Source: an uncultured Spirochaetota bacterium (GTDB lineage: Bacteria; Spirochaetota; Spirochaetia; SZUA-6; CAVTHK01). From it: a stretch of 64,000 nucleotides of DNA. Made by a program: the position numbers and the translations under genes. Within the stretch, counting starts at the first letter, position 1; each line of letters begins with the position of its first letter. Under the pieces are notes generated by a model. The model was not told where the DNA came from, did no database searches, and worked only from the letters and a program-made list of their open reading frames with translations. Shown here piece by piece: positions 1-64,000 of the stretch. The stretch spans positions 1 to 64,000 of the forward strand of contig CAVTHK010000003.1 in assembly GCA_963734495.1 (NCBI GenBank). The letters are read 5' to 3'.

Positions 1-140
1 CATTGCTTGGTGAGATAGCCATGACCACAGGAGAAACTATAAAGTGGGATCCTGATAAGGAAGAGATCATCGGCAACCCGATCGCTTCAAGGCTGCTCAG
101 CCGTCCATACCGTCAACCCTGGAAATTGCCAACAGTTTGA
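1..140 (+). CDS. 3' end of Gfo/Idh/MocA family oxidoreductase (partial, runs off window start)
   Basis: Manual translation from base 3: [45 protein letters not shown], the typical C-terminal WDP...RxPW tail also seen in the two other Gfo/Idh/MocA genes here. Confidence 0.75.
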
Positions 141-183
141 TAAATGAGTTAGTCAGGCCATAATAAAATTAAATCAAGAACTG

Positions 184-1403
184 ATGAAAAAACAATATTC
201 TACTTTTAATAATAGTCGACAGGATTGCTAACCCTCTTCTCAGCCTGCAAAAATGAATCAGGATATAAAACGCTGATCATTACCGGGCAGAATAATCATG
301 AATGGAAGATCAGTTCTCCGATTCTGAAGCAGATACTCGACGAGACAGGATTATTCTCTTCCGAAATAATGATTACTCCTGAAAAGGGAGGAGATATGAA
401 AAAATTTAATCCTGATTTCTCAAAGTACAGGCTCGTGGTGCTGGACTATAACGGAGATTCATGGTCAGACAAAACGAATAAAGCCTTCGTGGAGTTTGTA
501 AAAAACGGAGGAGGAGTTGTTGATTTATCATGCTGCAGATAATTCATTCCCCGGCTGGAAGGAGTATAATGAGATGACAGGCCTGGGTGGATGGGGCGAC
601 CGGAATGAGAAATCACGGACCTTATGTTTATTATAAGAACGATGAACTGGTTGTGGATACAGCTGCAGGACCCGGCGGCACTCATGGAAAACGCAGGGAA
701 TTTATTGTCAGAACGAGGATGCCTGATCATCCAGTTATGAAAGGCCTGCCGGCAAGATGGCTCCATGGCACTGATGAACTTTATAGTCTGCTCAGGGGAC
801 CAGCCAGAAATATGCAGATCCTTGCAACTGCATTTGCCGATTCTGCAGCAGGGGGAGGAACAATGAGGGATGAACCTATGCTTATGGCTATAACTTATGA
901 AAAAGGGAGGATTTTTCATACTGCAATGGGTCATGCTGACGAGGGAGGCGGACCTGCAATGCAGTGTGCCGGATTTATTGTAACCCTTCAGAGGGGTGCA
1001 GAGTGGGCTGTTACCGGAAATGTCACACAGCCTGTGCCGTTCGATTTTCCAAGCGAAGCCGGCGTAGTTATCAGTCCTGATTTCAAGGAGATTTCCCTCG
1101 ATGAGGCATTCTCAAAACTGGGAAGCTATGATATAGCAAAGAGCACAAGGTATTTTACGTGCCTCAAATTCCATATCACAAAATCTGCAGGAGATGCAAG
1201 TAAACTCCTTGATCTTGAGAAGCGCATGGTAAAAGTCCTGACTGACAAGGAAGCTACCACTGAGTCCAAAAAGCTTCTGCTTCGTGAACTCAGCTGGATG
1301 GGAAGCGATTATTCAGTTAATGCGATAAAAGAACTTGCAATCCAACCCTGATCTTAAGGACGAAACTGAATATGCACTCACAAGATTACAGTCAGGAAAA
1401 TAA
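184..1403 (+). CDS. ThuA-like (class I glutamine amidotransferase-like) domain lipoprotein with C-terminal helical/HEAT-like extension; frameshifted
   Basis: ORFs 225-542 and 587-1351; lipobox-like [60 protein letters not shown] motifs. Confidence 0.75.
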
Positions 1404-1424
1404 TGAGATCCTCTCTGTGATGAT

Positions 1425-1520
1425 ACCCCCCAACCCCCCTAGGGGGGCTAAAAGCGAGTTTTTAACCCCCATTCAGGGGGCAGGGGGGCAAAGACTCCGT
1501 AACGAAAGGGGCAGGGGGGT
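1425..1520. repeat. GC-rich palindromic REP/MITE-like module
   Basis: ACCCCCCAACCCCCCTAGGGGGG ... CCCCCATTCAGGGGGCAGGGGGG; the right end GGGGCAGGGGGG is duplicated at 1508-1519. Confidence 0.7.
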
Positions 1521-1560
1521 AAAACTTACAGAGGAACTCAGAGAAAAAAGGAAAAACTTT

Positions 1561-2493
1561 ATGCTGTCGCTTGTAATACCGGTCTTCAATGAAGAAAAGC
1601 TTATCGACGAGCTGGTAAGGAGAACTTTATCGGCACTGGATACCTTCATTAAGGAATATGAAATTCTTTTTGTTGATGATGGCAGTACCGATGAAAGCCT
1701 GAATGCTACTGCTTACTGGCAAAAAAAAGAGTGCCGGATAAAAATCATCTCATTATCGAAGAATTTTGGTCACCAGGCCGCCTACACCGCCGGACTGGAA
1801 CATGCCAGAGGCGATATTGTTGCAATGATGGATGGTGATCTGCAGGATCCTCCTGAACTGCTGTCCGACATGTACAAAATGATAATTGAAGAAGGATATG
1901 ATATTGTCAGCGGTAAAAAATCGGGCCGCAAGGGAAAAAAAGGCAGGAATTTTTATGCATTTCTCTTCCATCTTCTCTTCAGGCATATTGGTGAGATAAA
2001 GAATATGGAGAACTCAGGGAATTACTCCATGATGAAGCGGGAAGCGGTTGATGCTCTTCTTGCCATGAAGGAAAAGGTCAGATACCTTCCGGGGTTGCGT
2101 ACCTTTATCGGCTTCAGGCAGGGATATATCGAATTCGTCAGGGAGGACCGGCTGCAGGGCGATCCCAAAATGAGTATCCGCAAGCTTACAATCCTGGCCA
2201 CCGATGCTATTTTTTCCTTTTCAAGATTTCCGATACGGCTATGCCTGTTCATGGGATCGGCAGGGACAATGATATTCATGGCTGCTGGAATATATGTCCT
2301 GATCGCAAAGGCATACGGATTTGCAGTTCCAGGATGGTCGTCCACCATGCTCAGCATATATTTTCTCGGGTCCATTCAGCTTGTTTTTCTTGGCATTCTG
2401 GGTGAGTATGTATACAGAAGCTACAAGGAATCACAGAACCGTCCAGTATATTTTGTGAGGAAGTTTTATGACGGCGGTCAGGAGAAAAAATGA
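1561..2493 (+). CDS. Glycosyltransferase family 2, GtrB/polyprenol-phosphate glycosyltransferase-like
   Basis: LSLVIPVFNEE, VDDGSTD, LSKNFGHQAA, MDGDLQDPP, two C-terminal TM helices, GILGEY..R.Y.E...RPVYFV; true start likely ATG 1561 because the longer ORF reads through the repeat. Confidence 0.9.
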   Translation: MLSLVIPVFNEEKLIDELVRRTLSALDTFIKEYEILFVDDGSTDESLNATAYWQKKECRIKIISLSKNFGHQAAYTAGLEHARGDIVAMMDGDLQDPPELLSDMYKMIIEEGYDIVSGKKSGRKGKKGRNFYAFLFHLLFRHIGEIKNMENSGNYSMMKREAVDALLAMKEKVRYLPGLRTFIGFRQGYIEFVREDRLQGDPKMSIRKLTILATDAIFSFSRFPIRLCLFMGSAGTMIFMAAGIYVLIAKAYGFAVPGWSSTMLSIYFLGSIQLVFLGILGEYVYRSYKESQNRPVYFVRKFYDGGQEKK

Positions 2494-4562
2494 GAGAACC
2501 TGTTTTAAAATATCTCTTCCTTGCCATTTCCGGATCACTCCTTATAATTATGATCTATGTCAGCAGGGATGCCGGAATTACCTGTGATGAGGTGCTTCAT
2601 TATGATCATTCGCTGACTGTATATAATTTTTTTGCCTCACATGGTGCTGACAGATCGGTACTGAATACTCCTGTCACTCATCTTAAATATTACGGCCAAT
2701 CATATGACAATATCGTAACTATTATTATTAAGTGGCTTCACATTGAGGATGTATACGGATTCAGGCATATTATGAGTCCGCTGGCAGGCTGGCTGGCAAT
2801 AATGGTAACCGCGCTTTTTGCTGTCTGGCTTTCGGGATACACGACAGGGATCACCGTTCTTGTGCTTTTTGCAGTATCACCAACATTTATAGGACATTCG
2901 GGGAATAACCTTAAAGATATACCCTTTGCATTAGGATATATTGCAGGCACATACTTTATCTGCAGATTTATTTTTTCGGAAGGCAGGATCTCTCTTAAAA
3001 TCCTGTTTTTTCTGACAGCGGCTCTGGCTTTTTCAATAAGCATCAGGGCCGGTGGACTGTTGCTTATCTGTTATCTCTGTTTCTTCCTGTTCCTTTTTGC
3101 ATTTTACAGGTTTGTGATCCATAGAAAATTAGAATTCAGTGAGATCAGAAGGAAATTTCTCCTGATGTTAACCGTTTCTGTCATTTCGTGGCTCCTGGGA
3201 ATACTATTATGGCCATATGCCCTTCTTGGTCCGGTGAAGAATGTTCTTGAATCCTATCGTGTAATGGCTCATTTCCCCGGTACATTCAGGCAGATATTTG
3301 AGGGAAGGGTGGAATGGTCAGATTTTATGCCCTGGTATTACCTCTTAAAATCCATGTCTATTACTATTCCCCTGGTGGTTATGACAGGGTTCATTTTGTT
3401 TTTCCTCTTTTTAAAAAATATTTTTAAGGACAGGAAAGCCATAATTTATTTTTTCCTTTTGTTTACGCTCCTCTTTCCGATGGTTTTTGTGATTTATGAA
3501 AAATCAAATCTTTACAGCTCATGGAGGCAGTTCCTCTTTCTCTATCCTGCTATCGTACTGATAGCTGCAACAGGCTTCAGCAGCCTTTTCGGTTATTTAA
3601 GGAATGTAAAGTTCATTCAATGGTTTCTTGTTTTGTTCCTGCTGCTGATGTCGTATCATCCAGTGAAATTCATGGCACTGAATCACAGGTATGCCTATAT
3701 TTATTATAATCAGTTGGTAGGAGGTCTGAAAGGAGCGTATGGAAATTATGAGACAGACTATTATTATGTGAGCCAGACTGAGGCTTCCAAATGGCTTCTG
3801 GATTATCTGAAGGAGAGGAAAAAGACCGGTAAGATTAAAGTTAAGGCCACCTACTCCGTTAGCTGGTTGTTTCGGAATCATCCCGAAACAGAGACATCTT
3901 ATTTCAGATATGCTGAGAGAAGCATGTCAGACTGGGATTATGCAATAATTGTCAACAGGTACATCACCCCATATGATTTAAAGAACGGTTTCTGGCCGCC
4001 GCGGAATTCTATCCATACAATTTATGCAGACAAGATACCCATTTGTGCGGTGGTTGAGAGAAGAACAAAAGACGATCTTAATGGCTATAATTCGCTGATT
4101 GAGGGTAGAGCCGACGAAGCGGTTCTGTACTTTGAGAAAGCCCTTTTTGTTGATGACAGGGATGAAATGATTTATTACAACTATGCACAAGCCTTATATA
4201 ACATCGGAAAGAATCAGAAGGCTGATTCCGTATTAAGAAAGAGTCTGGAAATAAATCCGGATTTTGAGCTTGCTCTGATGTACCTTGGGAATATTGCCAG
4301 ATCTCAAAATAAAACAGATGAGGCAATAACATGGTATGGGAAAGTTATCAAAGCTGACAGGAAATACTTTGAGGCATATGTCGCATTGGCAGAATTATTG
4401 TCTGACAGAGATCTTATAAGGTCGAGAAATTTATTGAGGACATGCCTTAAAATGAATCCACAGTATAAAGCAGCAATATTAGCCCTGGCCGGGACATACA
4501 GAATTTCTGATCCGGATATTGCGCGGAAATATGAGGAGCTGGCAAATTCTGTCAGGCAATAA
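2490..4562 (+). CDS. Multi-pass membrane GT-C (ArnT/PMT-like) glycosyltransferase with C-terminal TPR repeats
   Basis: 690 aa; N-terminal TM then DE motif (GITCDEVLH), NNLKDIPFA, about 10 hydrophobic segments, C-terminal TPR-like helices; overlaps the GT2 stop (ATGA). Confidence 0.7.
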   Translation: MREPVLKYLFLAISGSLLIIMIYVSRDAGITCDEVLHYDHSLTVYNFFASHGADRSVLNTPVTHLKYYGQSYDNIVTIIIKWLHIEDVYGFRHIMSPLAGWLAIMVTALFAVWLSGYTTGITVLVLFAVSPTFIGHSGNNLKDIPFALGYIAGTYFICRFIFSEGRISLKILFFLTAALAFSISIRAGGLLLICYLCFFLFLFAFYRFVIHRKLEFSEIRRKFLLMLTVSVISWLLGILLWPYALLGPVKNVLESYRVMAHFPGTFRQIFEGRVEWSDFMPWYYLLKSMSITIPLVVMTGFILFFLFLKNIFKDRKAIIYFFLLFTLLFPMVFVIYEKSNLYSSWRQFLFLYPAIVLIAATGFSSLFGYLRNVKFIQWFLVLFLLLMSYHPVKFMALNHRYAYIYYNQLVGGLKGAYGNYETDYYYVSQTEASKWLLDYLKERKKTGKIKVKATYSVSWLFRNHPETETSYFRYAERSMSDWDYAIIVNRYITPYDLKNGFWPPRNSIHTIYADKIPICAVVERRTKDDLNGYNSLIEGRADEAVLYFEKALFVDDRDEMIYYNYAQALYNIGKNQKADSVLRKSLEINPDFELALMYLGNIARSQNKTDEAITWYGKVIKADRKYFEAYVALAELLSDRDLIRSRNLLRTCLKMNPQYKAAILALAGTYRISDPDIARKYEELANSVRQ

Positions 4563-4592
4563 ACAGGAGCAACATTAATTACTGATTTTTTA

Positions 4593-4600
4593 TAATTTTG
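4593..4600 (+). promoter_or_regulatory. Bacteroidota sigma-A -7 box (TAnnTTTG)
   Basis: TAATTTTG about 80 nt upstream of the 4680 ORF. Confidence 0.5.
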
Positions 4601-4679
4601 CAGCTGTTTTGTATTAGTTAAATATCAAGGGTGAAACTCAGATATAAAGTAATAGTAATGCTTAAACCAGAAAAGAAAA

Positions 4680-4934
4680 ATGAAGAAATCAATTTTAGTG
4701 TTTTCAATGGCATCACTTCTCATTGCAGGAGGTTTAAAAGCTGGCCTGGCACAGGAACAGCCAAAGCCAAAAAAAGATACAGTAAATATTGACACTGATG
4801 CCAAGCCCACCTTCTACTATGCTGAGGATGAAGCTTCAAAATCGAAAAGCAAGTTTCCCACAATCCCGGTCGTCGGAGGAGTAGTAGTGCTGCTTGCAGC
4901 CGGAGCATTCCTGGTTTTAAGGAAAAGGAAATAG
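4680..4934 (+). CDS. Small exported protein with signal peptide and C-terminal membrane anchor plus basic tail
   Basis: 84 aa; MKKSILVFSMASLLIAGGLKAGLA|QE, C-terminal IPVVGGVVVLLAAGAFLVL-RKRK. Confidence 0.75.
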   Translation: MKKSILVFSMASLLIAGGLKAGLAQEQPKPKKDTVNIDTDAKPTFYYAEDEASKSKSKFPTIPVVGGVVVLLAAGAFLVLRKRK

Positions 4935-5040
4935 ATATCCTTGCTGAACAATCCGCATTATCACACTTTCCAACGGCGGTAGGTACGGTACTTCATTTTC
5001 CTGGTCATTTTAAGGCGTTTGGATTTAAAACTTTATAGGA

Positions 5041-5906
5041 ATGAAATTATCATTTGTTTTGACTTTTTTAATTTTCATTTTTATTCATAGCGTTAATGCC
5101 CAGCAATTTAAGCCAGGTTTTTTCTGTTTTGAGGATGCTTTCCTTCTTTCACCGGATTACACGATTGAAAACCAGGCATATCTCTTAAAAAATCTTGGCT
5201 TTGACGGAATCGAGCTGGAAGGGCTGGACAATGCGGATGAAAAGCTCAGGATCCTGGAGAAATACAACCTTAAGCCTTATATGGTATATATCCAGGTCGA
5301 TATCGATAAGGAGAAGCCATTATGACGATCGCCTTCCTGATTTCATTAAAAAAGTTAAGCGACAAGGGAGTAACGCTCTGGCTTCATATTCACAGCGATA
5401 AATTCGGACCATCTGACCCTGCAGGGGATGAACTGTGTGTTCCTGTGATTCAGAAGCTTGCCGATTATGCCAGTGAATACAATGTCAGGATAGCCCTCTA
5501 TCCCCATTCCAGGTTCTGGCTTGAGAAAGTAGGTGACGGTGTAAGACTGACACAGAAGATTGACCGGAAGAACGTCGGAGCTGTTTTTAACCTGTGCCAT
5601 TTTCTTAAAACCGATGACAGGGGCTCGCTTGAGAAGAGCCTGAAAGCTTCAATTCCTTATCTTTCAGCTGTTTCAATTAATGGTGCGGATGACGGTGAAA
5701 CAAAAGATATGGAATGGTCGCGGCTTATACAACCCCTGGGAAAAGGATCTTTCGATGTGCTGAATATACTGCGGATACTCAGAGATGATAAATATACAGG
5801 ACCTGTCGGATTACAGTGCTATGATATTAAGGGAGACCCTTCTGACTTCCTGAAGATCTCGGCAGATACATGGAAAAGGTATTTGAATGAGCTGCAAACC
5901 AAATAA
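5041..5906 (+). CDS. Secreted sugar phosphate isomerase/epimerase-like TIM barrel (AP_endonuc_2); frameshifted
   Basis: ORFs 5041-5325 and 5322-5906; GFDGIEL, IALYPH, FNLCH, VSINGAD, PVGLQCY. Confidence 0.75.
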
Positions 5907-5917
5907 TTACGTATCCG

Positions 5918-7218
5918 ATGGCCATCACCAGAAGAAAATTTATAAAGAAAACCGGCTTGATTGCAGGCGGTTCAATTGTTCTGCCGGTAATAATACCATC
6001 GTGTTCCTCAGGGGCAAACGACAGGATAACAATCGGAATGATCGGTACAGGTGATCATGGGATAAACTGGAATCTTGCAGCATATTTAAAGCTCGACGGC
6101 TGCAGGGTAATTGCAGCATGTGATGTTGATTCTTCGCGGGCAGCTACAGCCAAAGCAATCATAGATAAAAAGTACGGTAACAATGACTGCAAAGTTTATT
6201 ATGATTTCAGAGAGCTGCTTGAAAAAAGAGAAATTGATGCCGTACAGATTTCCACTCCGGACCACTGGCATGTGCCGATCGCAGCTCTGGCCCTTAAGAA
6301 AAAAAAGGACGTCTGCTGTGAAAAGCCTACACTGACAATTCAGCAGGGCAGATACTTAAGTGATCTGGTAGCACGGTCGGAACAAGTCTTTCAGACAAGT
6401 CTTGAAGACAGGTCAGTCTCTCAGTACCACAGGATGGCTGAGCTTGTGCGCAATGGACGGATAGGTAGGAGTCAGGAAGATACGTGTAGGGCTTCCGGGT
6501 TCCTTTGCTCAAAATATGTATTATTACAATCCTGATCCGGCTGAGCAGCCGGTTCCTGCAGGATTTAATTATGATATGTGGCTGGGTCCTGCACCATATG
6601 CCCCTTATACAAAAGGCCGCTGCCACTATAATTTCAGATGGATAACTGATTATTCAGGCGGGAATATGACGGACTGGGGGGCCCATATGATAGATAATGC
6701 CCAATGGATGAACGGAACTGAGAAAACCGGTCCTGTGGAAGTTACGGGCACAGGTACATCACCTGAAACAGGTATATACAATGCCTTCGATAAATTCAGG
6801 CTTACCTATACTTACGAAAACGGAGTGACAATGGATGTTCATTCTGATTTTGTTGAGATTTATTGTGAAGGAACTGATGGCTGGCTGATGGTAAAGGACT
6901 GGAGAGGAAAGCTCGAAGCGAGTTCGGACGAAATCCTGAATTCAGTAATTGCTGAAAATGAGATCCATCTTTATACTGATGAAAGTGAACATGTGAATTT
7001 TCTGAAGTGCATCCGTTCACAGAAAACCGACTTATCATCCCGTGGAAGATATGCACAGAACTGCAACTATTGCTCATATCGGTAATATTGCAATGAAGCT
7101 TCAGCGAAAACTGCAATGGGATCCTTCGAAGGAGGAATTTGTCAATGATCCTGAGGCCAATCTGATGCGGACACGTCAGGAACGCGAACCATGGACGCTT
7201 AAAAATATACTTGGTTAA
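5918..7218 (+). CDS. Gfo/Idh/MocA oxidoreductase with Tat signal; frameshifted
   Basis: TRRKFIK Tat motif, IGMIGTG, ISTPDHWH, CEKP, WLGPAP, DWGAH; tail WDP..REPW ends TAA 7218. Confidence 0.85.
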
Positions 7219-7230
7219 TCTGCCAATCAG

Positions 7231-8179
7231 ATGGAAAAGATAAAAATATCTTCAGCACAGTTTGAGAACCGGAGCGGTGATAAAGAATATAACCTGTCAG
7301 TGATTGACAATCTGAGCAGAAAAGCTGCAGCTGAAGGTTCCAGGTAATAGCTTTTCATGAATGTTCGGTGACAGGTTATACTTTTGCCAGGAATCTTTCA
7401 AAAGAATGAGATGCTTGAACTTGCTGAATTTGTTCCATCAGGACCAAGTACTCGAACGCTTGATTGAGATTGCTCGGAAAAACAATATTGTTATCCTGGC
7501 TGGTCTTTTTGAGAAAGACACTGAGGACAAGATTTATAAAACCTATGTTTGTGTTGATAAAAACGGATTAATTGCAAAGTTCCGGAAGCTTCATCCCTTT
7601 ATAAATGAACATATGACTCCGGGAAATGAGTATTGTGTATTTGACCTGCTGGGATGGAAATGCGGAATACTAATCTGTTATGACAATAATATAATTGAAA
7701 ATGTCCGTGCCACAACCCTTCTGGGTGCTGATATAATTTTCATGCCGCATGTTACAATGTGTACCCCGTCAACCCGGCCCGGGTGCTGGTTTTGTCGATC
7801 CCGAATTATGGAAGAACAGGGAAGCAGACCCTACTTCACTCAGGCTCGAATTTGACGGGATGAAAGGCAGGGCATGGCTGATGAAATGGCTTCCTTCAAG
7901 AGCCTATGATAATGGGATTTATGCTAGTATTTTCAAATCCGATCGGCATGGATGATGACCAGCTGAAAAACGGATGTTCAATGATCATAGATCCATTTGG
8001 AGATATCATTGCTGAATGCCGTACCCTTGGGGATGATTTTGTGACAGCAGTAATTACCCCGGAAAAACTGACACATGGCAGGGGGGAGCAGGTATATTAA
8101 GGCCAGAAGACCGGATCTTTACAGGGATATTATCGGACAGCCCCATAATCCGGAACAGAAAGTTATCTGGCTTGAATAG
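7231..8179 (+). CDS. Carbon-nitrogen hydrolase (nitrilase superfamily); frameshifted
   Basis: SAQFE start, FHE, FRKLH and ICYD catalytic-triad motifs, SRAYDNG, SMIIDPFG, RRPDLY tail across ORFs 7361-8100. Confidence 0.85.
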
Positions 8180-8419
8180 GAGGACGATCACCCGATCCGG
8201 GAACAAAGCTTTAGTCTTTGTTTATTCATATTTGCCTCATACTGAGCCGGAATGTTAAATTTAAGTTAATATCTCCCCGGATCAGGAATAAATCATTCAG
8301 TTTGTTTGTCTTAAGTCTGATGCAATCACATTTGATAATCTGATATATGCAAATGCAAATCAGGGCTATTCATTAATGAAGACATTAGTGGAATAAATTA
8401 TCAACAAACAAGTACGGAA

Positions 8420-9793
8420 ATGAATAGAAGGTTATACACATAATACTGTTCAGTTGTTCATTAAGCCTGATATCTGGAAGTCATCTGAGCGCTCAGATCA
8501 AGAATCTGGTCGGTTGATGATTGCATCCAGTATGCATTGGAAAAAAATATTCAGGTGCAGAAAGCCCAGGTCAGCAACAGATATCAGTGAAGAAAACCTG
8601 AATCTATTGCAAAGTCAGCATGGCATCCATCATTAAGCGGTTCTGTAAGGCAGAATTTTGACTGGAGCAATCGTATCCAACAATGCAGCCGGGTCAACTG
8701 TTTTTGAAGGAAATAATGGTATTCAGATATTTCTGCTGCGTTCAGGAATGACAGTTTATAATGGTTCCAGGATTCGCAACTACTGTTAAAACAATCTGAA
8801 ACTGATTATGAAGCCGATCCAGATACAATACTGAGGTAATTAAGGAAACTGTCAGCCTGAGTGTGCTTAACGCCTACCTGCAGGTTCTGTATGCGGAGGA
8901 ACAGGTAAAGAATAGCAATAAACCAGATTAATTCACTGGCAGAGCAGCTTAACGCTGGCAGAAGAGAGATTGAAGCTGGGTGCAATATCAAATTCAGATT
9001 ATCTGCAGGTAAAATCGCAGCTCGCCACAGAAAAACAGACTCTTGCAATAGCCCAAAGCCAGCTTGCAATAAACAGGATAACTCTTATGCAACTGATGGA
9101 GTATCCATGAACCAGCTGACTTTTTGATTGAACACCCAAATCTGGACAGTCTGATCAATCAGAAAAGGACTCCTGATCCTGTCGAAATTTATCAGATAGC
9201 CCTTGGCATAAAACCGGAAGTGAAAAATGCCGAACTTAATAAAAAAAGTTCGCAGATCAGCGTCGATCTGGCAAAGGCAAGTTATTATCCCGGATATTTC
9301 AATGAATGCAGGTGTTTCAACTTCGTATTCAAGCTCTCAGAAGGAATCTTACGTCTGGCTAGTCAGCTTAAGAATAATATAAGTCCTGCTATTCGGACTT
9401 TCTGCATCAATCCCAATCTATCTCAACAGGCAGGTCAAGACAAATGTGGCAATTGCAAAGCTGAATACAGAATAATGCAGAACTTGAATGAATTCAATAC
9501 TAAAAGATCAGCTCAGGAAAGCTATTGAACAGGCATGTCAGGATGTAATCTCCTCCCAGATTGAGTATGAAGCAAGTGTTGAGGCATATAATGCTGTAAA
9601 AGAGTCATTTGATGTCGCTTCTGAAAAATATTTTCAGGGTATTATGAATTCGGTCGATTTTCTGATACAGAAGACAAGTTTTATTGCAGCTGAAAGCTCA
9701 TTGCTTCAGTCAAAATACAAATTGATTTTCAGCTACAAGGTTCTTGATTTTTATACGGGTTTGCCTCTGACATTCAAAAATAACAACAGGTAA
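8420..9793 (+). CDS. TolC family outer membrane efflux protein; heavily frameshifted
   Basis: Fragments (CIQYALEKNIQV, AYLQVLYA, AKASYYP, LQSKY..IFSYKVLDFYTG) directly upstream of the RND adaptor and ABC genes. Confidence 0.75.
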
Positions 9794-9818
9794 TAATTAT
9801 TATAAAAACAGACGAGTA

Positions 9819-11210
9819 ATGAAAAGGAGAAGAAATTTTAAAAGTCCGGTTTATATCATAATAAGTTCATTGGTGTTTATCCTGACCGGAGCATGCCATA
9901 AAGGTAAAAACTCCTATACTTTTGAAACTGCAGTCGTTAAAAAGGGTTCAATTATAAATACGATCACGGCAACCGGTACAGTACAGGCAGATACAACAGT
10001 ATTGATCGGTACGCAGGTTTCGGGTGTAATAAAGAAAATTTATGTCGATTTCAACTCAAACGTCAGAAAGGGACAGTTGCTGGCTGAGCTGGACAAGACA
10101 CCTCTTGAATTACCCAGGTACAACAGGCCGAGGCATCTCTTGAAGATGCAAAGAGCCAGGTTGAATTTCAGATAGGCTGCATATGAAAGGTACCAGGCTT
10201 TGCTTGATAAAAAGCTGGTGGCGAAGGCTGATTATGATCAGGTCAAGTATAATTATGATAACGCAAAGGCCAGCCTTAAGACCGCACAGGCCGGATTTGA
10301 CAAGGCAAGGGTAAATCTGAGTTACGCCACAATCTATTCCCCGATAACTGGAGTAGTATCTGAACCGGGCAGTGGATCAGGGTCAGACTGTGGCAGCCAG
10401 TTTCAGTACTCCGAATCTTTTTACAATCGGGAGCGATCTGACAAAGATGCAGGTTCAGGCCAATGTCGACGAAGCAGATATTGGACAGGTCAGACAGGGT
10501 CAGCCTGTGACCTTTACGGTGGATGCTTATCCTTCTGAAACATTTAAGGGTGATGTAAGACAGGTCAGGTTGCAGCCTGTTGTGACATCAAATGTGGTCA
10601 CTTATACAGTAATAGTCAATGCACCAAATCCGGAAAAGAAGCTGATGCCAGGCATGACTGCAAATATAACAGTGCTCGTTCAGAAGCTGGACAGTGTGCT
10701 TATAGTACCCGGTAAAGCTCTCCGGTTTACTCCGGATGCTGCATGGCTTGCCGAATATCATGAAAAACAACCCTTTCCCCAAACGTCAGGGAATGGGCGG
10801 CTCCGGAGGATCAGTGAGGACAGGCAGGGCAAACAGGTCAGGAAGGTCAATCAGGCCAGATCGGGCAGGACAAAGCACAACAGGTCAGAACAGCTGACAG
10901 CCAGAGACCTCAAAATGCCGGTGCTGAGGGTCAATCTAGTTCCGGTGAATTCCAGGAAGGTGGACGCTCAGGTAAAAAACCGGTTGTGGTCTGGGTAAAA
11001 TCAGGCGAAAAAATTCATCGCACCCGAATTGTAACAGGAGCCGTTGACGGATCGAATGCTGAAGTCAAATGGGGTTTAAAGGAAGGAGATGAAGTTATTC
11101 TCTCAATGAGTCTGCCTGGTAAGTCTGCAACAGCTTCAGCAGCTGCACCTGCAACAAGTCCTTTCATGCCTCAGCGCGGGAAGACGATAAGAATAGAAAG
11201 ATTTTCATGA
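9819..11210 (+). CDS. MacA-like periplasmic adaptor (efflux RND transporter periplasmic subunit); frameshifted
   Basis: TITATGTV, IGTQVSGVI, VDFNSNVRKGQLLAELD, IYSPITGVV, GQTVAASFSTPNLFTI, VDEADIG, LMPGMTAN. Confidence 0.88.
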
Positions 11211-11967
11211 AAACACTTATTGAAATAATTAAGCTCAGGAAAGATTACCATGTCGGTGATGTCACCGTTCATGCACTGCGGGGTGTTAACCTGGAAGTAC
11301 AGTGAAGGCGAGTTTGTTGCTATAATGGGAGCCAGCGGATCAGGAAAGTCAACTATGCTGAATATTATAGGATGTCTTGATAAACCCACCGAAGGTGACT
11401 ATATACTGGACGGGACCAATATCACTGATCTGACCAAAAACCAGCTGGCAGCCTTCAGAAACAGAAAGCTTGGCTTTGTTTTTCAGACTTACAATCTTCT
11501 TCCAAGAACTGATGCACTGGATAATGTAGAACTGCCATTGCTGTACAATTCATCCATCAAGGCAAAGGAGAGGAGAGACGAGGGCATTGAAAGCGCTTGA
11601 ATCAGTTGGGCTTTCTGACAGGATGTACCACAAGCCGAATCAGCTGTCAGGAGGCCAGCAGCAAAGGGTTGCCATCGCCAGATCGCTGGTGAATGATCCT
11701 GTTGTCATCCTTGCTGATGAGGCTACAGGAAACCTTGATACACGGACATCTTTTGAAATCATGGCTTTGTTCCAGGATCTGAATGATGCAGGGAAGACAA
11801 TAGTTTTTGTCACTCATGAACCAGATATTGCAAGATGTGCAACACGTAATATAATTTTCAAGGACGGTCACATCCTGAGAGAAACCATAGTAACTGACAG
11901 GATCAATGCACATGAGATGCTTGCCAGCCTGCCTGTTGAAGAAGATCAATATAATGAGATACAATGA
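11207..11967 (+). CDS. ABC transporter ATP-binding protein (MacB/LolD type); frameshifted
   Basis: GASGSGKST Walker [14 protein letters not shown] signature, [15 protein letters not shown]. Confidence 0.92.
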
Positions 11968-13187
11968 GCATTAAAAATCTTTTTAAAATTGCAATGAATG
12001 CCTTGCTGAGAAATAAGCTCAGGGCTTTTCTGACGATGCTGGGCATCATTATAGGAGTTGCGTCTGTCATTGCCATGCTTGGAATAGGGGAAGGTTCAAA
12101 GGCAAGCATACAGCAACAGATAGCAGGCATGGGATTGAACCTTGTAACAGTTGTTCCCGGGGTCTCAGCAAAGGGGAGGTGTCCAGTTCGGGGCTTCAAC
12201 CATGCAGAGTCTGAAGGAGACTGATGTGGATGCTATACTTTCAGAGTGTCCTGCTGTTCTTGCCGCAACTCCTGAAGTGAGAGGCAGCGGACAGGCGGTA
12301 TTCGGTCCGGCTAACTGGCCGACACAGATGGTTGGTGAAAATACCAGTTATCTGCAGATCAGGGAACGGTCTGTAACAAGCGGACGAATGTTTACTGACA
12401 GAGAGATCAGCGGAGCTTCAAAAGTCTGCCTGCTCGGACAGACTGTAATAACAAATTTATTTGGTGCAGGTGCCGATCCTGTTGGGCAGGTTATCAGATT
12501 CAAAAAAGTACCTTTTCTTGTAATCGGAGTCCTTGACGCAAAAGGTTTGAACACTTTCGGACAGGATCAGGATGATATTAATTCTGGCTCCATATACAAC
12601 AGTACAGAAAAGAATACAGGCTATCACCTGGGTAAACAGCATTTATACTTCTGCAGTTGATTCAAAATCTACTGATCTGGCAGCAAAACAGATAGAGGAA
12701 ACTTTACGCAGGCATCACAAGATCAAAGGATCTGATCAGAATGATTTCACAATAAGAAATCAGACAGAGCTTATTATCCACCTTCAGTTCCGTCAGCAAT
12801 ATCCTTACAATCCTGCTCGGGGCAATTGCAGGGATCTCGCTTCTTGTCGGAGGCATTGGTATTATGAATATTATGTATGTATCTGTTACTGAGAGAACAA
12901 GGGAGATAGGTCTTCGAATGGCAATCGGCGGAAGAGGCCGTGATATAATGCTGCAATTTCTTGCAGAATCAATGTTGCTTAGCATAACCGGAGGTATCAT
13001 AGGTATTCTTTTGGGTATTGCAGCCTCAAAAATAATCGGCTCCGCAATGTCATGGCCTGTGATTGTACTGCCCGGTTCTGAAATACTTTCATTTGCAGTG
13101 TGTACAGTTATCGGAGTATTCTTCGGCTGGTACCCTGCAAAAAAAGCATCAGGTCTCGATCCGATTGATGCCCTCAGGTATGAATAG
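11964..13187 (+). CDS. ABC transporter permease (MacB/FtsX family); frameshifted
   Basis: [63 protein letters not shown]. Confidence 0.92.
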
Positions 13188-13204
13188 GTAATTCCAGATA
13201 TGGA

Positions 13205-13296
13205 AATCGGTAATCGGTAATCAGTAATCGGTACGATCAATCGCTAGCGCGGATTTGCAATCCAGTGCTAACTTTGACACCGATTACAAATCGGTA
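13205..13296. repeat. Heptamer tandem repeats (GTAATCG) followed by two REP-like hairpins
   Basis: AATCGGT AATCGGT AATCAGT AATCGGT; TAGCGCGGATTTGCAATCCAGTGCTA (13245-13270); ACCGATTACAAATCGGT (13279-13295); lies between convergent genes. Confidence 0.65.
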
Positions 13297-13365
13297 ACAC
13301 CTGGTCCCTGGAGCTCTTGAAAGCTTCATCAACAGTCCCTGCAGTCCCAGCACCACCTGAGATCC

Positions 13366-14744
13366 CTAAACCGTATAGGGACTCCTCATTTCTCTTATAA
13401 ACAATTTATTGGCCTCCGGATCTCCTTTTACCTCACCAGCTACCGGATCCCATGTAATTTTTCTTCCGGTACGGATTGTAATATCGCCCATATGGCTTAT
13501 TGTATCTGAAATGATGGCTTCATCAAGAGGACATAATTCCTTTGATTTTCCGGTGATAATATCGACAAATACTTTTCCCATGGTGTTATTTTCACTGTTG
13601 ATCCAGCCATCATTGTTTTTAGGGAAATTATTCAGCTTCTGATTAATTTCCGGTATATCTGACTGTGCTGAAGAACGGCTTAGTGAGATCCATCCTTTTG
13701 ATCCAAAAAATGTTGTGCCGTTAGTCTCCTTTCTTGTCCGGTAGCTTAAGCATTCCGTTGAGTGCAACATCATCGCTCACAAAATGGAGCTCAAGTCCGT
13801 TATCATATTTGCATTTGACATCCCAGGAAAGGATATTATTGTACAATCCTCCCGGGGCCCAGAACTGTCCTGTTCCTTCACTCGTATAGGATCCTGATAC
13901 CTTATCCTTAAGTATCCATACCAGGATATCCAGCGGATGAGCTCCCCAGCCTCCGAGGAAGCCTATGCTGTAATCATAATTGAACCATGAGCTGTTATTT
14001 GTTACCCGTTCGGGGCAGTATGGTCTCATCGGAGCCGGTCCTGTCCATCTGTCAAAATCAAAATCAGGAGGAACAGGTACCTCATTACAGACAGGACTTT
14101 CAACAGGATTTTTGCCGGGAGCCCACACTTCAACGCGTTCTATATCACCGATTGCTCCTTCCCTGATCAGATCATATCCCAGCTTCATATGATCTGATGT
14201 GCGCTGCTGGGTACCATAATGAAAGCGTACATCATTGGCTGCAAGTTCCTTTGCAAGTATCTTGTATTCCGGATAGCTCAATCCCAGCGGTTTTGCAAGC
14301 ATTATATGTTTTCCTGCCCGGGCTGCCCTGATGGCTGCAGGAACATGCCAGTGATCAGGAGTTGTGATATGTACTGCATCGATATCCTTTCGCTGCAGGA
14401 TCTCTTCAAAATCAAGGTAGGGAAGACACTGAGGTGCAGAATCATTGTTGTCCCTGTAGAACTTGTTTATCAGTTCTGCGGTATTTTCCCTGCCGGTCCT
14501 TATGGACATCACAAACAGCAACATTATAAGCGCTTCTTAAGGGCAAAAGGTAATATCTCAGTTCGGCTGTTCCCCTGTCACCTACTCCGATATGAGCAAT
14601 GGTGACCCTGTCATTGGCACTTTTCCCGGATGAGCAGGATGGCAATATTGTGGGTAAAAGGGCAACACCAATTGCGCCTTTTACCGAGTGTTGTACAAAA
14701 TCCCTGCGGGATATTTCGCGCTTTGTTTTGTTCTTGTTTTCCAT
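13366..14744 (-). CDS. Gfo/Idh/MocA oxidoreductase with Tat signal; frameshifted
   Basis: SRRDFV, IGVGDRG, ITTPDHWH, AKP, GTQQR, WTGPAP, GWGAH, WDP tail across ORFs 14442-14819, 13721-14524, 13366-13773. Confidence 0.85.
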
Positions 14745-14778
14745 AGACGGTATATTTTTAAGAAAAATTATTATGGGG

Positions 14779-16486
14779 TCAATTCTTAAGATATTCATTA
14801 TATTTAAACTGCAATGCATCCATGCTGGCTTTTCCCGGGATTATCCATGTTCTGTATTTGAGATGAAGCCTGTCACCTTTTTTAAGTCTCAGCTTTCCAT
14901 CATACAGTACGGCGGGGCTGTAGTAAAAAAACGGGATTGCCGGGGTATTGATAATATACCAGCTGGTTGAAGGTGTAGTGTATTTCATATCCTGGAAGAT
15001 GCACATTCCTGCCGTATCGCCTGAGAGGGTACTAAATCCCATGTAGACCCACTTGTTTTTTTTATAGTTGCCAGTTGTGTCAGGGGCCATTATAACCGGC
15101 GGAATTGTAATCCTGACTGAAACGGATCGATAGTCCTGCATAGCCGCCCCAGGTCCTGCCACCAGGCTCTTTCTGAACAGGGGTACGGTCGAGTATCACT
15201 TCGTCTGCAACCGGATCAAATATGCTTTCATGGTCAATGTAGTAGCTGCCATCAGCGGATGGGGGATGAAACGTGAATATTACGGTTTTCTGAAAGAAGG
15301 ACGGCGCTGTCAGCGGGAGAGTAGTTTAAAAACAGGTGGATATCAGCTGAATAGTCTGGATTCCTACTGATCTCAGTTTTTGTAATTTTGGTTATGCCTG
15401 CTGACTTATAGCCTGTCTCATCTGATTTGAAATCATCCAGGTACTCCCAGTAATTTACACCGTTGATAAATTTCCAGGAGAACCAGAAACCGAGATGCCA
15501 TGGATGATCGGGCGGACTTGCACATGTCAGTACTGATTTATTTGCACATAATGGGTGAAAATATGGTTTCCCGAAGCGGTTATTGAAATTTAACCTCCAT
15601 ATTATGATCGGAACCCTTTTTCAGTGCAATGGTGGTATCAGATTGTTCCCAGGTGAATTGCTGATTGTCAGGTTCAGTAATTTCTGCTATCTCAGAAGGA
15701 GGTTCAATGGTTACCTCTCTTTTTGATGCCCATTGAGTGGCACGCAGGATCAGGGTTTGCAGTCCGGAGTTAAGGAGTGCCCTTTCATTATGGCCAAGGG
15801 TTGTAAAAAAGCTCCGGCCCTTTCCTGTCTGGTTTACAAAAACAGCATTTTCATTTATCTGATGGCCGTCTTTTGTATCGGTTGCGGTTACTGAGGCCAG
15901 AGGCTGAGCTTCCGGGATAGATATCTGTCTTTTCCCAGATTTCATCAATTATGTAAAAATCCCTGAATCCTTTTGTTACAGGATGTTCCCTGTCGAATCC
16001 TGAAATCTTTCCTAGTGTCTGTTCTCCATGTTTCGTATCTTTTCCCCATCTGCCGATTCCGATTTTATGATAGTCATCCCAGCCATAAAAGGATGATGCA
16101 CCGGCATGAATAAATACAGCCCCGCCTCCATTTCTGATAAATCTGCTAAAGGATTTTTCCCATTCAGCCGGGAAGCGAAGATTATTATCGGGCCAGGTAT
16201 TCCAGTTGCTTACAATAACATCATATTCTTTTAATTGCTTGTATGTCAGTGTGTCAGGTAATTCGGTAATGGCTACTGAAAACAAATGGGTTTCCTTATA
16301 GATCCTTGCCAGCAGTGGAGTAGTCTTCTGCCATTCATGGTTGTTCCTGCCGCTCAAAATAAGAACCTTGATTGGACCACTTTCCGGTGATTTGGCGCAG
16401 CTCCCAAGTGTCAGGAGGAGTACAGCTATGAATAACGCTTTGGAAATATGCATTTTAAGATCTGTCATGTGATTCGGATCTTTCAT
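14779..16486 (-). CDS. ThuA-like domain fused to C-terminal PmoA/DUF6807-like beta domain; frameshifted
   Basis: N-terminal lipobox LGSC, VLILSGRNNHEW, GGGAVFIHA, GRSFFTTLGH; C-terminal part contains KPYFHP and DHPWHLGFWFSW (minus strand ~15480-15570). Confidence 0.6.
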
Positions 16487-16529
16487 AAGTTTCTTTAATG
16501 CCTTACCAGAAATTTTTCATAACCATTTT

Positions 16530-16626
16530 TTAACCACGGAGTTTCACTGAGTTGTCACTGAGTTTCACGGGGAAGAATCAACTCCGTGTTTTACTCCGTG
16601 CCACTCTGTGTGACTCAGTGGTTAAA
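16530..16626. repeat. Inverted short-period repeat module (TTAACCACGGAG ... CTC.GTGGTTAA), copy 1
   Basis: Left arm CACGGAG/CACTGAG units, right arm CTCCGTG/CTCTGTG units, bounded by TTAACCAC...GTGGTTAA. Confidence 0.8.
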
Positions 16627-16655
16627 GCGCCCTTAGCCCTGCGCCCTGCGCCGCT

Positions 16656-17477
16656 TCACAACAGTCCTGAAAGATGTTCAAAGCTTCTGACCGCCTGATC
16701 AATTGTTCCGCATTCAACTGAGAAGACGATATCCTTGCCTGTTGATTTTACTATGTCAATAATTCGTTTCCAGTCAACAACTCCGTCACCGCAGGCACAT
16801 CCGACGGGTGTTCCGGACACTTTTCCACGTTCAGCATTACTCTGTTCCATGCTGATATCCTTTGCATGAAGGTGCACCAGTCTGTTTTTCACTCTTTCAA
16901 GCCATTCATACACATCGGAGCCGCCGGCAAGATAACTGTTGCCTGTATCAAAATTTATTCCTATTGCAGGAGATTTGACAAGATTATAGATACTGTCAAG
17001 ACCGTCCGGAGTTTTACTGTACTGCTGATGTGGTTCAAGCCCGATTGCAACCTTATGCCGTTCTGCTACTCTGGCCGCCTCTGTCAGTGTGTATGTCATA
17101 AGCATATAGTCCATCTCTCTGGTTGTCCATTCCGGTTTTGGTCCCTCATCGGTGTTAATGACAGGCACACCTATTTCTGATGCAAAGCGGACAGCCTGCT
17201 TCAGGTATTCCACGCTGATCTCAGGCTTGCATAAGGGAGTGTGAGATGAAAAACCTGAAATTTTAACATTGTTCATGTCACATATCTCCTTGATATACAG
17301 AGGATCATTATACATTGAAACAGAATGAAAATATTCTGCTTCGCTGAGCAGTTCCCGGCCAAGATGTAACATAGGTTCGACATATTCGTAGCCGATGGCA
17401 GCTGCTTTTTTCACGCCATTTACAAACGACATATCGTGATGGCGCACGAATTCCATGTTGATGCCCAATTTTATCAT
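16656..17477 (-). CDS. Sugar phosphate isomerase/epimerase (xylose isomerase-like TIM barrel)
   Basis: Intact 273 aa; GYEYVE, IGLEPH, INFDTGN, HLHAKD, GDGVVDW, FSVE. Confidence 0.88.
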   Translation of the reverse strand: MIKLGINMEFVRHHDMSFVNGVKKAAAIGYEYVEPMLHLGRELLSEAEYFHSVSMYNDPLYIKEICDMNNVKISGFSSHTPLCKPEISVEYLKQAVRFASEIGVPVINTDEGPKPEWTTREMDYMLMTYTLTEAARVAERHKVAIGLEPHQQYSKTPDGLDSIYNLVKSPAIGINFDTGNSYLAGGSDVYEWLERVKNRLVHLHAKDISMEQSNAERGKVSGTPVGCACGDGVVDWKRIIDIVKSTGKDIVFSVECGTIDQAVRSFEHLSGLL

Positions 17478-17501
17478 ACGCTTCTTTTTTGAATATTTAA
17501 T

Positions 17502-17596
17502 TTAACCACGGGGTTACACAGAGTTTTCACAGAGTTTCACGGTGATTTGTTACTCCGTGTTCTTCTCAGTGCAACACCGCGTAACTCCGTGGTTAA
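17502..17596. repeat. Inverted short-period repeat module, copy 2 of the 16530 family
   Basis: TTAACCACGGGG..CACAGAG..CACAGAG..CACGG / CTCCGTG..CTCAGTG..CTCCGTGGTTAA. Confidence 0.8.
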
Positions 17597-17681
17597 TAAT
17601 TCAATATCCATCTCTGAACACTCAATCACCTCCTCATGCCTGACGCCTCATACCTGATCACCTGATGCCTGATGCCTGAAG

Positions 17682-18693
17682 TTACGCAAGTATATTCCTG
17701 CAGAACTCCACACATTTCTTCACCTCTGCCACGGCATCCGAACCCTCTGGTACAGGATATTCCAGTTCAATGTCTGCATAGATCGGCCACTTGTTCTTTT
17801 TAAGCAGGAGGAGGATATCGGCAATTGGTGTTTCTCCCTTTCCCCAGGGCATATTGGTGTTGGGAGGATTTCCTTTTGGTCCGGTTTTATCTTTCATATG
17901 AATACTCACGATCCGGCTATGAAGCTTTTCGATAATGCCATTGGGATGTAAGCCTGTAGCTCCAAAATAATGCCCGGCATCAAAATTCAGCATGTTGGCA
18001 GGAGAGTATCCAAGGAACTTATCGAAGTTCCAGCCCGGTTCGCCTGGCTGAAGGTGCTGATGAAAGATGGCGTACATTCCCATTCTCTGTGCAAATGGCC
18101 CAAGCCTCATGCAGGCCTTATCTCCTATTTCATTTGTAACACCTTTAGTGCCCAGTGCTTTGGCTGCTTTAAAGGCATATTCGATCTCCTTGTCGGTCCA
18201 TTTTTCAGGAGAGAATTTAACTATATGGATATTTACTCCGGCGTCATTGTACATTTTCCGGAGATGCCTCATATTTTTTCATTGAAGTTGAGAGCCGCCA
18301 CTTCGTTTGAGCATCCGCGGCTTCCTTTGAGGCTTTTTCAAAGTCCGCGATTTCTTTATCAGATAATAATACGCCGGCGGCAGGCTTTACAGGTCCCTGT
18401 GGCAATCCGGCATATTTTTCGGCAACATCTCCCATCAGTTCGATGGAGCTGATGCCTGTCAGGAGGCAGTATTGAAGTATCTCTTCCGCACTGCCGGGCA
18501 TACTTCGCCACGAGTATGTGATGGCTCCAACCTGAACACCGCCAAACTCCGAGTTTGGCTTGCTTTCTTTCTGATTTCCTGAACTCCGGATAATGAAATT
18601 TCCGGGTAAAGCTGAAAATGCTGCAGCGGCTGCCGTAAGTCCCACAAATTTTCGTCTTGAAACCTGATTAGCTGACTTTTTACCGTTCTCCAT
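17682..18693 (-). CDS. Tat-exported sugar phosphate isomerase/epimerase-like TIM barrel; frameshifted
   Basis: SRRKFV Tat motif, FGGVQVGAITYSWR, NFDAGH, SIHMKD, WGKGETPI, DIELEY. Confidence 0.82.
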
Positions 18694-18725
18694 TTGGTTG
18701 AGTTTATATATATTTCAAATCTTTT

Positions 18726-18797
18726 TCCCGCAGATCGCGCAGATTTACGCAGATCAGTTTTTCATAATCCGCGAAGATCAGCGGGATCAGCGGGAAA
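18726..18797. repeat. Inverted short-period repeat module (CGCAGAT units / ATC.GCG units)
   Basis: TCCCGCAGATCGCGCAGATTTACGCAGAT ... ATCCGCGAAGATCAGCGGGATCAGCGGGA. Confidence 0.75.
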
Positions 18798-18818
18798 TTT
18801 TAAATAGCTTCCGCCGCC

Positions 18819-19953
18819 TCACACCTTCACCCAGATATTCCCGGCTTTGTTGGAATCGACAACGGCATGTATGAATTTCATGCCTCTTACCCCGTCATGC
18901 ACTGTAGGGAATTCGCAAGGGTCAAATTTCTCGCCTCTGTATTGATTTTGCTGTTCCCTTGTATATATTGGCCAGGGCTTCATAAATACCTTCAGGATGA
19001 CCGGATGGCATGGTATGTGCTGCCTCGGCATTCTTCCCATTGTAGCCATGGGCAGGTTTAAATATCTTTGTTGGCTCAGAGTCGCTCAGCATGGTAAGAT
19101 AATTCGGGTTTTCCTGACCCCACTTCAGGCTGGCCTTTGATCCGTAAACAGCTATTGTGAGGCCGTTTTCCTCGCCTCCGCATACCTGGCTGGCACGTAT
19201 AACGCCTTTCAGCTTCTTTCCGAAACGAAGCAGGACAGTTCCGTCAAGATCGAGTTTGATTCCCTCCTTGACAGGGCTCAGATCCGACAGAACCTCTTTT
19301 ATTTCAAGTCCTGTTGTGTATTCAATGAGGTTGAATGCATGAACTCCGATGTCTCCCATGCAGCTGCTTGCTCCGGCATGCTTTGGATCAAGCCGCCATA
19401 CGCCTGTTATCCTGCTTTCCGTTCCGTGTATGATCGAGTTGATCCATCCCTGATAGTATTGTGCATCAATCCTCTGGATATTTCCCAGAGCTCCGCTGGC
19501 TATCATATCCCTCATCTGTCTTACCATCGGATAGCCGGTATAGGTGTGAGTCAGTGCGAATGTCAGCTTTGTTTTTGCGACAAGCTTCTCAAGTTCAACG
19601 GCTTCCGCGACAGTCATTGTCATCGGTTTCTCGCAAACCAGATGAAATCCATTTGAAAGAAGACTTTTTGCAAAAGGATAATGGAGAGCATTGGGTGTGA
19701 CTATTGCAACTACCTCTATCCGTTTGTCGGCGGCCATTTTGGTCTCTGCCTCAATAAGAGCATCGACAGATTTGTAGCAACGGTCCGGACTTATGCCCTC
19801 TTTTTTTGCGAATTGCCTGCTTTTTTCATAGTCGGCATCAAAAACCCCTCCTACGAGTTCAAAATCGTTGCATATTCTTGATGCCCGGCGGTGAGCATCA
19901 CCTATAAATGCACCAATGCCGCCTCCTATCATTCCTAATCTGAGTTTTTTCAT
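18819..19953 (-). CDS. Gfo/Idh/MocA oxidoreductase (cytoplasmic); frameshift near the C-terminus
   Basis: [48 protein letters not shown]. Confidence 0.9.
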
Positions 19954-20117
19954 AGTAATACTTTTATCTTTTAACTTTTGTCTTAATATCTGAACATGTT
20001 TTCTATTCTTACATCCACCTCCCAAGCTTCCCTCCAGGACCCCGCTCGAAAGGGGGCATTTTAATATCTTTTTACAGTAATTATACTCTTGTCTTCAGTG
20101 GGTCTGGTGGGCTTAAT

Positions 20118-21336
20118 CTAAACATTTTTCCTTTTCCTTAAATGCAGTATTGTAAAAAACACGATAAGAACTGCAGGGACAAATGCGACAAGTCTCAGAG
20201 TATTGGCTCCGCCTGTAAGCTGTGCCTGTGCAGATGTGACTGCCTCGTTTGACATTGCAGCAGCTGCGGCAGTCTGTGCATCAAAAATAGCTCCGAGTAC
20301 CGGCTGTGCTATTGCTCCGCCAAGAAACCCAATTCCGCCCATGATGGCAAGTCCAAGAGCTCCGCTTTCCGGAATATTTTCTGAAACAAAGCCCAGCATT
20401 GAGGGCCAGAAAAATGCAATGCCCAACGCAAAAATTCCTGCTGCAGCAAAGACCATTGCACCGCTCGTATAACCCATGAGAATACACCCTATAAAAGCCA
20501 GTATTGATGATGTAAGCAGTACCACCGTTGATTTGAGATTATGGATGAGTGTGCCTCCGAACTGACGTGCAAGTGCCATAATTCCTGAGATCCAGACAAG
20601 AAGAAGGATCGGATTGTCCGAAACATTCTTCAGAAGTGCTGCAATCCACTGGTTCGTGCCCAAGTTCAGTTGACGCAGTCAGAAGCATGCAGAATGCCAT
20701 AAAGAGAAACAATGGACTGACGCATGCCTTCAGCATATCCTTGTAGGAAAATCCTGAAACAACACGTTCTGTCTGGGGAAATGATTTATTCAGAAACATG
20801 TATCCATAGGCGAAGGTCGGGAGAAGCATTATTCCCATTGCATAACGCCAGTCCTGCAAGTCCGATTTTATTGAAAAGGTATACAATCAGGCCACCTATA
20901 ACTATACCGGTCGGGAACCATGCATGAAAACGATTCAGCCTCCTGGTCTTTTCATCAGTGTACATGCTTGTTATCAGGGGATTACATGCAGCTTCAACAC
21001 TTCCGTTAGCAATTCCGATCAATAATGTCGAAATAAACAAGTGACCAGAATCCTGTAGCAATAATGGTCAGAATAATTCCTGCAACATGACAGAAGAATG
21101 CAATGGAAATGATTCTTCCGAGTCCAATAATATCTACCAGCGGTCCTCCGAAAACCATTGCCAGTGTGAAGCCCCAGAAGGCTGTTCCGACTATCCATCC
21201 GACCTGTGTGTGAGTCAGGTTGAATTCAGTGGCCCAGGCTTCTACGAATGAACCCCTTGTGGCAAAGGCTAATGCCGTGACGACTAATGCAACACAGCTT
21301 GCATTGAATAACTGGGTTTTCTTAACAGTGATCCAT
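20118..21336 (-). CDS. MFS transporter (sugar-type); frameshifted
   Basis: Hydrophobic ORF pieces; GIANGSVEAACNPL, LNRFHAWFPTGIVIGG, FFWPSMLGFVSE. Confidence 0.85.
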
Positions 21337-21390
21337 TTTGAGGTTATTAGGTTAGGTTGTATGTTAAAGGTTTGTTAATTCTGTTATTAG

Positions 21391-22387
21391 CTATTTCTTT
21401 TCAAACGCAGCATCAAATGCAATATTGGATGACGGGAAATCCACCTTTCTGACAAATTCGCAGGCCTCTTTTGCACCGAATTCCCTGTCCATTCCACTGT
21501 CTTCCCACTCAACTGACAAGCGGACCTTTATAATTGATCCGGTTAAGAGCCCTGATTATTGCTTCGAAGTCAATGTTCCCATGCCCCAGGCTCCTGAAAT
21601 CCCAGAATCTTCCAAGAGTTCCGAATTCAGAATGTCCGCCGAAGACTCCGGCCTCAGTGGGACATTTTGACCATCCTACATCCTTCATATGTACATGCAG
21701 AATTTTATCTCCAAATTCAAGAAGCAGCTTCACATAATCAACTCCCTGGTAACCAAGATGTGACGGGTCAAAGTTGAATCCGAAATTTGAATGGTTGTTG
21801 AGAGCTTTAAGTGTTCTTCTTGCTGAGACAATATCGAATGCCACTTCAGTGGGATGTATTTCGAGTGCAAACATTATCCCGAGCTCATGAAATTTGTCAA
21901 GGACCGGTATAAGGCGTGCTGCAAAGTCAGCATAGCCTTTATCTATCATTGCAGGGGTTACAGGAGGGAAAGAGTAAAGCAGATGCCATATCGGACTGCC
22001 GGTGAAACCGTTAACAGTTGTCACTCCCAGCCTTTTAGCCGCTTCGGCAGTATGCACCATTTCATTTGCTGCACGCTGATGAACGCCCTCGGGATCTCCG
22101 TCTCCCCACACATATGCCGGAAGAATACCTTTATGCCGTTCATCTATAACATCCGTCATAGCCTGTCCGACAAGATGATTGGAGATAGCAAAAACCTTCA
22201 GCCCGTATTTTGCAAGAGTCTCCTTTTTCTTGCGGCAATATGCATCATCAGCTTTATTGACCTCAAAATGGTCACCCCAACATGCAAGCTCCAAACCATC
22301 ATAGCCGAATGATTTGGCTTTCTGACAAACAGTTTCAAATGGCAAATCTGCCCATTGTCCTGTAAATAATGTTACTGGTCTGCTCAT
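21391..22387 (-). CDS. Sugar phosphate isomerase/epimerase (IolE/AP_endonuc_2-like TIM barrel); C-terminal frameshift
   Basis: [54 protein letters not shown]; tail [17 protein letters not shown]. Confidence 0.9.
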
Positions 22388-22429
22388 AGTTCTATGTGTT
22401 TAAATTGTAATTTGATATATTTCTGTTTG

Positions 22430-22604
22430 AGTCCGAAGTCCGAAGTAGTCATTCAGTAGTCATTCAGTAGTCATTCAGTAGTCATTCAATAGTCATTCAT
22501 GGTCACTAATATCATTAATGACCATTAATGACGCTGCAAGCAAATGACCATAAATGACGCCCGAAGCCAAATGACAACTGCTTCTCGTCTTCCGTCTTCT
22601 GTCC
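22430..22604. repeat. 11-bp tandem repeat (AGTAGTCATTC x4 plus 1 variant) with inverted AATGAC arm, enclosed by heptamer tracts
   Basis: Units at 22444-22498; AATGAC repeats 22517-22575; outer GTCCGAA x2 on the left and CTTC.GT repeats on the right. Confidence 0.8.
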
Positions 22605-22731
22605 TAAATCCATAACAAGTATATAAAACATTCCTTTAAAAAACAATTATAATTGCCGAGGGCTGTATTAAATGAATAAAATAATTCCGGAATATACTTA
22701 CTTTGTCTGATCGAATTTACAAAATTAAACC

Positions 22732-23490
22732 ATGGACAAAGTATCAGATATTCTTCTCAACCGCAGAACTATACGGAAATATACAAATGAAACTGTTGGT
22801 GAAACGCTTCTGAATGAGCTTCTCACTATGGCCTGCAGGGCTTCAACAACAGGAAATATGCAGGTTTACAGCATAATCATTACCAGGGATGATGAGAAGA
22901 AGAGAGAACTTGCTCCTCTTGCACTTCAATCAGAAAATGATCACTGAAGCACCTGTAGTACTGACATTCTGTGCAGATTTCAACAGGTTTAACAAATGGT
23001 GCATTTTGAGAAATGCAGAACCGGGCTATGATAATTTTCTTTCATTCATTACTGCCGCGATTGATGCCCTGCTTGCTGCCCAGACATTCTGCATTGCAGC
23101 TGAATCAGAAGGACTTGGGATATGTTACCTGGGAACCACAACCTATATGGCTCATAAAATTATAGATGTTCTGAAGCTTCCCAAAGGTGTTGTTCCGGTA
23201 ACCACAATCACCCTTGGCTGGCCCGCGGAGAAACCCGAACAGGTTGACCGGCTTCCTCTTGAAGCGGTAATTCATAATGAGACATATTGCTGATTATACG
23301 GATGAGAAGATTGAGATGTTTTATCAGGGAAAAAGAGGAGAGAAGCGATTCGCTCCAGTTCATCAAGGAGAATAATAAAGAGACCCTGGCCCAGGTGTTC
23401 ACGGATGTGAGATACAAAAAGGCAGATAATGTTTATTTCTCGAATATGTTTCTGCAGGTTTTGAAGGATCAGGGGTTTATGAATCAGTAG
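22732..23490 (+). CDS. NADPH-dependent nitroreductase/flavin reductase (NfsA-like); frameshifted
   Basis: RRTIRKY, RASTTGNMQVYS, FCADFNR, AESEGLGICYLG, RLPLEAVIH. Confidence 0.88.
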
Positions 23491-23584
23491 AAAAGACAAA
23501 AGATATTAGACAGGTAATGGTAATCGGTAATCAGTAATCAGTAATCGGTAACATTAACACCTAACACCAATACCGAATACCCGT
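23491..23584. repeat. Heptamer tandem repeat tracts between convergent genes
   Basis: AAAAGAC-type x3, TAATC(G/A)G x4-5, then TAACACC/AATACC units. Confidence 0.7.
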
Positions 23585-23585
23585 T

Positions 23586-24347
23586 CTACACCTTCCTGAA
23601 GTTATGATTTACCCCTGCCTGCTGGGTTGGAGTAATAACAAGGTCATTTATGCAGACATGAGCCGGAAGCGTGGCACAAAAATAAATAACATCTGCAATA
23701 TCCTTTCCTGTCAGAGGATCAATGCCCTTATAAACAGCATCTGCTTTTTCCTTGTCACCCTTGAACCGGACAATGGAGAATTCTGTTTCAGCCATTCCGG
23801 GTGCAATATTTGTTACTTTAATATTATTCTTAAGCAGGTCTATCCTCATCGATCTGGAAAGTGAGTCAACGGCTGATTTCGTTGCGCAATATACATTTCC
23901 GTTCTCATAGCTTTCCTTTCCGGCTATCGATCCGATATTGAATAATATGTCCCGTGTTCCGCGCAACCATCAGCGGTGCAACTGCTCTTGTAACATAAAG
24001 GAGCCCTTTGATATTTGTATCGATCATCCTTTCCCAGTCATCTATATTTCCCTTGTCTATATGATCCATTCCAACTGCCAGTCCGGCATTATTTACAAGT
24101 ATATCAATCGCTTTCCACTCCTCAGGCAGGTTACTGATTACAGATGCAACATCCTCTCTGTTCCTTACATCGAAATTAAGGGATAGTACCCTGATCCTCC
24201 CATAGGAGAGGAGTTCATTTTCAAGTTCATCGAGTCTCTCTTTTCTTCTTCCGGTTATTATTATGTCAAATCCGTTTCCGGCAAACTGACTGCTGTTGCC
24301 CTGCCGAAACCGGATGTTGCACCGGTTATCATTATGATTTTGTTCAT
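23586..24347 (-). CDS. Short-chain dehydrogenase/reductase (YdfG-like); frameshifted
   Basis: ITGATSGFG, NNAG-type segment, NIGSIAG, YCATK, IAPGMAETEFS..RFKGD. Confidence 0.88.
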
Positions 24348-24536
24348 GTTGTTGAGTTTTAAAATTTCGTGTAAAAGTAAAAATATTTATTGAACTAACT
24401 TCATTAACCGGTCGATGAATTCATCCATTGAGTTCCTAATTTTGGCCTATTTCATCCGGAAATAAGTGATGCAGCCTGATTCTGAAATTCTTCTATCTTT
24501 GCGTTTATTTTTTAATTGGGAAATAATCCCGGACAT

Positions 24537-25259
24537 ATGAATGAGGACAAGAAAGTAATGGTTGAATCGATGTTTGATTCAATTGCCTGGAGATATGATT
24601 TTCTGAATCATTTCCTGTCATTCGGCATTGACCGCATGTGGAGAAGAAGGGCAATAAGGATTATCTCCCGGCATTATCAGAATCCTGAAATACTTGATGT
24701 TGCCACAGGTACCGGCGATCTTGCCATCGCTGCAATGAGGATTAATCCCCTGAAGATAACAGGAATTGACATATCTCAAGAATATGCTTGAGATCGGCAA
24801 AGAGAAAATTCCGTAAAAAAGGCTATTCCGGAAGGATAGAACTTATTCATGGCGATTCTGAAAATATTCCCTTCGGCGATGAATCAATTTGATGTTGCAA
24901 TGGTGGCATTTCGGTGTAAGAAATTTCTCCGATCCCCTGAAAGGTCTGACGGAGATGAGACAGGGTTCTCCGGAATGACGGGATGATTACTGGTACTTGA
25001 ATTTTCAAAGCCATCAGGATTCCTTTTCCGATCAGTTTATAATTTTTATTTCAGGAATATACTTCCCTCTGTAGGCAGGCTTTTTTCAAAGGACAAAGCG
25101 GCTTACAGTTATCTGCCTGATTCTGTGTATAAATTTCCGGATAATGAAGCAGTTCCTTCAGCTGCTTGGAAGATGCCGGTTTTTCTGCATACCAGGCAGG
25201 TAAAGCTTACAGGAGGAGTGGCCAGTATTTATACAGGTTTAAAAAATCAGATACAATAA
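24537..25259 (+). CDS. ubiE: Demethylmenaquinone methyltransferase UbiE/MenG; frameshifted
   Basis: MFDSIAWRYDFLNHFLSFGID, LDVATGTGD, FGVRNF, LEFSKP, AYSYLPDSV; TATCTTTG promoter box at 24494-24501. Confidence 0.88.
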
Positions 25260-25317
25260 TCAGAATCCAAACGAGTTTATTATCTTGTATCCAAAATATA
25301 ACTAGTCCCGGATAGGT

Positions 25318-26035
25318 TTGAAAAGAAAAATCCTCTATATAGTTTTTTCGCTTGTTTTTTTTCTTATCCATCTTAATTTATCAGGGCAGAAGCAGAAGCC
25401 GAAAAATGAATCATGGTATGATGAGAAGCTCATTCATTTCGGATTCAGCCTGGGATTTAATGCAATGGATTTCAATATTACACCCTCCCAGAAATATCTT
25501 GAGACAGATTCACTTTATCCGGAGGTCAGCAAGCTGAATCCCGGGATAAATATCCAGATTGTTACAGACTGCAGGCCTGCAAAGTACATGGATATCAGAT
25601 TTCTTCCGGGTGTTTCCTTCGGGCAGAGGAATATCAGGTATTACAAGAACAAGGTACTTTACAATGATCAGCAGAAGCTTGAATCATCATTTCTTGAATT
25701 TCCTCTTCTTCTTAAATTAAAAGGAGACAGGCTCAATAATGTGCGTCCATATGTTATCGGAGGATTCAACTACCGGTATGACCTGGCAGCCAAAAAGGAT
25801 TATGATGAGGGAAAACCGGTATATATCAGGATAAAGAAGCCGGACCTTTATTATGAACTGGGAGCAGGACTCGATTTTTATCTTGCCTATTTCAAACTTT
25901 CAGTCGAGCTTAAAATGTCCAACGGCATTGAGCGACGTTCTTGTCAGGGAGCTACGCCCCGGACACCCGGAATATGTAAATGCCATTGAAAAGATGAAGT
26001 CACAGATATGGGTTCTTTCATTTCATTTTGAATAG
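25318..26035 (+). CDS. porT: PorT family outer-membrane beta-barrel (type IX secretion-associated); C-terminal frameshift
   Basis: YD.K..HFGFSLGFN, IRFLPGVSFGQR, LEFPLLLK, RLNNVRPY, GLDFYL.YFKLS.ELK, terminal FHFE; follows ubiE as in Bacteroidota. Confidence 0.75.
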
Positions 26036-26037
26036 AA

Positions 26038-27600
26038 ATGATTAAACAGGTCAGGATAAATCTAAATCCTGCAGCAGCAGCTGATGAAGCTGCAATAAGG
26101 AAAATATCAGCATCACTGGCCGGAATCGACAATCTGAAATCTCTTCAGCTCAGAATTCTTAAAAGATCGTTGATGCCCGGAAGAAAAATATCCGGGTTAA
26201 TCTTACAGTTGAGATCTTTACCGGGGAGGATTCTGAAATTGCCGGGATCACCCCCTTCATGCCTCTGAATGTCTCAGCCGGCAGGGAAGTTATAATTGTC
26301 GGAGCCGGACCGGCCGGCCTGTTTGCAGCTCTCCGGCTCATTGAACTTGGAATACGTCCGGTGATAATTGAACGGGGTCGTGATGTATCATCAAGGAAAA
26401 AGGATATTGCCAGGATCAGCAGGGAACAGATTGTTGATCCTGACAGTAATTATTGTTTTGGAGAAGGAGGAGCCGGAACCTATTCCGATGGCAAGCTCTA
26501 TACACAGGTCAAAAAAGAGAGGAGATAATACTCCGGGTCCTTGAGCTTCTGTGTCTTCATGGTGCCGATCACGGAATATTATGTATGAGGCTCATCCTCA
26601 TCTGGGTACCGATAAACTTCCTCGCATCATTTCCGGTATCAGGCAGTCAATACTAGACGCAGGCGGTCAGTTCCTGCTTGAAAAAAAAGTTACAGATCTG
26701 ATAATTGAAGGTGATGCCATTAAAGGAGTTATGACTTCAGACAATGAAAAATTCTATTCTCCATATGTCATTCTTGCAACAGGCCATTCTGCAAGGGATA
26801 TTTACGATATTTGCCGCAACACGTGGTATTGAGCTTGAGATGAAGTCATTTGCAATGGGAGTGAGGGTTGAACATCCACAGGAACTTATTGACAGAATTC
26901 AGTATCATGGCAACAGGCAGGGGAGAATTTCTTCCGGCAGCTTCATATAATCTTGTAAAACAGGTTGATGGCAGAGGAGTTTATTCATTTTGCATGTGCC
27001 CGGGCGGATTTATTGTTCCTTCAGCAACTTCACAGGAGGAGATAGTTGTCAATGGCATGTCGCCATCAGAAAGAAATTCACCGTACGCAAATTCCGGAAT
27101 TGTGGTTGAGATCAGACCGGAAGACCTTGTAAAATACAGCAGTTCGGGAGAAATGGCAGGCATTGAGTTTCAGAAAGAGCTGGAGAGGGAGGCCTGGAAG
27201 AACGGAGGACATACGCAGAGAGCACCTGCACAGCGTCTTGCTGATTTTGTTGCTGGTAAGATCATCCGGTTCCCTGCCGAAGGTATCATACTTTCCGGGA
27301 GTAACATCATCACCTCTTCACAGCTGGTTGCCAAAATCAATCGGCAGGCGACTCAGGGATGGATTCCAGATATTTGGTCAGGTGATGAATGGATATCTGA
27401 CAAATGAAGCAGTTGTACTGGGCGTTGAATCGAGAACATCTTCTCCGGTCAGGATACCGAGAGACAGTGAAAAGCTTCATCATATCAGGATAACGGGTCT
27501 ATACCCATGCGGTGAAGGTTCCGGATATGCCGGCGGGATTGTATCGTCTGCTGTCGACGGAATGAATGCTGCCGATGCTATTGCAGCAATAATGATGTAA
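26038..27600 (+). CDS. NAD(P)/FAD-dependent oxidoreductase (uncharacterised FAD-dependent dehydrogenase family); frameshifted
   Basis: VGAGPAG, FGEGGAGTYSDGKL, PHLGTD, LATGHSARD, FCMCPGG, ESRTSSPVRI, YPCGEGSGYAGGIVSSAVDG. Confidence 0.88.
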
Positions 27601-27648
27601 CTCCGCTAAACTGCTAAACCACATAGACGCTAAACACCAATCGACTAA

Positions 27649-28999
27649 ATGAACCCGAAACAAAAAAATTACATTTTCCTTATCAGCGCAATTGCCGCTC
27701 TGGGAGGATTGCTTTTCGGCTTTGACACAGCAGTAATTTCAGGAACAACGCCTTTCATCAAGCCCTATTTCAACCTTAATGATATCTGGCTTGGCTGGAC
27801 TGTCAGCAGCCTCCTGGGAGGATGCATCATTGGAGTTATCTCGGCCGGAAAGCCGAGCGATGTCTTTGGCAGGAAAAAGACTCTGATGAGTGCTGCAATA
27901 CTTTTTGCCTTATCCGCAGTCGGCTCAGCCCTGGCACATAAGCTTTCATTTTTCATTGGATACAGGATAATCGGGGGTTTTGGAGTCGGAATAGCATCCA
28001 TGCTGTCACCAATGTATATTTCCGAAGTATCTCCTGCAGCAAGCAGGGGCAGGCTTGTGTCCTATAACCAGCTTGCGATTGTTATCGGGATACTTCTGGC
28101 CTTTATTTCAAATGCCCTGCTGGTAGACACAGGGGAGAATAACTGGCGATGGATGCTGGCTGTTATGGGTTTGCCTGCAATTCTTTTTTTCATTTTCCTG
28201 TTTTTTGCACCGGAAAGTCCCCGCTGGCTTGTTCAGAAGGGCAAATCCGAAGAGGCCTTTACGATTCTGGAGAAGGATAAACGGAACTGAGCATGGCCAA
28301 GGAGGAACTTGTCTACCATTGAAGAATCAATTAAAGAGGAAGAGGACTCAGGTACTTTCAGGGAGGTATTTTCAGCGTCATATGCGTCCTATCCTTTTTA
28401 TTGGAGTATTTCTTTCCGTTTTCAGCCAGGTGACCGGAATCAACTCAATAATGTATTATGCTCCGGTTATTTTTCAGAGCATAGGAGAGGGAGCCAGCAG
28501 TGCAGTGATGCAGACAGCCATTATAGGAGGAGGAAATCTGATTTTTACATTTGTTGCAATATGCACTTATTGACAGGCTGGGACGAAAACCACTTCTTAT
28601 CGGAGGTGTCACGGGCATGATAATTTCACTTACATCAATTGCCGTCGCTTTTTATTTTAAAAAATTTGAAGGTTACCTTATCCTGTTTCTGATCCTTACA
28701 TATATTGCATCATTTTCGGCTTCCCTCGGACCGGTGACATGGGTTCTGGTATCTGAAATATTTCCGAATAAGCTGAGAAGCAAAGCTATGTCAGTATCCA
28801 TTGTTATCATTATGGCTGGCAAATTTTCTGCTTATTCTGTTTTTCCCTTTGATTCTTAACAGGTTCGGTGGGGCGACTGCTTTCCTGATATTCGATATCA
28901 ATGTGCGTTATTCTTTTGCTCTTCACTATATTCCGTGTACCTGAAACAAGGGGTAAGAGTCTTGAAGAGCTTGAAAAAATTCTTATAAAAAAGCATTAG
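27649..28999 (+). CDS. Sugar porter family MFS transporter (XylE/AraE-like); frameshifted
   Basis: GGLLFGFDTAVISG, GRKK, PMYISEVSP..RGRLVS.NQL, PESPRWL, QVTGINSIMYY, PETRGKSLEE. Confidence 0.92.
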
Positions 29000-29042
29000 C
29001 CGGAAAAACTCCACGGGCAGGTATTGTTCCAGGTCAGTTATA

Positions 29043-30269
29043 TTATTCTTTTTCGAGAATCGCAGCCTCATTCAGCCGCAGAGACATCAAAATACTGAGC
29101 ACCATCAATATTATCAGAACAACAAGTGACCTTGTCATCGACCCGGTTTGCGCCGATTTCATGCTGTCCATCCCGAAGATAAAAGCAATGCCGGATACCT
29201 GGCCCATCAGAAGAAGCATTCCGTTTGATGTTCCCTCAGAGGCAGGGTATGTTATTTCGGCACCATACTGAAATCCAACAGGACCGGCGCTAAGCAGAAA
29301 AAAGCCTAAAACCATTCCTGACGTGATCATTAGCCAGTAAGCTGGTGGCAAAGGTTATACCGGTGAGACCCAGAGTGGCACCGAAAAGAGCCAGAATAAT
29401 AAAAGGCGTTCTTTTCTTGTACCTGTCGGATAGCATTGGTATTATAAGAGCGCCAATAATTCCTCCTACAATCATCAGGCCACCGGTTATCCCGGCCTGT
29501 GTTGCGGAAAAGCCCCTCGGCCTCATGATATCCTCAATCCAGGTAGTCACGCTGTTGAATACTCCAAGCCCGATAAAAAATATTATCATCAGCCATATAA
29601 AATCCCTGGTCCTGAGTGTACTCATGAATCCGTCAAAGACAAGAGACCGTTCTTCCTGTTCGGGAAGGCATGGGGCAGTAGGCGGTCCTTCTTTGATGAA
29701 GAGCAGAAAAATGACAGCTATGGAAAGAGAAAATATTCCGAAGATATATAAGCATTCCCTTAATACCTGAACCCAGCTACAAGGTAGGGAGTAACGAGTC
29801 ATTCCTGCCAGAATTCCGATATACATTGCAAGAGAGCCAAGACCGGCTGCCGTTGCCCGCTCCTCGATCGGAAACCAGCGGGCTGAAAGTTTCGTTATTG
29901 CATTCAGAATGAATGGCTGTCCGACAGCAATTCCGATCTGCGCAGTAAGCAGCAGGTTGTAGTCGGGTCCGGCAAAACCACGGAGCAATCCGAATATGCC
30001 TGTAAATACAGCGCCAATGCCGACGCCGATGCGTATCCCGTATTTATCGATTATCCAGGAAGCCGGAATTGAAACAACAACATATACTATCATAAAACAC
30101 ATGGAAAGTATTCCGATGCGAAGGTCAGAAACACCATAATATCTTGTGGCTTCACCTGTTATAGGTGCAAACGTAATCCATAGGAGCTGGTTGGAAGCAA
30201 CCAGTAACATGATAGATAATCAGCATGAACCATCGTCGTTCCGTAAACCTTGAAATTTGATTGTGTCAT
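29043..30269 (-). CDS. MFS transporter (FLVCR-like); frameshifted
   Basis: NQLLWITFAPI, QPFILN..TKLSARWFP.ERATA, GAEITYP.SEGTSNG. Confidence 0.82.
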
Positions 30270-30279
30270 ATTATTCTGA

Positions 30280-31072
30280 TTAATAAGTTTGAGAATTTAC
30301 GGGCAGGCTTGCCTGTCTCTGAAATTCTGAGAAGACGACAGAGGCAGCCATCCCTACATTCAGCGATTCTATGCCCGGCATAGCCCTGCCGGCTCCGGGG
30401 ATCATTATCCTGTCAGTAACAAATGGCAAAAGGCTCATCTGATATACCTCTTGATTCATTGCCAAGCAAAATCACACCCTTTCTGCCCAGCTTTGACTGT
30501 ATATCGATTCTCCGTCAAGAACAGCACCATAGACGGCTGATTTATTATCAAGTGCTACTTCAACAAATTACTTAAGATCGGAATAAAACACGTTAACATG
30601 AAGAATTGCTCCCATGGTGGCTTGTACAACTTTGGGATTATATACATCGACGCAGTCAGGCGAACAGACAATATTCCTGATGCCAAACCAGGCAGCAGCC
30701 CTGATTATTGTACCCAGGTTTCCCGGATCCTGAACAAAATCCAGCGCTACACAGAGATGACTGAGTATCTCAGGGAATTCATTTTCTGTTCCGGAATTCG
30801 TACCACGGCCAGGGCATTATGTGGAGTTTTTAAGGTGGAAATCTGCTTAAGCTCATCGTAGCTGACATCCACAATCTCAGCAATCTGATCTTTAAGAGAT
30901 GGCGAAAGTCCGCTTATAAATTCCTTTTTGGCAATAATGTCTTAAGAGGTACTTTGGCAGCCAGAAACTCTTTTACAATTTTATCGCCTTCAATAACAAA
31001 TAAGCCCTCTTCTTCTCTCACCTTCTTTTTCTGAAGTGAGATAATGAATCTGGCTTTGTTTTTGCTGATCAT
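30280..31072 (-). CDS. TrmH/SpoU family RNA methyltransferase; heavily frameshifted
   Basis: KKVREEEGLFVIEG, QDPGNLGTIIR.A.WFG segment (~30700), ESLNVGMAA. Confidence 0.85.
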
Positions 31073-31338
31073 ATTAAAAGTGTTTAAAATGCGTTTTCGG
31101 AAATTTCTTTTTTTACAAATTCCTGCATACCTTTGTCTTCTCTTTCTGTGGATGTATAATACTGAAAAACAAATTCTTGCAAATGCGGATCCCGGTGAAC
31201 GCCATGGCATGGAGCCGGTATTTCATAGCTTGCCGGCGGTATTGTCACTGTGCAAATGTATAAAGATTACAAAATATACCTTACAAAAGATGAGTTATAT
31301 GAGGTGAAGAGGGTTTTGAAATAGCAGGGACAGGTCGG

Positions 31339-31366
31339 GTAGGGACAGGTCGCGACCTGTCCCTAC
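31339..31366. repeat. GTAG-type REP-like perfect palindrome
   Basis: GTAGGGACAGGTCGCGACCTGTCCCTAC (28 bp perfect palindrome) preceded by a partial copy GCAGGGACAGGTCG. Confidence 0.75.
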
Positions 31367-31383
31367 TTTATTTATGATTATTA

Positions 31384-33762
31384 TTGATATATTTGACTGC
31401 TACTTTTGTTCAAGACTTGAAAAAAGCCGGAGTATATAAGCAACAATTTTCCAGGAGATCATATTTCTGGCTTTGCATTATAGTAACTATTGTATCGTGC
31501 AATCCGACAAAATATGTACCGGCAGATGAATCGCTTTTGAATGAGAATCATATCATTTTGAACAATGAAGGAATACAGAAAAGTGCCCTGAAACCATATA
31601 TTAAGCAGCAGCCGAACAAGAGGATCTTTGGCACACGGTTTTACCTTGGGCTGTATAATCTTTCGAAAATTGATAAGGAGAACTGGTTTAATAAATGGCT
31701 GAGAAATATAGGGGAGGAGCCGGTAATATTCGATCCTACTGCAACTGTCAAGACAAAGGGTCAGATAAAGTCATATGTTGCCTCGAAAGGTTATTTCGAC
31801 GGCCAGGTTTCTGAGACTATTACGACAATAAGGCAGAAGACTGACGTATTTTACAATATCGAACTGCTGCCTCCTTACACCATAAGACATATATACAATG
31901 AGATAGCTGACAGCAACATTAAGAAGCTTTATCTTTTTGATTCAATGAATTGTGTTATTGAAAGAGGGAAGCCATATGATGTTGACAAGCTGCAGGCTGA
32001 GCGGACAAGATTTGAGAGATTTGTAAAGGATCATGGATTCTACGGATTCTCAGGTGATCACATTTATTTCAGAGTTGACAGTTCTATAGGTCACAGGCAG
32101 GTTGATATAACATACGGGATAAGAAAATTCACAAAAATTGATGAATCAAGCAAGGTCAGCCTTATCCAGCACCCAATTTACAAGGTGAAGAATATTTATA
32201 TATATCCCGATTTTATCCCCAAGAACGCTCTTGAAGGAGGTGATTCTTATCTGAAAAGCCTCGATACTACCTTCTACAAAGGTTATTATTTTGTGAGCTC
32301 CGGGAAAAAAGAGAGGGTTAAATATGACCTGATACTTCAATCCATGTATCTGAAGCCCGGAGCCACCTATAATTTTACAAATACAGAACAATCACAATCC
32401 CACCTTCTTACATTAAAAGTTTACAGGCTTGTAAATATTTATTATAATGAATCATCTCCACCCGGGCCACCACAGGACATTCCGCTCGATCTTAACTGCA
32501 ATGTTCAGCTGACCCCGCTGAGCCAGCAGTCATACAAGATTGAACTGGAAGGAACAAATTCTGCCGGCAACATAGGAGGTGCGGTAAACCTGATTTATCA
32601 GCATAAGAATCTGTTTCATGGCGCCCAGCTTTTCAGCATGAAGCTTAAAGGCGCACTCGAAGCCCTGGCACAACAAAACACCGAGCTGAAAAAATCAAAA
32701 GAATTCGGACTTGAGACAAGTCTCAGGTTTCCTGAATTTCTGCTCCCTTTTATTGAGAAGGAAAAGTTCATTAAAAAGTATAATCCCTCAACAATCATTC
32801 TTGCTGCCTATAACTATCAGGATCTTCCCTTCTACACAAGGCTTATGTCTAACGCTACATTTGGGTACGACTGGAAAGCGGGTCCCTATCAGGAACATAT
32901 AGTCAGTCCTCTTCAGTTCAACATTGTCAAGATGCTGTCAATTGATCCGGCGTACGAGGCTCAGATTGAATCATCTTCATACCTTGCATATAGCTATAAG
33001 GATGTGATGATACTCGGCGGCAAGTATTCATATATCTATAATAACCAAAAGATAAACAAATCGAAGGATTACTGGTTTCTCAGGGTGAATGCCGAATCAT
33101 CGGGTAATTTGCTTGGATTGGTAAAGAGAGTATCAGGAGCGGCAAAGAATGAGGATGGTACTTATGATTTTCTCAAACAGCCATTTGCTCAGTACATACG
33201 AACGGATCTTGATCTAAGGTACAATTACAAATTCAATTCTGCTGCATCAGCAGTATACAGAGGCTTTTTCGGAATAGGCATTCCATATGGCAATTCAAAG
33301 GCACTACCCTTTGAAAAACAATATTTCAGCGGAGGTTCAAATGGAATACGGGCATGGCAGGTTAGAACCCTGGGTCCGGGATCATTTCTCCAGAGTGATA
33401 CTGTCACGTTCATCAACCAGACAGCTGATATCAAACTGGAGGCCAACGCGGAGTACAGGTTCAAACTTTTCTGGATCCTTGAAGGAGCAGTCTTCGTCGA
33501 TGCTGGCAATATCTGGACCTATAAGGATGATCCCTCAAGACCTGGTGCACAGTTTAAATTAAACAAGTTCTATAAGGATATAGCTGTCGGAACAGGGGCA
33601 GGTCTGCGGTTTGACTTCAATTTTGTGCTGGGAAGAGTTGATCTCGGCATGAAGCTGCGCGATCCGTCTATTCAGAGCGGCTCCAGGTGGATTCCTGTTA
33701 ACGGGGATATTAGCTTCAGAAGAGACTTTGCCATCGTAATAGGAATAGGTTATCCATTCTGA
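31384..33762 (+). CDS. Omp85/BamA-TamA family outer membrane protein (TamL-like lipoprotein)
   Basis: Lipobox VSC-NPTKYVP, POTRA-like region, HKNLFHGA, YFSGGSNGIRAW, FVDAGNIW, C-terminal GIGYPF; true start probably TTG ~31417, after TACTTTTG at 31401. Confidence 0.9.
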   Translation: MIYLTATFVQDLKKAGVYKQQFSRRSYFWLCIIVTIVSCNPTKYVPADESLLNENHIILNNEGIQKSALKPYIKQQPNKRIFGTRFYLGLYNLSKIDKENWFNKWLRNIGEEPVIFDPTATVKTKGQIKSYVASKGYFDGQVSETITTIRQKTDVFYNIELLPPYTIRHIYNEIADSNIKKLYLFDSMNCVIERGKPYDVDKLQAERTRFERFVKDHGFYGFSGDHIYFRVDSSIGHRQVDITYGIRKFTKIDESSKVSLIQHPIYKVKNIYIYPDFIPKNALEGGDSYLKSLDTTFYKGYYFVSSGKKERVKYDLILQSMYLKPGATYNFTNTEQSQSHLLTLKVYRLVNIYYNESSPPGPPQDIPLDLNCNVQLTPLSQQSYKIELEGTNSAGNIGGAVNLIYQHKNLFHGAQLFSMKLKGALEALAQQNTELKKSKEFGLETSLRFPEFLLPFIEKEKFIKKYNPSTIILAAYNYQDLPFYTRLMSNATFGYDWKAGPYQEHIVSPLQFNIVKMLSIDPAYEAQIESSSYLAYSYKDVMILGGKYSYIYNNQKINKSKDYWFLRVNAESSGNLLGLVKRVSGAAKNEDGTYDFLKQPFAQYIRTDLDLRYNYKFNSAASAVYRGFFGIGIPYGNSKALPFEKQYFSGGSNGIRAWQVRTLGPGSFLQSDTVTFINQTADIKLEANAEYRFKLFWILEGAVFVDAGNIWTYKDDPSRPGAQFKLNKFYKDIAVGTGAGLRFDFNFVLGRVDLGMKLRDPSIQSGSRWIPVNGDISFRRDFAIVIGIGYPF

Positions 33763-33827
33763 TCTGATACTTCCTGATCAAAATATTTTTTATTCCATGC
33801 AGCTTTTTGTCCCTGTAATTTTTTAAA

Positions 33828-34620
33828 TTGCAGTCAGTCGGACTGCATTCTGTGAGAAAACTATTGAACATTCAGCCGGTCAATGACTGGTTTGGGTACA
33901 CGCGTCGTGAGAGGAGATCAACTTTTATTCTGCTGATCATAATCCTTTTAGTAATCCTTGTAAGGTATGCGGTTCCTGAAAAAAACATTGATATTGTGAA
34001 TGCAGTTCCCGGCTATTCTGACAGCTTATGGTTTGCAAAAATTGACTGGGAAGAACAGGCTCATGAAAATATGCCCCTGGGTTTTGATCCCGGTACAGCC
34101 TCATATGATACCCTGTTAAAGATTGGGCCCGTTTCAAGGGAAGTCAAAATCCCTGTCAGCTACAGGAGCGGGGGAGGAAAACTCAGTAAGTATGATTCCG
34201 GGACTTCCCGGCAGTTAAAGATCCGGCTCAATATAAACACCTGTGATACCTCAGCGCTGATTGCTCTTCCGGGGATTGGTCCGGTTCTATCAGTCAGGAT
34301 TATAAAGTACAGGAATCTGCTGGGCGGATTTGCAAGGGTGGAACAGCTTATGGAAGTTTACGGTTTGCCGGAAGAGACTTATCAAATGATCAGGGAAAGA
34401 GTATTTGCTGACAGTTCCGAAGTCAGGAAGACCAGGATTAATTCATCTGATTATAAGGGATTAAGCCGCATCCCTTATATTGAAAAATATGAAGTATCGG
34501 CTATTCTCAAGTACAGGGAGTTGGCTGGCAGGATAAGACAGCATGGATGATCTGAAGGAGAATAAGATTCTTACTCCGGAAAAGGGGAAGAAGATCGGGG
34601 CATATATTGATTTTCAATAA
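33828..34620 (+). CDS. Helix-hairpin-helix (ComEA-like) DNA-binding protein; C-terminal frameshift
   Basis: FGYTRRERR, N-terminal TM, LNINTCD..LIALPGIGPVLS.RIIKYR.LLGGF. Confidence 0.8.
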
Positions 34621-34779
34621 ACGGAGTCACCCCATGACCCTCTCTGCTGAGGACACGAACTCACCCCCTGCCCGATAGCCGTCAACCTAAGGTATCTTAA
34701 AAAAGCTTTGTAGGAGGATCAGTAAACGCAAACGGATCTAAAACTGAAGCTTTATTTATAACTCTCCCCTCCTTTTGAA

Positions 34780-35728
34780 AGTAATTTCCTAGTTTATGGC
34801 AAAATGATTATATTATGGGAAAAAAAATGACATGGAACTAATCAAAATTACTGAGAAGCTTAACACTAAAGGAAAGTGTATGGCTTATCTTGAGAAACAA
34901 AGATGGTCTGATTTGCCCATTTGTCCCTATTGTAATTCAACGAGAAGCTCGAGGAAGACACAGGAGTTCAGGCATACTTGCCATAACTGTAAGAGATCTT
35001 ATAGTGTACTGGTAGGAACAATTTTTGAATCTACCAAGCTTCCAATTACAAAATGGTTTTTTGCCATATGTCTTATATTAAATGCAAAAAAAGGAATATC
35101 ATCTCTTCAACTAGCTAGAGATTTGGATGTTAATAAAAATACTGCCTGGTTTTTGCAGAAGCGAATCCGTAAAGCAATGAAGGATGACAATTCAATCTTA
35201 AGTGGAATAGTAGAGATTGATGAGACCTATGTTGGCGGAAGTATTTCTAATAAGCACTATTTAACAAAGCTTGAATCTGGCAAATATTATAAGTCTGGAA
35301 TGGAGCATATGGTCCCCGTATTGGGGATGATTCAACGAAAAGGTAAAATAATACTAAAAGTACTAGAGAAGGCATCTGGTAAAGAAATAAAACCTTATAT
35401 AAAATCAAAGATCGCATCAGGCAGCACAATAATCACTGACGGGTTTGGTGGATATTACGGGTTAAATGATCATTTTGAAAATCACATAATATTAAATCAC
35501 AAACAAAGCAAAAGAAGTATTAATCAATATAATACGAGTACTCTTGAAGGATTTTGGACCTTAGTCAAAAGATCGTTATTCGGTCAATATCATAAGATTT
35601 CAAAAGTCCATTTACAAGAATATTTAAATGAGCTGGCATTTAAATACAATTATAGAAAAATAAATATGTTTAAATTATTGCTTAACAATCTATTAGAACC
35701 AAAGTATGCCTTTAGCTAGGAAATTACT
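34780..35728 (+). mobile_element. IS1595-family insertion sequence, complete (949 bp)
   Basis: TIRs AGTAATTTCCTAGTTTATGGCA / TGCCTTTAGCTAGGAAATTACT; 8-bp TSD CTTTTGAA at 34772-34779 and 35729-35736. Confidence 0.93.
34832..35719 (+). CDS. IS1595 (ISXO2-like) DDE transposase
   Basis: Zn ribbon CPYC/CHNC, GTIFEST.LP..KWF, KKGISSLQLAR HTH, VEIDETYVGG, ITDG, LEGFW, YLNELAFKYN. Confidence 0.93.
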   Translation: MELIKITEKLNTKGKCMAYLEKQRWSDLPICPYCNSTRSSRKTQEFRHTCHNCKRSYSVLVGTIFESTKLPITKWFFAICLILNAKKGISSLQLARDLDVNKNTAWFLQKRIRKAMKDDNSILSGIVEIDETYVGGSISNKHYLTKLESGKYYKSGMEHMVPVLGMIQRKGKIILKVLEKASGKEIKPYIKSKIASGSTIITDGFGGYYGLNDHFENHIILNHKQSKRSINQYNTSTLEGFWTLVKRSLFGQYHKISKVHLQEYLNELAFKYNYRKINMFKLLLNNLLEPKYAFS

Positions 35729-35811
35729 CTTTTGAAGGAGGGGTGGCCGGAGTACTATGCTATTAAAAGAGTTGCAATGCACTGTACCGGCCGGGGTGGT
35801 TGATTTGATAT

Positions 35812-35999
35812 TCATATTGATGCTTTTTTATGCTTTTCATTATTGATAACTTTCCTTATCTCATTTTTTAAGTATTGAGGGTCTTTAAACACAAATCTGT
35901 TTTCAAACCTTAATACTGTGAATCCTAAGTAGACCTGTTCCTGAGAGATGATCTGAAGGATTTAAGGCCTTTTATGTTGAAGAGATTTTTGTCTTTCAT
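35812..35999 (-). pseudogene. Internally deleted DUF559 endonuclease gene
   Basis: Manual translation: MKDKNLFNIKGLKSFRSSLRNRST joined out of frame to LGFTVLRFENRFVFKDPQYLKNEIRKVINNEKHKKASI*; these match the N- and C-termini of DUF559 proteins, and the central core is missing. Confidence 0.7.
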
Positions 36000-36316
36000 A
36001 GATATGAAGGTAAGAAAAAGAAATAAATCAACCACCCCGGCCGGGAAATAAACTTTGTAAACATAAGATAATCAATTGTCCCGGCGCCTTCCCTGCAGCC
36101 TGGCTCCTCCCTAAAATTGCCCACTGGGCAATTTCTTAACGGTCAGCCCCCTTCAAAAGGAGGGGAAACTTTTTCTAATCTACCCGTTTTAATAATACCC
36201 TTAAGTTGACGGCTATGCCCCCTGCCCCCTCTCTGCTGGCGCAAAGAGGGGGTAAGAACGCTGTGAAAATAGTTCTGGTTAGCCAAACTGGCTGATGTAA
36301 CAATTATAAATTAACA

Positions 36317-36712
36317 TTGATGTCATTAAGAACCTATAATCGGTTAAAGTCAATAAGGTCCCTTGCGAGAGGATTAAGGAAAGAGGCAACTGAATCTGAA
36401 AAACTTTTATGGAAGAGGCTCAGAAACAGACGACTTGCATGCTATAAATTTCTACGTCAGCACCCTGTGATATATAAATCAGATTACACTGGAATGCAAT
36501 TCTTTATTGCAGATTTTTATTGCCACGCTAAAAGAACAGTAATTGAGATAGATGGTCAGGTTCATCTGGAACAGCAGGAATATGATCAGTTCCGGGACGA
36601 AGTTATGGCCGAAAAGGGACTGCATATTTTAAGAATTAAAAATGAGGGGTTATCAGATATGGAAAAGGTCCTTGAAAAAATCGAATCATTTTTGGATTCC
36701 GTCTCTTCATAA
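36317..36712 (+). CDS. DUF559 (Vsr/very-short-patch-repair-like PD-(D/E)XK) endonuclease
   Basis: ARGLRKEATESEKLLWKRLRNRRL, KFLRQHP, FIADFYC, VIEIDGQVH, YDQFRD, LHILRIKN. Confidence 0.88.
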   Translation: MMSLRTYNRLKSIRSLARGLRKEATESEKLLWKRLRNRRLACYKFLRQHPVIYKSDYTGMQFFIADFYCHAKRTVIEIDGQVHLEQQEYDQFRDEVMAEKGLHILRIKNEGLSDMEKVLEKIESFLDSVSS

Positions 36713-37001
36713 CAATATATTAATCAGCCATGTATCCCCCTCTTTGCGTCAGCAGAGAGGGGGATTAAGGGGGTGAGTTCGTTGGACTTAAAGGGATTAA
36801 GGGGGTGAGTCCGTTGATCCCGAAGCCTTATTTGGCTGATCCGTTAAAAATTGTAAATTATTTGGAAACAGTCTTATTATTTCGTAATTTTAATACACAG
36901 AAAACCAAAAAGGGATAAACAGAATTTAATAATCTATTATAAAAAAGAGCATCATGATTAATTTTAATCCATAAAAGTTTTGAAAAGAATTTTTCTATTT
37001 C

Positions 37002-37009
37002 TAACTTTG
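37002..37009 (+). promoter_or_regulatory. Bacteroidota -7 promoter box for rpsU
   Basis: TAACTTTG 30 nt upstream of the rpsU ATG, with TTTG upstream at ~36979. Confidence 0.65.
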
Positions 37010-37038
37010 CGCCTCGTTTAAAAACAGAATTTTAGATT

Positions 37039-37230
37039 ATGATTATTGTACCATTAAAAGAAGGCGAGAATATTGAACGGGCATTAAAGAAGTTCAAGAG
37101 AAAGTTTGAAAAGACTGGAGTAATTCGTGAACTAAGGTCACGTCAGGCTTTTATTAAGCCTTCAGTACGCCGGAGAGAAGAGATCAAGAAGGCTATGTAC
37201 GTTCAGAAGCTGCAGGAAACCGAAGAGTAA
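37039..37230 (+). CDS. rpsU: 30S ribosomal protein S21
   Basis: MIIVPLKEGENIERALKKFKRKFEKTGVIRELRSRQAFIKPSV. Confidence 0.96.
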   Translation: MIIVPLKEGENIERALKKFKRKFEKTGVIRELRSRQAFIKPSVRRREEIKKAMYVQKLQETEE

Positions 37231-37284
37231 TTCGGTTGTCCGTGCTCTCATTTATTATTAACAAACAGATACGGGGGTTCCTTC

Positions 37285-38175
37285 ATGAGTTATAAGGAAT
37301 CGTTCTTACAATATCTGCAAATCGAAAAGCGGTATTCACCTCATACTGTCAGGTCTTATTTGAATGATCTGGATCAGTTTTTTTTGTTTTTAACCTCGCA
37401 GGGACAGCCTGCATGATCCGTTTCTGTGACTTCCCATGATATCAGGGCATGGGTGGTCAGCATGCTCGACGGCAACTATTCTGCGGTAAGCGTTCACAGG
37501 AAGATCTCCTGTCTGAGGGTTTTCTACCGTTATCTGAGAAAAGAGGGTGTCATGAAGAGTGATCCGCTTGAAAAGGTGTCCCTGCCAAAAAGGAAAAAGA
37601 GTCTTCCGGTGTTTGTTGAGGAGGGTGCTCTCGATGAATTGCTTGACAATTACAGTTTTGGTGATGATTTTGCAGGCATAAGGAACAGGACAATAATTGA
37701 GATGCTTTATCTGACAGGGATGAGGAGGGCAGAGCTGATTGGTCTCAGGAACAGCGGATGTTGACCTGGCTGAAGGTTCCGTAAAGGTGACCGGAAAAAG
37801 GAACAAGCAGCGGATCATACCTGTTGTGAAGCCGTTTATGGAAAGGCTTAAGGAATATATTAGCCCTGAGGGATAAGGAGATACGCATCAGCGTCTGAAG
37901 GCTGGTTTTTTGTCACCGATCGAGGGAACAAGTTGTATGATAAATATGTTTATAATGTAGTTAACAGGTATCTCGCGATGGTAACTACGATAGAGAAAAA
38001 GAGCCCTCATATACTAAGGCACACTTTTGCCACACACATGCTCAACAGGGGCGCTGATCTGAATTCGATAAAGGAGTTGCTGGGTCATGCAAATCTTTCT
38101 GCGACACAGATTTATACTCATAATACATTTGAGAAACTCAAGAAAATATATAAACAGGCTCATCCGAGAGCTTAA
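37285..38175 (+). CDS. xerC: Tyrosine recombinase XerC-like; frameshifted
   Basis: [58 protein letters not shown]; conserved rpsU-xerC-hpf order. Confidence 0.85.
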
Positions 38176-38204
38176 ATATTAATCAAAAAAGAGGAGGAAC
38201 TACT

Positions 38205-38505
38205 ATGAACATTCAGATTCATTCAGTTAGGTTTGATGCTGACAAGAAGCTAATCGACTTTGTTCATCAGAAACTGGATAAACTTGCCCAGTTTGGTGAG
38301 GATATTGTAAATGCCGAGGTATATCTCAGGCTTGACAAGGATCAGGATCGTGAAAATAAAATCAGCGAAATTAAGGTGGAGATATCGGGTAGTTCCTTAT
38401 TTGCAAAGAAGCAGAGTAAAACGTTTGAAGAGGCGACTGATGAGGCTATTGATGCTCTTAAGACAGCAGATAACCAGGTATAAGCAAAAGAAGAGAGGTA
38501 TCTGA
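38205..38505 (+). CDS. hpf: Ribosome hibernation factor HPF/RaiA; C-terminal frameshift
   Basis: MNIQIHSVRFDADKKL, ENKISEIK, LFAKKQSKTFEEA. Confidence 0.88.
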
Positions 38506-38560
38506 AAAATCTCCTTACAAAAATACCTTGATTTATTTTGAATAATAAAATTTAAATTCA

Positions 38561-38568
38561 TACATTTG
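38561..38568 (+). promoter_or_regulatory. Bacteroidota -7 promoter box for the tRNA-tuf operon
   Basis: TACATTTG about 50 nt before tRNA-Thr, with TTTG at ~38537. Confidence 0.65.
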
Positions 38569-38619
38569 CAAACCGTTTTTTGAGGGTTTTTTATGCTCTT
38601 CCGGTGCGTTCTTTAAATT

Positions 38620-38693
38620 GCCGATGTAGCTCAGTTGGCCAGAGCAGCTGATTTGTAATCTGCAGGTCGGGGGTTCGAATCCCTTCATCGGCT
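38620..38693 (+). tRNA. tRNA-Thr(TGT)
   Basis: GCCGATG..TAGCTCAGTTGG..TT TGT AA..GGTTCGAATCC..CATCGGC; one U-U mismatch in the anticodon stem. Confidence 0.92.
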
Positions 38694-38742
38694 CTTGAAA
38701 GACTTGTAAAAGTGTGTCTTAAGAGTACGACTCTGTTTTATT

Positions 38743-38825
38743 GGGGAGATACCAAAGCGGCCAACTGGGGCAGACTGTAAATCTGCTGGCAAATGCCTTC
38801 GTAGGTTCGAATCCTGCTCTCCCCA
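38743..38825 (+). tRNA. tRNA-Tyr(GTA)
   Basis: GGGGAGA..GCAGA CT GTA AA TCTGC, long variable arm, GGTTCGAATCC..TCTCCCC. Confidence 0.95.
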
Positions 38826-38894
38826 CATAAAACAGGATTAACCCGGCAGCAAGGCTGGAATAATTGAAGGAGAGGCTCTTTTGGACGATATTAA

Positions 38895-38967
38895 GCGGGA
38901 GTAGCTCAGTTGGTAGAGCATTAGCCTTCCAAGCTAAGGGTCGCGGTTTCGAGTACCGTCTCCCGCT
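38895..38967 (+). tRNA. tRNA-Gly(TCC)
   Basis: GCGGGAG..TTAGC CT TCC AA GCTAA..TTCGAG..CTCCCGC. Confidence 0.95.
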
Positions 38968-38978
38968 CACTTTTTGAG

Positions 38979-39050
38979 GCCAGAGTAGCTCAGGGGTAGA
39001 GCACTTCCTTGGTAAGGAAGGGGTCGGGGGTTCAATTCCCCCCTCCGGCT
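38979..39050 (+). tRNA. tRNA-Thr(GGT)
   Basis: GCCAGAG..CTTCC TT GGT AA GGAAG..GGTTCAATTCC..CTCCGGC. Confidence 0.93.
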
Positions 39051-39110
39051 CAACAGGAAAAAATGATTATGATTGATTATAGATAAACTAAATTTAATAC
39101 GCTTGGAGTT

Positions 39111-40298
39111 ATGGCAAAAGAAAAATTTGACAGGTCGAAACCGCATGTAAATATTGGTACAATTGGTCACGTTGACCATGGAAAAACCACTTTGACGGCA
39201 GCGATCACTATGGTCCTTGCCAAAAGAGGCCTCTCTGAGGTCAGGGATTTTGACTCAATTGATAATGCACCTGAAGAAAAGGAAAGGGGTATTACCATTA
39301 ACACTGCTCACGTTGAATATCAGACTGCGACACGTCACTATGCACACGTTGACTGCCCGGGTCACGCTGACTATATCAAGAATATGGTTACAGGTGCTGC
39401 CCAGATGGACGGTGCAATTCTTGTGGTTGCCGCTGATGACGGTCCAATGCCTCAGACACGTGAACATATCCTTCTTGCACACCAGGTTAACGTACCAACA
39501 GTGCTTGTATTCATGAATAAAGTTGATATGGTTGACGATGAAGAGCTTCTTGAGCTTGTTGAGATGGAGGTTCGTGATCTTCTTAATTTCTATAAATTTG
39601 ACGGCGACAATGCTCCTGTTATCCGTGGTTCTGCTCTTGGTGCAATGCACGGTGAAGCAAAATGGGAAGAAAAAGTTATGGAGCTTATGAATGCTGTTGA
39701 TTCATATATTCCTATTCCTCCGCGTGAAAATGAAAAGCCTTTCCTTATGCCGGTTGAAGACGTATTTTCAATCACCGGCCGTGGTACTGTTGCAACAGGA
39801 CGTATCGAAACAGGTGTTGTTCTTACAGGTGATGAACTTGAACTGATCGGACTCGGTGCTACCAAGCGTAAATCAGTATGTACAGGTGTTGAGATGTTCC
39901 GTAAGATCCTTGACAGGGGTGAAGCTGGCGACAACGTTGGTCTGCTTCTCCGCGGTGTTGACAAGAAAGAGATTAAAAGGGGAATGGTACTTGCCAAACC
40001 AGGTTCAATCACACCTCATACAAAAATCAAGGCTGAGGTTTATGTTCTTAAGAAAGAAGAAGGCGGACGCCATACTCCATTCCATAATAAATACCGTCCT
40101 CAGTTCTACGTAAGGACACTTGATATTACTGGTGAGATCACTCTTCCTGAAGGAACAGAAATGGTTATGCCTGGTGATAATGTTACAATTACAGTTGATC
40201 TTATCTATCCGGTTGCTATCAATGTTGGACTTCGTTTTGCTATCCGCGAAGGCGGCAGAACAGTTGGTGCCGGCCAGGTGACTGAAATTCTGGAATAA
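39111..40298 (+). CDS. tuf: Elongation factor Tu
   Basis: [49 protein letters not shown]. Confidence 0.99.
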
Positions 40299-40320
40299 TA
40301 GGTTTTGGGGATATACCGCT

Positions 40321-40346
40321 AGCGTCACGGTACCGACCGTGACGCT
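40321..40346. repeat. Perfect 11-bp-stem hairpin between tuf and tRNA-Trp (REP-like or processing hairpin)
   Basis: AGCGTCACGGT-ACCG-ACCGTGACGCT; no U-tract on either side. Confidence 0.55.
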
Positions 40347-40355
40347 GCAACATAA

Positions 40356-40428
40356 ACGGGTGTAGCTCAGTTGGTAGAGCACTGGTCTCCAAAACCAGGT
40401 GTCGGGAGTTCGAGTCTCTCCTCCCGTG
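40356..40428 (+). tRNA. tRNA-Trp(CCA)
   Basis: ACGGGTG..CTGGT CT CCA AA ACCAG..GTTCGAG..CTCCCGT; typical position before secE. Confidence 0.95.
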
Positions 40429-40444
40429 CTAAATTACTAGTAAT

Positions 40445-40636
40445 ATGAATATAAAAGGATATTTTCAGGAATCATACACAGAACTCATGCACAAGGTAAC
40501 CTGGCCTACATGGAGCGAGCTTCAGAACAGCGCTGTTCTGGTTATGGTGGCTTCTCTGATCTTTGCTCTTATTGTAGCAGGCATGGATTTTATCTTTAGC
40601 AGGGCAATGCAATTTATTTACAGTTTGTTATACTAA
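40445..40636 (+). CDS. secE: Preprotein translocase subunit SecE
   Basis: ELMHKVTWPTWSEL plus one TM; synteny. Confidence 0.95.
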   Translation: MNIKGYFQESYTELMHKVTWPTWSELQNSAVLVMVASLIFALIVAGMDFIFSRAMQFIYSLLY

Positions 40637-40651
40637 CAGGAGAAGATTGCA

Positions 40652-41201
40652 ATGAGTGAGAATATAAAAAGGTGGTATGTGCTTAAGAGCTATCGGCGGG
40701 AAGGAAAAAAAGGTAAAGGAATATATCGATAGTGAAGTTGCACGCCTTAAACTTGAGGAGTATGTCTCACAGGTTCTTATCCCTACCGAAAAGGTTTATC
40801 AGATAAGGGCAGGCAAAAAAATAAGCAAGGAAAGAACATTCTTTCCCGGCTATGTTCTTGTAGAAGCTGTCCTTGTAGGAGAGATTCCGCATCTTCTCAG
40901 AAATGTTCCGAATGTTATCGGATTTCTGGGATCGCAGGATGGAGAACCGGTACCGCTCAGAAAGCCTGAGATAAACCGTATTCTCGGAAAAGTTGATGAG
41001 CTGAATGCAAGCGATGAGGAGCTGAATGTCCCATTCTTCGTAGGCGAATCGGTGAAAGTTATAGATGGTCCGTTCAACAGTTTTACAGGAATAATTGAAG
41101 AGGTGAATGATGAAAAGAAAAAGCTCAAGGTGATGGTTAAGATTTTCGGCAGAAAAACACCTCTTGAGCTTAGTTTTATGCAGGTGGAAAAAGAGAATTA
41201 A
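40652..41201 (+). CDS. nusG: Transcription termination/antitermination factor NusG; frameshift near the start
   Basis: KRWYV start at 40652, [35 protein letters not shown]. Confidence 0.96.
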
Positions 41202-41284
41202 CAGAAGATATTGATAGTTGTAATATTCATAATGCTTCCTGAATAACTATCAAGCTCTCGCAATAAATAAGCAAATTTAAAATT

Positions 41285-41725
41285 ATGGCAAAAGAAGTTG
41301 CTGGACTAATCAAGTTACAGATTCGTGGCGGAGGAGCCAATCCATCTCCACCTGTAGGACCCGCACTGGGTTCGAAAGGTGTGAATATTATGGATTTCTG
41401 TAAGCAATTTAATGCGAGGACTCAGGACAAGGCTGGAAAAGTAATACCGGTTGTTATTACGGTTTATGCAGATAAATCGTTCGATTTTGTTACAAAAACA
41501 CCACCGGTTGCCGTACAGCTTCTTGAGGTTGCTAAAGCTAAGAAAGGTTCTCAGGAACCTAACAGAGACAAGGTAGCATCTATTTCCTGGGACCAGGTCA
41601 AAACAATTGCTGCAGATAAAATGGAGGACCTGAACTGTTTTACAGTTGAGTCCGCTATGCGAATGGTAGCTGGAACAGCCAGAAGTATGGGAATCACCGT
41701 CAGAGGAGAATTCCCGGTAAAATAA
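41285..41725 (+). CDS. rplK: 50S ribosomal protein L11
   Basis: [28 protein letters not shown]. Confidence 0.98.
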
Positions 41726-41741
41726 TTAATTAGGAGAAAAA

Positions 41742-42437
41742 ATGACTAAACTTACCAAAAACCAGAAGTCTGCTCTTGAAAAACTCGACAAGGACAGGCT
41801 TTATACATTGAAAGAGGCTTCCTCTCTGGTTAAGGATATGACCAAAACCAAATTTGATGCTTCTGTCGATTTAGATGTAAGGTTAGGAATAGATCCAAGG
41901 AAATCCAATCAGATGGTTCGCGGCGTTGTATCACTTCCTCATGGAACAGGTAAAGAGACACGTGTACTCGTTCTCTGCACCCCCGATAAGGAGGCTGAAG
42001 CAAAGGAAGCCGGAGCCGATTTCGTTGGTCTTGACGATTTTGTCGAAAAGATCAAGGGCGGTTGGACAGATATGGATGTTATTATAACCATGCCATCTGT
42101 TATGGGAAAGGTCGGTCAGTTAGGTCGGATACTCGGTCCGCGCGGACTGATGCCGAACCCGAAAAGTGGTACTGTTACCATGGAAATTGGTAAGGCTGTT
42201 AAAGAAGTGAAGCAGGGTAAGATTGATTTCAAGGTTGATAAAACAGGAATCATTCACGCCTCTATCGGAAAAGTCTCATTTGAGCCTCAGAAGATCGTCG
42301 AAAATGCCAGGGAGTTTATCTCTATTGTAAACAAACTTAAACCGGCTGCTGCAAAAGGAACCTACATCCGTAGCGTATTCCTTTCAAGCACTATGAGTCC
42401 GGGAGTTAAGATCGATCCAAAAGGTCTTGATGATTAA
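41742..42437 (+). CDS. rplA: 50S ribosomal protein L1
   Basis: [41 protein letters not shown]. Confidence 0.98.
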
Positions 42438-42465
42438 TTAGTTATGTTAAATACTTGAAAGAAAA

Positions 42466-42988
42466 ATGAGACGGGAAGAAAAAAATGCTATCATAGACAG
42501 CCTTGCTGAGAGATTCAAAGAGTACAGTCACTTTTATCTGACTGATACTGCTCAGCTTAATGCAGCTGATACAAGTGACCTGAGAAGAAAATGCTTTGAC
42601 AACGATATTAAACTTGTCGTTGTAAAAAACACCCTCCTCAAAAGAGCACTTGAGCAGTCTGAAGTGAACTTTGAAGAACTTTATCCGGTTCTTAAAGGTA
42701 CTACGTCCATCATGTTTACACAATCCGGAAATTCTCCTGCAAAGCTTATTAAGGAATTCCGCAGAAAACATGATAAACCTGTGCTTAAAGGCGCATACGT
42801 TCAGGAATCAGTGTATGTCGGCGATAATATGCTCGACTGCACTTATTTCAGTGAAAACTAAACAGGAACTCATAGGAGATGTTATCATGCTCCTGCAGTC
42901 ACCTGCCAAAAACGTTATTTCAGCCCTGCAATCAGGTGGAACTAAAATTCATGGTGTTCTTGAAACACTATCAAAAAGAGAAGAATAA
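42466..42988 (+). CDS. rplJ: 50S ribosomal protein L10; one frameshift
   Basis: LRRKCF, VVKNTL, LKGAYV; C-terminus in ORF 42671-42988; synteny. Confidence 0.95.
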
Positions 42989-43019
42989 TTAAAGTATAAT
43001 CAATTAAAAATCAATAAAA

Positions 43020-43397
43020 ATGGCAGATCTTAAGAAATTTGCAGAAGAACTTGTTAACCTGTCTGTAAAAGAAGTAAACGAACTGGCTAAAATACTTAAA
43101 GATGAGTATGGCATCGAACCTGCAGCCGCAGCTGTTGCTGTTGCCGGACCAGCTGCAAGTAGCGAAGCTGCTGCTGTTGAAGAAAAATCATCATTCGACG
43201 TTATCCTCAAGGCAGCTGGCGGACAGAAATTACAGATTGTTAAACTCGTGAAAGATATCACCGGACTCGGACTGAAAGAAGCCAAGGCAGTAGTTGATGC
43301 TGCTCCTTCTCCGGTTAAGGAAGGTGTTTCAAAAGATGAAGCTGAAGCAATAAAAAGTCAATTAGTAGAAGCAGGAGCTGAAGTTGAACTTAAATAA
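43020..43397 (+). CDS. rplL: 50S ribosomal protein L7/L12
   Basis: [27 protein letters not shown]. Confidence 0.98.
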
Positions 43398-43420
43398 GTT
43401 ATACCTGATTGCTGGGTTAT

Positions 43421-43456
43421 AGGTTTAGTCCCGATTTCACGGGACTAAGCCTTTTT
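43421..43456 (+). terminator. Intrinsic terminator/attenuator between rplL and rpoB
   Basis: AGGTTTAGTCCCG-ATTTCA-CGGGACTAAGCCT followed by a T-run. Confidence 0.8.
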
Positions 43457-43493
43457 GTTCTTTAAATTATAAGTTCACTTAATCTTTTAATAA

Positions 43494-50379
<6,886 letters not shown>

Positions 50380-52795
50380 TGTCGATCGCGTGGAGTTTCC
50401 TGAAGGAGTCGAGGATCTGGAACATCAGGCTTTCGAAGTCGGCGCCGGCCTCGGCGCACTGTCGGCGCAGCGCGACCCATCGGTCGTCCTTGACCCGCTC
50501 TTCCCACTTCTCGTAGGAGATCCGCACGAGACCGCACGCCTCCAGCCCCGGCAGGTTGACACGCCAGGCGTTACCCAGGTCGGAGAGGAGGAGGTATTTC
50601 AGGAGGGTCTTCATGATCTCCTGGAGCGATCTGACGCGGGAATCGAACACCTCTCCGGACTCGGGGATCACCGCATAGTCCGCCAACTTCAGCCCGAGAC
50701 GATCGAAGACTTCGGACTCGACCATGGAGAAGGGGATGGGCCCCTTCTCCCGCAACGCCTTCACGAGGGCGGCTCGGAGTCGGACGGTTGAGATGAAGTC
50801 GTTGAAATGTCCCGACTGCAGGGAGGAATCCTGGCGGTTGTCGGAGAAGCTGAGGAGCTTGGTGTCCTTGTCGGCGAAGCCGAGCCCTTTCATGGCGTCC
50901 AGAATGGCAAGGGAGATGACGGTGGTGGTGGTGGACCTCCCCTCGAGCCCGATGCGGGAGAGTTTGGCGAACTCGCTGGTCTGATGGTGGTAGAGGTCGC
51001 CACTCGTGGGGTCATAGATGAACTTCACGGGGAGGTACCACCCCTTGAGGCCACTGCCCGTGTCAGTGGCGAATCCGTCCCGATACGCGCCGTCGACGAA
51101 GTAGGTAATCTCGGAAGGGAACTTGCCCGAGGTACTCCTTTTTCAGCGTGAGAACACCACCGACCTCGCGCGTGTACTCCGCCGGCAGATTGGCGAGGTC
51201 CTCGTCGGGCCTGCCATGCGTGCTCGTCGCAGAGAAGGTACCCGTACTCGCGACTGTCTTTCTCCTCCTCGGGGAGGCTGTCGTCGCTGAAATCCCGCGC
51301 CTCGAGTCTGCCCTCCGCAAGGTTCTTCTTGACGCAGAGGAACGGCTTTCCCGAGGAGCGGTTGAAAACCACGGGGTACAAAGGATATGTCGTTTCCGCG
51401 ATTGTTCGGGACGGGACCGCCGTCAAAGTCGATCAGCCTCTCGCTTCCCCGGTGGAGAGACACCGAGAGAGAGGCGGTCTGCGCGATGAACTGGTGGAGC
51501 TTGAAGGGCAGGACGAATGCAGGCCGGGAGGTCGGGTCGGTGTGTTCCCTCGCAATCCTCTCGTTCACCGCGGCAATCCGAGTGAACAGGGATTCGAGCG
51601 ACGCGCGACATGCGGTCTCATTCCGGCCCGACGCCTCCCGAAGGAGCAAGCACATCTCGCTCGCGGTCCTGGCAGGTCCGCGCTGATAGCCGCTACCATC
51701 CGGCGTCAGGGCCACCACACGCTCGACCCACCGAAAGAGGGGGGCGGCGCACAGCTCCTCCGCGCTTGCCGCGGCCGTCGGTGTGTCGATAGCCGCCGCG
51801 AGCTCCTCGGACCCGGGGTTCGGATGGCGGACCGAGATGGCCGTCAGCGATTCCTCGATCACCTGAGCCGGCGTAAAGCGGTCACCGAAGAAGGTTGTTG
51901 CCACTTCGGCGACACGGGTCTTGCGATCCGCCGAGGTCGCGCCGCCGGTCATCGTGGCCGATGTTCCGATGCAGACGATCGGATGCGCGCACTCCGCCTT
52001 GATCCGGCGGATGAGCAGCGCGACGTCCGCGCCCTGCCGACCTCGGAAGGTGTGAAGCTCGTCGAATGCGATGAACTTCAGATTCTTGAAGATAGCTTCC
52101 CTGATATCGGAGTCTCTCTGCCGAGTCAGGATCAGCTCGAGCATCATGTAGTTGGTGAGGAGGACATGGGGAGGCGCGTTCCGCATGGTGTCCCGCTTGT
52201 CCTCCTCCTCCTGCCCGGTGTACTGGCCGAATGAGAAGGGGAAATCCCGATGCGTACTCGCCTTATAGCGCTCCGCGTACTTTTCGATCTCACCCGTCTG
52301 CGAATTGATGAGCGCATTCATGGGATAGCAGACAAGACCGACGACGCCCGGGCCGGGGTGTCGCAGTATCTCGTTGAAGATCGTGCCGAAGAACGTGAGC
52401 GACTTGCCCGAGCCCGTGCCCGAGGTCACGACGAAACCTTTGCCGGCAGCCCCCAGGCGAAGCGCTTCCTCCTGGTGTCGGTGCAACGTAAACCCCGAGA
52501 AGACAGATGCCATTGCGGGCTCAAGAACCCCCTCGGTCACCAGGGACTCGATGCGTGCGCCGGGTTCATACGACGGATTGAACTGGATCAAGGGCTCGGG
52601 CCACATCGTCTTGAGCCTGCCCTCATCCTGCAAGGCAGCTTCGATCTGAGGGTCGTCGATGTCGATGAAGCTACGGGAGAACGACTGGTACCGGTCCATC
52701 ACGTCCCGGTGGAACCGGAAGACGTCGGTTGTTGGAGTCACGGCCGGATTCTCCTTTGGCGCCACATCAGCTTCGTTCACTGCCCGTCCGGGCAT
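50380..52795 (-). CDS. Large DEAD/DEAH-box SF2 helicase of the type found in defence islands (N-terminal ~800 aa; truncated at the junction, frameshifted)
   Basis: [86 protein letters not shown]. Confidence 0.85.
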
Positions 52796-52803
52796 GGCGC
52801 GAC

Positions 52804-54573
52804 CTATGCCCCTCCCTTTCTCACGACGAATTCGTTCATCTTCGCCGATAGAGCCGCACGTCGGGTCTTGAGAAACTCGCGATACGCGTCAATGTTCCAG
52901 AAAGAGGGATCCACGGGGACCGCCTGCGATTCGAGCGCACCGGCGCCCTGCGTGTCGATGATCGCGGGGATGTATTCCGCAGGGCTCTTGTTGCTGATCC
53001 GCCGGTTAGTCTGTCCCGTAATGAAAGCCATGTTGGCGATCTCGTTTATCTCGCCGGTCTCAAAACCTTTGTCCTTCAGGATAGACTTGGGGAAGATGTG
53101 ATGCCACTGTATGAAGTGAAGCCGCCCCTGGTGCGTAAGGGACAGACCAAGACCGCTGAACCAGTCGCGAGCACCAGCATCTTTGAGTGCCAGGTACGCC
53201 AGAGAGAACAGAGGACTATTCGCGCCACGCGAAGCAAGGTCTTCTGGCTCTATCGTCAGGCGCCCAAACTGCCTCTTGAGCGGTTCCATCAGCGACTCAA
53301 CCGACCCGGACCGGAACACTATCGAAAGATCCTCGTTGAGGAGCGTCTCGCTGGAGCCGCGAGAATAACGTCCGCGTGCGTTTGCGACGAGTAGCCAATG
53401 CATCAAGGCCTGCTGCTCCGCCTGACTCAGCTTGTTGTCTTTTTCCCTGCTCACCGCCGCCAGCAAGACGATGAAGAACGGTGAAGACAACAGCGACTCG
53501 TCTTCAATTCCAGCGTTGGTTCTCAGGAAATTGATCGCAAAGCGCAGGCCTTCTCTTGCCTCAGTCCACCCATCCTTGAGCCTGGATATCGGAGTAGAGC
53601 CGACTGTGCGAAAGAGGCACTGATGAGTCGCCTGCACTACCATGGATCTCACCAAGAGACCGAAGTCCAGGGTGAACCAGCTCTGCTCGCATTCCTCCTG
53701 AAAGGCCTCGAAATCCGCAAGCAGATTCGGCCACCGGGACGTTATTTGGGCTAGCGCGAGGTCTGACGACCTGAGTTTTGCCCCAAGTGAGTTCACTCGG
53801 ACAAAGATCTCGGTGACCTCCTCGTAGCTCATCGATCGCTCGAGCACGTGGACCACGTAGGTGTAGTCCTTGATCTGCCTCAGCCTGTTCAACCGCTGCG
53901 TGTATTTCTCGTATCGAGGGTCATCGAAAGTCGTGACGCCTGCTTTGCGGAGGAACTCTGAGTCGCTCGCGCTCTTGAACACTCGGCTTACCGAAACCCA
54001 CTTCGGAGACGCGGCTATGCTCTTGCTCGCGACTATGAAAGTTCTCGATGAAAAGCGTGCCGCCACGTCAACTTCGTTTTCGCCGTTTTCTTCCTCGTCG
54101 TCCGCAATTTCGTCCTCCGACAAGGTCGGCGAATCATCGTCCGTCTCCACCTCCGCGACTTCAACAGGAGGGCCATCCGGGTGGTCAAGGTTGAACAGAA
54201 TGTCGATCGGTTTCTTGCGACGCCGAACGGTGACGTGCTCTCCGTTGATTACCGCGGTCAAGGATGTCAGGCGCTGCTGACCGTCCAACAGGAGCTTCCG
54301 ACCGACAAAGGCGTTCGTGTCCTGAGCGACGGCCGAATCTCGAGTGGGGATTGGCTCGTCGGTTTCCCACATGAGAATCGAGCCACTTGGGTAGCCGCGG
54401 TAGAGAGAATCCAGCAGGTCCCGCACCCTCGTGGAGCGCCACACGAAATGCCGTTGTATCTCGGGCAGCCGCAACTCGCCTCGCTTGTACATGTCAACCA
54501 GAGTGCTGATTGGGATGTTTTGCTGCTGCAACTTGTTCGCCTCCGGAGCTGGATTCCTCCCCACGGCCTGCAA
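52804..54573 (-). CDS. DUF262 (ParB-like) plus C-terminal HNH-like domain protein, GmrSD/SspE-like
   Basis: LPEIQRHFVW, DSLYRGYPSG, LLLDGQQRLTSL, EIFVRVNSLG; C-terminal WHHIFPK ... IANMAFITGQTNRRISNK. Confidence 0.85.
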   Translation of the reverse strand: MQAVGRNPAPEANKLQQQNIPISTLVDMYKRGELRLPEIQRHFVWRSTRVRDLLDSLYRGYPSGSILMWETDEPIPTRDSAVAQDTNAFVGRKLLLDGQQRLTSLTAVINGEHVTVRRRKKPIDILFNLDHPDGPPVEVAEVETDDDSPTLSEDEIADDEEENGENEVDVAARFSSRTFIVASKSIAASPKWVSVSRVFKSASDSEFLRKAGVTTFDDPRYEKYTQRLNRLRQIKDYTYVVHVLERSMSYEEVTEIFVRVNSLGAKLRSSDLALAQITSRWPNLLADFEAFQEECEQSWFTLDFGLLVRSMVVQATHQCLFRTVGSTPISRLKDGWTEAREGLRFAINFLRTNAGIEDESLLSSPFFIVLLAAVSREKDNKLSQAEQQALMHWLLVANARGRYSRGSSETLLNEDLSIVFRSGSVESLMEPLKRQFGRLTIEPEDLASRGANSPLFSLAYLALKDAGARDWFSGLGLSLTHQGRLHFIQWHHIFPKSILKDKGFETGEINEIANMAFITGQTNRRISNKSPAEYIPAIIDTQGAGALESQAVPVDPSFWNIDAYREFLKTRRAALSAKMNEFVVRKGGA

Positions 54574-55340
54574 CGAAATAGTTTCGGGTTCACGGGGTTG
54601 TGATCCGATACCCGACAGAACTGCTGAAGTAGAATAGACCAGCTTCCTCCAACCTGCAAGAATATCAGCTCGCGGACGCCGCCGAGCGCCAATCCATCGT
54701 TGGTCTGGCCACCTTTACCCAGTTTCCTCCGAGCGATCCCGAAACACCATCGCAGTCCGAGGCTCCGCGGCGCCCACTCCCCGTACTGGCTCGTTCGGTG
54801 AAGCATTTTTCCGCTCCAGGCCCCTGGACGCCACCTTCAGCGTCTACTTCCACGACAACCTGATGGGCGCCTGGCCTTGCACGACTTTGCCGAGATGATC
54901 AGGAGGCGCTTCGGGGTGGACACGGTGCGCCTTGAGCTTTTCGACGAGGCAGTTGTGTTCCGCAGCCGTGCGGTCCCGGACCTTCTGACAACAAGAGCTC
55001 CGGCCGGAACGCCTGACCCTCCCCCGGAGAGGACCTATAGGGCGCCTCAGAGGTTGGGGAGCCCGGGCGTCCTGCCCGGGCTCCCCAACCAAAGGACTCG
55101 CGAGCGTGGGACACATGGAGGTGGCCCACGCGTCTGCCTGGGGCGGGATGCCCCGTGTGCGGCGGGCGCCTACCGCCGAAGGGCCAGCCGCTTGCGGAAG
55201 GCGCTGTGCCGAAGGCACACGCCGCGCTCGGTGAGGGCTCCCTGCGGCCGTCGGCACCATCGGCACCGGCGTTGACCTGGGGTTACTGCATGATATCCTC
55301 GGCATCGAAGGCTTGACCTGCAAGGAGCGATAGTGGGCCG

Positions 55341-55631
55341 GCAATCATAACGACTTTCGGGCTCTTGTGGGACAACAGGTTGGTGTTCTGGAAGGGCAAG
55401 AAGGGACCTGGCGGTGCGCCATTTCAGTTGCTGGGCTCAACACGGCCGAATGGCAAAGCGGACGGTGCCGTAGATTTCTATGGACAGATCGGATTCTATG
55501 CGCTCTACGATGACAACTACAACATCGTCTATGCTGGTCAGGCCGGGGGAGCGAACCACAAACATAGTAGTCGTCTTCGCAACCATGTGACAGACGTGCT
55601 CATGGGTCGTAGGGTGGGTCCCACCTGCTAA
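55341..55631 (+). pseudogene. Truncated GIY-YIG-like nuclease fragment
   Basis: IITTFGLLW...VDFYGQIGFYALYDDNYNIVYAGQAG...RLRNH; no clean start, and it ends soon after the R..H helix. Confidence 0.55.
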
Positions 55632-56180
55632 GAGCATCCTCGGGGCTGATGGGGTCGAAGAGGTGATCCGTTGGCGACCGCGCGCCACCCGCCTGACTGC
55701 GATGCTACAGGTCGGTCGGCGGCGAACTGGCTGTCCCGCAGATGGTAGGTACCGCACACAAGGTGGAGGCTGGGTTTGGTGTGCGCTCAGGCTCGCATAC
55801 GGGCGTCATGGACACGACGTCGGCCGGCGTACTCGCGTAGCGAGCCCAGGCGAAGTAGTCCGGAATGCCGCGTGCAGCCATCGTTTTCCTCCCGCTCCTG
55901 CTACTGGCTCGGCCGTCGCCAAAGTGCCGAAGTACGGGGCCGGCGGCCGGCGCGCGTGAGCGGGCGCAGGGGCCGCGAGGCCTGGCGTACTCGCCAGGCC
56001 CCCACGGGTCCGAGGCGCCGGGCCCAGAAAAGCCATCGGTCGCCACAGGGCGGCGCCGAGGACGGAACCCCCGAAGCACGCGACCCCGAGCCCGTGCGGG
56101 GCAGTCTCGCCGCCACAGGCGCACCTCGCTCGGCCTGCAACACAGGCCAGCTCGGGGGCACGCCCAATCCGTGAAGACGC

Positions 56181-56209
56181 AAAAAAGCCCTCGCCGCGCG
56201 GCGAGGGCT
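56181..56209 (-). terminator. Intrinsic terminator downstream of the 56233 gene
   Basis: Palindrome AGCCCTCGCCGCGCGGCGAGGGCT with an A6 run on the plus strand (U-tract on minus). Confidence 0.8.
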
Positions 56210-56232
56210 CGCATGGCGCGACGGGAGCCCGC

Positions 56233-56718
56233 CTACATCCAGAGCAGCACCTGCGCTCCGAGTATGCCGGAACTGGTAGTAAGGTCGAAGCCCGTGAAGT
56301 CCATGATGTAGCTCAACCCCACCGAGAGCTTGCCGAGCTTGACGTCGGCGCTGAGCTTGGCGTTCAGGCCGGCCTGCAGCGGGCTGCTCTCGCCGAAGTT
56401 GTACACGAAGTTGGGGCCGACCCCCGCGGACAGCCGCAGGAGCGGGAGGTCGAGCGCGACGCCACCGTCGAGGTAGATGTTCAGGCTCTGGACATCGCCG
56501 GCCGCGTACATGACGAGGGCCTCGCCCTGGAAGAGGCTCAGCTTGAGCCTCGCGTCGCCGCCGAACGTGAACTGGTTCACGTTGAGGTCATCCTTGCTCA
56601 CGCTCTGGCCCAGAAGGTACGGCGACTTCATCATGGCCGCGCCGCCGATGCCGAGCTCCGCGAACGCCGCCGCCGGCAGCAGGGCGATGAGGACGCCGAT
56701 CAGGAGCGCTTTCTTCAT
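56233..56718 (-). CDS. Secreted small beta-barrel-like outer membrane protein, function unknown
   Basis: MKKALLIGVLIALLPAAAFA signal peptide; alternating hydrophobic strands; aromatic near the C-terminus (LLWM). Confidence 0.7.
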   Translation of the reverse strand: MKKALLIGVLIALLPAAAFAELGIGGAAMMKSPYLLGQSVSKDDLNVNQFTFGGDARLKLSLFQGEALVMYAAGDVQSLNIYLDGGVALDLPLLRLSAGVGPNFVYNFGESSPLQAGLNAKLSADVKLGKLSVGLSYIMDFTGFDLTTSSGILGAQVLLWM

Positions 56719-56817
56719 ACCCACCTCTCTCGATGCAATGTAAGCGCGTCTTGTTGACGGCTTCAGTCAGGAATGTAGCACCTTTCCGGGTCCCGACAAC
56801 CCGCCGGCGGCGGCCGG

Positions 56818-57775
56818 TCACGCGAAGAAGCGCGACACCCAGTGGCCGGCGGAAACCTCCCGCAGGCCCGGACGCGGCTGCGCCGCCTCCGCCGCTTCGT
56901 CCGCGGAATCGATCGGCGGCACCGTCGGGTCAGGCGGCTCGCCGAACCGGCCGGCGCCGCGCCCGCGGCTCCCCTTCGCGCCGAGGCGCGGGATGGAGCC
57001 GTAGAGGGCGCGCGTGTACGGGTGCGCGGGAGAGCGCGCGAGCTCGCGCGCGGGCGCCTCCTCGACCAGCAGGCCGCGGTACATGACTCCGACGCGGTCG
57101 CACGCGTAGGAGACCACGTTCAGGTCGTGAGCGATCAGGAGCATCGACAGGCGGTGCTGCCCCTTGAGGTCCGTGAGCAGGTTCAGGATCTGGCCCTGGA
57201 TCGAGACGTCGAGCGACGAGACCACCTCGTCGCAGATGAGGAGCTCGGGCCGCGTGATCAGGGCACGCGCGATGGCGATGCGCTGCCTCTGCCCGCCGGA
57301 GAAGTCCGGGGGCCTGCGCTCCAGGTCGTCCGGGCTGCAGGCCGACCTCCCGCAGGGTCGCGGCCGCCCGCTCGGCGGCCTCCCGCCTGCCCGGCCACAG
57401 GGGCGACCAGCGGTAGCCCGCGGTGAGCACCTCCAGGACGGTCATGCGCGGGTTGAGCGAGCGGGCCGGGTCCTGGAAGACGTAGCGGATCCTCGAGCGC
57501 AGCCGCCGCAGGGCCTCGCCGCGCGCGGCGCGGGCATCGTGCTCGCGGCCTTCGCGGTCGGCATAGCGGATCGCGCCGCCGTCCGCGTCGTACAGCCTTA
57601 CGATCATGCGCGCCGTCGTGGTCTTGCCGCACCCGGATTCGCCGACGAGGCCGTAGGTCTCTCCCGGCAGCACGTCGAAGCTCACTCCGTTGACCGCGTA
57701 GATGAAGCGTCCCGACCGCGCGAAAAAGCCCGCCTCGAGGGCGAAGCGCTTGCGCACGCCGCGGAGCGTCAGCAT
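56818..57775 (-). CDS. Oligopeptide ABC transporter ATP-binding protein (OppF/DppF-like); frameshift ~57335
   Basis: GESGCGKTT, VFQDP, FSGGQRQRIAIAR, CDEVVSSLDVSIQGQILNLL, HPYTRAL. Confidence 0.88.
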
Positions 57776-58801
57776 CGGCCCGGCTCCCCGAAGCGGCCGA
57801 GGCGCCCCGGCTTGACGCCCGGAAAGATGCAGGCGTGGGCGTGACCAGGCGCGGCGTCGGGGTCGGACGCCAGGCGGGGCGCCGTCTCCCGGCATCGCGC
57901 CGCGGCAAGCGCGCACCGCGGGGCGAAGGGACAGCCCGCCGGGATGTCGTGCGGGTCCGGGACCGCGCCGGGGATCGTCGCGAGCCTTCGCTCCGAGTAG
58001 TGGTCGCCCGGCCGCAGCAGCGCGTCGAGGAGCGCGCGCGTATAGGGGTGGCGCGGCTTCGCGAGCACCTCCTCGGCCGGCCCGCTCTCGAGCGCGAGCC
58101 CCGCGTACATGACCAGGATGCGGTCGGCGATGCTGCCGACGAGCGCCAGGTTGTGGGAAATGAACAGGATCGCGAGCCCGCGCTTCTCCCGCAGCTCGAG
58201 CAGGAGGTCCACGACCTGCGCCTGGATGGTCACGTCCAGCGCCGTGGTCGGCTCGTCGGCGACGAGCAACCCGCGGACCCGAGGCGAGCGCGAGCGCGAT
58301 CATGACCCGCTGCAGCAGCCCCCCCGAAAGCTGGTGCGGGAAGCTGCCGAGGCGCTCCTCCGCGCGGGGCAAGCGCGCCTCGCGCAGCAGCTCGAGCGAG
58401 CGGGCGCGGACCTCCGCCCGGGAGAGCCCCGGGCTGTGGACCGCGAGCGTTTCTTCGAGCGCGCCGCCGATCGAGGCGATCGGGTCGAACGAGCGGCCGG
58501 GCTCCTGGAAGATGATGCTCACCGCGCCGCCGCGGTAGCGCCGCAGCTCCGCGGGCGTCATCGCCAGCACGTCGCGGCCGCGGTAGCGGATCTCGCCCCC
58601 CGCGATGCGGCCGTTTCCCGGCATCAGGCGCAGCAGCGCGTGCGCGGTCACGCTCTTGCCGGAGCCGCTCTCGCCGACGACGCCGAGCACCTCGGCCTCG
58701 CCGACGGCGAGGTCCAGCCCGCGCACGGCGCGCAGCACGCCGCGCTGCGTCGCGAACTCCACGCGCAGCCCGCGCGCCTCGAGGAGAGGCTCCCGGCTCA
58801 C
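57769..58801 (-). CDS. Oligopeptide ABC transporter ATP-binding protein (OppD/DppD-like); frameshift ~58275
   Basis: GESGSGKS, PHQLSGGLLQRVMIA, ADEPTTALDVTIQAQ, HPYTRALL, GCPFAPRC. Confidence 0.9.
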
Positions 58802-59901
58802 GGGCTGCTCCGGTCGCGGTGGTACGGGTCCAGCACGTCGCGCAGGAGATCGCCGAGGAAGTTGAAGGAGAGCGTCACGAGCAGCAGGAAGAGCCCCGGG
58901 AGCAGGAACCACGGAAAGCTCTGCAGGTTGCTCACCGAGGTGATCTCGCGGTTCAGGAGCGAGCCCCACGACACGGCCGGGTCGACGATGCCGAGGCCGA
59001 GGTAGGAGAGCACGGTCTCGCCGAGGATGAAGCCCGGTATCCCGAGAGTGACGCTCACGATGAGGATGGAGGACATCTGCGGGACGATCTGGCGAAAGAT
59101 GATCGCGAGCGCGGGGATGCCCTCGAGGCGCGCCTCTTCGATAAAGTCCTCGCGCTTGATGGAGTGGACCATGCCGCGGACGAGCCGCGCGCTCCCCGGC
59201 CAGCCCACGAAGGACAGGATCACCGTGATGACGAGAAAGGACTGCCCGGGGTCCATCTCGCGCGACAGGATCGACCGCAGGAACAGGATCATGTACAGAC
59301 CCGGAACGAGGATGAAGAACTCCGCGACCCGCATGATCACCCAGTCGACGCGTCCGCCGTAATAGCCGGCCAGGCCGCCGAAGAGGATCGCGAGCGAGAG
59401 CGAGATCGCGATGCCCACCAGGCCGATCGTGAGCGAGACCCGCGAGCCGTAGAGCACGCGGCTGAAGAGGTCGCGCCCGAGGCCGTCCGCGCCGAAGACG
59501 AACACCGGCCGGTTGCGGCCCCCCCGTTCCCAGCCCGGCCCTCCCGGCCCGTACGGCTCGTTGATGCCGAACAGGTGCAGGTCCGACGGGATCAGGCCCC
59601 AGAGCCGGTAGCTCGGGCCGTGCACGAAGAAGCTCACGGGGCGGTAGGAGCCGGCGACCGGCAGGTAGCGCCAGTTCGCCTGGTCGACCAGCGCCCACTC
59701 CTGCACCTGCGGCCGCAGCCCCAGCTGCCGGGAGTAGAGCCGGAGCGACGGCGGATGGTAGCTCGAGTCCCTGAACGCGGTGCCCGCCCCGTAAGGGGCG
59801 AGGAACTCCGCAAACAGCATCGTCGCGTACAGCAGGCAGAGCACCGCGAGCGACGCGAGCGCGATGGGCCTCCCGGCGAGCGCGCGCGGCAGGCGTTTCA
59901 C
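58798..59901 (-). CDS. Oligopeptide ABC transporter permease (OppC/DppC-like)
   Basis: FGADGLGRDLFSRVLYGSRVSL, FIEEARLEG, SYLGLG, FNFLGDLLRDVLDP. Confidence 0.92.
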   Translation of the reverse strand: MKRLPRALAGRPIALASLAVLCLLYATMLFAEFLAPYGAGTAFRDSSYHPPSLRLYSRQLGLRPQVQEWALVDQANWRYLPVAGSYRPVSFFVHGPSYRLWGLIPSDLHLFGINEPYGPGGPGWERGGRNRPVFVFGADGLGRDLFSRVLYGSRVSLTIGLVGIAISLSLAILFGGLAGYYGGRVDWVIMRVAEFFILVPGLYMILFLRSILSREMDPGQSFLVITVILSFVGWPGSARLVRGMVHSIKREDFIEEARLEGIPALAIIFRQIVPQMSSILIVSVTLGIPGFILGETVLSYLGLGIVDPAVSWGSLLNREITSVSNLQSFPWFLLPGLFLLLVTLSFNFLGDLLRDVLDPYHRDRSSP

Positions 59902-60950
59902 CGGCGACCGTACCTGATGCGCGGGTCGACCAGCGCCAGCGTGACGTCGGCCGCGACCATCCCGAGGAGGATCAGGAAGCTGATGAACATGACGTTCGCG
60001 AGCACCAGGTTCACGTCCTCCTGTCTCACGGCCTCGTACATCAGGCGGCCGATTCCCGGGTAGGAGAAGATGATCTCGAGGATGAGCGAGCCCGAAAAGA
60101 GGCCCGCGAGCAGGTTGGCGCTGCCTGTGATGTACGGGTTGAGCGCGTTGCGGAACGCGTGCGCGAAAGTGATGCGGCCCTCGCCCACGCCCCGCGAGCG
60201 GATCGAGGTGACGTAGGGCTGACCGAGCTGGTCCAGCATCGTGGCGCGGATCATCCTCATCGTCCCCCCGATGCCGCCGAGAAAGGCCCCGAGGACGGGC
60301 AGCGCGATGTGGTGGAGGTAGGAGCCGACGAAGCGCAGCGGGGCCTCCCGGTACGGGAAGTCGGGCCAGGCCGTGACCGGGAAGAGCCCGGTCGCGGCCG
60401 CGAACAGCTGGAGGAGGATCAGCAGCAGGATCCCGGGAAACGCGTGGAGCGTGAGCGAGACGAACGCCGCGACCGTGTCGACGCGGGTGCCCGCCCGGGT
60501 CGAGAGGGCGATGCCGATGGCGAACGAGACGACCGTCAGGAAGAGGAGCTCGATGACGTTGAGGACGAGCGAGTTCAGCATGCGCTGGCGGATCAGGAAC
60601 AGGATCGGCGCCCGGGAGATGAGCGACCGGCCGAGGTCGTGCTCGACGAAGACCTGGTGCAGCCAGCGGAAGTACTGGGCGTAAAAGGGCAGGTCGAGCC
60701 CGAGCCGGTGCTTCGCCTCGGCGACGGCTTCGGCGCTGTACACGTTGTCGCGCGTGCGGAAGCCCGGCTCCATCATCATCTGGCCGCGGACGTAGCTCTC
60801 CACGACGTCGCCGGGGGCGAGCTTCATCAGGCCGAAGACCGCCAGGCCGAGGAAGAAGAGCATGAGGGCCATGGACGCGACGCGGCCGGCCACGAACGCG
60901 GCGAGGGGGTGCCGCCGCTGCAGGGCCGCCAGGAGACCGCGGGCCGTCAT
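59898..60950 (-). CDS. Oligopeptide ABC transporter permease (OppB/DppB-like)
   Basis: LAPGD, LGLDLPFYAQY..WL, DLGRS, YVTSIRSRG, HAFRNA, EIIFSYPGIG, VDPRIR; start ATG 60950. Confidence 0.92.
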   Translation of the reverse strand: MTARGLLAALQRRHPLAAFVAGRVASMALMLFFLGLAVFGLMKLAPGDVVESYVRGQMMMEPGFRTRDNVYSAEAVAEAKHRLGLDLPFYAQYFRWLHQVFVEHDLGRSLISRAPILFLIRQRMLNSLVLNVIELLFLTVVSFAIGIALSTRAGTRVDTVAAFVSLTLHAFPGILLLILLQLFAAATGLFPVTAWPDFPYREAPLRFVGSYLHHIALPVLGAFLGGIGGTMRMIRATMLDQLGQPYVTSIRSRGVGEGRITFAHAFRNALNPYITGSANLLAGLFSGSLILEIIFSYPGIGRLMYEAVRQEDVNLVLANVMFISFLILLGMVAADVTLALVDPRIRYGRR

Positions 60951-62833
60951 GGCTTGAGGAACACGTAGGTGCTGTCGAGCCCGTTGAGTGTGTCGTAGAA
61001 CACGTTGTCCCATTTGTTGCGCACGGCCGCGAACTGCAGCGGGTGCACGATGTAGATCACGGGGAGCTGCTCGAGCAGCAGCCGCTGGTACTCGTCGTAG
61101 ATCTTCTTCTGCCTGTCCCTGTCGAGCGTAAAACGGCCCTCGTTGTACAGGGCGTCGACGCGCGCCTCCCAGTCGGTGGCCGGCTTGTCCTGCAGCGGCC
61201 GCCAGACGTGGAAGTTGCCGCTCGACTGCCAGACGTTGCTCCCGCCGTCCGGCCAGTAGTTGGACCCGAGAGACACGCTCACGCACTGCCAGTCGTAGGT
61301 GCTGATCAGCATCTCGACCAGCTTCTGAAAATCGATCGGCTTCACGTGCGCCGTGATGCCGACCTGGGCGAGCTCGTCGGCGAACACGCTGGCCACGTCG
61401 ATCGAGACGTTGTTCTCGGCCGCGACGTCGATCTCGAACTCGATGGGGTTTCCCTCGGCGTCGGCCATCCTGCCGCGGGCATCGGGCCTGATGCCGATGT
61501 CCGCCAGCAGCCTGCGGGCGCGCGGCGGGTCGTAGGTGTACGGCAGGCGGATGCTCTCGTCGTAAAAGGGATTCGGCCTGGCGAAGAAATGGTGGGCGGG
61601 CACCGCGAGCCCGCGGTAGACCTGCGCGACGATGCGCTCCCGGTCGAGGAGCGAGCTCATGGCCTGGCGGAACTTGGTCTGGCTGAACCACCGGTAGCGC
61701 ACGGGGTCCATGTGGGCGGGGTTCTGGTTGAAGGTGAAGAAGGCGCTCCCCAGGCTCTCGCCCCCGTTGTACACCGTGTAGTCGGGGTTCTTCGCGTCGA
61801 GGAGCTCCCTGAGCTCCTCGGCGCGCACGTCGTAGCTGTCGCGGTTGCCCTGCTTGAACAGCAGGTACTCGGTGTTCTTGTCGGGCACGATCCTCACGAT
61901 CACGGTGTCGACGTAGGGGTAGCCGTTTCCGTTCTCGTCCTTCTTCCAGTAGTTGGGGTTGCGCTTGAGGACCACGCGCTGGCCCGGCGTGTACTCGACG
62001 ACGTGGAACCTCCCGATCGAGGGGATCGTCCCGGGGTCGGTGTCGACGGAAAGCAGGTCGAGCATCCCCTGGACGCCCTTTGCCTTCTTGGCCGGCTCGT
62101 ACAGGTAGCGCGGCCCGAACTCCATGTTTGTCTGCAGCACGGGGTTGCTCACGATCCGCGGGAATCGGAACGCGAACCGCCGCGCGTCCAGCTTCTCGAT
62201 CTCGATCCGCCTGCGGCTGCCGTCCGGCATGTCGACGAACTGGCCGGCGTAGCCCGGCTGCTGCGCGGCCCGGTCGCCTTCGACCTCGTTGTACCAGAAC
62301 ACCACGTCGTCGCTCGTGACCTTGACTCCCTGGCGGCGGCCCTGGCCCGGCGTGGTCCAGTACAGGTCGTCCCTCAAGGTGTAGATCACGGAAAGCCGGC
62401 CGGCGGACTGGTCCGCCGCGACCTCGAACGAAGCGAGGTCAGGCTTGAACGTGCGGGTGTAGGGGTCGTAGTCGGCCAGCGTATCGAACAGGGCGTCGAT
62501 GACGCCGCGGGTCTCGCTGTCGCGGGCGGTGAGCGTGTTGAAAGTCTTGGGGTCGTTCGTGATCGAGGTGAGCCACGTGCCGCCCACCTTCCCGGCCTTG
62601 AACGCCTGTCCGCCGGGCTTCCTGACCGTCTTTGCGAGCACCTCGTCCCGAGCCTTCGAGCGAAGGGCTTCGGCCTCGCCGCGGGAAAGCTCGCGCCTCG
62701 GCGCGCAGCCGGCGAGGACCACCGAAAGACCGACCCCCAGCGCGACGAGAGCGTCTCTCAGCTCGGGAGTCCGGAGGACGATCCTGTCTCTTCCGGTCGT
62801 CTTTCCGGGCTGGATGAGCGCTCTTCCCTGCAT
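60947..62833 (-). CDS. Oligopeptide ABC transporter substrate-binding lipoprotein (family 5)
   Basis: Lipobox LAGC, DPKTFN, VTSDDVVF, LKRNPNYW, KFRQAMS; start uncertain (ATG 62833 or later). Confidence 0.9.
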   Translation of the reverse strand: MQGRALIQPGKTTGRDRIVLRTPELRDALVALGVGLSVVLAGCAPRRELSRGEAEALRSKARDEVLAKTVRKPGGQAFKAGKVGGTWLTSITNDPKTFNTLTARDSETRGVIDALFDTLADYDPYTRTFKPDLASFEVAADQSAGRLSVIYTLRDDLYWTTPGQGRRQGVKVTSDDVVFWYNEVEGDRAAQQPGYAGQFVDMPDGSRRRIEIEKLDARRFAFRFPRIVSNPVLQTNMEFGPRYLYEPAKKAKGVQGMLDLLSVDTDPGTIPSIGRFHVVEYTPGQRVVLKRNPNYWKKDENGNGYPYVDTVIVRIVPDKNTEYLLFKQGNRDSYDVRAEELRELLDAKNPDYTVYNGGESLGSAFFTFNQNPAHMDPVRYRWFSQTKFRQAMSSLLDRERIVAQVYRGLAVPAHHFFARPNPFYDESIRLPYTYDPPRARRLLADIGIRPDARGRMADAEGNPIEFEIDVAAENNVSIDVASVFADELAQVGITAHVKPIDFQKLVEMLISTYDWQCVSVSLGSNYWPDGGSNVWQSSGNFHVWRPLQDKPATDWEARVDALYNEGRFTLDRDRQKKIYDEYQRLLLEQLPVIYIVHPLQFAAVRNKWDNVFYDTLNGLDSTYVFLKP

Positions 62834-62939
62834 GGATCCCGTCCCCGTCCGCCGCTGCTCAATCGCTCGGTCCGTCACCTGGCGAGCGCCTCGTCGGTTT
62901 TGTTGCCAATATAACAAAAAGGTCCTAAAGTGGCGCGGA

Positions 62940-64000
62940 GTGACCCACTTCAAGGAAGGCGGCGGGATCGCGCGGCAGCGCGTGGAGGCCTGGTGGTCGG
63001 GCGAGGTGCTCGACCGGGCGCCGCTGCTCGTCACCGCGCCCCGCGCGGGCGCCCGCGGCTACGAGGGGCCCGACTCCGAAGACCTGCACCGATACTTCAC
63101 GGACCCCGCCCTCGTTCTCGCGCGGCTGCGACACCAGCTCGAGTCCACGTGGTGGGGCGGAGAGGCCTTCCCCGTCGTCTTTCCGGTTTCGGTGGCGCTC
63201 GTCGGCATCCTCAGCAAATTCCTCGGCGCCCCCAACCGCTATCTCACCAGGCACACCGCGTGGTCGAGCCCGATCATCGACGACTGGAAGCATCGGCGGA
63301 GCCTGCGCGTGGACCCCGACAACGAGTGGCTGCGCATCGCGCGGGGGCTGCTCGAAGCCGCCGCGGAATGGGCGCGGGCCGGAGGGCTCGACTGCGCCAT
63401 CGGGCTCCCGGATCTCAACGGCCCGACCGAGATCCTCGCCGAGCTGCGCGGCGCCGAACGGCTCGCGCTCGATTTCTACGACCACCCCGAGGAGATCAGG
63501 CCCGCGCTCGAGGAGATCAATGCCGCGTGGCTCGACTGCTGGCGCAGCCTGAGCGCGATCTGCCACCGCCTGGGGGGCTGGTTCTTCTGGATGCGCATCT
63601 GGTCCGAGCGGCCCGCGATCGACCTGCAGTCCGACGTCTCCTGCCTCCTGTCGCGCGAGCACTTCGACGCGTATTTCCTCCCGTTCATCGAGCAGCAGAC
63701 CCGGTGGGCCGAGCGCACCGTCTATCACCTGGACGGTCCCGGCGCGATCCGCCACCTCGATTCGCTGCTGGCGCTGCCGCGCCTCACGGCGATCCAGTGG
63801 GTCCCGGGCGCGGGCGCCGCGCCGGCCGCGGCCTGGGTCCCCCTGGCGCGGCGGATCCTCGCCGCCGGCAAGCGGCTGACGCTCGCGTGCCGCCCCGGTG
63901 AGGTCGAAGAGCTGCTGAGCGAGCTCGGGCCGGAGGGCCTCCTGCTCTCCACCGAATGCGCGAGCGAGGATGAGGGACGCGCGCTCCTCGCGCGCCTGCG
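62940..64000 (+). CDS. URO-D/CIMS-like (methylcobamide methyltransferase-like) TIM-barrel protein, partial (runs off window end)
   Basis: Absent from the ORF track because it has no stop; manual translation from GTG 62940: ..RVEAWWSGEVLDRAP.., PDLNG..EILAELRG, LQSDVSCLLS..FD.YFLP, YHLDGPGAIRHLD, IQWVPGAG. Confidence 0.75.
   Translation, partial: MTHFKEGGGIARQRVEAWWSGEVLDRAPLLVTAPRAGARGYEGPDSEDLHRYFTDPALVLARLRHQLESTWWGGEAFPVVFPVSVALVGILSKFLGAPNRYLTRHTAWSSPIIDDWKHRRSLRVDPDNEWLRIARGLLEAAAEWARAGGLDCAIGLPDLNGPTEILAELRGAERLALDFYDHPEEIRPALEEINAAWLDCWRSLSAICHRLGGWFFWMRIWSERPAIDLQSDVSCLLSREHFDAYFLPFIEQQTRWAERTVYHLDGPGAIRHLDSLLALPRLTAIQWVPGAGAAPAAAWVPLARRILAAGKRLTLACRPGEVEELLSELGPEGLLLSTECASEDEGRALLARL

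Follow-up and report, generated by a model that had tools for sequence, protein, structure and literature searches.

What occupies the spacer between a comEA-like gene and rpsU, where a DUF559 gene is framed by folded DNA repeats, and does this gene take part in the spread of the DNA around it? The window analysed is the whole stretch of 64,000 nucleotides; the host of the locus is a Bacteroidales bacterium, and the contig is chimeric. Judged from its sequence, the comEA–rpsU interval consists of small mobile DNA nested in three layers. The explanation favoured here joins this nest to the proposal that its cassettes are selfish DNA spreading through the action of DUF559 on folded end modules, and the two together seem moderately probable. 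A literature search found no paper describing DUF559/hairpin cassettes, and this type of selfish DNA is apparently undescribed. The nest would be a natural record of how such DNA comes in, degenerates and draws further mobile elements.

Architecture of the comEA–rpsU Interval

The features of the interval are the following.

34620–34654, no strand assigned: decayed outer repeat of the left terminus (H' C-run plus 5' hairpin half), pairing with 36793–36816; the related contig L122 has a homologous outer layer
34655–34673, minus strand: left terminus of the outer (layer-1, E-type) cassette, with ACGAACTCACCCCC, loop TG and the first hairpin Cs (15/15 inverted repeat)
34664–34673, within the left terminus: left copy of the 10-bp target duplication (10/10 direct repeat)
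34674–36217, minus strand: composite inner element of 1544 bp, with 13-bp terminal inverted repeats (TIRs) (C)ATAGCCGTCAAC, two internal triplex-type modules, a deleted DUF559 gene and a nested IS1595 (repeats; paired copies in relatives)
34674–34692, plus strand: TIR at the gene-distal (B) end (inverted repeat; pattern enriched in relatives)
34766–34779, plus strand: 5' arm and loop of the B-side hairpin (CCCCTCC TTTTGAA), interrupted by IS1595 (sequence)
34780–35728, plus strand: IS1595-family insertion sequence, with an ORF at 34832–35719 (295 aa), 22-nt inverted repeats and an 8-bp direct repeat CTTTTGAA at 34772–34779 and 35729–35736 (Pfam)
35729–35743, plus strand: second copy of the IS1595 target repeat and 3' arm of the B-side hairpin (GGAGGGG) (sequence)
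35745–35792, plus strand: stem-loop within module loop 2, the "small palindrome" (conserved family feature)
35793–35803, plus strand: candidate third-strand G-run GGGGTGG(TTGA), mirror of GGAGGGG, in an inner inverted repeat with 36028–36038 (20/20 inverted repeat)
35812–36010, minus strand: inner DUF559 gene remnant of ~24 N-terminal and ~38 C-terminal codons, with an internal deletion at 35925/35927 (translation compared with the intact 129-aa L031 protein)
36147–36165, plus strand: A-side hairpin, degenerate copy, CCCCCTTCAAAAGGAGGGG (inverted repeats, family alignment)
36199–36217, plus strand: TIR at the gene-proximal (A) end (inverted repeat)
36218–36227, no strand assigned: right copy of the 10-bp target duplication CCCCCTGCCC (direct repeat)
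36225–36252, minus strand: left hairpin of the outer cassette; the minus strand reads Y-R and then the (split) G-run (fold z −2.4)
36317–36712, plus strand: intact DUF559 gene, 131 aa, likely start ATG at 36320 (PF04480, E 6.6e-27)
36736–36782, plus strand: right module of the outer cassette, with hairpin 36736–36763, loop ATTAA, mirror G-run and terminus GGGGGTGAGTTCGT at 36769–36782 (triplex-motif finder: 10 triads, 1 mismatch)
36793–36816, no strand assigned: outer second copy of the right terminus (GGG ATTAA GGGGGTGAGTCCGTTG) (24-nt direct repeat, 96%; also inverted repeat)

This repeat layout is beyond chance. Its inverted flanks score 25.5, whereas shuffled flanks reach 10.5 at their 95th percentile, and the right outer module folds with z −5.2, with 0 of 200 shuffles equally good. 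Every repeat of the first-pass annotation was found where that annotation had placed it, including two 28-nt hairpins (36225–36252 and 36736–36763) that are inverted copies of each other at 27/28 positions and the partial tandem duplication of the ends, seen as decayed second copies at 34620–34654 and 36793–36816. The outer termini form a 15-nt perfect inverted repeat, ACGAACTCACCCCC(T), at 34655–34669 and 36768–36782. The left end is indeed split by a 1544-bp TIR element at 34674–36217, whose inverted repeats match at 17/18 positions over an 18-nt core (94%); a direct repeat of 10 perfectly matching bp, CCCCCTGCCC, lies on either side of it, at 34664–34673 and 36218–36227.

Four nested layers had been proposed and three were found, since the former layers 2 and 3 recur jointly as one element. 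The DUF559 cassette described inside the 1544-bp element does have its own inverted repeats and a deleted gene: a 20-nt perfect inverted repeat (35787–35806 and 36025–36044) frames the minus-strand remnant, and metagenome contigs hold 203 extra letters exactly at its deletion point. However, it is not a separate layer, as the whole forms one composite family. Likewise, IS1595 lies in a hairpin loop of this cassette, as proposed, but the small palindrome, taken for a further insertion, is present in other family members and is thus a conserved part of the family. This loop-2 stem-loop folds weakly (z −1.6), and in the related cassettes L099, L101, L103 and L108 its sequence differs while the pairing is kept.

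The features expected of IS1595-family members were all found, namely a DDE domain (PF12762, DDE_Tnp_IS1595, E 2.1e-37), an N-terminal zinc ribbon (PF12760, E 1e-6), inverted ends and a duplication of 8 bp, the usual target duplication of the family. With IS1595 and one repeat copy removed, the window row aligns gap-free to other inner-element members. Metagenome contigs from soil and bog runs match IS1595 identically over 156–366 nt.

Layer 1 is an old resident cassette, a DUF559 gene (Vsr-like, with a restriction-endonuclease fold) between two inverted end modules. Layer 2 is a DUF559 element of another clade, with modules of the same kind and 13-bp TIRs; its insertion separated the C-run of the layer-1 left module from the hairpin and duplicated 10 bp, and its gene was later shortened by 203 nt. 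Layer 3, IS1595, entered a hairpin loop of layer 2. In silico excision of the 1544-bp element restores the layer beneath, as claimed before, and this restored state has a natural match in L122, an independent metagenome contig from a closer relative with the orthologous locus (BamA-like, 94% aa). L122 carries the layer-1 cassette at the same place, nothing matching window 34671–36217, an unbroken left end (ACGAACTCACCCCC-AA-hairpin) and three right-terminus-type copies per side, and it is a natural pre-insertion allele without layers 2–3. Comparison shows the layers and the order of the three insertions; the 203-nt deletion is not placed relative to IS1595.

The Outer DUF559 Gene

The outer DUF559 protein scores 94 bits against PF04480 (cut-off 20.6). 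Across 35 sequences, residues D66, E77 and D79 do not vary and H83 reaches at least 90% conservation; the first three could have catalytic roles by analogy with the D ... E-x-D acidic pattern. The AF2 model (pLDDT 88.6) has as its closest solved folds 3HRL (best, TMt 0.79) and then I-Bth0305I (3R3P, TM 0.71 on target), a similarity of predicted structure; I-Bth0305I is also a weak sequence match to the protein (E 0.034).

Compared with L122, the gene shows a dN/dS of 0.14 and a dS of 0.88, with neighbours' dS at 0.85–1.19, and the outer cassette was inherited vertically with its neighbours under purifying selection. The end modules are conserved at 27/28 positions between the two loci, whereas the adjacent spacers have diverged and the gene has the dS of 0.88 given above. 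A host-useful gene would give an identical picture of vertical descent and purifying selection, which counts against the favoured explanation.

Sequence Layout of the End Modules

The ends had been described as plain hairpins. Instead, they combine a hairpin with a mirror G-run, which is the class II intrastrand-triplex layout: a 5' pyrimidine arm, a pairing purine arm and a 3' run able to pair with the purine arm in antiparallel orientation by reverse Hoogsteen rules (G.G, A.A, T.A). The right outer module, TCCCCCTCTT / GAGAGGGGGA / AGGGGGTGAG, follows this layout with 1 mismatch. Folding tools model hairpins only, and the modules may be described as sequence-compatible with an intrastrand triplex. 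The density of class II motifs is 3.46 per kb in DUF559 flanks (62 in 17.9 kb) against 0.046 per kb in the background (9 in 197 kb), a ~75-fold enrichment beside DUF559 genes. At least one motif occurs in 26/36 DUF559 loci; in the 10/36 surveyed loci where the triplex-motif finder found none, the result counts against the favoured explanation. When hairpins were taken first, a perfect mirror run accompanied 32/166 of them (19%), compared with 2.3% for foreign purine arms of equal length and 0.24% after shuffling.

Stem pair 9 of the right outer module is a T.G wobble. This wobble is found on the G-run-bearing strand in 13/13 modules of the subfamily, with a compensatory GC to AT change two stem pairs away in 4 of them, and its polarity points to one particular strand as the one that would fold. 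Its limitation to one subfamily counts against the favoured explanation.

The Inner-Element Family in Related Genomes

The inner-element family comprises 17 paired copies, the window's included, with representatives in four related Bacteroidales genomes. An intact DUF559 gene is present in 2 of the 17, L031/L049 (G001) and L032/L051 (G003), the L031 protein scoring 113 bits against PF04480; the other paired copies are internal-deletion or replaced derivatives, and one long copy (L091) contains a nested IS4-family element with its own ends. Matches to the terminal-repeat pattern number 19, 11, 8, 12 and 1 in G001–G005, against 0–3 for a reversed-pattern control. The 10 nt abutting both ends match at 8/10 or more positions in 7/17 copies, and one further copy matches at 18/18, while mismatched left/right control pairs (n = 272) give such a flank match in 3.3%.

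As in an IS or MITE, the 1544-bp element has TIRs, a target duplication of constant length and multiple copies, but no full-length member encoding a known transposase was found in the five incomplete genomes. In the full-length copies L031 and L032, DUF559 is the sole gene, and no transposase of the DDE, serine, tyrosine or HUH type was found; nor was any DDE gene bounded by inner-element repeats among 51 motif matches in these 5 genomes. The earlier reading of the ends as REP/RAYT-like subterminal hairpins does not suit the inner element, whose TIRs and 10-bp target duplication are transposon-like. Moreover, six framework copies (L059, L069, L073, L076, L081, L082) are without DUF559 modules, so that a MITE may be carrying the cassette as a passenger. 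Terminal-repeat matches number 11 in G002 and 12 in G004, yet neither genome has a DUF559 gene of inner-element type, G002 having none at all and G004 one of another module type. The family is old, because its copies are mostly 70–95% alike, and this age counts against the favoured explanation. Copies are most numerous and most alike (89–94%) in G001, a genome with an intact cognate gene.

Gain, Loss and Landing Sites

The search for empty alleles that the first-pass annotation had recommended was productive: 14 of 19 related comEA–rpsU spacers are without DUF559 and 5 contain another clade (31–39% identity). Single-hairpin scars occur in two spacers, the solo-hairpin loci L007 and L008 being sisters of the filled L006 and L018. 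DUF559 is present in 31/61 genomes of the family. Repeat type co-varies with protein phylogeny, as had been predicted, with 9 changes on the tree against 22.4 with shuffled labels. One DUF559 clade occupies 7 unrelated contexts, and same-clade cassettes without the terminal-repeat framework occur in 5 further unrelated contexts. G002, with 0 DUF559 matches, has 10 E-type end motifs, and several gene-less pairs were seen among 9 regions fetched; gene-less pairs are represented by L128, L135 and L137–L139, and a collapsed palindrome by L131. Thus, of the proposal that DUF559 genes travel as hairpin-defined units, gain, loss and inheritance together with the modules are retained, while plain hairpins and REP/RAYT-like movement are not. 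Mobility of the cassettes as a unit is shown through comparison between genomes only, and none of the sequencing runs contained the host organism.

The modules are preferred landing sites, as had been proposed: the outer flanks of 32/56 inner-element ends fit the pattern "C/G run, short loop, C/G run", compared with 1.6% of 9600 random positions. However, the preference is not specific to related elements, since IS1595 and an IS4-family MITE are inserted in the same hairpin loops. Because these unrelated IS elements use the same loops, targeting need not involve DUF559, and the folded modules may also be structurally exposed sites for other transposons.

Proposed Mechanism and Alternative Explanations

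In the favoured explanation, the cassettes would be selfish DNA that needs the DUF559 nuclease, acting on the folded end modules, in order to spread, with a candidate nick at or near the junction of the folded hairpin and the third strand, the site of the invariant T.G wobble in the window's subfamily. That DUF559 itself drives the movement of the unit is an inference. PD-(D/E)XK nucleases cut DNA by hydrolysis and are not known to join it, which counts against this explanation. A broader reading takes several statements jointly: DUF559 proteins would be the mobility enzymes of widespread, undescribed tiny elements with triplex-folded ends, the Vsr-like nuclease would nick the module (at the T.G wobble in the window's subfamily), orphan BoxC/PIT repeats would be gene-less relics, and the modules would be general landing pads. 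As a whole this reading is possible but doubtful. If it were true, gene-less relics of DUF559 elements would account for the long-orphan BoxC/PIT repeats in E. coli and elsewhere among bacteria, and folded modules would build nested "onions" of mobile DNA.

The nest could also be an assembly artefact of a chimeric metagenome contig, whose GC content is ~43% up to ~50 kb and ~70% beyond, with the switch inside an rpoC fragment, and whose neighbouring genes carry frameshifts, C/G run lengths being maybe 1 base off. However, each layer has its own inverted repeats and perfect target duplications, the outer cassette lies at the matching place in the independent contig L122, four other genomes hold intact and deleted inner-element copies, and the chimera junction is 13 kb from the nest; an artefact is extremely improbable. 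DUF559 might, on the other hand, be a passenger, the TIR element being an ordinary MITE moved in trans by an unseen DDE transposase, while cassettes spread by insertion into carriers, repeat recombination and horizontal transfer, and the nuclease is self-serving (addiction, or homing at one locus) or without role. TIRs with a fixed 10-bp duplication are what a DDE transposase working in trans classically leaves behind, and this possibility also draws on the framework copies without DUF559 modules, on the terminal-repeat motifs of G002 and G004, which have no inner-type DUF559 gene, and on IS1595 and the IS4-family MITE, DDE elements that favour the same hairpin loops. Nevertheless, no transposase gene lies within these repeats in the 51 motif matches of 5 genomes, the genome with an intact cognate gene has the most numerous and most alike copies, same-clade cassettes stand in 5 more unrelated contexts without the framework, and conservation of the end modules is far above neutral expectation. 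A passenger role seems rather unlikely.

Alternatively, the cassette could perform a host function, with DUF559 as a structure- or mismatch-directed repair nickase (Vsr-like, cf. VsrA) or as a triplex- or hairpin-resolving nuclease, the repeats as its substrates or regulators, and patchiness as ordinary gain and loss. T:G is the substrate of Vsr, and the invariant T.G pair in the folded hairpin fits this proposal, as do the vertical inheritance of layer 1 under purifying selection and the conserved putative catalytic residues. Moreover, the available text on Caulobacter VsrA, which has a DUF559 domain, describes an SOS response when the cytosine methylase is missing (PMC12907096), and that of Holder et al. 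(PMC4666352) links triplex motifs to genome instability. However, no Vsr equivalog matched in NCBIfam, where the sole match was to the DUF559 model PRK09767, at 63 bits against a cut-off of 218, and no cytosine methyltransferase gene adjoins the cassette. Furthermore, the same spacer holds two DUF559 clades in different lineages and none in 14/19 cases, internal-deletion derivatives and gene-less miniatures occur at many places, and the gene is in every case flanked by its own repeat type in inverted orientation. A host function is distinctly unlikely, and the selfish cassette spread by its own nuclease is retained as the preferred explanation.

Comparison with Known Systems

REP/REPIN sequences with RAYT consist of a small gene flanked by inverted structured repeats, with scattered gene-less doublets and a gene that is often under selection. 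The cassettes share the flanked gene and the gene-less doublets of its repeat. However, their gene encodes a PD-(D/E)XK Vsr-like nuclease (Pfam: DUF559 only) and not a Y1 HUH transposase, their repeats include a third mirror strand, and one family has true TIRs and a 10-bp duplication. The inner element resembles MITEs and their parent IS in its 13-bp TIRs, 10-bp duplication, many internally deleted copies and target preference, but DUF559 is the only gene found in its full-length copies. IS200/IS605 elements have subterminal hairpins and transpose as single strands; the cassettes are similar in that their ends seem to be set by folded single-strand structures and not by long inverted repeats, whereas they are without a TnpA/TnpB gene, their ends are mutually inverted and one family makes a target duplication.

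The homing endonuclease I-Bth0305I (PDB 3R3P) belongs to the same fold family and, as with homing endonuclease genes, a small nuclease gene occupies a defined site that is empty in relatives. However, the cassette lies outside introns and inteins, is flanked by its own inverted structured repeats and occurs at unrelated loci, and one DUF559 family makes target duplications, which recombination homing does not. VSR, DUF559 and DUF2726 are grouped in one superfamily clade (PMC3424549), and the window DUF559 shares this clade with Vsr and with Caulobacter VsrA, which has a DUF559 domain and damages DNA in vivo (PMC12907096). In contrast to Vsr, it has no Vsr-family model match and no linked methyltransferase, and flanking repeats are not a described Vsr feature.

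BoxC, PIT elements and TM_ECO are class II purine-motif intrastrand-triplex repeats (Holder et al. 2015, PMC4666352; Hoyne et al. 2000, cited there). The available text of Holder et al. reports no mobile-element link and mentions neither an endonuclease nor ycjD. Unlike these repeats, those described here form inverted pairs around a gene. The TM_ECO consensus, CCCTCNCCC N3-6 GGGNGAGGG N3 GGGNGAGGG (PMC4666352), is not fitted by the window arms (CCCCCTCT / AGAGGGGG) with their 12-nt loop 1; the modules here have a loop 1 of 10–12 nt, and their loop 2 can contain a whole stem-loop. Nevertheless, the modules resemble BoxC/PIT in the succession of pyrimidine arm, loop, purine arm, loop and a G-rich run mirroring the purine arm, and in being intergenic, multi-copy and tied to rearranged loci, and in E. 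coli a TM_ECO copy follows the DUF559 gene ycjD ~170 nt downstream. By this layout, the window modules are of the same class as TM_ECO and of a different family.

The Outer Cassette and Its End Modules

All the repeats described in the first-pass annotation are present in the spacer between comEA and rpsU, where the following features occur:

34620–34654: decayed second copy of the left terminus
34655–34669: left terminus, ACGAACTCACCCCC(T)
34674–36217: inner element, 1544 bp, with a minus-strand DUF559 remnant
34780–35728: IS1595 within the inner element
36225–36252: left hairpin of the outer cassette
36317–36712: intact DUF559 gene (PF04480, E 6.6e-27)
36736–36763: right hairpin of the outer cassette
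36768–36782: right terminus, complement of the left one
36793–36816: decayed second copy of the right terminus

The intact gene is framed by hairpins that are inverted copies of each other at 27 of 28 positions, and the termini beyond them agree at 15 of 15. The gene flanks score 25.5 for inverted repeats, where the 95th percentile of shuffled flanks is 10.5, and the inner element lies between the left terminus and the left hairpin. Each hairpin is adjoined by a G-run that mirrors its purine arm, 3' on one side and 5' on the other, the two together forming an end module. The right module (fold z = −5.2) reads CCCCCTCT...AGAGGGGG, then ATTAA, then GGGGGTGA, with G opposite G and A or T opposite A. 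Two layouts occur: the mirror run is directed outward in the outer cassette (E-type) and inward in the inner element and in the remaining spacer cassettes.

The extra terminus copies are symmetric and decay outward like an onion, with 2+2 copies in the window (34620–34669/36768–36816), 3+3 in the metagenome contig L122 (2320–2400/2945–3080) and 3–4 on the right, downstream side of locus L118; this appearance would fit repeated renewal of cassettes within their predecessors. A search of window positions 33500–37500 against Rfam (E up to 1) found nothing, leaving the hairpins without a known RNA-family explanation. A terminator reading of the outer hairpins was rejected because they lack T tails, and neither promoter-like (11 versus 8.9 in shuffles) nor terminator-like sites (4 versus 2.4) are enriched. 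G-quadruplex and i-motif readings were dropped, since each module has just two G-runs or C-runs per strand.

Natural Alleles of the Interval

The contig L122 has the gene order of the window, with a BamA-like protein 94% identical over 472 codons, and holds the outer cassette in the corresponding position, its DUF559 protein being 78% identical to that of the window. It has no counterpart of window positions 34671–36217, and its left module runs uninterrupted as ACGAACTCACCCCC-AA-hairpin; the inner element therefore entered after the window and L122 lineages split. The allele obtained in the first-pass annotation by removing the inner layers in silico is thus matched by a natural pre-insertion allele. 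Between window and L122, the DUF559 gene has a dN/dS of 0.14 and a dS of 0.88, similar to the dS of its neighbours (0.85–1.19; rpsU, 0.17), so the outer cassette has been vertically inherited and its gene kept under purifying selection. The modules are 27/28 identical between the two, although the spacers beside them can no longer be aligned by eye. A G/A variant in the hairpin loop is swapped between them, which hints at exchange between the two cassette ends.

Hairpin pairs with the swapped G/A loop variant
Window: left 36225–36252 (G); right 36736–36763 (A)
L122: left 2402–2429 (A); right 2917–2944 (G)

Among 19 loci holding both comEA and rpsU, surveyed for DUF559 by tblastn, 14 have no match and five contain one or two DUF559 genes of another clade, 31–39% identical and with the mirror run inward (B-type). 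At L007 and L008 a single hairpin remains in this position. Since the BamA tree pairs these two loci, as sisters, with the filled loci L006 and L018, their solo hairpins are loss scars. Together with L122, which lacks the inner layers, these loci supply the empty and partly filled alleles that the first-pass annotation had proposed to seek. The spacer of another locus, L020, holds a gene-less E-type miniature.

The hairpins flanking B-type genes were also considered as a target duplication, a reading rejected on account of their loops, TTTGAA on the left and TTCAAA on the right, which are inverted and not direct. Tandem arrays of a ~100-bp unit containing GGGGGGATGTCTTGA, the B-type mirror run and terminus, occur in L009 (13900–14100) and L014 (13330–15500), and in L014 the whole cassette is duplicated along with the comEA 3' end. 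A small palindromic family with AGATTCCTCGCT..GCTCGGAATGACA ends is found in the spacers of L002 (13455–13530) and L021 (13400–13600) and also in the middle of inner-element copies L048, L050, L056, L062, L083, and L086. Short repeats, CACGGAGT and ACTCAGTG, inverted and in tandem, fill the spacers of the nearest cassette-free relatives (L002, L003, and L019) and recur downstream of L028 and in L087.

The Inner Element and Its Targets

The inner element has inverted ends of 18–19 nt, of the type CATAGCCGTCAAC, and a perfect 10-bp direct repeat, CCCCCTGCCC. Its DUF559 remnant, framed by a 20-nt perfect inverted repeat, retains ~24 N-terminal and ~38 C-terminal codons. IS1595 (Pfam E 2e-37; 8-bp repeat CTTTTGAA) splits the hairpin CCCCTCC TTTTGAA GGAGGGG within its loop. 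Intact copies of the same composite, in which the terminal repeats and both modules recur together with a full DUF559 gene of 127–129 aa, occur in two related Bacteroidales genomes, G001 (L031/L049) and G003 (L032/L051). The small palindrome, taken in the first-pass annotation for a separate insertion, proved on alignment to be a constant part of this family, and the two layers that had been distinguished there, the terminal-repeat element and the DUF559 cassette within it, are therefore one element.

With at most one mismatch, the terminal-repeat pattern matches 19, 11, 8, 12, and 1 times in G001–G004 and a fifth genome, G005 (reversed-pattern control, 0–3). Including that of the window, 17 paired copies of 300–1735 bp were found; apart from two intact ones, each has either suffered an internal deletion or had its middle exchanged for other small elements, and some copies of the terminal-repeat framework are wholly without DUF559 modules. 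Among the pattern matches in these five incomplete genomes, none was found to enclose a transposase gene as its own; the one long copy, L091, contains a nested IS4-family element with its own ends. Copies are 70–95% alike, the most numerous and most similar ones (89–94%) being those of G001, which carries an intact gene. Terminal repeats of this type surround none of the other family DUF559 loci (L092–L127).

After refinement of the ends to CATAGCC...GGCTATG, the 10 nt abutting both ends agree at 8 or more of 10 positions in 7/17 copies, and at 18/18 in one further copy, against 3.3% of 272 mismatched pairs. Moreover, 32 of 56 distinct outer flanks fit the pattern "C/G run, 1–7 nt, C/G run ending at the junction", as do 1.6% of 9600 random positions, and 41 finish in GG or CC. 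The element enters either a hairpin loop or, in the manner seen in the window, the loop that separates C-run from hairpin in the module of another cassette; clear examples are the window, L044, L050, L051, L057, L062, L091, and L135.

An IS4-type MITE lies in the hairpin loop of five gene-less E-type units (L128, L129, L132, L133, and L136) and of six members of the inner-element family (L050, L056, L064, L072, L086, and L091); together with the IS1595 of the window, this means that the loops attract unrelated insertion sequences. The preference of elements for such hairpins, suggested in the first-pass annotation, holds (32/56 flanks versus 1.6%), but its restriction to related elements therefore does not. 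The IS4-family elements and MITEs end in CTA(A/C)YCTTTATACACA; the MITE in L128 has a 9-bp duplication, and L091 contains a full element with a 395-aa IS4-family transposase.

Contigs from four sequencing runs of two studies match the window over IS1595 and the inner element only and carry different sequence beyond these; one contig has 203 extra letters at 35925/35927, the size of the deletion in the gene. Neither comEA, the outer DUF559 gene nor the unique spacer is covered in these four runs, from which the host is absent.

Association of End Modules with DUF559 Genes

PF04480 (E ≤ 1e-10) is present in 31 of 61 genomes of one Bacteroidales family. The DUF559 loci of this family and the window gave 41 loci, and 36 were used for motif density after five with flanks shorter than 120 nt had been dropped. 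The class II triplex motif occurs 62 times in 17.9 kb of DUF559 flanks (3.46 per kb) and 9 times in the remaining 197 kb of the same loci (0.046 per kb), with at least one motif at 26/36 loci and motifs on both sides at 18/36. In a test that starts from hairpins and leaves the third strand unconstrained, a perfect mirror run follows 32 of 166 hairpins, against 2.3% with a purine arm borrowed from a different hairpin of the same length and 0.24% in shuffled sequence.

Loop 2 contains a stem-loop in several relatives, its sequence differing and its pairing kept. Within the subfamily of the window, stem pair 9 is a T.G wobble on the mirror-run strand in 13/13 modules from five genomes or contigs, where the opposite strand would carry a C.A mismatch, and the second stem pair from the loop, two beyond pair 9, has changed from GC to AT on both sides in four modules. 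This polarity of the palindrome argues that one particular strand would be the one to fold.

Clades, Contexts, and Miniatures

A tree of 43 DUF559 core sequences, leaving out L103 and L119 (internal stops), L014 and L030 (tandem duplicates), and L126 and L127 (high GC), was compared with end modules scored as five types. End-module type needs 9 changes on the tree and 22.4 with shuffled labels (0/200 shuffles as low); hairpin type thus co-varies with protein phylogeny, a relation raised in the first-pass annotation, although this clustering comes partly from kinship alone. Unrelated contexts are more telling for unit character: clade A, which includes the inner element, occurs in seven, and clade B and the clade of the window in two each, while clades C and D are syntenic only. 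In the 200 nt upstream of L099, a long local duplication where the cassette begins takes in the hairpin of this clade-A unit and ~50 nt from the 3' end of the preceding gene.

E-type end motifs number 14, 10, 1, 9, and 0 in G001–G005 (control, 0–1). G002 has no DUF559 match at all, and several of the nine regions examined from it are gene-less E-type units with termini CATGAACTCACCCCC. Locus L131 is collapsed into a single palindrome. No target duplication of the E-type cassette or its miniatures was found at L128, the only complete miniature with both flanks. A metagenome scan with the single window protein returned six loci, not enough to survey the subfamily.

Origin of the Segment

The contig is a chimera, with 40–47% GC (~43%) from base 1 to ~50,000 and 66–72% GC (~70%) beyond, the latter matching the other 17 contigs of the assembly (66–72% GC). 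The switch, at ~50000–50500, falls within an ORF (48645–50516) that matches RNA polymerase beta-prime domains 2–5, and such a conserved gene is a typical spot for a false join of two organisms. The assembly is that of a ~67% GC genome to which a ~43% GC segment has been joined by misassembly. In the low-GC part, the nearest relatives of the BamA-like, comEA-like (HHH_3) and rpsU genes are Bacteroidales MAGs, and the host guessed in the first-pass annotation was right. Because of the misassembly, and since the sole PF04480 match in the assembly is the copy of the window, it is useless as an "own genome" for a census of DUF559 genes and hairpins. The comEA-like ORF stops early at 34550, its conserved tail running on out of frame to a TAA at 34618–34620, and the xerD-like gene (37285–38175 region) is split into at least four ORFs, being one ORF of 295 aa in L122. 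The frameshifts around comEA (34520–34620) and in the xerD-like gene may be genuine decay or indels of the assembly, so that C/G runs, and with them the homopolymer lengths of the modules, possibly contain errors of a single base.

The DUF559 Protein

The protein of the outer cassette has 131 aa, encoded by 36320–36712. All 35 sequences compared share D66, E77, and D79, and H83 is almost as constant. The AF2 model (pLDDT 88.6) has as its nearest structures the uncharacterised DUF559 protein 3HRL and the catalytic domain of I-Bth0305I, a homing endonuclease (sequence E-values, 7.9e-10 and 0.034). The Vsr equivalog gave no match to the window protein. A defence-system reading was not supported: the PADLOC matches were partial and weak (E 1e-3 to 1e-7), involved the nuclease domains of larger proteins, and pointed to no convincing defence family. 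DUF559 ranks among the most common nuclease families that lack a characterised function. In source annotation, some DUF559 ORFs bear the name 'leucyl-tRNA synthetase' or 'very-short-patch-repair endonuclease', the former being given by one source to several of 126–129 aa (P0080, P0088, P0099, P0102, and P0107); such cassettes are easily mis-annotated in practice. The DUF559-domain protein VsrA of Caulobacter provokes the SOS response in the absence of a solitary cytosine methylase (PMC12907096), and no other functional study of a DUF559-domain protein was found in the literature. A superfamily survey (PMC3424549) places VSR, DUF559, and DUF2726 in one group, listed with "no HGT observed".

Proposed Mechanism and Alternatives

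At the level of sequence, the nest demonstrates an order of insertion in which the outer cassette, with its older outer shell, was followed by the inner element (10-bp duplication) and then by IS1595 (8-bp duplication), the 203-nt deletion being later than the entry of the inner element; likewise, the unit character of gene and modules, their gain and loss, and their target preference can be read from it and its relatives. DUF559 may be the enzyme that spreads these units by acting on the folded modules. In an attractive picture, a Vsr-fold nickase would meet the T.G pair beside the docked third strand, a pair limited to one subfamily.

Selfish cassettes driven by DUF559 are the reading we somewhat favour. 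DUF559 could instead be a passenger of otherwise mobilised DNA, which is a minority prospect that nevertheless has to be taken seriously: terminal inverted repeats with a duplication of constant length are the signature of a DDE transposase, framework copies without modules exist and, to our knowledge, nucleases of the DUF559/Vsr fold are not known to join DNA. These three points count against a transposon run by the nuclease alone and account for the restraint in our preference. That DUF559 serves the host in repair or in processing of structures appears improbable. The window adds the nest, which fixes the order of three insertions, the natural pre-insertion allele, a precise target (the loop that separates the C/G runs in the module of another cassette), the loss scars, and the polar T.G wobble, and it reveals that the same structures attract unrelated insertion sequences.

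Comparison with Known Triplex Repeats

No paper linking DUF559 to flanking structured repeats or to mobility was found in the full-text literature, and we know of no partner protein or origin for BoxC/PIT triplex repeats since the 1990s. If DUF559 and these repeats belong together as a mobile unit, they would represent a new enzyme class for DNA movement and a new type of DNA end, a folded three-strand structure; this would explain a source of intergenic instability and offer a ready in-vitro test. In E. coli K-12 (L121), a copy of the BoxC-type repeat TM_ECO lies ~170 nt downstream of the DUF559 gene ycjD, and none was found upstream of it. The 3' end of ycjD runs into a short C/G-rich hairpin-like sequence, and L121 5040–5420 (minus strand) contains a duplicated remnant of the last ~50 nt of ycjD followed by the TM_ECO/BoxC copy. 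The class II intrastrand triplex and the TM_ECO consensus are defined by Holder et al. 2015 (PMC4666352), in which neither "endonuclease" nor "ycjD" appears. In sequence, the end modules of the window have the same order and pairing rule as class II purine-motif intrastrand triplexes; they do not fit the TM_ECO consensus and, thus, belong to the same class but not to the same family.

Follow-up and report, generated by a model that had tools for sequence, protein, structure and literature searches.

Between comEA and rpsU, the 64,000-nucleotide stretch of DNA that was analysed (the window) carries a DUF559 gene, referred to here as the resident gene, together with an array of repeats that flank it in inverted orientation. 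These inverted flanks are the insertion target of a second unit, a cassette that encodes no transposase of its own kind and contains the remnant of another DUF559 gene between inverted arms. The cassette is itself interrupted by an insertion sequence of the IS1595 family (Table 1). After subtraction of the nested IS1595 and of one copy of the IS1595 duplication, the cassette is 586 bp long, in good agreement with the ~590 bp first estimated for it.

Table 1. Features of the cassette, of its nested insertion sequence and of the surrounding resident DUF559 unit (positions in the window)
Feature	Position	Strand	Remarks
Transposase-less cassette (non-autonomous IS231-type, MIC/MITE-like)	34674..36217	+	1544 bp
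Left copy of 10-bp target duplication, CCCCCTGCCC	34664..34673	.	abuts terminal G
Left terminal inverted repeat, GATAGCCGTCAACCTAAGG	34674..34692	+	19 nt, terminal base G
Internal hairpin H1, left half, CCCCTCCTTTTGAA	34766..34779	+	ends in the left 8-nt copy of the IS1595 duplication
Nested IS1595-family insertion sequence	34780..35729	+	950 bp; ends AGTAATTTCCTAG / CTAGGAAATTACT, perfect 13 nt
IS1595 transposase ORF	34832..35719	+	295 aa, apparently intact; Pfam DDE_Tnp_IS1595 128.9 bits and Zn_ribbon_IS1595; NCBIfam NF033547 190 bits
Internal hairpin H1, right half, CTTTTGAAGGAGGGG	35730..35744	+	begins with the right 8-nt copy of the IS1595 duplication
Inner inverted repeat bracketing the DUF559 cargo, left arm, CCGGCCGGGGTGGTTGATTT	35787..35806	+	20 nt, 100% complementary to right arm
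DUF559 cargo gene, C-terminal part (..GFTVLRFENRFVFKDPQYLKNEIRKVI..)	35815..35927	-	PF04480 match of the fragment under cut-off
DUF559 cargo gene, N-terminal part, MKDKNLFNIKGLKSFRSSLRNRST	35928..35999	-	different frame
Inner inverted repeat, right arm	36025..36044	+
Extra 54-bp module	36086..36139	+	absent from L055, L145 and L146; present in family elements L057, L037 and L047
Internal hairpin H2, CCCCCTTCAAAAGGAGGGG	36147..36165	+	inverted copy of H1
Right terminal inverted repeat, minus-strand reading CATAGCCGTCAACTTAAGG	36199..36217	-	19 nt
Right copy of 10-bp target duplication, CCCCCTGCCC	36218..36227	.	abuts terminal G
Earlier left-hand repeat unit of the same array	34622-34654
Target: ACGAACTCACCCCC repeat unit, left-hand side of the array around the resident DUF559 gene	34655..34673	+
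Resident DUF559 gene, outside the cassette	36317..36712	+	131 aa; Pfam PF04480, 94 bits
Right-hand inverted repeats of the resident DUF559 unit	36725..36814	-	contain hairpin at 36736-36763
GGGGGTGAGTTCGT units within the right-hand repeats	36768-36782 and 36800-36814

The contig that contains the locus is composite: about 50 kb of low-GC host DNA is joined to DNA of a high-GC organism, and all other contigs of the assembly have a GC content of 66-69%. The copy number in this assembly therefore says little. Neither the end pattern nor the whole 1.7-kb stretch has a second copy in it, and a DNA search of 40 relatives of the assembly, which are the relatives of the high-GC organism, returned no match.

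The ends of the cassette form a pair. The 18-mers ATAGCCGTCAACCTAAGG (34675-34692, plus strand) and ATAGCCGTCAACTTAAGG (36199-36216, minus strand) are complementary at 17 of 18 positions, and the element is directly flanked by two identical copies of CCCCCTGCCC. This bears out the proposal, made in the first-pass annotation, that the element lacks a transposase, has ends of its own and is bordered by a duplication of 10 bp. Chance was dropped as the origin of the ends, the pattern having two matches in the window against 0.05 expected, a count that none of 100 shuffles reached. The right end agrees perfectly with that of the family. The left end has G as its terminal base (base -1), a place where C is found in 152 of the 162 other distinct ends of the family; this G may be an assembly error, since comEA, xerC and rpoC contain indels in the same assembly.

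The duplicated target is a C-rich stretch at the foot of a hairpin. The left flank of the cassette, ACGAACTCACCCCCT (34655-34669), has a perfect inverted partner at 36768-36782 and one of 93% at 36800-36814, and the stretch 36225-36263 pairs in inverted orientation with 36725-36763. A close relative was found in the metagenome contig L138, which has the same gene order as the window and shares with it 91% protein identity in the BamA-like protein, 78% in the orthologue of the resident DUF559 protein and 70% in ComEA. At the corresponding place L138 contains an uninterrupted repeat unit, ACGAACTCACCCCCAACCCCCTCTCTGCTGACGCAAAGAGGGGG, which is the empty site. From the 10-bp repeat onward, the right flank of the cassette matches this unit at 38 of 42 positions by hand count on the alignment; three repeat units are present in L138 against two in the window, and the exact orthologous unit is ambiguous. 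A protein search with ComEA in 401 genomes of the order to which G041 belongs, the genome of the autonomous copy L034 described below, gave only two matches at E <= 1e-30, none of them closer than L138. The inverted partners and the uninterrupted unit of L138 bear out the earlier view that excision of the element would regenerate the mirror of the right-hand repeat. The accompanying description of the target as a REP-like hairpin holds for the repeat itself, which has hairpin character, but not for its distribution: in the genomes examined the ACTCACCCCC repeat mostly adjoins DUF559 genes and is not spread genome-wide. Rfam was searched over 33500-37500, where no family reached E <= 1, and over 48500-57500, where none attained the gathering score. 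The reads of four metagenome runs left the chromosomal genes on either side uncovered and have no bearing on whether the site is filled or empty in the host.

In a scan of genome contigs, other genomes were found to contain the same 18-mer end at 124 loci or more, and 108 of the 124 matches listed are titled as Bacteroidota; cultured carriers include Terrimonas ferruginea DSM 30193 and Mucilaginibacter. Allowing up to two mismatches, five Bacteroidales genomes contain 6, 15, 16, 57 and 101 ends, whereas the reversed control gave 0-1. Short elements bounded by these ends, 171-590 bp long, are abundant in other genomes. Among 49 distinct convergent end pairs, 17 are abutted by exact direct repeats, of 10 bp in 14 pairs, 9 bp in two and 11 bp in one, and the remaining 32 have no exact direct repeat. 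The autonomous copy in L034 is flanked by the same 10-mer as the cassette in the window. In L030, L037, L050, L055 and L076, all among the pairs without an exact repeat, the flanks are inverted copies of each other; recombination between copies in targets of like sequence is a more likely cause of this arrangement than insertion into extruded hairpins, both being conjectural. Insertion took place either at the centre of perfect palindromes (GGTTCGTG-N4-CACGAACC) or in C-rich stretches where a hairpin has its foot. Many contigs break at these ends.

The ends were at first regarded as a new kind with an unknown mobiliser. Both ideas have to be given up: the same ends occur at many loci elsewhere, flank transposase genes of the IS4 family in other Bacteroidota and agree with the IS231 subgroup in signature and duplication length. 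Six end pairs that are 1505-1800 bp apart (L012, L019, L034, L064, L015 and L045) enclose a transposase gene of 420-446 amino acids. The two of these six that were scanned, L012 and L034, have ORFs of 440 and 446 amino acids that match the NCBIfam model NF033592 'IS4 family transposase' with 202 and 197 bits (cut-off, 115 bits) and Pfam DDE_Tnp_1 with 91 and 77 bits. The motif Y-x2-R-x3-E-x6-K (YREK) can be read in both translations, and each is a single-ORF DDE transposase. The IS231 subgroup is characterised in Table 1 of De Palmenaer, Siguier & Mahillon (2008; PMC2266710) by ends of the form CAT-------AA--TAA---, by duplications of 10-12 bp and by sizes of 1450-5400 bp. The family end consensus CATAGCCGTCAACYTAAGG agrees with this signature at all 8 of its fixed positions, and so does the right end of the cassette; the left end departs from it in the first base, which is G, not C. 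The IS231C end in pBMB422, CATGCCCATCAACTTAAG, is identical to the family end at 15 of 19 positions (counted by hand). The 10-bp repeats and the 1505-1800 bp of the autonomous copies lie within the ranges of the subgroup, and the 10 bp duplicated in the window and the 9-11 bp of the 17 pairs correspond to the duplication of about one helix turn that is typical of the IS4 family.

When the L034 transposase was compared with plasmids by tblastn, 860 records were matched, 705 of them from Bacillus. Among the matches listed, a spread of 40, identity is 23-37%, with near-full-length Bacillus matches at 27-32% over 91-97% of the query, and the annotations listed include IS231C, IS231B, IS231-related, ISBth4, ISBce2 and ISBce10. 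Among these plasmid matches, the nearest to the L034 protein are IS231-type transposases from the Bacillus cereus group. Within the IS231 subgroup itself, many pairs of transposases are more than 50% identical. The transposases considered here are about 30% identical to IS231-type proteins, and their putative placement in the subgroup rests on the end signature, the length of the duplication and the best plasmid matches. The ends match those of an IS family already described, the outcome by which the first-pass annotation would have the element as an ordinary MITE; the element is of an ordinary kind, from a putative IS231-type branch so far undescribed in Bacteroidota. A tblastn search for the cognate transposase in the assembly of the window, of which about 50 kb is low-GC host DNA joined to the high-GC organism, found none.

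The cargo of the cassette was correctly recognised from the outset as a DUF559 remnant. Its C-terminal part (35815-35961, minus strand) matches PF04480 with an E-value of 0.005 and 17.2 bits, below the cut-off, and at the DNA level the remnant shares 84% identity with a DUF559 cassette that is intact. Between the two parts of the gene, at about 35925-35929, some 200 bp are absent; a metagenome contig with 203 extra letters at 35925/35927 gives independent support for this deletion. The stretch 35730-36217 is collinear with L055 (682 bp), with L145 and L146 (707 bp) and with L073, at identities of 70-84%. L055 contains a whole DUF559 ORF (116.6 bits). L145 and L146, both from G041, are intact members of the cassette with a whole DUF559 gene, and the inner inverted arms are found in them as well. 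Two types of DUF559 protein occur inside ends of this kind and are 31% identical to each other.

The nested element has a DDE transposase with an N-terminal zinc ribbon, short inverted ends and an 8-bp duplication, CTTTTGAA (34772-34779 and 35730-35737), the length usual for the IS1595 family, and nothing unusual was seen in it. The hairpin that it splits, H1, is unbroken in L055, L145, L146 and one metagenome contig, which represent the empty site. The nested element is thus a later insertion with its own duplication, an unrelated passenger as had been supposed. A search of five Bacteroidales genomes with its DNA found no copy, only a match of 35 bp.

These findings make it very probable that 34674-36217 is a decayed non-autonomous cassette with a build like that of MIC231, belonging to a branch of the IS4 family that resembles IS231 and is common among Bacteroidota; it would have been mobilised by the transposase of an autonomous relative and would later have suffered the IS1595 insertion and the loss of cargo. 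Judging from the family, an IS4-family DDE transposase supplied by an autonomous relative elsewhere would bind both CATAGCCGTCAACYTAAGG ends, and the cassette would be excised and pasted with a 10-bp stagger. It would have landed in the C-rich CCCCCTGCCC at the hairpin foot, within the inverted ACGAACTCACCCCC array around the resident DUF559 gene. The original cargo was presumably a second, different DUF559 (Vsr-like PD-(D/E)XK) nuclease gene between inverted hairpin-bearing arms. At some later time IS1595 would have entered the loop of the left internal hairpin, giving rise to the 8-bp duplication, the cargo gene would have been shortened by about 200 bp, and G may have replaced the family C at the left terminus. 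Because of these three changes, the copy in the window is most likely immobile now.

A still-active MITE or MIC, moved today by a transposase elsewhere in the host genome, would account for the perfect right end and the exact 10-bp duplication. Near-identical pieces of the cassette arms are present in contigs of four public metagenome runs, which suggests that the family was recently active, and the host genome is almost wholly unsampled. Such activity of this copy is nevertheless improbable in view of its left terminal G, the foreign insertion of 950 bp and the deletion of about 200 bp inside it, and a cognate transposase was not found in the available DNA.

A different route of spread would be by the DUF559 nuclease itself, through homing-like repair of double-strand breaks at the hairpin repeats, with the IS231-type ends being incidental. 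Hairpin repeats in inverted orientation bracket each of the four DUF559 genes that were examined in G041, as well as several in G044; the VSR/DUF559/DUF2726 group is tabulated in PMC3424549 as including a group I intron homing endonuclease, and a table of PMC9881135 shows an enrichment of DUF559 proteins in the set of predicted inversion targets, with an odds ratio of 14.3. The exact 10-bp duplications at IS231-type ends, however, are a signature of DDE transposition and not of homing, and they are found equally at copies without DUF559, namely at 171-286-bp elements and at autonomous copies, so that this route appears highly improbable. It is scarcely conceivable that the outer repeats belong to IS1595, as a long IS1595 or a composite whose whole 1.5-kb unit is moved by the IS1595 transposase, although this is the sole intact transposase gene inside the cassette: IS1595 has perfect 13-nt ends and an 8-bp duplication of its own, the outer ends and arms recur in L055, L145 and L146, where IS1595 is lacking, identical IS1595 pieces occur in other contexts among metagenome contigs, and the outer ends accompany IS4-family transposases.

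If the decayed-cassette reading is right, the IS231 subgroup and the concept of the mobile insertion cassette reach beyond the Bacillus cereus group into Bacteroidota, where the ends are frequent, and a likely mobiliser can be named for the widespread small hairpin-rich elements of uncultured Bacteroidales. The family offers a clean example of insertion into the centre of palindromes or beside a hairpin, at its foot, and it is useful for the annotation of MAGs to know that DUF559 genes carry inverted repeats that attract insertions. The copy in the window, presumably dead, is by itself of little consequence. A bolder proposal, which we consider rather unlikely, is that the IS231-like elements of Bacteroidota are specialised on hairpin repeats, especially on the inverted C-rich arrays around DUF559 genes, and that 'DUF559 plus hairpin arms' has been captured as cargo more than once. 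The nuclease and its repeats could then work as a pair, in a loose parallel to RAYT and REP, that the transposon uses both as a landing pad and as cargo. If true, this would be a three-way association of nuclease, repeat and transposon, of which a literature search found no published description.

REP sequences occur together with REP-associated tyrosine transposases (RAYT), which are of the HUH type. The resident unit resembles such systems in having one small nuclease-type gene between arrays in which a short GC-rich repeat recurs in inverted orientation, and in that the repeats act as landing sites for other mobile DNA. It differs from them in that DUF559 has a PD-(D/E)XK fold and is not an HUH transposase, and in that the repeat was seen mostly beside DUF559 genes; we know of no activity of DUF559 on the repeat that brackets it. 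A MITE is by definition short and non-coding, has terminal inverted repeats and a target duplication, and is present in many copies per genome; the copy in the window derives from a coding cassette, and its copy number is to be read against the approximately 50 kb of true host DNA that is represented.

The likeness to the IS231 subgroup extends to the end signature, the 15 of 19 positions shared with IS231C, the duplications of about 10 bp, the autonomous size of 1.5-1.8 kb, the YREK transposase and the non-random choice of target. IS231A is said, in work of Hallet and co-workers from 1994, to favour a palindromic consensus of a G-tract and a C-tract, GGG(N)5CCC, with a preference for the ends of Tn4430; the targets here differ, being perfect palindromes with the insertion at their centre or the C-rich foot of a hairpin. 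Target specificity of IS231 elements is noted in PMC2266710, where the subgroup is described, as of 2008, as almost exclusive to the B. cereus group, whereas the present elements have Bacteroidota hosts and a protein identity of about 30%.

The closest likeness in build is to the MIC231 mobile insertion cassettes (Chen et al. 1999; De Palmenaer et al. 2004, as summarised in PMC6199540), which that summary describes as two IS231-type inverted repeats without a transposase, enclosing at least one CDS, about 0.7-3 kb long and moved in trans. L055, L145 and L146, each with a whole DUF559 ORF, have this structure, and in the window the CDS is broken by the deletion of about 200 bp. The cassettes share with MIC231 the two repeats, the lack of a transposase, a passenger CDS, a size of about 0.7 kb, a modular build and the presence of an autonomous relative in the same genome, G041. 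They differ in their passenger, a DUF559 nuclease between long inverted hairpin arms, and, in the window, in being broken. Mobilisation in trans, as in MIC231, is suggested by the co-occurrence of one autonomous copy with two cassettes in the single genome G041.

The inverted ends, the 10-bp target duplication and the internal IS1595-family element with its own 8-bp duplication, all described in the first-pass annotation, were confirmed in the sequence of 34300-37000 and by repeat scans. The window has two matches to ATAGCCGTCAACYTAAGG, where 0.05 would be expected; no shuffle out of 100 gave as many. The IS1595 transposase, 295 aa long, is apparently intact (Pfam DDE_Tnp_IS1595, 128.9 bits, plus a zinc ribbon; NCBIfam NF033547, 190 bits). 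Without the IS and one of the two copies of its duplication the element is 586 bp long, close to the earlier estimate of about 590 bp. Contigs of three public soil and bog metagenome runs contain pieces of this IS, 206-366 bp long and without a single differing letter, and in a fourth run, from freshwater sediment, its right end is joined to different DNA. The nested IS1595 is likely to be active in nature.

Coordinates of the element, its surroundings and related features (window positions unless L138, a related metagenome contig, is named)
Feature	Position	Strand	Remarks
Whole element	34674-36217		1544 bp, counting one adjoining base per side
Terminal inverted repeat ATAGCCGTCAACYTAAGG, 18 nt	34675-34692; 36199-36216	+; -	17/18 positions paired
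Target duplication CCCCCTGCCC	34664-34673; 36218-36227		abuts element on both sides
Nested IS1595-family element	34780-35729		13 perfect terminal nucleotides
IS1595 8-bp duplication CTTTTGAA	34772-34779; 35730-35737
Cargo DUF559, N-terminal 24 codons	35928-35999	-
Cargo DUF559, C-terminal part	35815-35927	-	frame differs from N-terminal part
Resident DUF559 gene	36317-36712		PF04480, 94 bits
Inverted repeat bracketing resident DUF559	36225-36263 with 36725-36763
Inverted repeat bracketing resident DUF559	34655-34669 with 36768-36782 and 36800-36814
Repeat arrays	34622-34673; 36725-36814
Repeat arrays in L138	4392-4500; 4985-5180
rpoC ORFs	47366-48640; 48645-50516		Rpb1 domains 1-5, then stop

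An empty site is provided by L138, found via the ComEA protein, which has the gene order of the window (BamA-like, comEA, DUF559, rpsU, xerC, hpf) at identities of 91% for the BamA-like protein, 78% for DUF559 and 70% for ComEA. Its comEA-DUF559 interval holds ACGAACTCACCCCC units without interruption, and the last unit leads into a hairpin shared with the window. From the 10-bp repeat onward the right flank of the window matches L138 at 38 of 42 positions (own count, alignment A1), and the 14 nt that close the left flank are the same start of a unit. With three repeat units in L138 and two in the window, the exact orthologous unit is ambiguous. The comparison speaks for a genuine insertion that duplicated 10 bp and took place after the two lineages had split.

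The ends are not orphans. A scan of one genome per species located the 18-mer at at least 124 loci. Among the 124 matches listed, many of them at contig ends, 108 are from Bacteroidota by record title (Bacteroidales, Chitinophagaceae, Cytophagales, Mucilaginibacter); the other 16 are in other or unclassified bins and may reflect mis-binning. Five Bacteroidales genomes reached through these loci contain 6, 15, 16, 57 and 101 ends with up to 2 mismatches, compared with 0-1 when the pattern is reversed as a control. Immediately outside ATAGCC, 152 of 162 distinct ends have C, 8 have T and 2 have G; the true terminus is therefore CATAGCCGTCAACYTAAGG, and the left end in the window, with its terminal G, is an exception.

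Single-base calls in this part of the contig, such as that terminal G, are not safe. The contig is a composite (48000-56500): as far as about 50.0 kb its GC content is 40-47%, from 50.5 kb on about 60-75%, and that of the other 17 contigs of the assembly is 66-69%. The switch, at roughly 50.0-50.5 kb, falls inside rpoC, and high-GC DEAD-helicase and GmrSD-like genes follow. Two organisms were probably mis-joined here at a conserved gene, and searches of its "own genome" and "relatives" therefore concern the other, high-GC organism. In the low-GC part, comEA, xerC and rpoC contain indels: compared with L138, comEA is one base longer at its 3' end (34530-34620), the xerC-like gene (37285-38175) has several compensating indels where its L138 counterpart is an intact 295-aa ORF, and rpoC is split into two ORFs at 48640. 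These frame breaks suggest error-prone assembly rather than pseudogenes.

The mobiliser, left unknown by the first-pass annotation, has a candidate in the IS4-family transposases encoded between the same ends. Six pairs of ends 1505-1800 bp apart (L012, L019/L020, L034/L035, L064, L015, L045) each enclose one long ORF. Profile scans covered two of them, L012 and L034; both match Pfam DDE_Tnp_1 and NCBIfam NF033592 "IS4 family transposase" (202 and 197 bits; cut-off 115), and the Y-x2-R-x3-E-x6-K motif can be read in both translations. A tblastn search of plasmids with the L034 protein matched 860 records, 705 of them from Bacillus. Near-full-length Bacillus matches among the 40 listed of the 860 cover 91-97% of the query at 27-32% identity and are annotated as IS231C, IS231B, IS231-related, ISBth4, ISBce2 and ISBce10. 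A large protein collection yielded 1419 relatives at E <= 1e-20, most on 1.5-2-kb contigs and named, if at all, "IS4 family transposase", "Transposase DDE domain" or "hypothetical", with a UPF0235/DUF167-family label once.

The interior of the element (35730-36217) is collinear with cassettes L055 (682 bp), L073, and L145 and L146 (707 bp each), the last two in genome G041, which also contains the autonomous L034 copy. Three stretches align with L055, of 200 bp (75% identity), 160 bp (84%) and 82 bp (82%). The common layout is terminal repeat, hairpin CCCCTCCTTTT(T)GAAGGAGGGG, arm CCGGCCGGGGTGGTTGATT, DUF559 gene, inverted arm, hairpin and repeat. The DUF559 ORF is whole in L055 (PF04480, 116.6 bits), and PF04480 matches of 115 and 113 bits overlap L145 and L146. 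The window cargo is indeed a DUF559 remnant, as first described: N- and C-terminal parts remain, the latter scoring 17.2 bits, below the cut-off, and compared with L055 and L146 the gene has lost 199-203 bp. In one contig from a public metagenome run, the sequence on either side of this gap differs from the window by a single letter, and 203 additional letters lie at 35925/35927; in another, the internal hairpin is unbroken at the site of the IS1595. Inside the same ends, L028 holds another type of DUF559, which has 43% identity to the resident gene of the window; short fragments occur in L013 and L122.

Flanking repeats were tabulated at 49 distinct pairs of convergent ends, among them those of the window, L145 and L146. 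Exact abutting direct repeats occur in 17, of 10 bp in 14, 9 bp in two and 11 bp in one; 32 pairs have none. The 10-mer flanking the autonomous L034 copy is that of the window itself. Six of the 17 rebuilt targets are palindromes with the insertion at the centre (L012, L064, L077, L098, L112, L059), and the remainder are mostly C- or G-rich stretches. The foot of a CCCCC...GGGGG hairpin is the target in several copies (window, L034, L120). At five loci (L030, L037, L050, L055, L076) the flanks are inverted copies of each other without direct duplication, for example with CCCCAACCC to the left and the complementary sequence to the right; in some the inverted match extends over at least 40 nt. 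Such flanks would arise if copies occupying similar targets recombined; insertion into extruded hairpins is another possibility.

Flanking the resident DUF559 gene on each side are a hairpin and an array of short repeat units, which read ACGAACTCACCCCC to the left and as its complement to the right. This bracketing is conserved in L138, with more units, though ComEA is only 70% identical. Bacteroidales genome G044 has 11 copies of AACTCACCCCC, five of them within about 300 bp of one of 13 DUF559 matches (coordinate comparison) and a sixth downstream of the comEA orthologue. No AACTCACCCCC was found in G041, where both DUF559 genes outside cassettes are directly flanked by C-rich hairpin inverted repeats. 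The target has hairpin character; in these genomes the repeat described as REP-like is thus largely a DUF559-associated one. Downstream of the comEA orthologue in G044, locus L144 (G044:C42:21300-22200) combines a AACTCACCCCC unit with two IS231-type ends; the comEA-downstream locus seems to attract IS231-type elements repeatedly. Our literature search found no report on DUF559-associated bracketing repeats; in PMC9881135 a table row lists an odds ratio of 14.3 for the enrichment of DUF559 proteins among predicted targets of inversion.

The first-pass annotation had made novelty depend on comparison with described IS ends. Table 1 of De Palmenaer et al. 2008 (PMC2266710) gives the IS231 subgroup of the IS4 family ends of CAT-------AA--TAA---, direct repeats of 10-12 bp and a size of 1450-5400 bp. 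The Bacteroidota end consensus fits this signature at 8 of 8 fixed positions; the ends thus match a described family, the outcome that the annotation had named as refuting its reading. The IS231C ends on pBMB422, CATGCCCATCAACTTAAG, are identical to the consensus at 15 of 19 positions (own count). A second, inverted IS231-like end lies 19 nt from the right end of IS231C on this plasmid (L131, 1891-1971), in a tail-to-tail arrangement. The same paper describes the subgroup as almost exclusive to the B. cereus group and as unusual in carrying extra DNA and passenger genes; our literature search found no report on IS231-type elements in Bacteroidota. Mobile insertion cassettes (MICs) are described in PMC6199540 as two IS231-type repeats with at least one CDS and no transposase between them, about 0.7-3 kb long and movable in trans. 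Judged by end signature, duplication length and plasmid matches, the element at 34674-36217 is very probably a non-autonomous cassette of IS231 type that has decayed; it has a DUF559 passenger, contains a nested IS1595 and lies in inverted repeats around a resident DUF559 gene.
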